Below the pieces are notes generated by a model, which was given only the letters and a program-made list of their open reading frames with translations, had not been told where the DNA came from and made no database searches. From a virus (taxonomy: Duplodnaviria > Caudoviricetes), in the IMG/VR virus record IMGVR_UViG_3300015201_000009, positions 1 to 27,289 of that record: a DNA stretch of 27,289 nucleotides. One strand, given 5' to 3'. Below, in pieces: positions 1-27,289 of the stretch. The stretch's first letter is position 1. Each line of letters begins with the position of its first letter. The translations under genes were made by a program, and so were the position numbers.

Positions 1-180
1 GCACAACTCACAAAGATGAATTGCAAACTTTCCGTACTTTCGACCCTTAACCATCTTGTTTTTCCAGTCAACACCATCTACAACATCACGCAGCGGGGTT
101 GCCTTTATCCTAAATTCAAAGCCTACTGATTGCTCAAAAAGTAGCATTAAATCACGTTCAATATTTTCAGGTACTTTCAT
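1..180 (-). CDS. hypothetical protein, partial (runs off the left edge)
   Basis: ATG at 180, frame MKVPENIERDL...AIHLCELC open to base 1; translated manually. Confidence 0.55.
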   Translation of the reverse strand, partial: MKVPENIERDLMLLFEQSVGFEFRIKATPLRDVVDGVDWKNKMVKGRKYGKFAIHLCELC

Positions 181-205
181 TGTCTTCCAGGTTTATGGTG
201 CTGAG

Positions 206-457
206 TCAAACGAACGAATCAAATTTTGGGGCTAGTCTTTCAATGACCTCTAAATCTTCGATGCTTTCAACGTTCAATAAAAGCTGTCCTACCCCCGTGA
301 TTACAAGCGCAATTTGGTCTACATTGAAATAGCATGTTACAGCGATAGAAACTTCCTCGTCTCCATTGGTTAAAAATTTCTCCATTGGAACGATTGGCTC
401 TAGCGTTTCACGCATCCCAAACTTTAAAAGCGATTCTTTAGTGATTTCTGTTTTCAT
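206..457 (-). CDS. hypothetical phage protein
   Basis: 83 aa ORF packed 3 nt after the upstream stop. Confidence 0.7.
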   Translation of the reverse strand: MKTEITKESLLKFGMRETLEPIVPMEKFLTNGDEEVSIAVTCYFNVDQIALVITGVGQLLLNVESIEDLEVIERLAPKFDSFV

Positions 458-460
458 GGT

Positions 461-1054
461 TCATCTTCCTTCCTTGTTTAAAAATTCAATATCGTATGAT
501 AGGTTAAACTCTTCTTCGGAAACTACTCCAGGTCTTTTCTCCGCTGTTCGTGGCTCGTATGCATAGATGATATAAGCCAGGTGCCTATCTTTCGCGTAGG
601 CTTCTTCCTTTGAGGTTACAGGATACGGCGAGTCTTTCTTGGGTAACCATCCCCCTTCTTCAATGGCTTCCTTGTGGGTCACTCTAGGTACCGCAGATTG
701 CATTTCTACAGCCTTAACTTTATCAAGCCATTCCTGAAGCTTCTTTGCTCTCGCCTCTCCGGTAAGCGGAACCCATTCTTTCTCCTGCTCCTTCTGCTCC
801 GCTTCTTTCTTCTTCTGCTCGATCTCCCACCAATTAACTTTTGGTTTATCAGGGGGTATTTTATTAAGTTTATTGGTTAAGTGTGTTCTATGTTCCCTGA
901 TAGGTACGACTGCAAAGGCTTCTCTATCAGCAAGTCCTAAAGTGTAAACCTGTTCAGCTACCTTTTTGAAAGTTTCAGGTTTGTGATTTTTACTTGCAGC
1001 CTCATACCAGATCTCGTCTGAGGTAAGGGATTGATAGAAGGATTCAAAATTCAT
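461..1054 (-). CDS. hypothetical protein; N-terminus resembles the C-terminal domain of Bacteroidota phage replication proteins
   Basis: 197 aa ORF, ATGA overlap with upstream gene; L..DEIW.E ... H..N.L pattern recalled from such proteins (weak). Confidence 0.45.
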   Translation of the reverse strand: MNFESFYQSLTSDEIWYEAASKNHKPETFKKVAEQVYTLGLADREAFAVVPIREHRTHLTNKLNKIPPDKPKVNWWEIEQKKKEAEQKEQEKEWVPLTGEARAKKLQEWLDKVKAVEMQSAVPRVTHKEAIEEGGWLPKKDSPYPVTSKEEAYAKDRHLAYIIYAYEPRTAEKRPGVVSEEEFNLSYDIEFLNKEGR

Positions 1055-1206
1055 TTCTTTACTTTCTTTTTCTTTGACATCCGGTAAGGGTGGTTATTCA
1101 AAAGGTTTTCAACATACCGGTTAAAGGGAGTATTGAAAGTAACCGATTCACTTTTAAGCTCTGTTATAAGGTCAGGATCAAATTTAAATGTCTGTACTTG
1201 TTTCAT
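1051..1206 (-). CDS. ribbon-helix-helix (Arc/CopG-like) DNA-binding protein, 51 aa
   Basis: Not in ORF track. MKQVQTFKFDPDLITELKSESVTFNTPFNRYVENLL...: alternating beta strand plus two helices; ATGA overlaps at both ends. Confidence 0.65.
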   Translation of the reverse strand: MKQVQTFKFDPDLITELKSESVTFNTPFNRYVENLLNNHPYRMSKKKKVKK

Positions 1207-1493
1207 ATTTTTATCTTCTTCAGCTTCAGTTGTACAAGTTTATCATACGACTCCCTAAGTGATTCATGCATTATCAGTAAATTATTATATTGCTCTCTTA
1301 GAGACTCATTCTCAGCAATCATTATCATTTCCTTATCACTCAGAATAGTTTCTTTTTTTGAGTCCCACAATCTTTGCTTGATACCCTTTTCGAAGCATGG
1401 ACCACAGACGCCATAAGACTTAAATCTTTTCGCACTTAATTTTGCTCCGCAATCAGAGCACACCTTAAATATAATTGGAGTTGGCCCTATCAT
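1203..1493 (-). CDS. zinc-finger/coiled-coil hypothetical protein
   Basis: CSDC...CGPC plus heptad-like C-terminus; ATGA-coupled. Confidence 0.65.
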   Translation of the reverse strand: MIGPTPIIFKVCSDCGAKLSAKRFKSYGVCGPCFEKGIKQRLWDSKKETILSDKEMIMIAENESLREQYNNLLIMHESLRESYDKLVQLKLKKIKI

Positions 1494-1675
1494 AGAGATG
1501 CATAGTCTAAACCTTCTTTAGTAACTTTCAAAGATTCAGTCAGGTAACCTTTAGATAAAAGGGTGGACAATGCGGTTTGTCTATCTTTCAACTTCATAGG
1601 GCCAAAATGAAAGAATCCAATCATATGAATCTGAGTAAGAATTCTTTTGAGAGTTTGTTCGCTTGTTGCTTTCAT
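1490..1675 (-). CDS. small hypothetical protein, possibly winged-helix-like
   Basis: Likely start MKATSEQ; L.SKGYL...VT.EG pattern. Confidence 0.55.
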   Translation of the reverse strand: MKATSEQTLKRILTQIHMIGFFHFGPMKLKDRQTALSTLLSKGYLTESLKVTKEGLDYASL

Positions 1676-1748
1676 ATCCCTTAGTATTATGATATAAAGA
1701 TACAACCGAGATACATCTAATCCTAGTACTTTCTAATATTTATTTAAA

Positions 1749-2267
1749 TTATTTTCCATGATGTATTTTATGGCATTTAAAACACAGTGGCACAACATCT
1801 TCAACGGTCTCATGATATAGGTTTTTGTAGGTTCTATGATGCCCTTGTAGCCTGTCCTCAGAACAGCAAAGAACACATTTACCACCCCAGTGGATTATAC
1901 ATTCTATTCTGATCTTCCTCCATTCAGGAGATTTAAGGTAATCCAAATACTTTTGCCTCCATTCATCAGTTATAATTTTAACCTTCTTTTCGGGTCTCTT
2001 TTTTGGTGTTGGTTCAGGTAAAATATCCTGTTCGTATAATTGGATTATGAATGCGTCAGTCCTAATTTCAATAGGCCTTTGTATATCAAACATTGTAAGG
2101 AATGTACTTATTCTCTTTTTATGTTTCATTCCGTGTAAGTTCACCCCCTCACGTTCCAAAGCATCAAATATTCTTCTTTTAGCAGCCTTAAGCTTAATAT
2201 GATAATTCATGGACTTATTGTGATGAGCCATAGTTTCTAGGTTTGTGTGGTCAATTCCTCCGATCAT
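1749..2267 (-). CDS. HNH endonuclease with N-terminal extension
   Basis: YLKSPEWRKIR...CVLC...GHHRTY...LCFKCHKIHH. Confidence 0.85.
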   Translation of the reverse strand: MIGGIDHTNLETMAHHNKSMNYHIKLKAAKRRIFDALEREGVNLHGMKHKKRISTFLTMFDIQRPIEIRTDAFIIQLYEQDILPEPTPKKRPEKKVKIITDEWRQKYLDYLKSPEWRKIRIECIIHWGGKCVLCCSEDRLQGHHRTYKNLYHETVEDVVPLCFKCHKIHHGK

Positions 2268-2299
2268 AGCAGTAAAAAGTTTAATGTTATAAAGTGATA

Positions 2300-2731
2300 G
2301 ATTTCTAGAGCGAGGTAAGGACAGAGTGAGCCCCCCTAACCCCCATTAAAGAAGTTAGGAGAGTAAAGTTTTCTATCGCTTCGGTTAAGTCTTCGCTTCG
2401 CCTTTGTTTTATTTCGGCCCCCTCACCATAGCGAAACTAGTCGCGGGCTAATGCATCCGAAAATGTTTTAATGTCTCGCCTACGTATTGCACGTAAGATC
2501 ACACCTGACAATGATTTTTATTTGTTTATGAGAGCCGCCGTATACCCCGTAGGACATGGACTAAACGCTCTGTCTCCCTTTAAGCAGAACCTAAGAGATG
2601 CCCTTGATCACGGGAAACGCTTTTTGAGGTAAGGTATAAAAAGCAAAAACCTGCAGTGAGGGTCCAGCTCAAAACAGGTTCTACTTGATTTCACACTTAA
2701 TACTGGACCTATCAGGTGTGAATTGATAGGC
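2300..2731 (-). ncRNA. candidate structured non-coding RNA or cis-regulatory leader
   Basis: No long ORF; multiple hairpins with G-U pairs on the minus strand, cUACGg loop, complementary loops, 10-bp long-range pairing. Confidence 0.6.
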
Positions 2732-2763
2732 CGAATATCACCAACTAAAACGACACAAACAAA
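2732..2763 (-). promoter_or_regulatory. possible Bacteroidota-type promoter for the non-coding region
   Basis: TTTG-N20-GATATTCG on the minus strand (degenerate match to TTTG...TAnnTTTG). Confidence 0.35.
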
Positions 2764-2804
2764 AGAAAAGTTTAAAAAAGTTAAATAGGAATCTTATCAG
2801 ACAT

Positions 2805-2826
2805 AAAAAAAGACCCTAAGGCCTTC
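2805..2826 (-). terminator. intrinsic terminator closing the TnpB guide
   Basis: AAGGCC-TTAG-GGTCTT followed by a T run on the minus strand. Confidence 0.75.
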
Positions 2827-2828
2827 TA

Positions 2829-3000
2829 GTTTCTGTTTCTCTCTCAGATTGGCATCCTCTTCGTCATAAAGACAAAGATTCCCTTAACGGCGTCTTATGC
2901 CCCAGACGGAAACTGAGTATGTTTTTAGCGGCGTTCACATCCCTTTGATGCTCGGCACCACAACTACACGTCCAGTTTCTTACTCCCAATTCGCGCACAC
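2829..3000 (-). ncRNA. TnpB omega-RNA (reRNA) scaffold plus ~20 nt guide; 5' boundary approximate
   Basis: IS200/IS605-type right end GGAAT-CTTTGTC-TTTAT-GACGAAG-AGGATGCCAA overlapping the tnpB stop; upstream hairpin CGTCT/AGACG; guide 2848-2829. Confidence 0.7.
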
Positions 3001-3913
3001 CTTTCGGGCCTGTTCGTTCTTTGCAGACTGAACACGTCACGGTTGAGAAACTTTCATTGACCTCTTTCACTTCGACGCCAAGCCTAATGGCTTTGTATGC
3101 AAGCATCGTTTTGAAGGATGACCAACCTGCATCACTGACAGATTTAGCCATCCGGGTTTTTATTAATTTTGATGATGAGACGTTACCAATCGCAATCAGA
3201 TCATATTCTTTGACCAGTTTCGTGGTTTGTTTATGGTTCCAGTCTCTTCTTTGATTCTTCATTTTGGCATGAATGGCAGTAACTAGTTTCTTTTTACCGG
3301 CCCTTTGTGCCATAGCTAGTTTCTGTTCATACTTACAGGTAAGATTGTCCCTACTTAGTTCATTGCCATTAGATAGGGTAGCTATCGTTTTTAAGCCTAA
3401 GTCAATACCCACTTCCTTGCCTGTTTGTATACGTACTCGGTCAGCATCAGCAATAACCATATTAACGAACCAATGACCTTTGGCATCCTGCGAAAAGGAA
3501 CCAGCCCTGATTTTGCCTTCTATGGGTCTGGACATCCAGAAACGGAATGCGCGCCCATTGTATATAATACAATCACCATTTAGCTTTACTCCAGCGCCTT
3601 TAAAGGGTATCCAGCCAAGAGACCGTTTTCGGCTTCTCCAATTCAATTTTGGTTTCTTGAATTGCTTGCTGCATTTCGCGTACTCTTCTCCAATAGCCTG
3701 AACGGTTTGGGAGTATAATCCTAAGTCTTTGGCACAGCCAGCCGTTTTCATGTTCAGATCAAACCCAGAATACGTTTTACGGAATTTACGCCAGCTATCA
3801 TAGTTCACATCGTTGCAATAGTTCCAAACGAAATTAACTGCGCCAGCCATCTTATTTAGATGTTTGGAGGTAGTTTCGTCTTTGATTCTATATCGTAACG
3901 TTGTCAATTCCAT
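2864..3913 (-). CDS. tnpB: TnpB RNA-guided endonuclease (IS200/IS605 family, IS1341-like, no tnpA)
   Basis: N-terminal YRI/HTH with VWN, RuvC-I GIDLG, Zn finger CSVC...CSC, RuvC-III HQRDVNAAKNI. Confidence 0.95.
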   Translation of the reverse strand: MELTTLRYRIKDETTSKHLNKMAGAVNFVWNYCNDVNYDSWRKFRKTYSGFDLNMKTAGCAKDLGLYSQTVQAIGEEYAKCSKQFKKPKLNWRSRKRSLGWIPFKGAGVKLNGDCIIYNGRAFRFWMSRPIEGKIRAGSFSQDAKGHWFVNMVIADADRVRIQTGKEVGIDLGLKTIATLSNGNELSRDNLTCKYEQKLAMAQRAGKKKLVTAIHAKMKNQRRDWNHKQTTKLVKEYDLIAIGNVSSSKLIKTRMAKSVSDAGWSSFKTMLAYKAIRLGVEVKEVNESFSTVTCSVCKERTGPKGVRELGVRNWTCSCGAEHQRDVNAAKNILSFRLGHKTPLRESLSL

Positions 3914-4151
3914 CCTTTACAAAGAGGGCTTCACTCGGTGGTACAATTGATGTCCATAATGAAGGCTGTCTTCCATAGTGTGCGAAGTCGGTAAATCCAG
4001 GATCGGCATACGGAGGGCTGTAATTATAGTAGGCTATTCCGTAGCATTCGGTTTCGAATTCATTGCCTTCATAGTATACCAAAACTCGCTCGCTGTGGCT
4101 CCATCCATGCTTTGCATCTGGTAATTGATATTTAACTTTTATCCATTCCAT
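3888..4151 (-). CDS. DUF551-like small phage protein
   Basis: MEWIKV..LP...VLV...W..I.PP pattern. Confidence 0.6.
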   Translation of the reverse strand: MEWIKVKYQLPDAKHGWSHSERVLVYYEGNEFETECYGIAYYNYSPPYADPGFTDFAHYGRQPSLWTSIVPPSEALFVKDGIDNVTI

Positions 4152-4170
4152 ATTTTCAGTGTTTTGTCTG

Positions 4171-4497
4171 CTATCTTTTCTGTGAGTTGTGGTAGAGAAT
4201 GAATTCGACTACTGCTTTGTAAACAGCCTCGATTTTACTGTTGCATACTTGTTGTTTTATTATTGCTTCTCCTTCTATATCCGTAATCCTTGCACAACGA
4301 CCGGTAATTATAAATGTGTAACCTTTGATTTCATACAAGTATTTTTTATACTGGATACTTTCAATCTTCTCCACTACTGGCATAAGCTCTGACCATCCGA
4401 TAATAAAGTCATTTGATGTAATACCTTGCTTCCTGGTAAATTCTGGATAGAAGCTCTTTATAAGCCTAAATTCCTCTAATGTTATTTGTATCTCCAT
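4171..4497 (-). CDS. conserved-type phage hypothetical protein
   Basis: W..LMPVVEKIE...IEAVYKAVVEFI motif typical of phage small proteins. Confidence 0.7.
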   Translation of the reverse strand: MEIQITLEEFRLIKSFYPEFTRKQGITSNDFIIGWSELMPVVEKIESIQYKKYLYEIKGYTFIITGRCARITDIEGEAIIKQQVCNSKIEAVYKAVVEFILYHNSQKR

Positions 4498-5009
4498 GAA
4501 TATGCTTTGTAGGTTTTTAATCTTCCTTTACATGCGTCCTGAATTGACTTAGCATTAAGGCCTGTTTCCCTAGCTGCATCACCTGTACTTTCGTAAGCAC
4601 CGCATAGCTCACCTAAAATATTAAACCTCTCTACTGGCTTAGAGCGCCAATGCCTAATACCGGTTCTTCCAATCATTGATTTAGGGATTAGACCCAGGTC
4701 GATACCATGCTTGATATTTTCAGAGCGTGTGCACCATTCTAGATTCTTCCAGTCGTTATTCAATTTTATCCCGTCGACATGATTTACCTCCGGTTTGTTT
4801 TCTAGGTTCTCTATAAACTCCATCGCAACTAGCCTGTGAACTAAGAATGATTTAGTTCCTCCTTTCGAAACGTTCAATTGCTCGTAACCATTCTTGACCA
4901 CAGTTTTCATTGCTTGACCGTGTTTGTTTAGGATAGCGCCATTACGGATTATCTTGTAACCCCACTCTGATATCAATTCGGTGTCTGCTATCTTTTCAGG
5001 GAGGGTCAT
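4482..5009 (-). CDS. HNH homing endonuclease with C-terminal NUMOD1-like domain
   Basis: VHRLVA..F...VNHVDG.K.NN...NLEWCT.SEN..H; Y.S..AARETG...I...C.G. Confidence 0.9.
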   Translation of the reverse strand: MTLPEKIADTELISEWGYKIIRNGAILNKHGQAMKTVVKNGYEQLNVSKGGTKSFLVHRLVAMEFIENLENKPEVNHVDGIKLNNDWKNLEWCTRSENIKHGIDLGLIPKSMIGRTGIRHWRSKPVERFNILGELCGAYESTGDAARETGLNAKSIQDACKGRLKTYKAYSWRYK

Positions 5010-5428
5010 ACAGCTACCAGTTTGCGTTTCTTAAAAGTGTAGTCTTCAATTACCTCACCTTTGGATTCGTGAATTTGGCGCAGATGAAGCAGGGTCTTTT
5101 CGAAGGCATTAAATAAGGTCTCTTCATCGGTAGCATCCCAACTGAACCAATTACCGATAGCCTTCATGAATGTCTTTTCAAGATCAAGTATCTCCTGGAC
5201 GGTATAAGTCCCGTCACTTTCTTTAAAAATGTGCATGGAGGCGATATCTACCTGACTTTGTATGTTACTTAAAATTCCCCATTCTTGACAATTTAGTCTG
5301 GCATGTCCCCAAGTTTCATTTTTATTCAAAAGATTACCGACAAAACAGGCGCATTCCTCCCACGGCTGTACTTCATTATTTATGTATGCCTTTACAAGTT
5401 TTTCGTATTGAGTTCTAAATGGTATCAT
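5006..5428 (-). CDS. hypothetical phage protein
   Basis: 140 aa ORF, ATGA-coupled to the HNH gene. Confidence 0.75.
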   Translation of the reverse strand: MIPFRTQYEKLVKAYINNEVQPWEECACFVGNLLNKNETWGHARLNCQEWGILSNIQSQVDIASMHIFKESDGTYTVQEILDLEKTFMKAIGNWFSWDATDEETLFNAFEKTLLHLRQIHESKGEVIEDYTFKKRKLVAV

Positions 5429-5550
5429 ATTTTTCTAATCTTTAGTTTCTGGTTTAGTAGCTAGTAAGGCCCAATCTTCTTTTGTCATCCAGTCTTCCGG
5501 GACCAAACATTGACACTGGGAGCATACCACTTGATGTTTTATTATCTCGT

Positions 5551-5730
5551 CTACCATACTTGAATGATTAAAAAGTCAGCAACATCTTGCTCGTAATATC
5601 CAGAGGTCCTATTCCTTGCGGCCTGGGCATCTTCCAGGTTACCAGAAATAGCTACCACCTCGAAACAATCGGTATAAAATCCAGCGTCTTCTTCACCTTG
5701 CGTTTTAGTCCTGATCACCGCGTATTTCAT
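5551..5730 (-). CDS. small hypothetical protein (59 aa)
   Basis: Manually translated MKYAVIRTKTQ...FLIIQVW; fills the operon gap. Confidence 0.6.
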   Translation of the reverse strand: MKYAVIRTKTQGEEDAGFYTDCFEVVAISGNLEDAQAARNRTSGYYEQDVADFLIIQVW

Positions 5731-5739
5731 AATTCTATC

Positions 5740-5971
5740 TGTTAGTAGCTAATCAACTTTTCTTTATTATGAATTTAACAACCCTTTGAAGGCCTGAAAT
5801 CCCCTGTTCATCGAAGTCCATACCAAGTTGCTCACATAGGTCGTACAGCGTTACCCAGGCCCTTGCTTGATCTTTTAAGGCTGCCGGATCATCACTGATG
5901 GTCTTTGTTTTCATTATCTCATTTACATTCTCTACAGTAATTTCCATGTTATTTTGTGTTAGTAGCTAATC
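5740..5971. repeat. 15-bp direct repeat TGTTAGTAGCTAATC (5740-5754, 5957-5971)
   Basis: Exact duplicate; partial third copy TTAGTAGCTA at 5454-5463. Confidence 0.85.
5753..5947 (-). CDS. small hypothetical protein
   Basis: 64 aa ORF in operon. Confidence 0.65.
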   Translation of the reverse strand: MEITVENVNEIMKTKTISDDPAALKDQARAWVTLYDLCEQLGMDFDEQGISGLQRVVKFIIKKS

Positions 5972-6364
5972 TGCTGAAGCAGTTTCAGCTGCACTTTGTA
6001 ATGATCAATCTTTTCAACTAGTTCGTGACGCATGAATTTAGCCAGGCTTTTTGATTGCAATCGCAACTCTTCTAATAGATCAGGTCCGTAAACTTGATGC
6101 ATCATCCAAACGTATTTCTGACCATGTTCAGGATCGACGCAATTGCAATACTGGCAAACTGGATGGCAATTCCCTTTCATCGTAACGGGTAGCCATTTGA
6201 TCTCGATCTATGAAGTGCCCACACTGTGCCTCTGATATTCTCATTCGCTTTGAGCAAATGAAACAATAGCAATACCCATCATGGGAATATTTGTTGCGGA
6301 TATACTTACTGAATACGTCATCCAGTTCTTTCGTGAGCACCGCTAAAGACTTATCCGGTTTCAT
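5959..6364 (-). pseudogene. ninG: NinG/Rap-like recombination endonuclease split by a +1 frameshift
   Basis: LD.VFSKYIR...CFIC...CGHF......TRYDE in one frame and NCH..C..CN in the next; removing one G at 6172-6174 restores DERNCHP. Confidence 0.75.
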
Positions 6365-6537
6365 GCAACTCTCTTTATAAAGATTTTATTACTTTCAGTT
6401 ACGTGCTCGTATTGCATAGGGCCGCGATTATTAAAGTTGTACAAATATTGCCAACTATATTTTTTAGCCTTTCCGGTAAGCTCCATTTTTTCCCCTATTT
6501 TAAGGGTCTCCGGCTTGTAGATTGATTTCCTTCCCAT
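6361..6537 (-). CDS. small basic protein, possible transcriptional regulator
   Basis: MGRKSIYK...IFIKRVA; first gene after the leftward promoter. Confidence 0.55.
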   Translation of the reverse strand: MGRKSIYKPETLKIGEKMELTGKAKKYSWQYLYNFNNRGPMQYEHVTESNKIFIKRVA

Positions 6538-6539
6538 AT

Positions 6540-6665
6540 TGTATCTCAAAGATAATACATTAAATTCGAGGCAGCCTAATAAAATTGTAAAAATATTTTA
6601 GAAAGTTGTAGGATTGTAATTTTATTAGTGTTTACTTTGAAGAGTCAATTCAAACAAAAACACTC
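6540..6665. promoter_or_regulatory. divergent promoter region
   Basis: TATCTTTG on the minus strand (6554-6547, exact TAnnTTTG) and TTACTTTG on the plus strand (6632-6639); AT-rich; strand switch of ORFs. Confidence 0.7.
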
Positions 6666-6992
6666 ATGGGCAGAACCAGACACTTCAAAAATAAGCTTGC
6701 TAAAAATGAGCGCTTATATGTCATCTGGTGTAACATGAAATCCAGGTGTTATGATGAGACCAGAGAGGCATACAAGTATTATGGAGCCAAAGGGATTAGA
6801 TTATGCCCGGAATGGGAAAATGATTTCATGGCATTTTATACGTGGTCTAAAGCCAATGGATATCGTAAGAATTTAACCATTGATCGCAAGCGTTCATCAG
6901 ACGACTATTCACCCACCACTTGCCAATGGATCACGAAGAAGGCAAATTGTAGAAAACAAGAACATAAAACAAACTTACTCGCAAGGTTATGA
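6666..6992 (+). CDS. HNH-type endonuclease-like protein
   Basis: RLY.IW.NMK.RCY...YG.KGI.LC.EW..F..F..W...GY...LTIDR...Y.P..C.W. Confidence 0.8.
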   Translation: MGRTRHFKNKLAKNERLYVIWCNMKSRCYDETREAYKYYGAKGIRLCPEWENDFMAFYTWSKANGYRKNLTIDRKRSSDDYSPTTCQWITKKANCRKQEHKTNLLARL

Positions 6993-7219
6993 AAACATCA
7001 ACACACAAAACAGTAGAAGAAGCAGTAAGCCATTTAAAGGGTAATTTCGTAGGTCTTCAAATTGACCTTACAAATATCGGTCAACACGGTGAATTCATTT
7101 GGGAAGCAAAGACACCATTTACCCGCCCATCATTGGCTACTCAATACGCCGGTTCAATCTATTTTAACCATGATGCAAAGTTTAACAAAGTGTGGTGCGT
7201 AAAAGGAAAAAAAATCTAA
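6989..7219 (+). CDS. hypothetical protein
   Basis: ATGA-coupled ORF. Confidence 0.65.
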   Translation: MKTSTHKTVEEAVSHLKGNFVGLQIDLTNIGQHGEFIWEAKTPFTRPSLATQYAGSIYFNHDAKFNKVWCVKGKKI

Positions 7220-7275
7220 AACCATGCGAGGTCCGGGGCGATAGCATCAATCCGGTTCGCTTAAAAATATCACCC

Positions 7276-7389
7276 ATGGAAACAATCAAACAATTCACCA
7301 AAAGCAACTGGCCCGGGTTCGTAATCGCAATCCCCGCAATAGTTGCAACTCTTTTCGCTATTATAACAGAGGTATCTAAACACTTTTAA
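7276..7389 (+). CDS. small membrane peptide (37 aa)
   Basis: METIKQF...GFVIAIPAIVATLFAII hydrophobic segment. Confidence 0.55.
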   Translation: METIKQFTKSNWPGFVIAIPAIVATLFAIITEVSKHF

Positions 7390-7390
7390 G

Positions 7391-7549
7391 ATGGAATACC
7401 GAGGCTACGAAATTGTTGAAGTTTTCTGCTACACAAATGGCAAGAGTGACTTTGAGGTTTACAAAGGAGAATTTGAGGGATGGTTTGAAATCAGAACGAC
7501 TATAGAGACAATCAAAAAATACATTGACGAACTTTTAACCGAAGCATAA
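7391..7549 (+). CDS. small hypothetical protein (52 aa)
   Basis: Manually translated MEYRGYEIVE...IKKYIDELLTEA; abuts neighbours. Confidence 0.6.
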   Translation: MEYRGYEIVEVFCYTNGKSDFEVYKGEFEGWFEIRTTIETIKKYIDELLTEA

Positions 7550-7551
7550 AT

Positions 7552-7917
7552 ATGAGCGACTTAGAAAAACAAGTTTTAGCCATTACTAATGCGGCTATTC
7601 ATGAATCAGTAAAAAAGGTTCTGACTGAATACGGTAGCCCATTGCACAAATTAGTTCATTCGGTTGTGGATGAGAACGCCAAAGAATTACGAGGTTTGAT
7701 TTCTGACAGCTTCACAACAGCTATAAGAACCGAAGACTTTAAGAAGTCTATATTGGACGCCTTTTCTCATAAGGTTTCGCGCTCAATCATCAGTAACAAT
7801 GACGGCCTATTTGATAAGGTTTCCAATGAACTAAAGCAAGACGCTATATTCAAGGCCAAGATGGCGGTAGCTGTTTCAAATGTAGTCAACGAATGTCTTA
7901 ACGAAAGAAAATCATGA
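7552..7917 (+). CDS. hypothetical protein
   Basis: 121 aa helical ORF. Confidence 0.7.
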   Translation: MSDLEKQVLAITNAAIHESVKKVLTEYGSPLHKLVHSVVDENAKELRGLISDSFTTAIRTEDFKKSILDAFSHKVSRSIISNNDGLFDKVSNELKQDAIFKAKMAVAVSNVVNECLNERKS

Positions 7918-8213
7918 GCATACTTATGTCCTCCCACTCCCCAACACAGCAGAGAACACCCCCCATGGTTTACAGCTACAAGATCAACGACGAGTACACC
8001 GAGCTTATCACAGACATCGACGGGCAGACAAAGCGTGTGCAATTGAAAATGGAGGCTACCCAGGAAGGCGGCGCGATGACTATCCACAAGCTGGATATAA
8101 CGTTGATCGACTATTTTCAAATGGCAGAATCGGAGGTAATCATGTCAGTGTTTAACGCTTTAGAGCTGACGAATCCGAAGAGTTTTGTAGAATGTATCCC
8201 GACAATTAACTGA
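7914..8213 (+). CDS. hypothetical protein
   Basis: Coupled ORF; start may be downstream. Confidence 0.6.
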   Translation: MSILMSSHSPTQQRTPPMVYSYKINDEYTELITDIDGQTKRVQLKMEATQEGGAMTIHKLDITLIDYFQMAESEVIMSVFNALELTNPKSFVECIPTIN

Positions 8214-8476
8214 TGAAACGCCTTATAATATACCTCTTTCTCCTTGCCTTATTCCTTCTTAATCTTGGATGCAAAGCTGAGGCAGCCCCTGGGGCCGAGA
8301 TTCAACAGACGTTCAAAGAGGCGATTATAATAGCCAAAAAACTAAACTGTTGGGTTGATTTTAATTTTAATGACGTTCAATGTATGGCATCTCCTGAAGG
8401 CAGTGATGAAAAAGGAGCGGCAGCATATCATGAGGCCATTCAATCTAAAAGAACCTATAAATTCGCCATATCATGA
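8213..8476 (+). CDS. putative lipoprotein
   Basis: MKR plus hydrophobic stretch plus LNLGC lipobox-like motif. Confidence 0.55.
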   Translation: MKRLIIYLFLLALFLLNLGCKAEAAPGAEIQQTFKEAIIIAKKLNCWVDFNFNDVQCMASPEGSDEKGAAAYHEAIQSKRTYKFAIS

Positions 8477-8718
8477 ACCTATTCAACACCCTTTTAAATC
8501 AGTTCTCTTCCGATCAGCTTAACTGCATTCTCGGAATGACAGAAGAGAAGATAGAAGTCGTACAACTTGCCCGGATGAAAGCAGAGTTAAAGGAAGACTC
8601 GGAGGAGGTTTCATGGCTTTTGAAGGACATCGACAAGGATCTGGAGACTTATCAGTTGTTCAAGATACAGCTTTTAAACGCAAAATTGGACGTAGAGCAA
8701 TTACAGCATTTAAACTAA
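8473..8718 (+). CDS. coiled-coil hypothetical protein
   Basis: ATGA-coupled ORF. Confidence 0.65.
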   Translation: MNLFNTLLNQFSSDQLNCILGMTEEKIEVVQLARMKAELKEDSEEVSWLLKDIDKDLETYQLFKIQLLNAKLDVEQLQHLN

Positions 8719-8827
8719 CGGGGGCCGATCTGTACTAACCTTTTTAAAACAACGGCTAATTACCGAAAAGGAAATGTAACGACGACGGGGAAGCCCCCTT
8801 TTTATTAACCTTAAACCGTAAAACGGA

Positions 8828-9226
8828 ATGGACGCTAAAAAAGCAAAGGTGACAAAGATCACCAAAATGGACAAACTTGATTCGTATAACAATACAAGTT
8901 TCGTCATCGAGTTTGAAAATGGGGATAAGGGTTTTTATACATCCAAGAACCCAGATCAAAAGAAATTCATAATAGGAAATGTGGCTGACTACACCATCGA
9001 ACAGAAGCAAGGGTCAAAGGGGTCTTACTTTAAAATAACCGTACCCCAGGACGCCCCCACGTTTAAAGGCGGCGGATTTGGTAAGGCTCCGGTAGACCCC
9101 AAAGTATCAATGATCAGCTATGCCGGAAGTTACACTAAAGATCTTGTGGTAGCCGGTAAGGTTCAAATGGCAGATTTTGAAAAGGAATTCAATAAGATTT
9201 ATTCACTATTTATCTCAAAGTTATGA
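8828..9226 (+). CDS. putative ssDNA-binding/recombination-module protein
   Basis: Beta-rich N-terminus (IEFENGDKG), Gly-rich linker; function inferred only. Confidence 0.45.
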   Translation: MDAKKAKVTKITKMDKLDSYNNTSFVIEFENGDKGFYTSKNPDQKKFIIGNVADYTIEQKQGSKGSYFKITVPQDAPTFKGGGFGKAPVDPKVSMISYAGSYTKDLVVAGKVQMADFEKEFNKIYSLFISKL

Positions 9227-9693
9227 GCTCACCATCAAGCCTATTACATCTTAACCCCTCAACGTCCTCAGAGATACAGTTCTTTGCCTCATCAATCATC
9301 GAAGAGGTTAAGGGTGGTACAGAATCACCCCTGAGAGTTCTAATTCAACTGAGGGCAATAGAGAAGGCATCAAAGCAAATCCTGGAAGGGATCAAAGATG
9401 AGATTGTAACGGCGGCAGAAAAGTATCCTACCAAGGACTTTGAGTTGTGGGGGAACAAGCTAGAAAAATCCGAGGTAGGAATATCTTACGATTTTTCAGT
9501 ATGTCAGGATCCAACTTACGAAAGATTGGAAGTAGATTTCAATACCGCAAAAGAACGTCTTGACGAAAGGAAAGAATTTCTTAAAAGGATAAAGGTGCCC
9601 ACTCCGGTAGGTGACGTCGTAACTGGGGAGCTGGTTACGATTCACCCACCACAACGGACCTCAACTACAGGTGTAAAGGTAACCATAAAGTAA
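9223..9693 (+). CDS. conserved-type phage hypothetical protein
   Basis: YDFS.C.DP...K.R..FLK...TGE...PP motif. Confidence 0.7.
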   Translation: MSSPSSLLHLNPSTSSEIQFFASSIIEEVKGGTESPLRVLIQLRAIEKASKQILEGIKDEIVTAAEKYPTKDFELWGNKLEKSEVGISYDFSVCQDPTYERLEVDFNTAKERLDERKEFLKRIKVPTPVGDVVTGELVTIHPPQRTSTTGVKVTIK

Positions 9694-10055
9694 TGGACGG
9701 ATTACTACTACCGGTTATTGTAACCCAGATCCGCAGCAAGGTTGACGGATCCATATCAGTAGCGATTGAAACCCAGGAACTAAGCCCGTCAAAAGCAGGG
9801 GAGCTATTCTCTTTACGCGGGAAAGTTGCTATGATGTATCTTTCTCCAAAGGACGTAGTTACCCAAAAGGAAATGGATCAGGTGAATTCGATTAACACGG
9901 ATATGCCAGCGGGTAAAACACCATCGAAACGAATGTACAACGTTCTTTTTATCCTATGGAAACAGGACAACGAAGGCTATAAAGATTTCAACCTTTATTA
10001 CATATCCAAGATGGAAAAGTATATAAATTCACTCAAAGAAAACATTAAAGACTGA
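9693..10055 (+). CDS. conserved-type phage hypothetical protein
   Basis: DGS....ETQEL...KTPS.R...VL..LW.Q...F..YY motif. Confidence 0.7.
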   Translation: MDGLLLPVIVTQIRSKVDGSISVAIETQELSPSKAGELFSLRGKVAMMYLSPKDVVTQKEMDQVNSINTDMPAGKTPSKRMYNVLFILWKQDNEGYKDFNLYYISKMEKYINSLKENIKD

Positions 10056-10131
10056 TGACCTTTCGCGGAATAATCCAGACAGTTATATTGACGCAACTCG
10101 TTTGCGGTTTAATTCTATTATCACTACCAAT

Positions 10132-10368
10132 ATGAACGATAAAATAACAATTCATAACCCTTACCCAGTAATCCTATTTTGGATACTGATACTTGTTACA
10201 ATGGTCCTTACAGCTACTGTTTTATTCGATTTAAAAAAGACTAACCGTGTAGCCACAGAAATGCAACAGCATGGATCAGATATGGTATCAAACTTCTTTG
10301 CTCGAGAGATGGACAAGGTTAAAGCCGAAAGGGATTCACTTCAGATACTTCTAAATAAATGCCAATGA
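10132..10368 (+). CDS. single-pass membrane protein
   Basis: VILFWILILVTMVLTATVLF TM segment then coiled coil. Confidence 0.6.
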   Translation: MNDKITIHNPYPVILFWILILVTMVLTATVLFDLKKTNRVATEMQQHGSDMVSNFFAREMDKVKAERDSLQILLNKCQ

Positions 10369-10529
10369 GACCCTATTTTTTTACAATCACCGTTTTAATA
10401 GTTCTTATCGGAGTCACTTTTTTTGCAGAAAGCGACACACAGGCCATTCGTTGGTATTTAGGGAATATACTTGGTTGCCTTGGATTCATAGCTGATCGAG
10501 TAGGTAGAAAATATTATTCTAAAGAGTAA
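10365..10529 (+). CDS. small two-TM membrane protein (54 aa)
   Basis: Manually translated MRPYFFTITVLIVLIGVTFF...; ATGA overlap. Confidence 0.55.
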   Translation: MRPYFFTITVLIVLIGVTFFAESDTQAIRWYLGNILGCLGFIADRVGRKYYSKE

Positions 10530-10539
10530 CTAACCTGGC

Positions 10540-10914
10540 ATGTACTATTGTTCTAATTTTAATTGTAAGCGTATGAAGCATAAATTTGAAGTAGGGGATA
10601 CAGTAATAGCCCTTACAAATCCAGGCGACCATCTTTCTCAACCAAGAGTTAAAGGTAATATCTACACAGTTGTAGCCGTTTTGTATTGTGCTAATTGTGG
10701 GCGTCAAAAGGTAAATATAGGACCAACGACTGATTCGTGGCATACTTACTCATGCAGTAGCTGTCATACTAAATGGCCATGTTACGGTAAGTATTGGACT
10801 GACTCAAAATACTTCGCTAAAGTAGATGAGGATACGCTTAAGCAAGCGGTTGAAGCTGAAGAATACGAAATTGCTCAAACCCTTTATAAAGAGATTTTCC
10901 CCCCACTCAACTGA
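10540..10914 (+). CDS. Cys-rich hypothetical protein with UVR-like C-terminus
   Basis: CANC, CSSC; LKQAVEAEEYEIA. Confidence 0.65.
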   Translation: MYYCSNFNCKRMKHKFEVGDTVIALTNPGDHLSQPRVKGNIYTVVAVLYCANCGRQKVNIGPTTDSWHTYSCSSCHTKWPCYGKYWTDSKYFAKVDEDTLKQAVEAEEYEIAQTLYKEIFPPLN

Positions 10915-10921
10915 TACAGAG

Positions 10922-11209
10922 ATGACAGCAAAGAAATATTTAGGAGATGGTGTGTATGCTGAAAATGATGGATTTGGGATAATCCTAACAACTGAAAACG
11001 GCATTGAGACGCTAAAATCTATTTACTTGGAGCCCTCAGTATACCGTGAGCTTATCAGGTATGTTGAAAACGTTAACCAGCCTCCGGCAGACGTAGCGTT
11101 GTTAAAGAAAGCTTTTGACGCAGGTATGAATGCAGCAACTTTTAACGGTCGCCCAGGAATATCGGACTCGCCTCAATTTGAAGAATGGCTTAAAATCAGT
11201 AAGTTATGA
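10922..11209 (+). CDS. hypothetical phage protein
   Basis: YLGDGVYA..DG..I.LTTENG motif; likely start MTAKK. Confidence 0.7.
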   Translation: MTAKKYLGDGVYAENDGFGIILTTENGIETLKSIYLEPSVYRELIRYVENVNQPPADVALLKKAFDAGMNAATFNGRPGISDSPQFEEWLKISKL

Positions 11210-11245
11210 GACTCCCCCGTAAGCTAAAGAAGAAAGCATGACAAT

Positions 11246-11413
11246 ATGAACAAAGAAGAGCTTATCAAGCATAAAGAAAACCTTGAATCAGAACTGAAAA
11301 CCGACGAACTGGCTTTACAGCGTTTAAAGGCACGCGTAGACTATCAGAAAAAGTATCTGAAGCTATGCGAAGAGCAAATCAAGTCGCTGGAAGAAGAAAA
11401 GCAACCTGTATGA
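11246..11413 (+). CDS. small coiled-coil protein (55 aa)
   Basis: Manually translated MNKEELIKH...; ATGA overlaps. Confidence 0.6.
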   Translation: MNKEELIKHKENLESELKTDELALQRLKARVDYQKKYLKLCEEQIKSLEEEKQPV

Positions 11414-11589
11414 AGAAACCCCTTATATTCGAAGTATTACGCTCAAAGAAAGAGTTCTACTTCCGGCTGAAGGCTCACAATGGACGCATTTTAGCTCATT
11501 CTGAGACCTATAAAAGACGCGCCACAGTGCTTAAATTGATCGACAGTTTCAATAACAAGCCTTTCGAGGTTAAAGATCTAACGAAATGA
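11410..11589 (+). CDS. YegP/DUF1508-like protein
   Basis: FE......FYFRLKA.NG.IL..SE.Y. Confidence 0.75.
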   Translation: MKKPLIFEVLRSKKEFYFRLKAHNGRILAHSETYKRRATVLKLIDSFNNKPFEVKDLTK

Positions 11590-11834
11590 AAACAGTAAAA
11601 AGGAACATCTACAGGAGCTGCGCTATGATCATGGTTTTGATTAACGCAGGGTTAGGTTTCTGGGATTTGAGTAAAGGTGAACCCAGTCATTTTCATCATT
11701 TGATGAGCACATTGTACTTCTGTACTTTCCTCATTTTAAGTCAGATTGACCGATCAGCCAAAGACTCAAAAACGGTCGAAATAGCAAAAGATTGGCCCTC
11801 TAAAGGCGTTAAAATGAAAATGTTCGACTTCTGA
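11586..11834 (+). CDS. small membrane protein
   Basis: Two hydrophobic segments. Confidence 0.6.
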   Translation: MKTVKRNIYRSCAMIMVLINAGLGFWDLSKGEPSHFHHLMSTLYFCTFLILSQIDRSAKDSKTVEIAKDWPSKGVKMKMFDF

Positions 11835-11835
11835 T

Positions 11836-12135
11836 ATGTTCATTAAAGACATCCGTAAGCAAGGAAGACAAGGAAGAACGTATAAGCATGCCGCTTCTTT
11901 CGACTATACTTCTCCCGCCTGGAGATCGTTAAGAGCCCGTAAGCTTCAAATGAGCCCTTACTGCGAGTGTCCTGATTGTGAAGGTTTGAATGTTAAGGCG
12001 GACATGGTTGATCACAAACAAAGGATTGAAGATGGCGGAGATCCTTGGGCTATGAGTAATCTTCAGTCCATGAAGAATCATCCTTGCCATGATAAAAAAC
12101 GAGCCCGCGAGAAGAACGAAAAATACAAGAAATGA
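11836..12135 (+). CDS. terminase-associated HNH endonuclease (HK97 gp74-like)
   Basis: Y....WR.LR...L...P.C...VDH......GG.....NLQ.....CH..K; upstream of TerS. Confidence 0.85.
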   Translation: MFIKDIRKQGRQGRTYKHAASFDYTSPAWRSLRARKLQMSPYCECPDCEGLNVKADMVDHKQRIEDGGDPWAMSNLQSMKNHPCHDKKRAREKNEKYKK

Positions 12136-12488
12136 AACCTGACTTTTTACTCTCTTCTTTTGAAGAAATGAAAGCTCACATCGAAAATGAGTTAAGGGAG
12201 ACTATTGCCTATCATTACGAAGCCCGTTTAATCCTTCAAGATAGAATATTCACCTTTGAATTCATGGGCCACAGCACCCCTTATGAGCGATTAGGAGAGA
12301 TCATATTTGAATTTGAGCACTTGATTGAATACATGATCCCTGAGCAATACAGGCCCGACAGATCAGTTTACCAGGATATTATTGATAGAGCAATAGAGAA
12401 CCTCAACAGAAGTAGAATCTTCTTGAATCTACCGATCAAAGGTTACTCATACCCTGGAATAATAATTGTAAACAAAGACATAGTATGA
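12132..12488 (+). CDS. hypothetical protein
   Basis: ATGA-coupled ORF. Confidence 0.6.
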   Translation: MKPDFLLSSFEEMKAHIENELRETIAYHYEARLILQDRIFTFEFMGHSTPYERLGEIIFEFEHLIEYMIPEQYRPDRSVYQDIIDRAIENLNRSRIFLNLPIKGYSYPGIIIVNKDIV

Positions 12489-12706
12489 GCGAAGAAAAAG
12501 ACCATCGGGAATACAGCTACGCAAAGCACTTTAACCTGGACTATGATAAACCGCGTTACCGGATCACTATCGTCCCAAAAGTGCTATTTTGGGAGATAAC
12601 ATATGTTTGGATGTTAAAGCATTGGGGGAAACGAGAGGCGGAACATTCTAGTCATAAATTCCAAGATTACGGCGATCTCCTGTATTATCGGAAGGTGAAG
12701 ATTTAG
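12485..12706 (+). CDS. hypothetical protein
   Basis: Coupled ORF. Confidence 0.5.
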   Translation: MSEEKDHREYSYAKHFNLDYDKPRYRITIVPKVLFWEITYVWMLKHWGKREAEHSSHKFQDYGDLLYYRKVKI

Positions 12707-12797
12707 TAGCCAATATTGCCCCGTTTGTAAGAGACGAGAAGCCATCGAAATTGAAGTATTACAAATCAAAGATTTTAAAGGGATTAGGCTTACAGAA

Positions 12798-13082
12798 ATG
12801 ATAATTAAAAGCAAAACAGTATTCAAAATATCCCTATTCGGTTGGGAATTAGTCATTTTACGCTATCCGACAACTAAGAAATACGAAAAGGAACAGGGAA
12901 TAAGACCAAGCGGTGTTTATATCAAGCGAGAAGGCAACTTTCTTTTAGCGGTCGATAAAGAAGGTCATTATCTACATCCTCAAATATCCCTTACTATTAA
13001 TGACGGCGTTGGCGGCCCTTCCACGGTAACAGTAGAATACTTCTTTGCTGGCATATATGAAGAACAAAAACCGGTTGTATGA
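12798..13082 (+). CDS. hypothetical protein
   Basis: 94 aa ORF. Confidence 0.6.
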   Translation: MIIKSKTVFKISLFGWELVILRYPTTKKYEKEQGIRPSGVYIKREGNFLLAVDKEGHYLHPQISLTINDGVGGPSTVTVEYFFAGIYEEQKPVV

Positions 13083-13318
13083 GTAAGAAAGACGAACTAA
13101 ACGAGGCAATGAAGCAACTACTACCTGAAAGCATTTATCTTCATTCTATGCGTTGTACACAGCTAGAGTACACATCTGAACCAACAGAAGTTTATTGTGG
13201 ATCATCACCAATACCTACCATAGTATCCACATACCAATCATACACTTTCAGCCTTGTTGATGATAAGACTGACACCCAAGTGGTAATCACAGTCAATAAG
13301 ACAATTAACCATATATGA
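13079..13318 (+). CDS. hypothetical protein
   Basis: ATGA-coupled ORF. Confidence 0.6.
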   Translation: MSKKDELNEAMKQLLPESIYLHSMRCTQLEYTSEPTEVYCGSSPIPTIVSTYQSYTFSLVDDKTDTQVVITVNKTINHI

Positions 13319-13569
13319 TACAAACACTAATTAAACTATTCATCCCTAAGCGCAATAAGCCTTACGTGAGAGCATTAAAAACCATATCATACACCGGTAA
13401 CACACTCTCTCTATGGTATGGTGGAGCTGATTACTATGAGTACCTTAATATCGATGGCAGATGGCACAGGAAGAGCTCAAAGAAAAAGGTTAATAGTGAT
13501 AAGCAAGTTGAATTAGATAACCTGGTAGCGTCGTATAAATCAACAGGGAGGGGTAGGTCTAAGGCTTGA
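13315..13569 (+). CDS. hypothetical protein
   Basis: ATGA-coupled ORF ending in GRGRSKA over the G-rich cos-like tract. Confidence 0.6.
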   Translation: MIQTLIKLFIPKRNKPYVRALKTISYTGNTLSLWYGGADYYEYLNIDGRWHRKSSKKKVNSDKQVELDNLVASYKSTGRGRSKA

Positions 13570-13645
13570 TAGTAAAGTACCCGAAACCGCGGGTTCGCAA
13601 ATTTTTCTTCGCTAAACTGGACTAAGACGGGGGTCAACTAAGGAT
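13545..13645. other. probable cos/packaging-initiation region
   Basis: G-rich GGGAGGGGTAGGTC, imperfect dyad CGAAACCGCGGGTTCG, T-tract, just upstream of TerS; apparent A/C- to G-rich skew change. Confidence 0.5.
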
Positions 13646-13659
13646 ATAGTTATAAAAAT

Positions 13660-14037
13660 ATGGCATATTTAAGTGAAAGAGGGCTTTTTATCTTCAAGGA
13701 ACTTGAAAAGCATTGTAAGGAGAAGTTGAAAATGTTGGCGGTGGACTCGTACGAGCTTGAGATGCTGGCGAATGCGTTTGCTATGTACGAAGAGTGCGCC
13801 CGGGTATGTAATGAAAGCGGGGTAAGCATGTCGTTCACCAATGACAAGGGCGGCGTCTATCAGCAGATCAGGCCAGAATACACGGTTATGAAGAACGAGT
13901 ATGGGAATATTCTGAAGCACTCGGGGAAGTTCGGGCTGAATCCAGGGGATCGGGATAAGATATTCAAAGGGCTGAAGGACGAAGGGAAGAAAAAGAAGGG
14001 TTTTGATACGGACGGAAACTTAAAGATTGCCAAATAA
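13660..14037 (+). CDS. terS: terminase small subunit (P27 family)
   Basis: D...L...A.....Y...G......P...........FGL.P..R motif; position. Confidence 0.9.
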   Translation: MAYLSERGLFIFKELEKHCKEKLKMLAVDSYELEMLANAFAMYEECARVCNESGVSMSFTNDKGGVYQQIRPEYTVMKNEYGNILKHSGKFGLNPGDRDKIFKGLKDEGKKKKGFDTDGNLKIAK

Positions 14038-14045
14038 TATTCTGT

Positions 14046-14381
14046 ATGTTCTGGAAGAAGTCTCAAAAAAAGCCGGGGTTAGACAAAGAGGCGTTAAAAA
14101 TAACCAAAGGAAATTCTGAATTGGTCCTTTTTACTCCAACCAATTACGAAGGAAATGTAACGTATGGCGAGTTCTATTCGGTCGACATTTGCCCGAAGTG
14201 TCATGCGGTTTTAGATGACAAGAAGGCCCGTTATTATTCAAGATGTTGCTATAAGTGTGGGCATACAAACTGCGACACACTCTTTGACACGGAGAAAGTA
14301 ACGGTTAGAGATGTGTATGTTAATGGGAAATTCACCGAGACGATAGTTCATGAAAAAGAAAATCGGATCGGGCAAAGATGA
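14046..14381 (+). CDS. zinc-binding hypothetical protein between terS and terL
   Basis: CPKC...CYKC; ATGA-coupled to terL. Confidence 0.65.
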   Translation: MFWKKSQKKPGLDKEALKITKGNSELVLFTPTNYEGNVTYGEFYSVDICPKCHAVLDDKKARYYSRCCYKCGHTNCDTLFDTEKVTVRDVYVNGKFTETIVHEKENRIGQR

Positions 14382-17092
14382 GTGCAGCTGAATCCTACGC
14401 CTCCTGGGTTCTGGACCCTGCCAACACTCACCGAACGGGGAGACTGATTAAGCTTGCAGCTCAACGGTTCTTCGATGATCTAAAGCGTGAAGACATTTAT
14501 TTCGACGAAGTGGAGGCGAACCGGATCTGTATTTTCGCTGAAAACTATTGCTGTCTATGGGAGGACAAGTGGCGCGGTAAGCCGGTAAAGTTGGAGCTCT
14601 GGCAGAAGTTTGCTTTGCAGAATATGTACGGCTGGTTTGTGAAATCTACCGGACTCCGAAGGTTTAAGAAAGGCTACATCCAGATCGCGAAGAAGAACGC
14701 GAAGGCACTTGACATTAACACACCAATTCCTACCCCGGATGGTTGGCGTAGAATGCTTGATATACAAGCCGGTGATTTTGTTTTTGGTGACGATGGAAAG
14801 GCAACACGAGTGAATTTTATATCGGAGTTAATGGAAAGAGATTCCTATGAGATTACTTTCCGTGGCGGGGATAAAATAATAGCATCAGGAGATCATCTAT
14901 GGAGGGCCAGAAATAATAAATGGAGATCCGAAAAAGGAGGCCGGCATTACTATTACAAAATTGTTGATACCAATTATATAGCAGAAAATTTTTTAGATAA
15001 AAAAGGTTTCCCGATTATTCATATTCAAAATGCTAAGGCAGTTGAATACCTTCATAAAAATCTTTTAATACCTCCTTACATCTTAGGCTGTTGGCTGGGC
15101 GACGGACACAGTAAATCGGCGAGGGTTACATTTAATGCGCTAGATTCGGAGCTTGTGACTAATATCCAGGCAGATGGATACTCTTTAACAAAGGGAGCAA
15201 AGGAAAAAAGTTCTAATGCTGTAACCTATAAATTAGGTGATTACAACGAATTACTATCCGGACTTAAGGCGTATAACCTTGTTAATAACAAACACATTCC
15301 GGAAGTTTATCTACAGTCCTCAATTGAACAAAGGTTCGAGTTATTGAAGGGGTTAATGGACACCGATGGGACAGCAACACCTCGCGGCCAGTGTATTTAT
15401 TGCACGATCAGAGAAGAGTTTGCTAAAGACGTTTTGGAACTTATCACAAGCCTTGGATTTAAAGCAACGCTTACGGATAAGGTTTCACGTTGTCAGACCG
15501 GTGCGATAGGTAAAGCTTATTATATTGGTTTCTTCCCTGACGTTCCGGTATTCAAGTTGAAACGAAAATTAGCCAGACAGAAAGAAAAAGTAAACCACAG
15601 ATCTCACCATAGAACGATAATAGATGTAAAGCCTGTAGGTAAAAGGTTAGTAAAATGCATTTCAGTAGATAACAGCTCACATCTATATCTAGCCGGGAAA
15701 CACTTTATACCAACCCACAACACGACTTTGGGCGGTGGTGTGATTGGAAACTTCCACCTGTTTGCAGACGAACGGATCAAGACGCCAAAGATATTCGTCG
15801 GGGCCAACAATGAGGATCAGGCTAAACTTTGCGTGAACATCACCGGGAAGGTTATCGAACAATCTCCAGCGCTGTATGAGTATGTGGAAGATGATTCTGT
15901 CAGACTGTTCCGGTACAAAGAGAACATTGTGAATATCGTTCACTCGGAGCGGGACGGGTTTATCAAAGCGTTATCGAAAGAAACAGGCGACCGTACTTCT
16001 AAAACTGCCGGGGGAAAGCATGGTATCAATCCGTCATTAGGGATCATTGACGAGTACGGGATGGCTCAGGATGATAATTTATTGAATACGATTGAGTCGG
16101 CTATGGCTGGACGCGAAGAGCCGTTTGTTTTGATCATCACTACTTCCGGGTTCTATTTACAGGGGCCGTGTCATGACAAGCTTCGAAAGATAGGTATCGC
16201 AGTCCTGGAAGGAACTATGACCGATGACAGTTACCTGGCTTTGATCTACGAGATCGACCCACCGACACCGGGAGAAATAACAGTCGATTGGTTGCTGGCG
16301 AATGAGAATGTTTGGGAACAAGCGAATCCGAATATTGATGTATCGGTGTTCAGAACTTTCTTGCGTGATCAATTGATAGCGGCGAAGAACGAAGGCGGCA
16401 GTAAAGAAGTGTCTGTGATGACGCTGAACTTTAACCGGTGGATGGAGTCGGCGGAGGTGTTTATACCGATCGACATTTGGAATACGAACAGCCACGAATC
16501 AAAGATAGAGGATGGAGAAGAGTGCTACGGCGGTCTATGGGTAGGAGCTTCAGGAGAGATCAGCGCGTTTGCTTTGATCTTTCCCGGTGAGATCGTAAAG
16601 ATAAAAATGTTATTTTGGATGGCGGAAGACAGTTTGAAAATGAACGACACCTTACGGCAGTACAAAGAATTTATAAAAGTAGATCCTGGTAACGTGGTGG
16701 ATAATGACATTGCAGTCGATTGGATTGTGGATATGGTCGGAAAGTACAACATGCATTCGTTCTGTTTCCCAAAACCCCAGGAGAACAACAGCATAATTCA
16801 GGATTTGATTAAGCTCGGATACGTAGGACAATCACTATCACAAGGGCTTGCAAGTCTGGCACAACCGACCGACCACTGGGAGAAGTTGATCAGATCAGGC
16901 AAAGCGGACCATTTCAACAACCCGGTTTTGAAGTGGATGAACAGTAACTGCATGGCGACCCGGAAGGAAGCTGGAACAAAGATCGACAACAATCCAAAAG
17001 TGTACGGTATATCAGCGTGTATCAATGCCGTTGCCCAGTGGGATTTGATCGACGCACAAGGAGGAAAAGAAATAGGAATTGTATTTATATGA
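14378..17092 (+). CDS. terL: terminase large subunit, intein-containing (565 aa after splicing)
   Basis: L..WQ.F, RRF, Walker A AKKNAK|TT, Walker B GIIDEY, IITTSG, W..ANP, H..NP.L.W. Confidence 0.95.
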   Translation: MSAAESYASWVLDPANTHRTGRLIKLAAQRFFDDLKREDIYFDEVEANRICIFAENYCCLWEDKWRGKPVKLELWQKFALQNMYGWFVKSTGLRRFKKGYIQIAKKNAKALDINTPIPTPDGWRRMLDIQAGDFVFGDDGKATRVNFISELMERDSYEITFRGGDKIIASGDHLWRARNNKWRSEKGGRHYYYKIVDTNYIAENFLDKKGFPIIHIQNAKAVEYLHKNLLIPPYILGCWLGDGHSKSARVTFNALDSELVTNIQADGYSLTKGAKEKSSNAVTYKLGDYNELLSGLKAYNLVNNKHIPEVYLQSSIEQRFELLKGLMDTDGTATPRGQCIYCTIREEFAKDVLELITSLGFKATLTDKVSRCQTGAIGKAYYIGFFPDVPVFKLKRKLARQKEKVNHRSHHRTIIDVKPVGKRLVKCISVDNSSHLYLAGKHFIPTHNTTLGGGVIGNFHLFADERIKTPKIFVGANNEDQAKLCVNITGKVIEQSPALYEYVEDDSVRLFRYKENIVNIVHSERDGFIKALSKETGDRTSKTAGGKHGINPSLGIIDEYGMAQDDNLLNTIESAMAGREEPFVLIITTSGFYLQGPCHDKLRKIGIAVLEGTMTDDSYLALIYEIDPPTPGEITVDWLLANENVWEQANPNIDVSVFRTFLRDQLIAAKNEGGSKEVSVMTLNFNRWMESAEVFIPIDIWNTNSHESKIEDGEECYGGLWVGASGEISAFALIFPGEIVKIKMLFWMAEDSLKMNDTLRQYKEFIKVDPGNVVDNDIAVDWIVDMVGKYNMHSFCFPKPQENNSIIQDLIKLGYVGQSLSQGLASLAQPTDHWEKLIRSGKADHFNNPVLKWMNSNCMATRKEAGTKIDNNPKVYGISACINAVAQWDLIDAQGGKEIGIVFI
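14705..15721 (+). mobile_element. class 3 intein with LAGLIDADG homing endonuclease (339 aa)
   Basis: Starts ALD..TPIPTPDGW, ends IPTHN/T; blocks LGCWLGDG and LKGLMDTDG; WCT triad. Confidence 0.92.
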
Positions 17093-17961
17093 CGTACGAC
17101 GAAGTTAATGACGATTTAGGGTCTGCCAAACCTTTCCGGGTAGTGGCAGCTCTAGCGGTATACGGAAGATTGCCACTACTCGAATACACTATTAAAAGAC
17201 TGTACCATAAGAACGGATGCGTAAAAGTAATCTGTTCAGGGGATCGGCCGGAAGACAAGGAGTTAGTCGAATCACTTGGAGCGGTTTGGGTTGAACATCC
17301 TAACAGACATTTAGGCCAGAAGTGGAACGCAAGTTTTAAAGCGGCTGAAAACTATGATCCTGATGCTTGTGTATTCGTTGGTTCGTCGGATTGGATCTCA
17401 GATAATTGGTTTCGTGTCATGCGCCCATACGTTGAGCAGCATGAATTTGCCGGGGTTGCGGGGTGTTCGCTGGTTGATATGGCTGAAGAAGTACGTTTGG
17501 TACACTGGAAAGGCTACAAAGGATGGCGCAGGGAGCGCGCAGATGAGACTATCGGCAGTGGCCGGATGCTATCTCGAAAGCTACTTAAAGCCCTAGCCTG
17601 GCAACCGTTTAAGGCTAATTTGAATAACTCATTGGACCACAGCATGAAGGCAAGAGCTAAAGAATGTGGGTATAATGACTTTATGGTACACGACGAAAGT
17701 TTAAAATCTCTTTCACTATCCACTCCGTTGTGGGCTAATAAACATAAGTTCGAGAGCCATTGGAGCGGAGTAATCCCAAGTATAAAGACAGAACCAGAGC
17801 CCTTTTTAAGTACGTATTTTCCAGAAACCAAACCTTTAAGCCAGAAAATTTATGAAGAAATCATTAACGCAAGAACTATCCGAGAAAGTGGAGCAATTGC
17901 GGAAGCCAACACAATGCAGGACATGTCTATTCGACTCATCAATAGCCAAAATAGAATCTGA
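17089..17961 (+). CDS. GT-A fold glycosyltransferase-like protein
   Basis: AVYGR...N..LG.KWN...VGSSDW; start MTYDE overlaps terL stop. Confidence 0.7.
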   Translation: MTYDEVNDDLGSAKPFRVVAALAVYGRLPLLEYTIKRLYHKNGCVKVICSGDRPEDKELVESLGAVWVEHPNRHLGQKWNASFKAAENYDPDACVFVGSSDWISDNWFRVMRPYVEQHEFAGVAGCSLVDMAEEVRLVHWKGYKGWRRERADETIGSGRMLSRKLLKALAWQPFKANLNNSLDHSMKARAKECGYNDFMVHDESLKSLSLSTPLWANKHKFESHWSGVIPSIKTEPEPFLSTYFPETKPLSQKIYEEIINARTIRESGAIAEANTMQDMSIRLINSQNRI

Positions 17962-18976
17962 CGGTGAATGTTCTTATTGTAAGCTACAGGAGAGCCAACG
18001 CAACCAAGCGCGAGAGCCGTGGGAAAAAGTTTTAGCGCGGATAAAAAGAAAGGGCGAGGGAAGGAAGTACGACTGTTTAATCGGTATTAGTGGTGGCGAG
18101 GATTCAAGCGTACTCCTTTACCTTGCTGTTAAGGTTTGGAATTTACGGGTGTTGGTTTTACACATTAATAACCGCACGAACATGCCTGAAGCGACAAATA
18201 ACATTCGTGTACTTCGAGATAATTTAAATGTGAACTTCATTGAATACTTTCCGGCTAAACAGGAGTACGACGAACTAACGGACAGCCTACTGAAGGCAGG
18301 AGTACAAGACGCAGATTTGGCAAATGACGTACACATGGCTAAACTTACTTTTAAGTTTGCCAAAGACAACGGAATAAAAACAACCTTAAACGGCCATAGC
18401 TTCAGAGAAGAAGGAAGTAGCCCAAAGGCTTGGAGCTTTCTTGACACAACGTACCTGCTGGATATTTATAAACGATTCACGCATAAAGATTTGTATTACT
18501 ACGAAGTTCTAACCTTGTGGGATCAGATACACGCTGGGCTTATCGGGATGGATCGGGTCAGCCCGTACCATTACGCCGACCATAACAGAGCACAGATTTT
18601 AAAAGAACTTAAAGCGCTGGGCTGGCAATCCTACGGCGCAAAACACGGAGAGAATATTTACACTATGTTCGTGGGTAATTACCTTCTCCCTAGAAAGTTT
18701 AAAATTGATAAAAGAAAAACTTATTTGAGTGCAGCTATCAGAGAAAAGCGAATGACGAAAAAAGAAGCTGAAGAGATTTTAAAAACGCCTTCTGAATTTG
18801 ATCTAAATCTACTTGGAGATCGTAAGGATCATATTTTAAGACTTGCCAACCTGTCTCCGATCCGTCCACGAAGCGAGTACAAGCAGACGAACTATAAAAA
18901 GTTACGACTCTTATTTCTGATTCTCTGGAAGTTAGGCGTGACCCCGGAAAGTGTTTATAAAAAGTATTGCAAATGA
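17852..18976 (+). CDS. N-acetyl sugar amidotransferase-like (WbuX/WbpG/PseA type, PP-loop)
   Basis: C..C..D...G.C..C, YDCLIGISGGEDSS, LGW..YG.KH.E, KF.IDKR. Confidence 0.85.
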   Translation: MKKSLTQELSEKVEQLRKPTQCRTCLFDSSIAKIESDGECSYCKLQESQRNQAREPWEKVLARIKRKGEGRKYDCLIGISGGEDSSVLLYLAVKVWNLRVLVLHINNRTNMPEATNNIRVLRDNLNVNFIEYFPAKQEYDELTDSLLKAGVQDADLANDVHMAKLTFKFAKDNGIKTTLNGHSFREEGSSPKAWSFLDTTYLLDIYKRFTHKDLYYYEVLTLWDQIHAGLIGMDRVSPYHYADHNRAQILKELKALGWQSYGAKHGENIYTMFVGNYLLPRKFKIDKRKTYLSAAIREKRMTKKEAEEILKTPSEFDLNLLGDRKDHILRLANLSPIRPRSEYKQTNYKKLRLLFLILWKLGVTPESVYKKYCK

Positions 18977-19494
18977 AATACACTGAAGAGGAACGGCTGG
19001 CCTTTGCGCGAAGTCATAGGTATAAATTAGCTGAAAATATTATTGGTGACGGTGTAATAATACACTATACCGCTGTTGTTGGTGGTGACGGATTCGGATT
19101 TGTGAGGGATGAGAATAAGAAATTGATAGAGATGCCGCATGCTGGTAGGGTTGTAATTGAAGATGATGTTTTAATAAGGGCTTTTGTTACAATCGACAGA
19201 GGTGTTGTCGAAGACACCGTAATTGGTGAAGGTACACGTATCGACCACCATACTCATGTGGCCCATAACGCAAAGATTGGAAAGCACAACACGTTTGCCA
19301 ACGGATGTATCATTGAAGGAAGCTGCGAGGTTGGTGATTATAACACTTTTGGCGCTGGGGTCATTGTTCAGACAAAAGTCAAAATAGGAAATAATTGCCG
19401 TTTCGGTAGTGGGGCAGTCGTCGTAAAAGACGTTGCTGACAACTCAGTTATGGTGGGGAATCCAGCAATGTGGATCAGAGAAAATAAAACTTAG
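18973..19494 (+). CDS. hexapeptide-repeat N-acyltransferase (LpxD C-terminal-like)
   Basis: GGDGFGF, H.G.V.IEDDV, TIDRG, VAHN, GNPA. Confidence 0.85.
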   Translation: MKYTEEERLAFARSHRYKLAENIIGDGVIIHYTAVVGGDGFGFVRDENKKLIEMPHAGRVVIEDDVLIRAFVTIDRGVVEDTVIGEGTRIDHHTHVAHNAKIGKHNTFANGCIIEGSCEVGDYNTFGAGVIVQTKVKIGNNCRFGSGAVVVKDVADNSVMVGNPAMWIRENKT

Positions 19495-19510
19495 GCACGA
19501 TTTTATCCGT

Positions 19511-19518
19511 TATATTTG
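19511..19518 (+). promoter_or_regulatory. Bacteroidota -7 promoter element
   Basis: TATATTTG exact TAnnTTTG in an intergenic position. Confidence 0.55.
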
Positions 19519-19524
19519 TTTAGA

Positions 19525-19608
19525 ATTCCGCAACTACACGCGAAGAAATGAGCTTCGGCCTGGTCGAAAGACTGTAGCACAACCCCTGGAAGGGGGCCTA
19601 GATCTCAT
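19525..19608 (+). ncRNA. candidate small structured RNA
   Basis: Lies between promoter and terminator; ATGAG/CTCAT and GGCC/GGCC stems enclose a GAAA hairpin and a C/G hairpin. Confidence 0.45.
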
Positions 19609-19634
19609 AAGCCTGGTTAACGCCGGGCTTTTTT
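19609..19634 (+). terminator. intrinsic terminator
   Basis: AAGCCTGG-TTAACG-CCGGGCTT plus T run. Confidence 0.8.
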
Positions 19635-19813
19635 CATTTACGGCGCTTTCTTTCGTTTCTTTTTCGGAAACTATCATAAGACGGGAACGCCTGCAAATTA
19701 TACTTATCTTCGAACTTCTTAGAGGCTGACTCAAAAGCAGAAGGGTTAGACCTAGCCTCCCTTAATTCTCTAAAAAACTCTTCACTGAACGCATCAAAGA
19801 CGGATTTTGCCAT
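19634..19813 (-). CDS. small basic protein (59 aa), opposite strand to the late operon
   Basis: Manually translated MAKSVFDAFSEEFF...SYDSFRKRNERKRRK. Confidence 0.6.
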   Translation of the reverse strand: MAKSVFDAFSEEFFRELREARSNPSAFESASKKFEDKYNLQAFPSYDSFRKRNERKRRK

Positions 19814-19899
19814 TTAAGCTTCTAAAGTTTTACTAATGTAGAACGTTTTGGACAAACGTCCACGTATATCTTGTGTAAAATTTCCTCATTCGCGTGTAA

Positions 19900-21267
19900 A
19901 TGGGGTTAAAAAGTCTACTTCGGAATTATGTTTTAGATGAAGCCGAGCAGCGACATCTCGCATATCTCACGCAAATACAAGGCGGGGCGATCACCGGTAA
20001 CTACCCATACATCCAGGCTTTAAACAACCTTGGCACTTACACGCCTGGGATAGATTACGACATCAGCACAGGGTCAGCGATGCGTATTTCAACGGTTTTT
20101 ATCTGCGTTCTGGTAAGATCGGAAGCTCTTTCTACACTACCGGTAAGTGTGATGCAGAGCACGCCAGAAGGCTCCAGAGTAGCTTATAACAATCCGGTTT
20201 ATCAGTTAGTGCACAACAAGCCAAACCCATTTCAGACAGCCTCAGGCTTTTGGAAATCGGTCTGTGCTCACATAGACATTTACGGAAACTGTTTCGCGAT
20301 AGTAAGTTACTCAGGAAGATTTCAGCCGGTCAGAATTGACTTGGTAGAAGATCCGTGCTCCGTTCAAATACTCAAGTCAGAAACCGGAAAAGCTATCTAT
20401 GAGCTGGACGGTAAAAGGTATCAGGATTACGAGATGTTACATTTCAAGGATTTGTCTTTGGATGGTTATTACGGCTGCTCAAAGATCAAATACAATGCCT
20501 CAACGGTAAACTACGCTGGCAAACTCAGAACATTCGGGACCAACGCCATCGGTACAAAACCTCCTGGGTATTTCACAACAGAGCAAGGCTATGACGCGGT
20601 AAAGAAGCAAGAAGACAATCTGGGTAAATCGTGGAGTGAAAATATCGCTTTAGGTAAAACGCCGCTTCTTCCTTTCGGGCTGAAGTACATGAACCTTCAA
20701 ATCTCCCCAGGTGACGCGCAATATCTTGACGCCATCGGAGCAACCAAAGAAGACATCTACGGTATTTTCCGGGTGCCTCCTACACTTGCACAGAACTACG
20801 AACGGGCAACTTTTGCAAATGCTGAACAGCAAGATTTAGTTTTTGTAAAGCATACGATGCTGCCGATCATAACTAACATCGAACAGGAATGTAATGCAAA
20901 ACTTTTCGCTGAAGGAAACGCTACATCAGAAAAACCTTACTACATAAAATTCAATGTAAACGCTTTCATGCGCGGTGATTTCGCGACACGAACTACAGGT
21001 TATAAAACACTTTGGGAACGCGGTCTTATCACCGGTAATCAAGTGGCAGACCTGGAAGATTGGAATCATTTCGAAGGCGGCGACCGTCGTTTTGTTCCAA
21101 TGAACATGATACCACTCGATAAAGTGGATGAGTTTATCGAAAAACTTACGGCCCCGGTAGATTCTAACGCCGGGAATGAAGGTGGTGATCCTGAGTCAAG
21201 CGCCAGAAGTGAACTTTTTCAAGGAATAAAATTTAAGAACGGACATAAAGTAAACGGCCATGCCTGA
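19900..21267 (+). CDS. portal protein (HK97 family)
   Basis: L...PN.FQT...F, GN.F, MLHFK, DAQ.L, I..IF.VPP, E.E.N.KL. Confidence 0.95.
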   Translation: MGLKSLLRNYVLDEAEQRHLAYLTQIQGGAITGNYPYIQALNNLGTYTPGIDYDISTGSAMRISTVFICVLVRSEALSTLPVSVMQSTPEGSRVAYNNPVYQLVHNKPNPFQTASGFWKSVCAHIDIYGNCFAIVSYSGRFQPVRIDLVEDPCSVQILKSETGKAIYELDGKRYQDYEMLHFKDLSLDGYYGCSKIKYNASTVNYAGKLRTFGTNAIGTKPPGYFTTEQGYDAVKKQEDNLGKSWSENIALGKTPLLPFGLKYMNLQISPGDAQYLDAIGATKEDIYGIFRVPPTLAQNYERATFANAEQQDLVFVKHTMLPIITNIEQECNAKLFAEGNATSEKPYYIKFNVNAFMRGDFATRTTGYKTLWERGLITGNQVADLEDWNHFEGGDRRFVPMNMIPLDKVDEFIEKLTAPVDSNAGNEGGDPESSARSELFQGIKFKNGHKVNGHA

Positions 21268-21841
21268 TTACATACAAAACATTGACGAAGCGGAGCGCCG
21301 GATGATTTCGGAGCCTGTAGAAGTTAGAGAAGAAGGAGATGAAAAATTCATCGAAGGATACGCTTTTGTATTCGGTGCCACTGCTGACCTGGGAGGATTT
21401 ACCGAAGAGATCGCGGTAGGGGCTGCTGACGGAGTAATGAATGATGATGTGCGCGGACTTCTAAACCATGAACCAAACATTGTACTTGGACGGACCAAGT
21501 CAGGGACGATGCAATTGTCACTTGACGCAAGGGGATTGAAGTACAGAATAAAATATAACCCGAATGATCCTGACCACGTGAGCGCACGCGAGAAGATAAT
21601 GCGCGGGGATATTTCACAAAGCTCTTTTGCTTTCAGAATCAAGGATGATAAATGGGAAGTCAGAAACGGAAAGGATCATAGGACTATTATAAAGCTTCAA
21701 AGACTTATTGATGTCTCTCCGGTGACTTATCCAGCCTACCCAGACGCGACGGTAGCGGCAAGATCACTCTCTAAAATAACCAATAATAAAAAGGACTTGG
21801 CTGAAATGGATCTACAGATCATGAGGCAAGAATTAAACTAA
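21260..21841 (+). CDS. prohead protease (HK97 family)
   Basis: IEGYA.VF, LNH, LGRT.SGT, SFAF, DVSPVTYPAY. Confidence 0.95.
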   Translation: MPDYIQNIDEAERRMISEPVEVREEGDEKFIEGYAFVFGATADLGGFTEEIAVGAADGVMNDDVRGLLNHEPNIVLGRTKSGTMQLSLDARGLKYRIKYNPNDPDHVSAREKIMRGDISQSSFAFRIKDDKWEVRNGKDHRTIIKLQRLIDVSPVTYPAYPDATVAARSLSKITNNKKDLAEMDLQIMRQELN

Positions 21842-21848
21842 AACAGCA

Positions 21849-23108
21849 ATGAACAGATTAAAACATCTTAAAGAACAACGCGCTGCCAAGGAGCTAAGAA
21901 TGAAAGCTATCATGGATCTGTGCGCAACCGAAAACCGTAACCGTAGCGAACAAGAAAAAACGGAATGGCAAACCCTCAAATCTGAGGTTGACGCAATGCG
22001 TGATGAAATTTCAGCCCTTGAAGAACAAGAATTGATTGACGCACGCAGCGCGAAGCCTGTAGCTAAACCTGATGCAGCAAAACCAGTGAAAACTGACGAG
22101 CCTATCTCTATGCGCGATCAAATCCAAGCATGGAAAGATGCAAACCAGGAAGTTATCGACCTGGTGAGAACAAAAACAGAGCAACGTAACATCCCAGCTT
22201 TAGAGCTTCGGGCTGTTGCTGACTTAACACTCGCAAAGCTTAACGCTGGCGGGTCTGCTTTCCTTCCGAACGCTGGTGTACTTCCTGGCATTAATGATCT
22301 TGTCAGAACACAGCCAACATTCTGGAATCGTCTTACAAAAGGACGCACAACCCTGAATCCATTAGTGTGGATCAACAAAGTAAACAAAGAAGGAGCGGCG
22401 AACTTCATCGGTGAAGGTGTTCTGAAACCACAAGTATCTTTCGAGCTTGCTACGCAGGTATCTACTCCTAAAAAAGTAGCTGAACGGATGCGTATTTCTA
22501 CTGAAATGCTGAACGACGTTCCGGGTATGGAATCTTTGATCCGTAATGAAATGATTTACGAGATCGAGAAGCACGCGAACGACTCTGTACTGACAGCTAC
22601 GGCTTCAGCGACAGACCCTGCCGGTATTACTACGCTGGCGAGTGCGTTCTCATTGACAACCATTGAAGCTGGTACAGCGCCTACATACGCTGACGCTATC
22701 CGCGCAGCTATCGCACAGCTTCAGTCTTTGAACTTCACTGATAACCTGGCTGCTTTCATCAATCCTATTGATGCGGCAAACATGGATCTTTCAAAGAGCT
22801 CAGATGATGGACATTATTTGTTACCTCCTTTCGTGTCAGCCAACGGGATGGTGGTATCCGGAGTACCGGTTTATGTTGACAACAACATCACTGTCGGAAA
22901 TCTTTTGATTGGCGATATGACCAAGTATAAAATTTGGATGTATGAAAATCTTACGGTTCGTTTCGGTCTTGACGGAAATGACTTCTCTGAAAACATGGTT
23001 ACAGTGATCGCAGAAATGAGATTCCACCAGACTTTCAGCACGAACCATACCGGCGCGTTCATCTATGACTCGTTCGCCGACATCGTAGCAGCAATAACAA
23101 CAACGTAA
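21849..23108 (+). CDS. major capsid protein (HK97 fold with delta domain)
   Basis: Coiled-coil N-terminus, EG..KP, IS.EML.D, G.PV, GD, F..N.V...AE.R. Confidence 0.93.
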   Translation: MNRLKHLKEQRAAKELRMKAIMDLCATENRNRSEQEKTEWQTLKSEVDAMRDEISALEEQELIDARSAKPVAKPDAAKPVKTDEPISMRDQIQAWKDANQEVIDLVRTKTEQRNIPALELRAVADLTLAKLNAGGSAFLPNAGVLPGINDLVRTQPTFWNRLTKGRTTLNPLVWINKVNKEGAANFIGEGVLKPQVSFELATQVSTPKKVAERMRISTEMLNDVPGMESLIRNEMIYEIEKHANDSVLTATASATDPAGITTLASAFSLTTIEAGTAPTYADAIRAAIAQLQSLNFTDNLAAFINPIDAANMDLSKSSDDGHYLLPPFVSANGMVVSGVPVYVDNNITVGNLLIGDMTKYKIWMYENLTVRFGLDGNDFSENMVTVIAEMRFHQTFSTNHTGAFIYDSFADIVAAITTT

Positions 23109-23109
23109 T

Positions 23110-23286
23110 ATGGAAGCAGTAGTAAAATCAACAAAACGGTTTATCCCAGCAGCGGGACCGGTGAGTCTTAAAAAAGATGTTGAACAAGTGGCAACCCTGA
23201 AGCACCCGACACGGGTAGAGGGTGAACGCTTTAAGACTACCAAGGCACTGGCTGACATGAACAAAGCCAACGGCTGGGCAAAGTAA
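23110..23286 (+). CDS. small virion-associated protein (58 aa)
   Basis: Manually translated MEAVVKST...ANGWAK directly after the capsid gene. Confidence 0.6.
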   Translation: MEAVVKSTKRFIPAAGPVSLKKDVEQVATLKHPTRVEGERFKTTKALADMNKANGWAK

Positions 23287-23474
23287 TGCTGATCCGAATA
23301 TTAGAAGATGGGGTGTATTTCAAAAAGGGACTTCAACGAGTCTCTAGTGAAATCGCCCTAGAACTAATATCCAAAGGCATCGCGGTAAAGGTGAGTGAAA
23401 ACGCTTTAGATAAACAAGCTCATGATAGTCTTAACGACGCAAAGGCCAGAGATAATCAGCAGAATACAAACTGA
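23286..23474 (+). CDS. small virion-associated protein
   Basis: A..LI.KG.A motif; TAATG coupling. Confidence 0.6.
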   Translation: MLIRILEDGVYFKKGLQRVSSEIALELISKGIAVKVSENALDKQAHDSLNDAKARDNQQNTN

Positions 23475-24006
23475 GGGAACGTACACAACCCTGACGCTTG
23501 CTACTTTTAAGGAGCATTTGAAATGGGGCGACGACACTTCGGAAGACGTAACCATGCAGTTGTATCTAACCTCAGCAATTAAACAGGCTGAGGCTTACAC
23601 ACGCCGTGCGATCGATCTGGCTACCTACAGAACTTATCTGGATTCGTTCTATAATTTCACTTTTGACATTGCTCCTATCGTTGTAGCTGGTGTTGCGGTG
23701 AGTTATTACAACTCATCCGACGTGCTTACTACACTACCGACAACTGAGTACACCGTCAAAGACAAAGGGAGAGATTCATACGCTGAAATCGAGTTCACGG
23801 GCACGATGCCAGAACTTTACGACAGATATGAGCCGGTTTATGTTCAGTTCCAGGCTGGTTACAGTACGTATCCGGCAGACCTGGCAGCGATAATACTTCA
23901 GCAAGCGGCTGACTACTTCGAGAACAGGACCAACGACCAAAACGGCAGTTTAAACGAGGTGACTTTTGGATTTCATAAGAGGCTTTTCCCTTATAAGATT
24001 CTATGA
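23422..24006 (+). CDS. head-tail connector (HK97 gp6-like)
   Basis: TL...K.HL, D.....Y..SA...AE.YT.R, AGY, P......IL......ENR. Confidence 0.88.
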   Translation: MIVLTTQRPEIISRIQTEGTYTTLTLATFKEHLKWGDDTSEDVTMQLYLTSAIKQAEAYTRRAIDLATYRTYLDSFYNFTFDIAPIVVAGVAVSYYNSSDVLTTLPTTEYTVKDKGRDSYAEIEFTGTMPELYDRYEPVYVQFQAGYSTYPADLAAIILQQAADYFENRTNDQNGSLNEVTFGFHKRLFPYKIL

Positions 24007-24707
24007 AGCTACTGATTTACACAGCGGTTTGGAAACGTCCTGAGATAACGGAGATCTGTTTTATGGGCATGCAGCGACTTCAAAAAGTACCAGGTTTCCA
24101 CGTGGAACTATTCGCGGTCATCTCGGAAGAGTCGATGATTCCGCTTTGTGACAAGTACGGTGTTAAGTGGACGATGTTTCACAACCACCCACTAGGAGCG
24201 AAGAAGAACCACGGCGTAAAGGGGGCTCTGAAATACGACTTTGAGTACTTGATAGAGGTCGGTTCTGATGACTTGTTGAAAAACGAAATCCTGAACCTGT
24301 ATCAGTGGAATTCTCCGGTAATTGGCTTGATGGATTTCACTCTGTTGAATACCGAAGACGGAGCGTGTAAACGGATCACCACGAATATTCCAAAGTACGG
24401 AGCTGGCAGGGCGATTCAGAGGTATGTGATAGAGTCTACCAAGTTGTGGGAAGATTCGAGAAGTAGGGGGATGGATAACAGCTCAAGTATATCACTTGGA
24501 CGCGCTGGCTTTATTCAACGAGGGGTAAGAAGTGAAAACCCGGTAGCTATTGCGTTGAAAAGTGATGTGAATTTATGGAGTTATAAGTCAATTCCAGGGG
24601 AAAAGTACTCTATAGAAAAAGCTTTAGAAGGACTGAGTGACCAAGAGGTAAACGCTATACGATGCTTAATTCAAAACAAAACATTGGCAGGCTTGACCGA
24701 AGGATAG
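24003..24707 (+). CDS. GT-A fold glycosyltransferase-like protein within the head-tail module
   Basis: AVWKR...N.PLG.K.N...GSDDLL...GAGR; paralog of 17089..17961. Confidence 0.7.
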   Translation: MKLLIYTAVWKRPEITEICFMGMQRLQKVPGFHVELFAVISEESMIPLCDKYGVKWTMFHNHPLGAKKNHGVKGALKYDFEYLIEVGSDDLLKNEILNLYQWNSPVIGLMDFTLLNTEDGACKRITTNIPKYGAGRAIQRYVIESTKLWEDSRSRGMDNSSSISLGRAGFIQRGVRSENPVAIALKSDVNLWSYKSIPGEKYSIEKALEGLSDQEVNAIRCLIQNKTLAGLTEG

Positions 24708-25057
24708 TCATTCAGCAGTCAACAGAGTCAAAGGATATATACGGGCAACCGGTTAAAACTTGGGCGGCACTGGCAACAGTTTGGGCACAAGTTGAAGACC
24801 GGTCCGGGAGTGAAGGAGTTCAGGCGGAACAAATCACGGCTTCGAGAACAACAGTTTTTACGATCCGGTATTTGTCAACGGTAGCGGAGCGAATGAGGAT
24901 CTTGTACAATTTCAGGTACTACGATATTCACTCGATAAAGTCACCGGACCGGAACAGGTTTTTAGAATTGAGTACGGAGTTACTGGATGATCCTTTCGAA
25001 GAGAGTGAAGATGCAGCGGAATTTAGTTCAGCGTTTTCAAGTGCTTTCAATGTATGA
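24662..25057 (+). CDS. head closure / head-tail adaptor (SPP1 gp16-like)
   Basis: G.L..RI.IQ, D.YG....W.....VWA, F.IRY, MRI. Confidence 0.9.
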   Translation: MLNSKQNIGRLDRRIVIQQSTESKDIYGQPVKTWAALATVWAQVEDRSGSEGVQAEQITASRTTVFTIRYLSTVAERMRILYNFRYYDIHSIKSPDRNRFLELSTELLDDPFEESEDAAEFSSAFSSAFNV

Positions 25058-25455
25058 TAAAAGGAGAAGCGGAACTGAGGAGGAAGTTAGACCGGCTTGG
25101 ACGGATTGGAGACAAGGAGTTCACAAAGGCCAACAAGAAAGCGGCGGAGCCTTTAATTCACCGGATGCACAGACTTGCGCCGGTTGGGTTGACAGGAAAT
25201 TTAGCTGACTCCATTGGGTCGATAGTTTCAAAAGGTGAAGTAACAGTAGGGCCGAGAAGAAAAGGAGGCTATAAAGGATTTGCAGGGCACTTGGTAGAGT
25301 TTGGGACCAAGGCACGAAAGACAAAACGCGGCGCGAACCGTGGGGTGATGCCGGCGGAACCTTTTGTGGAGCCTTCATGGGAGCAGACGAAAAACGAGGT
25401 ATTAGGAATAGTGACAAAGGAACTTGAAAAGACTGTTTTAAAATTTGCTCTATGA
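25054..25455 (+). CDS. HK97 gp10-like tail component
   Basis: AP..TGNL..SI, LVEFGT, MPA.PF..P. Confidence 0.88.
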   Translation: MIKGEAELRRKLDRLGRIGDKEFTKANKKAAEPLIHRMHRLAPVGLTGNLADSIGSIVSKGEVTVGPRRKGGYKGFAGHLVEFGTKARKTKRGANRGVMPAEPFVEPSWEQTKNEVLGIVTKELEKTVLKFAL

Positions 25456-25856
25456 TCCCTGGTGTTTTAGCTCTTCTTTCGGCAAACGCTACGGTGCAGA
25501 CCTTAGTAGGGGCCAGCGCGAAAGGTGGAGGTTATAAAATCTACCCGGTAGTAGCAGAACAAGACGAGCAAAGGCCTTATGTGACCATCAGAAGAACCTC
25601 AGAGTTTGGAACGATCACTAAGAACGAGGTAAGTGATAAGGATCAGGTAAGGTTTAACGTAGTGGCTTACGCTGATGAGTATAAAAAGTGTTACGACATC
25701 CTTGCAGCGTGTCGTACTGTGCTGGAAAACTACACCGGGACATCAGCAAGCATAGAGTTTAAAAAGATCTGGTATGTGGGGAGTGAGGATTTATTTGATA
25801 AAGAGGACAGGACTTATGTGATCGCGGACACCTATGACGCAAGAGTAAAAAGATGA
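25452..25856 (+). CDS. tail terminator/completion protein (DUF3168-like)
   Basis: L.....V..LVG...IYP......PYV motif; position. Confidence 0.8.
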   Translation: MIPGVLALLSANATVQTLVGASAKGGGYKIYPVVAEQDEQRPYVTIRRTSEFGTITKNEVSDKDQVRFNVVAYADEYKKCYDILAACRTVLENYTGTSASIEFKKIWYVGSEDLFDKEDRTYVIADTYDARVKR

Positions 25857-26050
25857 TGATACGGCTATTAAAAAGTCATGTCAATTGCGCGGGTAGAAAG
25901 ATTCCAATGGGAACAGTTTACCGGAAGCGCGACAAGGAAGCGAAGGAATTAATTGAATTAAACATAGCGGAAGAGTACAAGGGACCGTACCCGCCAAAGA
26001 AAATGAAAACTAACTTTTTTAAACCAAAAACATGGCAACAACAGGCATAG
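25853..26050 (+). CDS. small hypothetical virion protein
   Basis: IRLLK...A.ELI....AE, similar pattern to 23286..23474. Confidence 0.55.
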   Translation: MMIRLLKSHVNCAGRKIPMGTVYRKRDKEAKELIELNIAEEYKGPYPPKKMKTNFFKPKTWQQQA

Positions 26051-26442
26051 TAGAAGGCAATATAATGCTCTTGTACGTGGATGGTGAGTCTATCGGTTGC
26101 ACCACAGATGCAAACTTTGACTTCTCCAGGGAGCTAATCGAAGCTGTCTGCAAAGACAACGGCGGCGCACGACAAATTAAACTCGGCGGGACTTCCGGAA
26201 ACTTCGGTGTTTCTGGTTTATGGAAGTTTGACGCGGCTTACGGAATTGAAGACATCGTAGATGCATGGCTGGCTGGTACACTGGTGACGGTGAGATGGTC
26301 CACCAGTGAAACGGGAGACTTCTACCTGGAAGCTGACTGCTATATCACAAATATTTCCGGGTCTGCTTCGGTGAACGACAACGTTACATTCGATGCAACT
26401 TTTGAGATCACAGGAACCATAACCAAGGGCGATGAGACATAA
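26032..26442 (+). CDS. major tail tube protein
   Basis: G....LYV....IGC, KD.G, ..T.I.......D..TF...F..TG. Confidence 0.88.
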   Translation: MATTGIVEGNIMLLYVDGESIGCTTDANFDFSRELIEAVCKDNGGARQIKLGGTSGNFGVSGLWKFDAAYGIEDIVDAWLAGTLVTVRWSTSETGDFYLEADCYITNISGSASVNDNVTFDATFEITGTITKGDET

Positions 26443-26803
26443 TGTAGGTATAGGATCAGGAGAATTCAAAGTAAAGATCGGCGAGAAAGAAGTTGGATTT
26501 CGTTTCGGGATGCTCGCCAGCTCTTACACAGAACAAAAGGCTCAAAAGCCAATCTTTAAAGTATTTCAGGAGATCGCCACGGGGCGCGGGTCGCTGGCAG
26601 TGCTTCAATACTTCTACGGTGGGGCTGTGGCTTATAATGAGTTCAACGACATCGAAGAAAAAGTAACGCTCGCGCAGGTGTCTGAGTGGATAGAGGAAAT
26701 GGGACTGGAGGAAGCGATGAGAATTTATTCTGAATCCATCAAAACCCATTTACCAAAAAACGGGAAAGCCCCGAAGGAGGAAGCGGGGCTGAAGGTGGAA
26801 TAG
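26432..26803 (+). CDS. tail assembly chaperone (gpG-like)
   Basis: Position after tail tube; ends with PKN slippery site. Confidence 0.8.
   Translation: MRHNVGIGSGEFKVKIGEKEVGFRFGMLASSYTEQKAQKPIFKVFQEIATGRGSLAVLQYFYGGAVAYNEFNDIEEKVTLAQVSEWIEEMGLEEAMRIYSESIKTHLPKNGKAPKEEAGLKVE
26755..26790 (+). other. programmed -1 frameshift signal
   Basis: A AAA AAC in frame, 5-nt spacer, stem AGCCCCG/CGGGGCT; -1 frame is open into 26824..27150. Confidence 0.8.
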
Positions 26804-26823
26804 AAGAACTCTACGCTTTCGCG

Positions 26824-27150
26824 GTGTCGAAGGCTAAGATTGATCATGAAAGATTTTGGGCTTTATCCTGGTTTCAGATAGGACTTTACATAGACGGATT
26901 TTTGTTCGATCAGGAGGCCATTAAAAACCGTGAAGAGCAAGCGTGGGCGAGGTTTAGAATCGGGTGGGCTGACTTCGGGAACGCGAACAGGGGAAAGAAA
27001 GGTAAAATAAGAAGGCCACAGGATTTAATAAAACTAAGTTTTGACGTACAGGCGGAGACCGAACGGCTTGCGAAATACCATGAAATAGATCTGGACGCTG
27101 TCAGACGAAAGCTAGGAACTAAACTAAAAAGGAAACGTGGCAAGCAATAG
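26824..27150 (+). CDS. gpT-like C-terminal part of the frameshifted chaperone
   Basis: FW.LS......Y..G...E..W..FR motif; reached by -1 shift. Confidence 0.8.
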   Translation: MSKAKIDHERFWALSWFQIGLYIDGFLFDQEAIKNREEQAWARFRIGWADFGNANRGKKGKIRRPQDLIKLSFDVQAETERLAKYHEIDLDAVRRKLGTKLKRKRGKQ

Positions 27151-27289
27151 TATTTTAGCAAAGCTGGCGGTACTTCTAACGGGGGATGCTTCGGGTTTAG
27201 ATAAAACCCTGAAAGGCACCCAAAAACAACTTACATCATTTTCTCAATCTGCTACAGGTGTCGCCAAGTCAATGGCCGGACTTGTGGCA
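27137..27289 (+). CDS. tape measure protein, N-terminal partial
   Basis: GTG start, MASNSILAKLAVLLTGDASGLDKTL..., open to the window end. Confidence 0.8.
   Translation, partial: MASNSILAKLAVLLTGDASGLDKTLKGTQKQLTSFSQSATGVAKSMAGLVA

Follow-up and report, generated by a model that had tools for sequence, protein, structure and literature searches.

A conserved, folded non-coding element occupies the minus strand of positions 2312-2760 of the window; a promoter-like box near 2760 likely drives its transcription, and, with a probability that we put at about one half, it acts in cis as an RNA-driven origin of replication. The window, by which we mean the whole stretch of DNA analysed, is the entire 27,289-nt virus record (completeness about 42%), so that the absence of an initiator from it means little by itself. 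The element lies in a gap (2268-2863) between a TnpB gene and an HNH gene, both on the minus strand. Many uncultivated tailed phages have no recognisable initiator, primase or polymerase. A specific candidate for how such phages start replication is a short folded RNA that carries a G box behind its own promoter and that, in one clade, is mutually exclusive with the DNA-binding domain of the initiator. The features of the region are as follows.

2864-3913, minus strand: TnpB gene (PF07282 and PF01385), directly upstream of the gap and overlooked in the earlier note
2756-2763, minus strand: candidate -7 promoter box TTTGTTTG, Bacteroidota-type, one mismatch to TAnnTTTG
2636-2739, minus strand: leader, with a hairpin (2700-2738) followed by a terminator-like hairpin and U-tract (about 2636-2686)
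2511-2635, minus strand: variable middle region, with a cUACGg hairpin (2547-2552) and the second copy of GAGGTAAGG
2312-2510, minus strand: conserved structured core of about 200 nt, from 5' UGUCAGGUGU to 3' CCUUACCUC
2479-2497, minus strand: UGCAAUA hairpin of 6 bp with a G-C-closed 7-nt loop; two pairs with two-sided and two with one-sided change
2412-2462, minus strand: central multi-stem domain, with P1 (2462-2457/2417-2412), P2 (2448-2446/2427-2425) and P3 (2444-2441/2434-2431)
2331-2363, minus strand: G-tract hairpin of 14 bp with five G·U pairs, its 3' arm being the G5-UUA-G6 box (2344-2331)
2312-2330, minus strand: pyrimidine-rich 3' tail CUCACUCUGUCCUUACCUC, identical in all four sequences
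1749-2267, minus strand: free-standing HNH endonuclease gene, 172 aa (phrog_119, E about 5e-5; phrog_144, E about 8e-5)
461-1054, minus strand: conserved helical protein of 197 aa; in L002 and L016, as in the window, its gene lies downstream of the element

The core is conserved in three further phage contigs (L002, L016 and L038), to which it is 83-87% identical over about 200-230 nt, and it also occurs in contigs from seven other sequencing runs. No RNA run was listed as a carrier among 16 runs, which has no bearing on expression. The element (83% identity) is better conserved than nearby coding DNA, where patches of 461-1054 reach 70-79%. The full homologs, L002 (on the same contig as L006 and L067), L016 and L038, were found by pattern scans. 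The scan with GGCTAATGCATCCGAA returned one true locus and nine chance loci; of the 48 loci from the metagenome scan, two were new homologs, 45 were due to chance and one was the contig of the window itself; and the genome scan gave a single match, an unrelated hairpin. No new close homolog was recognised by eye among the 66 loci, mostly due to chance, of a gapped GTGCAA...G-box scan, and BLAST against the INPHARED phages gave no match for the gap or for the element of L072.

The contigs from other runs have loose ends that cluster at 2312 and 2509-2510, delimiting the core, and at 2739, delimiting the whole unit, in place of the limits of 2300 and 2640 proposed earlier. When contigs of four other soil runs were mapped on 1600-3100, the matches concentrated on the non-coding gap; a second mapping with four runs, one of them repeated, confirmed the ends at 2312 and 2509-2510, and in contigs of runs X4, X5 and X8 the match reaches 2739. 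The whole unit thus probably comprises leader, variable middle and core, about 440 nt in all (about 2312-2760). Past the core, the next start codon follows after about 15-45 nt, and the gene that it opens is different in each of the four homologs of the window family. Many contigs of other runs match, in addition, a short stretch past the HNH gene (1670-1755).

Covariation shows that the core folds. The structure, 39 pairs edited from an RNAalifold prediction on the four-sequence alignment and thus derived from the same four sequences, has two-sided changes in seven pairs; 97% of its cells are paired, against 36-53% in slid controls, and five structure measures were reached by 0-10 of 500 shuffles. 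With n=4, this covariation counts as support and not as a formal test. The earlier note singled out TACGT/ACGTA and GCGA/TCGC hairpins; both are present, and two-sided changes support them. In the central domain, UUUCGG/CCGAAA alternates with AGUCGG/CCGACU among homologs, and P3 occurs as GCGA/UCGC, GCUA/UAGC, GGUA/UACC and GGGA/UCCC. Paired variants in separate runs support the structure independently: 2461 A>C accompanies changes at 2412/2413 in the same runs, and equal depths link 2443 G>A to 2432 C>T and 2442 C>A to 2433 G>T, the phasing being read from depth among the rows listed (33 further rows lie outside this set). Pairing UCGG with the second CCGA instead was considered and dropped, as run X8 carries the 2380 variant without the 2461 variant.

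The folding energy of the core is unremarkable (z -2.1 to +0.5), and the region as a whole folds no better than chance: it has a z of -1.27, and 10 of 100 shuffles fold equally well. The G-tract hairpin is the sole part that folds better than shuffles, with a local z for 2320-2379 of -4.2 on the minus strand and -0.8 on the plus strand. A G·U-rich stem had been proposed at 2331-2363, and a hairpin is indeed there, its length being 14 rather than 13 bp, with five G·U pairs. The G arm is fixed apart from one broken pair in L016, and the opposite 5' arm varies mostly by C/U swaps, a pattern that fits G·U pairs in a minus-strand RNA. The two G runs (G5-TTA-G6, 2344-2331) lie on the strand of the flanking genes, which is presumably transcribed here. 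Next to this hairpin, UCUGUC (2325-2320) is predicted to pair with GAUAGA (2377-2372), with one-sided changes only and one break. Covariation and the G·U pattern thus uphold the view that this is a structured, strand-specific non-coding element, and the earlier impression that it belongs to no known Rfam family also held: the window gave no match at E<=1 (Rfam 15), and none was obtained on the element in six relatives, 20 G-box loci and seven further loci.

Two further landmarks named earlier do not belong to the conserved element. The cUACGg loop (2548-2551, minus strand) is present, yet it belongs to an insert missing from all three homologs and is altered in one X8 contig; the variable middle (2511-2635) is mostly missing in L016 and L038 and partly present in L002. 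The 9-nt direct repeat GAGGTAAGG does stand at 2312-2320 and 2626-2634, but it is at chance level: 48% of 1000 gap shuffles contain some exact 9-mer repeat, and the sequence is single-copy in each of the three homologs. A third copy lies at 1020-1028, inside the 461-1054 gene. A target-site duplication was rejected.

Upstream of the core, an exact TAnnTTTG box and a terminator-like hairpin were found in all three homologs (L002, L016 and L038); one X8 contig has TATGTTTG at about the position of the promoter box, on a loose contig end. TAnnTTTG is the Bacteroidota-type -7 consensus, and the promoter-like boxes are the one indication of the host of the window phage, putatively a member of the Bacteroidota. 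Positions 2712-2721 of the leader form a 10-nt exact complement of the 5' end of the core (2499-2508), and the corresponding complement in L002 is 9 nt long. Leader hairpins of the window, L002, L016, L038 and L065 are also complementary to DNA close to the promoter box, a little further upstream, and most phages differ in the sequence involved; the complement to a phage's own upstream DNA is 7-9 nt long in L002, L016, L038 and L065. This complementarity resembles that of c4/CI-like antisense systems. L065 (5669-6052) shares promoter and leader with L038, but the sequence after them is another one and closes with a G5-TA-G5 hairpin of its own. DnaA-box-like 9-mers (TGTGGATAA) lie upstream of the promoter in L038 (945-975) and, by eye, in L065 (5670-5690) and L069 (5808-5830); there are none in the window.

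Searching IMG/VR for TGGGGGTTAGGGGGG yielded 109 loci in 74 distinct contexts, 55 of them outside long ORFs; 69 G-box loci had enough flank, 52 being non-coding (L116 by judgement) and 17 in-ORF. A UGCAA-loop hairpin was found 97-182 nt upstream of the G box, on the G strand, in 34 of the 52 non-coding loci, compared with 1/52 in each of three controls and 0/17 for in-ORF boxes; the motif was picked after the loci had been viewed, and many of them are kin, with about ten distinct lineages visible. We define the class by two features: a pyrimidine-armed hairpin that contains a G5-TTA-G6 box and, 95-185 nt upstream of that box, a hairpin with a UGCAA loop. The window (loop hairpin 2497-2479, for which we use the label T-loop, assuming a T-loop-like geometry) and the L002-type elements fall within this definition, with a spacing of about 140 nt. 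One look-alike lineage (17 sequences) shows two-sided changes in 14 of 46 pairs and, opposite the G box, nothing but C/U changes. The window-family model, built on four sequences, matches other lineages at the G hairpin only (best L170, E 3e-5), the very feature by which they had been selected, and kinship of the window family with them is suggested by landmarks rather than by full homology. The class occurs in phage groups of very different base composition. Several look-alike loci have a Cro/YdaS-like gene and a TTGAC...TACGCT promoter-like pair before the element. The in-ORF G/C boxes include those of L107, L108, L115 and L142, in genes matching replication-initiation or primosomal PHROGs, where the box is reversed and C-rich on the coding strand.

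The gene context of the look-alikes lends real, if indirect, support to the earlier idea of an RNA-primed origin, the link to the window being made by landmarks. Ten G-box loci are followed by a protein that matches only positions about 207-320 of the 346-position O-like phrog_678, that is, its C-terminal third; in five of these ten, an HNH gene of the window's PHROGs stands between the element and the O-like protein. The distance from G box to O-like gene is 67-190 nt in many loci. In the complete genome MW202691.1, which was found by the O-like protein alone, both landmarks directly precede a 184-aa O-like gene. An origin-binding initiator was not recognised in three complete look-alike carriers: G006, which has a C-terminal phrog_678 match only; MW202691.1, whose annotation lists no polymerase, primase or helicase either; and G010, where the element comes shortly after a repressor-like gene and the 44 of 66 ORFs scanned include no initiator, primase or polymerase, the remaining 22 lying in a central, apparently structural region.

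The slot before the truncated gene was surveyed from the protein side in the best 80 of 537 IMG/VR loci, of which 68 with at least 1.3 kb upstream were kept and 12 dropped; the 68 are related phages of one large clade, and some of these contigs had also come up in the G-box scan. In none of the 68 does the ORF reach more than 100 codons beyond the O-like match on its N-terminal side. The slot holds a G-box element in 33 loci, a second non-coding element in 33 (30 called by pattern and three by eye) and a DUF1376 ORF in two, and never two of these together. The second element (L258, L316, L321, L327 and about 29 further loci) lies 330-460 nt upstream of the O-like gene, carries the motifs GGTCGGGGAAAC, GTCGGGAAGCG, AAAAGTAGCCGAC and GGCTCCGTCAGTCATC...TTCACCATCAGTCATC, has no G box and gave no Rfam match on four loci. 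The third kind of occupant is the following.

L291:2053-2517 (and L292): DUF1376 ORF, 154 aa, E 4e-23, preceded by the promoter and leader of the other loci and reaching into the start of the truncated O-like gene

L291 and L292 have an identical protein and represent one lineage; in both, promoter and leader run straight into the DUF1376 ORF without an RNA module, and we read them as a probable split initiator that occupies the place of the RNA.

Under the origin reading, transcription would pass through the terminator-like leader so that the 200-nt core is made. The core would fold, and the G5-UUA-G6 box would be freed from its own G·U-rich hairpin. It would then either hybridise to the C-rich template or engage the displaced strand in an RNA-DNA G-quadruplex, and in this way keep up a persistent R-loop. 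On the DNA opened in this way, a helicase could be loaded by a protein without an origin-binding domain of its own or by host restart proteins, and the RNA might double as primer. The RNA would thereby substitute for the DNA-binding half of a lambda-O-type initiator, and the window element would act like its look-alikes. That an RNA-opened origin makes the initiator's DNA-binding domain unnecessary is the most economical reading, and one that we consider evenly balanced between right and wrong. Several observations weigh against it: the window element is tied to the truncated-O clade by two landmarks only; the 461-1054 protein has no homology to O-like proteins; half of the truncated-O loci, those with the second element, lack a G box, which is thus not needed for the role of the slot; the exchange of protein for RNA was seen in one lineage (L291/L292); several landmark-bearing loci have no recognisable O-like gene downstream; the complete G001 has a 461-1054 homolog but no G-box element; the box has the opposite orientation inside initiator genes; the core is not unusually stable; and only four full sequences underlie the structure of the window family. 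A broader proposal, put forward tentatively and in our view doubtful, is that phage RNAs of a widespread class have taken over from the origin-binding domain of lambda-O-type initiators: RNA modules of at least two unrelated folds and the DUF1376 protein would be interchangeable cassettes in one slot, the RNA would mark and open the origin and recruit the half-protein as an RNA-protein initiator, and the window would hold the Bacteroidota-type version.

The core has a promoter-like box and a terminator-like hairpin before it and the next start codon after it, which is also what would be expected of a cis-regulatory leader of the downstream early operon, acting as a put-like antiterminator (an RNA fold that alters RNA polymerase), an attenuator or a translation switch, with no direct role in replication. 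The complementarity of the leader loops to upstream DNA of the same phage and, for the window and L002, to the 5' end of the core agrees with such a role, as does the variety of downstream genes. We think it possible though unlikely, as it leaves unexplained why the initiator is always truncated behind the RNA, as promoter and leader run into the DUF1376 ORF without an RNA module in L291/L292, and as the invariance of the G arm exceeds the needs of pairing. Alternatively, the RNA might be part of a ribonucleoprotein initiator, binding the truncated initiator (or the 461-1054 protein) through its T-loop and multi-stem domain and tethering it to the origin, and not mainly forming an R-loop. T-loops are motifs of tertiary contact, two unrelated-looking RNAs and one DNA-binding domain are interchangeable before the same protein, and the second RNA has no G box; however, several landmark-bearing phages have no recognisable O-like gene downstream (L090, L096, L138, L146, L242, L225 and L073) and near-identical proteins are preceded by very different RNAs, which makes this alternative improbable.

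The remaining explanations appear weaker. It is very unlikely that the element is a DNA-level signal, such as a single-strand origin or a primase or helicase loading site that folds when unwound, the RNA being incidental: two-sided changes are strand-symmetric and compatible with DNA hairpins, the same box occurs inside initiator genes, and DnaA-box-like 9-mers stand upstream in L038 and, by eye, in L065 and L069, but most changes in the G hairpin are one-sided C/U swaps that face an invariant G, and both phage groups have a promoter-like box before the element. The earlier suggestion of an RNA partner or guide for the adjacent HNH nuclease did not hold up and is highly improbable. An HNH gene of the same PHROGs does follow the G-box element in the window and in L072, L103, L113, L116, L129, L145 and L147; the next gene is, however, a NUMOD4/HNH_3 gene in L038 and encodes small, non-HNH-like proteins in L002 and L016, the HNH is likewise absent or replaced in many G-box loci, and no variable guide segment was seen. 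This pattern fits a homing endonuclease riding beside a conserved site. Several changes in L002 are synonymous in a frame of the type MSGVILRA...DxKT, with A-rich sequence (by eye) before its start; even so, a short peptide gene or decayed coding sequence is hardly credible, given that the homologs disagree in start codon and in the position of the stop, that indel lengths are not divisible by three, and that the hairpins stay paired through the same changes.

Several known systems resemble the element in part. Lambda/Rac-type replication modules have an O or YdaU gene with an internal origin; the look-alikes are found at the corresponding place on the map, behind repressor-like and Cro/YdaS-like genes, and full-length initiator genes contain the same G/C box. 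They differ in that their initiator lacks the N-terminal domain and has a folded non-coding element in its place, and in that the box is G-rich, not C-rich, on the coding strand. The origins of T4 ori(uvsY) and lactococcal phage c2 need a non-coding transcript in cis; they work with other sets of replication genes, and no sequence similarity was seen. HEARO/OMEGA-type systems place a structured RNA beside an HNH gene, whereas the phage element has no Rfam match, fixed nuclease partner or visible guide segment, and the 172-aa HNH is free-standing. A precedent for an RNA-opened origin is the ColE1 RNA II pre-primer (PMC5043065), with which the element is proposed to share a non-coding transcript, an upstream promoter, a persistent RNA-DNA hybrid that opens the DNA without an origin-binding initiator and, possibly, antisense control at the 5' end. 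The phage element has no sequence or Rfam similarity to RNA II or RNA I, forms a unit of about 440 nt with a 200-nt core in tailed phages, and has no identified RNA I-like antisense gene; ColE1 has no truncated initiator gene, whereas the look-alikes precede one. Mitochondrial CSB II is a precedent for a hybrid block at a G-tract (PMC3488243); in the phage element, a 14-bp G·U-rich hairpin within a larger covarying fold is predicted to enclose the G runs, and a quadruplex is hypothetical. On the origin reading the element would function in the manner of ColE1 RNA II, with a G block of the CSB II kind, while belonging to neither.

Literature searches, which covered titles and abstract openings, found no paper describing the element. 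The motifs had no match in four supplementary files of PMC10690425, a paper that may still list the element among candidate phage RNAs, and PMC3901673 contains the motif in a primer table only. The element is real, uncatalogued and structured, and is probably an RNA-driven origin of a form not described before. If the origin reading is true, RNA-opened origins would extend from ColE1, T4 and mitochondria to lambda-like modules, an RNA would stand in for a protein domain, and small portable replicons would come within reach.

The 461-1054 protein has 49 homologs, and 159 representatives; the replication role suggested for it earlier found no confirmation. The earlier note had asked whether it co-occurs with the element: a homolog lies further down in L002 and L016, and among ten IMG/VR loci only L067 has the core. 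L069 has the leader only, and L070 and the complete G001, which has a 461-1054 homolog and no G-box element, carry another non-coding stretch; a G tract at G001:40494 was rejected as the element, as it lies within a terminase-region ORF. This third non-coding family, from relatives of the window phage (L254:16945-17454, from G001, and L070:4762-5316), shares, by eye, the motifs GAAGCATGT, CAAGAGTA and ACTT(T)CGAGCCGG; each stretch is followed by an endonuclease-like gene (DUF559, HNH), and L070 also contains a tRNA (4818-4890). Locus scans with one protein at a time, HNH or 461-1054, returned no loci, and a search of 401 genomes from one Bacteroidota sample, run with no positive control, gave no match to the 461-1054 profile. 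A match to DUF7833 (E 0.06) appeared in only 2 of 45 members; in L336, DUF7833 is the C-terminal domain of a protein matching a replication-initiation PHROG, and the 461-1054 profile matched neither this initiator nor O-like proteins. Fold searches gave a best Z of 6.2, with none at Z>=8, no BFVD match at E<=0.001 and no usable Atlas match. The C-terminal part of 461-1054 is common to proteins with phrog_35728, to which no function is assigned.

Elsewhere in the window, the TnpB gene (2864-3913) has no adjoining TnpA and is followed by a hairpin and T-run at about 2804-2830; its omega-RNA and guide should lie near 2830-2950. A NinG/Rap-like gene at 5959-6364 is split over two overlapping ORFs (phrog_5034 positions 9-65 and 65-133), which we read as a frameshift or an assembly error. 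The large-terminase-like ORF at 14378-17092 (904 aa) appears, by eye, to contain an intein-like insert.

Follow-up and report, generated by a model that had tools for sequence, protein, structure and literature searches.

The window analysed here is a linear virus record of 27,289 nucleotides (27.3 kb; IMGVR_UViG_3300015201_000009), about 42% complete, which is carried by soil metagenome runs; no RNA dataset is among the runs listed as holding it. On its minus strand, flanked by an HNH gene and by a tnpB gene that has a terminator of its own, lies a non-coding element of ~425 nt (2302-2763). The hairpins that a sequence-only reading had described as a switch-like leader, with all of its named sequences found where it placed them on the minus strand, form the 5' part of this larger element, which runs ~200 nt beyond the 3' limit proposed there (2499) and into a more strongly conserved domain. 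No frame of more than 63 codons crosses 2268-2860. Rfam gave no match for the window at E ≤ 1, tRNAs only for five related loci and nothing at E ≤ 10 for the B-type elements described below. The published literature, as searched, holds no description of such an element; in the accessible part of the supplements to a viral structured-RNA catalogue (PMC10690425) no motif matched, and a prior listing there is possible. The features, in minus-strand order, are as follows.

2808-2827, minus strand: terminator, from the terminator scan, that ends the upstream tnpB unit and insulates the element; this flank differs in other carriers.
2732-2763, minus strand: predicted Bacteroidota-type promoter (TTTG, 20 nt, GATATTCG), a relaxed-consensus match with a putative +1 near 2727.
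2706-2732: 9-bp inverted repeat across the predicted start, a minor RNA state or possible DNA operator.
2690-2722, minus strand: hairpin 1 (arms 2716-2722/2690-2696; pair probability 0.93 when first made), with loop 2703-2709, segment X.
2638-2680, minus strand: hairpin 2 (stem 2648-2680), with anti-X loop 2661-2667 and U-tract 2638-2649, a predicted intrinsic terminator.
2601-2634, minus strand: linker, kept in L022, X5, X6 and X7, in which a 9-nt direct repeat has its first copy (2626-2634) and a conserved small hairpin occupies 2601-2617.
2511-2600, minus strand: variable middle arm within the long-range helix, with 91 different letters in its place in X5, X6 and X7 and a shorter hairpin in L022.
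2499-2511, minus strand: segment X', which by folding and complementarity pairs over 13 bp with 2709-2721 or else with the 3' end around 2312-2320.
2302-2498, minus strand: conserved 3' domain (83% identity with L022 across 227 nt), with a sharp end to the contig matches at ~2312.
2331-2363, minus strand: G-U-rich hairpin with a G5-TTA-G6 tract (2331-2344), from folding energies.
1749-2267, minus strand: first downstream gene, an HNH endonuclease-like protein by PHROG matches.
461-1054, minus strand: orf197, a downstream gene that also lies behind the element in L025 and L032.

The tnpB gene (2864-3913, minus strand) has a start overlapping an upstream ORF and a terminator ~20 nt past its presumed end. 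No tnpA was seen beside it, no guide target beyond 8 nt was found for it in the window, and its RuvC-II position reads IAIGNV, without the Glu that we take to be usual in this catalytic motif; judged by its sequence, the protein may be nuclease-dead or domesticated. A TnpB omega-RNA or IS605 end was considered for the element and ruled out, since the element starts behind the tnpB terminator and other carriers have other flanks. Elsewhere in the window, a NinG-like gene (5959-6364, minus strand) is split over two overlapping frames, a 904-aa terminase-like ORF (14378-17092, plus strand) has an apparent intein as read by eye, and three ORFs that by eye resemble sugar-modification genes lie between the terminase-like and portal-like genes (17017-19494, plus strand).

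Downstream of the element, the next gene begins ~10-45 nt past its end in the window, L022, L032 and L056, and the HNH gene is not a fixed partner, the latter three loci having other genes at that place. The terminator scan found none at the element's 3' end. This variation in downstream genes and a sigma-70-like promoter site at 2263-2290, at chance level, count against an attenuator that gates the downstream genes. The C-terminal half of orf197 is common to DUF6633-like phage proteins. Its Pfam matches, to G39P and DUF7833 at E 0.04-0.06, are confined to single members of the orf197 set, its fold search was uninformative (best Z 6.2), a search of Atlas and a BLAST against cultured phages returned nothing, and no profile match links it to two neighbouring initiator candidates. 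The L027 and L028 records stop ~1.5 kb upstream of orf197. A domain linked to orf197 has distant relatives in phages of Polaribacter, Elizabethkingia and Bacteroides; from these and from the promoter type, we infer a Bacteroidota host for the window phage.

The predicted promoter is one of four matches to the relaxed consensus in the window. Its start is placed near 2727 because the -7 box of Bacteroidota-type promoters is described at -12 to -5 (PMC9723704). The -7 box falls within the stretch kept in contigs X4, X6 and X7, and loose ends of contigs retain a TTG ~20 nt upstream; in L032, L056, L143 and L022 the predicted start is the first or second base of hairpin 1. This start bears on a stem (2724-2730/2708-2714) that had been proposed to exclude hairpin 1. 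The two stems have no bases in common, and a pseudoknot could accommodate both; what the proposed stem does clash with is the inner stem of hairpin 1 and two of its loop bases. A start at 2727 leaves three of the seven 5' bases of the proposed stem untranscribed, and its pairing probability is 0-0.19; it thus probably lies partly upstream of the predicted start and, by folding, is probably not a main RNA state. The corresponding inverted repeat (2706-2732) has no listed change in the contigs covering it, so there is no covariation, and it could possibly serve as a DNA operator. A 51-aa ORF (1051-1206, minus strand) looks ribbon-helix-helix-like by eye and is a possible repressor for such an operator; Pfam gave no support for it.

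Soil contigs from three other studies carry the element between different flanks: X3 covers 2295-2476 (the 3' part only), X4 spans 2312-2739, and X5-X7, all from one study, keep 2470-2510 and 2601-2739 with the middle arm replaced. X1 and X2, which are probably the source sample, were left out of the counts. A viral scan recovered L022 and L025, 83% identical over the 3' 227 nt of the element, which makes the 3' domain more conserved than the shared orf197 gene (315 of 542 bases identical) and, as the most conserved part of the element, more conserved than the 5' switch. The related phages carrying the element come from soil and freshwater. Following orf197 and the G-tract pattern led to a second, B-type family (L032, L056 and L143), whose 5' module aligns with that of L022 and whose elements have a similar G-tract hairpin at their end. 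The A-type profile scores no B-type 3' domain, so the link between A-type and B-type 3' domains rests on architecture and on L022, which by its sequence is a bridge combining a B-type 5' module with an A-type 3' domain. Five full elements were compared (window, L022, L032, L143 and L056).

The G-tract search gave 117 oriented matches, of which 13 were read in context and three records kept; L118 duplicates L032, and freshwater loci such as L058 and L107, having only the G-tract hairpin in common, were left out. Matches to the 5'-hairpin pattern in L002-L004 and L005-L020 are unrelated, L021 is the window's own record, and L023, L024, L026, L148 and L149 are chance matches. Neither the two-block element pattern nor a scored orf197 occurs in any GTDB genome, locus searches led by proteins returned nothing, a BLAST of the element against cultured phages gave noise at E=7, and plasmid BLAST gave no match. 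Beside these carriers, X5 and X7 contigs that match only 2630-2686 hold hairpin 2 and its U-tract alone between other flanks, and their sequence suggests that the 5' module also serves other downstream RNAs. Seven further loci (L041, L058, L065, L072, L103, L107 and L139) have a shorter non-coding element heading early genes, with a G-tract in a G-U-rich hairpin, and the elements of these unrelated phages possibly form a wider class. L090 (~5600-6330, plus strand) has a long non-coding leader with the same G-tract at its end, followed by an ORF that looks antirepressor-like by eye. Upstream of orf197, structured non-coding stretches in L029 (4690-5050, plus strand) and L031 (6400-6650, plus strand) have CCGAAA ~56-58 nt before a short G-run, with a loop that has a downstream complement in L029; they may be distant versions of the element.

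Within the 5' module, hairpin 1 displays segment X and hairpin 2 displays its complement. When the 95-nt module is dinucleotide-shuffled, two hairpins with 7-bp complementary loops arise in 82 of 20,000 cases; in the window, 13 of 5,440 tiles contain such a pair, at two places that include this element. It had been predicted that the two 7-nt loops would co-vary in homologues, and they do change together. One X5 contig has loop 1 altered at 2705 and 2707 (2 of 7 bases), and its own loose end carries an exactly matching loop 2; L032, L143 and L056 contribute two loop pairs changed on both sides; and L022 has another matched pair, read from the helix list, which the alignment displaces by three columns. 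A third loop-2 variant was found in the contigs without its partner. The longest perfect X:anti-X pairing is 7, 9, 7, 11 and 7 bp in the five elements, an equal length being reached in 121, 11, 166, 0 and 97 of 20,000 shuffles, in the same order. The hairpin-1 stems show no listed change in A-type contigs. In the cross-pairing matrix, the anti-X of L022 is a better partner for the X segments of L032 and L143 than their own anti-X segments are, and the modelled pairings support loop specificity in part. The U-tract after hairpin 2 is kept even in contigs whose loose ends have a different stem; the strict terminator scan did not pick up hairpin 2.

The 10-bp complement between 2712-2721 and 2499-2508 that the first description included is present and extends to 13 bp with G-U pairs, forming the strongest helix of the element. 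A perfect complement of at least 10 bp appears in 3 of 300 shuffles of 2499-2730 but, when the entire intergenic stretch is shuffled, in 6 of 60; because of the latter, the complement taken by itself is only suggestive. L022 has the same long-range helix with one-sided changes. Two observations on this helix count against an attenuator: one of its outer pairs is broken in X4 (one contig, depth 5), and none of the 22 best helices of L056 is a long-range X:X' helix.

The succession of structures was modelled by equilibrium folding of growing prefixes, without pseudoknots or kinetics. Prefixes ending at anti-X fold X:anti-X in 5/5 elements, and those ending past hairpin 2 fold the terminator in 5/5, with a near tie in L056 (-27.1 vs -26.5). 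In the window, the probability of X:anti-X is 0.86-0.96 at 2661-2657, that of the terminator is 0.96-0.98 at 2640, and that of the long-range helix is 0.99 in the read-through RNA. A U-tailed hairpin together with an earlier helix that uses part of it, the general mark of a terminator/antiterminator pair, is thus predicted in 5/5 elements, the U-tract being weak in L022. Equilibrium favours the terminator, so read-through would need a kinetic trap, and X:anti-X is read from the model as a kinetic antiterminator.

These results lead us to favour, with moderate confidence, a model in which the 5' 90 bases act as an attenuator with same-strand feedback by their own short RNA. Hairpin 1 would form first, and X would then pair with the newly emerged anti-X in a nested helix that takes up part of hairpin 2 and holds the terminator open, allowing polymerase to continue into the 3' RNA domain and the genes behind it. 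The loops are accordingly predicted to pair before hairpin 2 is complete, and not, as first proposed, as a kiss between finished hairpins. Once the 3' arm emerges, the RNA would either fold the U-tailed terminator, giving a short RNA of ~90 nt, or read through and form the 13-bp long-range helix. Accumulated short RNA, its anti-X loop exposed, might pair with X on new transcripts; X captured in trans would free the terminator and switch read-through off, a same-strand negative feedback whose specificity would be set by the loop sequence. This feedback step is modelled on IsrK and P4 CI as described in PMC4825925. In the read-through RNA, X' would alternate between the 5' module and the 3' end beyond the G-tract hairpin, a second predicted switch. 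Two further findings count against the attenuator: hairpin 2 of L022 has a poor U-tract, and a descriptor scan recovered L032 and L143 and missed the window and L056. Attenuation alone also leaves the higher conservation of the 3' domain unexplained.

That conservation, which includes unpaired sequence in the 3' domain, fits a free-standing folded RNA of ~425 nt in which the paired loops make a structural tertiary contact and hairpin 2 does not serve as a terminator. A fixed kiss would explain the covarying loops equally well, and the variable downstream genes agree with it. We nonetheless consider such an RNA improbable: in the window, L022, L032 and L143 the three segments X, anti-X and X' contend for shared bases, the 5' module has been swapped between families with its U-tract retained, and the terminator scan found none at the 3' end. 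A second alternative, conservation at the DNA level as an operator, origin or packaging site with incidental hairpins, would draw on the inverted repeat across the predicted start and on the many non-leader settings in which G-tract motifs occur. The folding energy of the G-tract hairpin is -18.4 kcal/mol as minus-strand RNA, -5.5 as plus-strand RNA and -3.6 as ssDNA, so that minus-strand RNA is the one form in which it is stable; covariation of two loops across 35-45 nt marks an RNA, and the terminase cluster lies more than 9 kb away. A DNA site is thus very unlikely.

The 3' domain suggests a further role, compatible with the attenuator, in which the read-through RNA would serve as a pre-primer for replication in the manner of ColE1 RNA II. 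The G-tract would leave its weak G-U hairpin, stay on the template as an R-loop and prime DNA synthesis, with the 5' switch setting the priming frequency. We regard this reading as tentative and rather unlikely. In its favour, conservation is higher in the 3' domain than in the protein gene nearby, and between the window and L022 the G side of the terminal hairpin is invariant and the pyrimidine side toggles between C and U. Tandem sites that we take, from their consensus, to be DnaA-type boxes lie 38 and 27 nt upstream of the -7 box in L032, L153 and L154, three B-type records of 8.3, 15.0 and 5.3 kb that hold no others; the window and L022, by contrast, have no such box near the element. Initiator, primase, DnaB/DnaC and polymerase PHROGs occur in none of 64 non-structural ORFs of related phages and none of 19 window ORFs, counts drawn from partial genomes in which most ORFs have no family; no genome considered is complete (14-71% where given). 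L151 has two SNF2-type helicase/methylase matches.

Gene neighbours of the G-tract were weighed in the same way. Among long ORFs over the same G-tract motif elsewhere (20 tested of 23 found), five are initiators or a DnaC-like loader; the motif itself is common (120 stretches), and in four of these five ORFs the G strand is the non-coding one. The tail that orf197 has in common with DUF6633-like proteins also supports a pre-primer, with one relative coming after an annotated initiation protein in TCUEAP3 and another after a 296-aa 'transcriptional regulator' in Danklef. TCUEAP3 has a MuB-like gene, however, so such neighbours prove no origin, and L029/L030 and L031 have orf197 but neither a scored element nor a G4-N-G4 tract. 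GC skew makes no turn at the element. Priming from a G-tract R-loop is known at mitochondrial CSB II (PMC3488243), and the reading also leans on PMC3035462, PMC6380287 and PMC5333043. In its full form, that a Bacteroidota phage replicates from an RNA primer without an origin-binding initiator, dosed by a terminated 5' fragment through a phage-specific loop code, the proposal is a speculative one that we would doubt as it stands.

Taken together, the alignments indicate that a conserved, covarying RNA switch likely heads an undescribed phage element of ~425 nt, a long RNA without an Rfam match whose switch carries natural compensatory changes. If it only gates genes, self-regulation of the CI/IsrK type would reach Bacteroidota phages through a sequence of no relation to those systems and a 5' module that can be swapped. 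If the primer reading were true, a phage lineage would join the RNA-primed replicons, for which PMC3035462 names ColE1 and MRB alone among plasmids; a sense RNA would then be seen to control copy number, and Bacteroidota tools would gain a small origin that needs no Rep.

Among known systems, ColE1 RNA II/RNA I and MRB resemble the element in an origin-sized non-coding transcript with alternative 5' folds and variable loops (PMC3035462, PMC6380287); no Rep gene was found among the ORFs scanned in the partial genomes. Their inhibitor, unlike the short RNA proposed here, is transcribed antisense from the opposite strand; at the element the promoter pattern has no plus-strand match, by a scan that could miss a weak promoter, and neither Rfam nor plasmid BLAST matched the element to RNA I or RNA II. 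CSB II likewise has a two-run G-tract near the transcript 3' end, which can form an RNA-DNA hybrid quadruplex and an R-loop (PMC3488243), but there is no homology and the tract of the element is sequestered in a G-U hairpin, so that the likeness is one of analogy only.

The likeness to P4 CI and P1 C4 that the sequence-only reading had drawn stands for the predicted folding path, which fits a CI-like attenuator, and falls for family membership, the element being neither C4 nor CI by Rfam; it also differs from what was then proposed in its loop pairing, exclusive stem and 3' limit. For the P1/P7 C4 RNA, the comparison draws on general background as well as on the Rfam listing. The element has no Rfam match and no antirepressor-type gene behind it; no antirepressor, repressor or integrase was matched among the ORFs scanned in these incomplete records. 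Its termination looks intrinsic, a conserved 200-nt G-tract domain follows, and the probable host is a member of Bacteroidota; c4 RNA is listed in Proteobacteria and phages (PMC2864571). P4 CI RNA pairs with seqA and seqC and, like the element, involves one strand, complementary partners upstream and downstream, and premature termination (PMC4825925). Segments with two or three alternative partners occur in L022, L032, L143 and the window, weakly in L056, and the likeness is clearest in L022, where the hairpin-2 loop has three. IsrK of the Gifsy-1 prophage has no sequence match to the element, works mainly through translation control by way of orf45 and activates; the element has no leader ORF above 63 codons, and termination is its predicted control. 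In both, nevertheless, an intrinsic terminator would end a short RNA whose sequence makes a long-range helix in the read-through form, and IsrK acts in trans on its own read-through RNA (PMC4825925).
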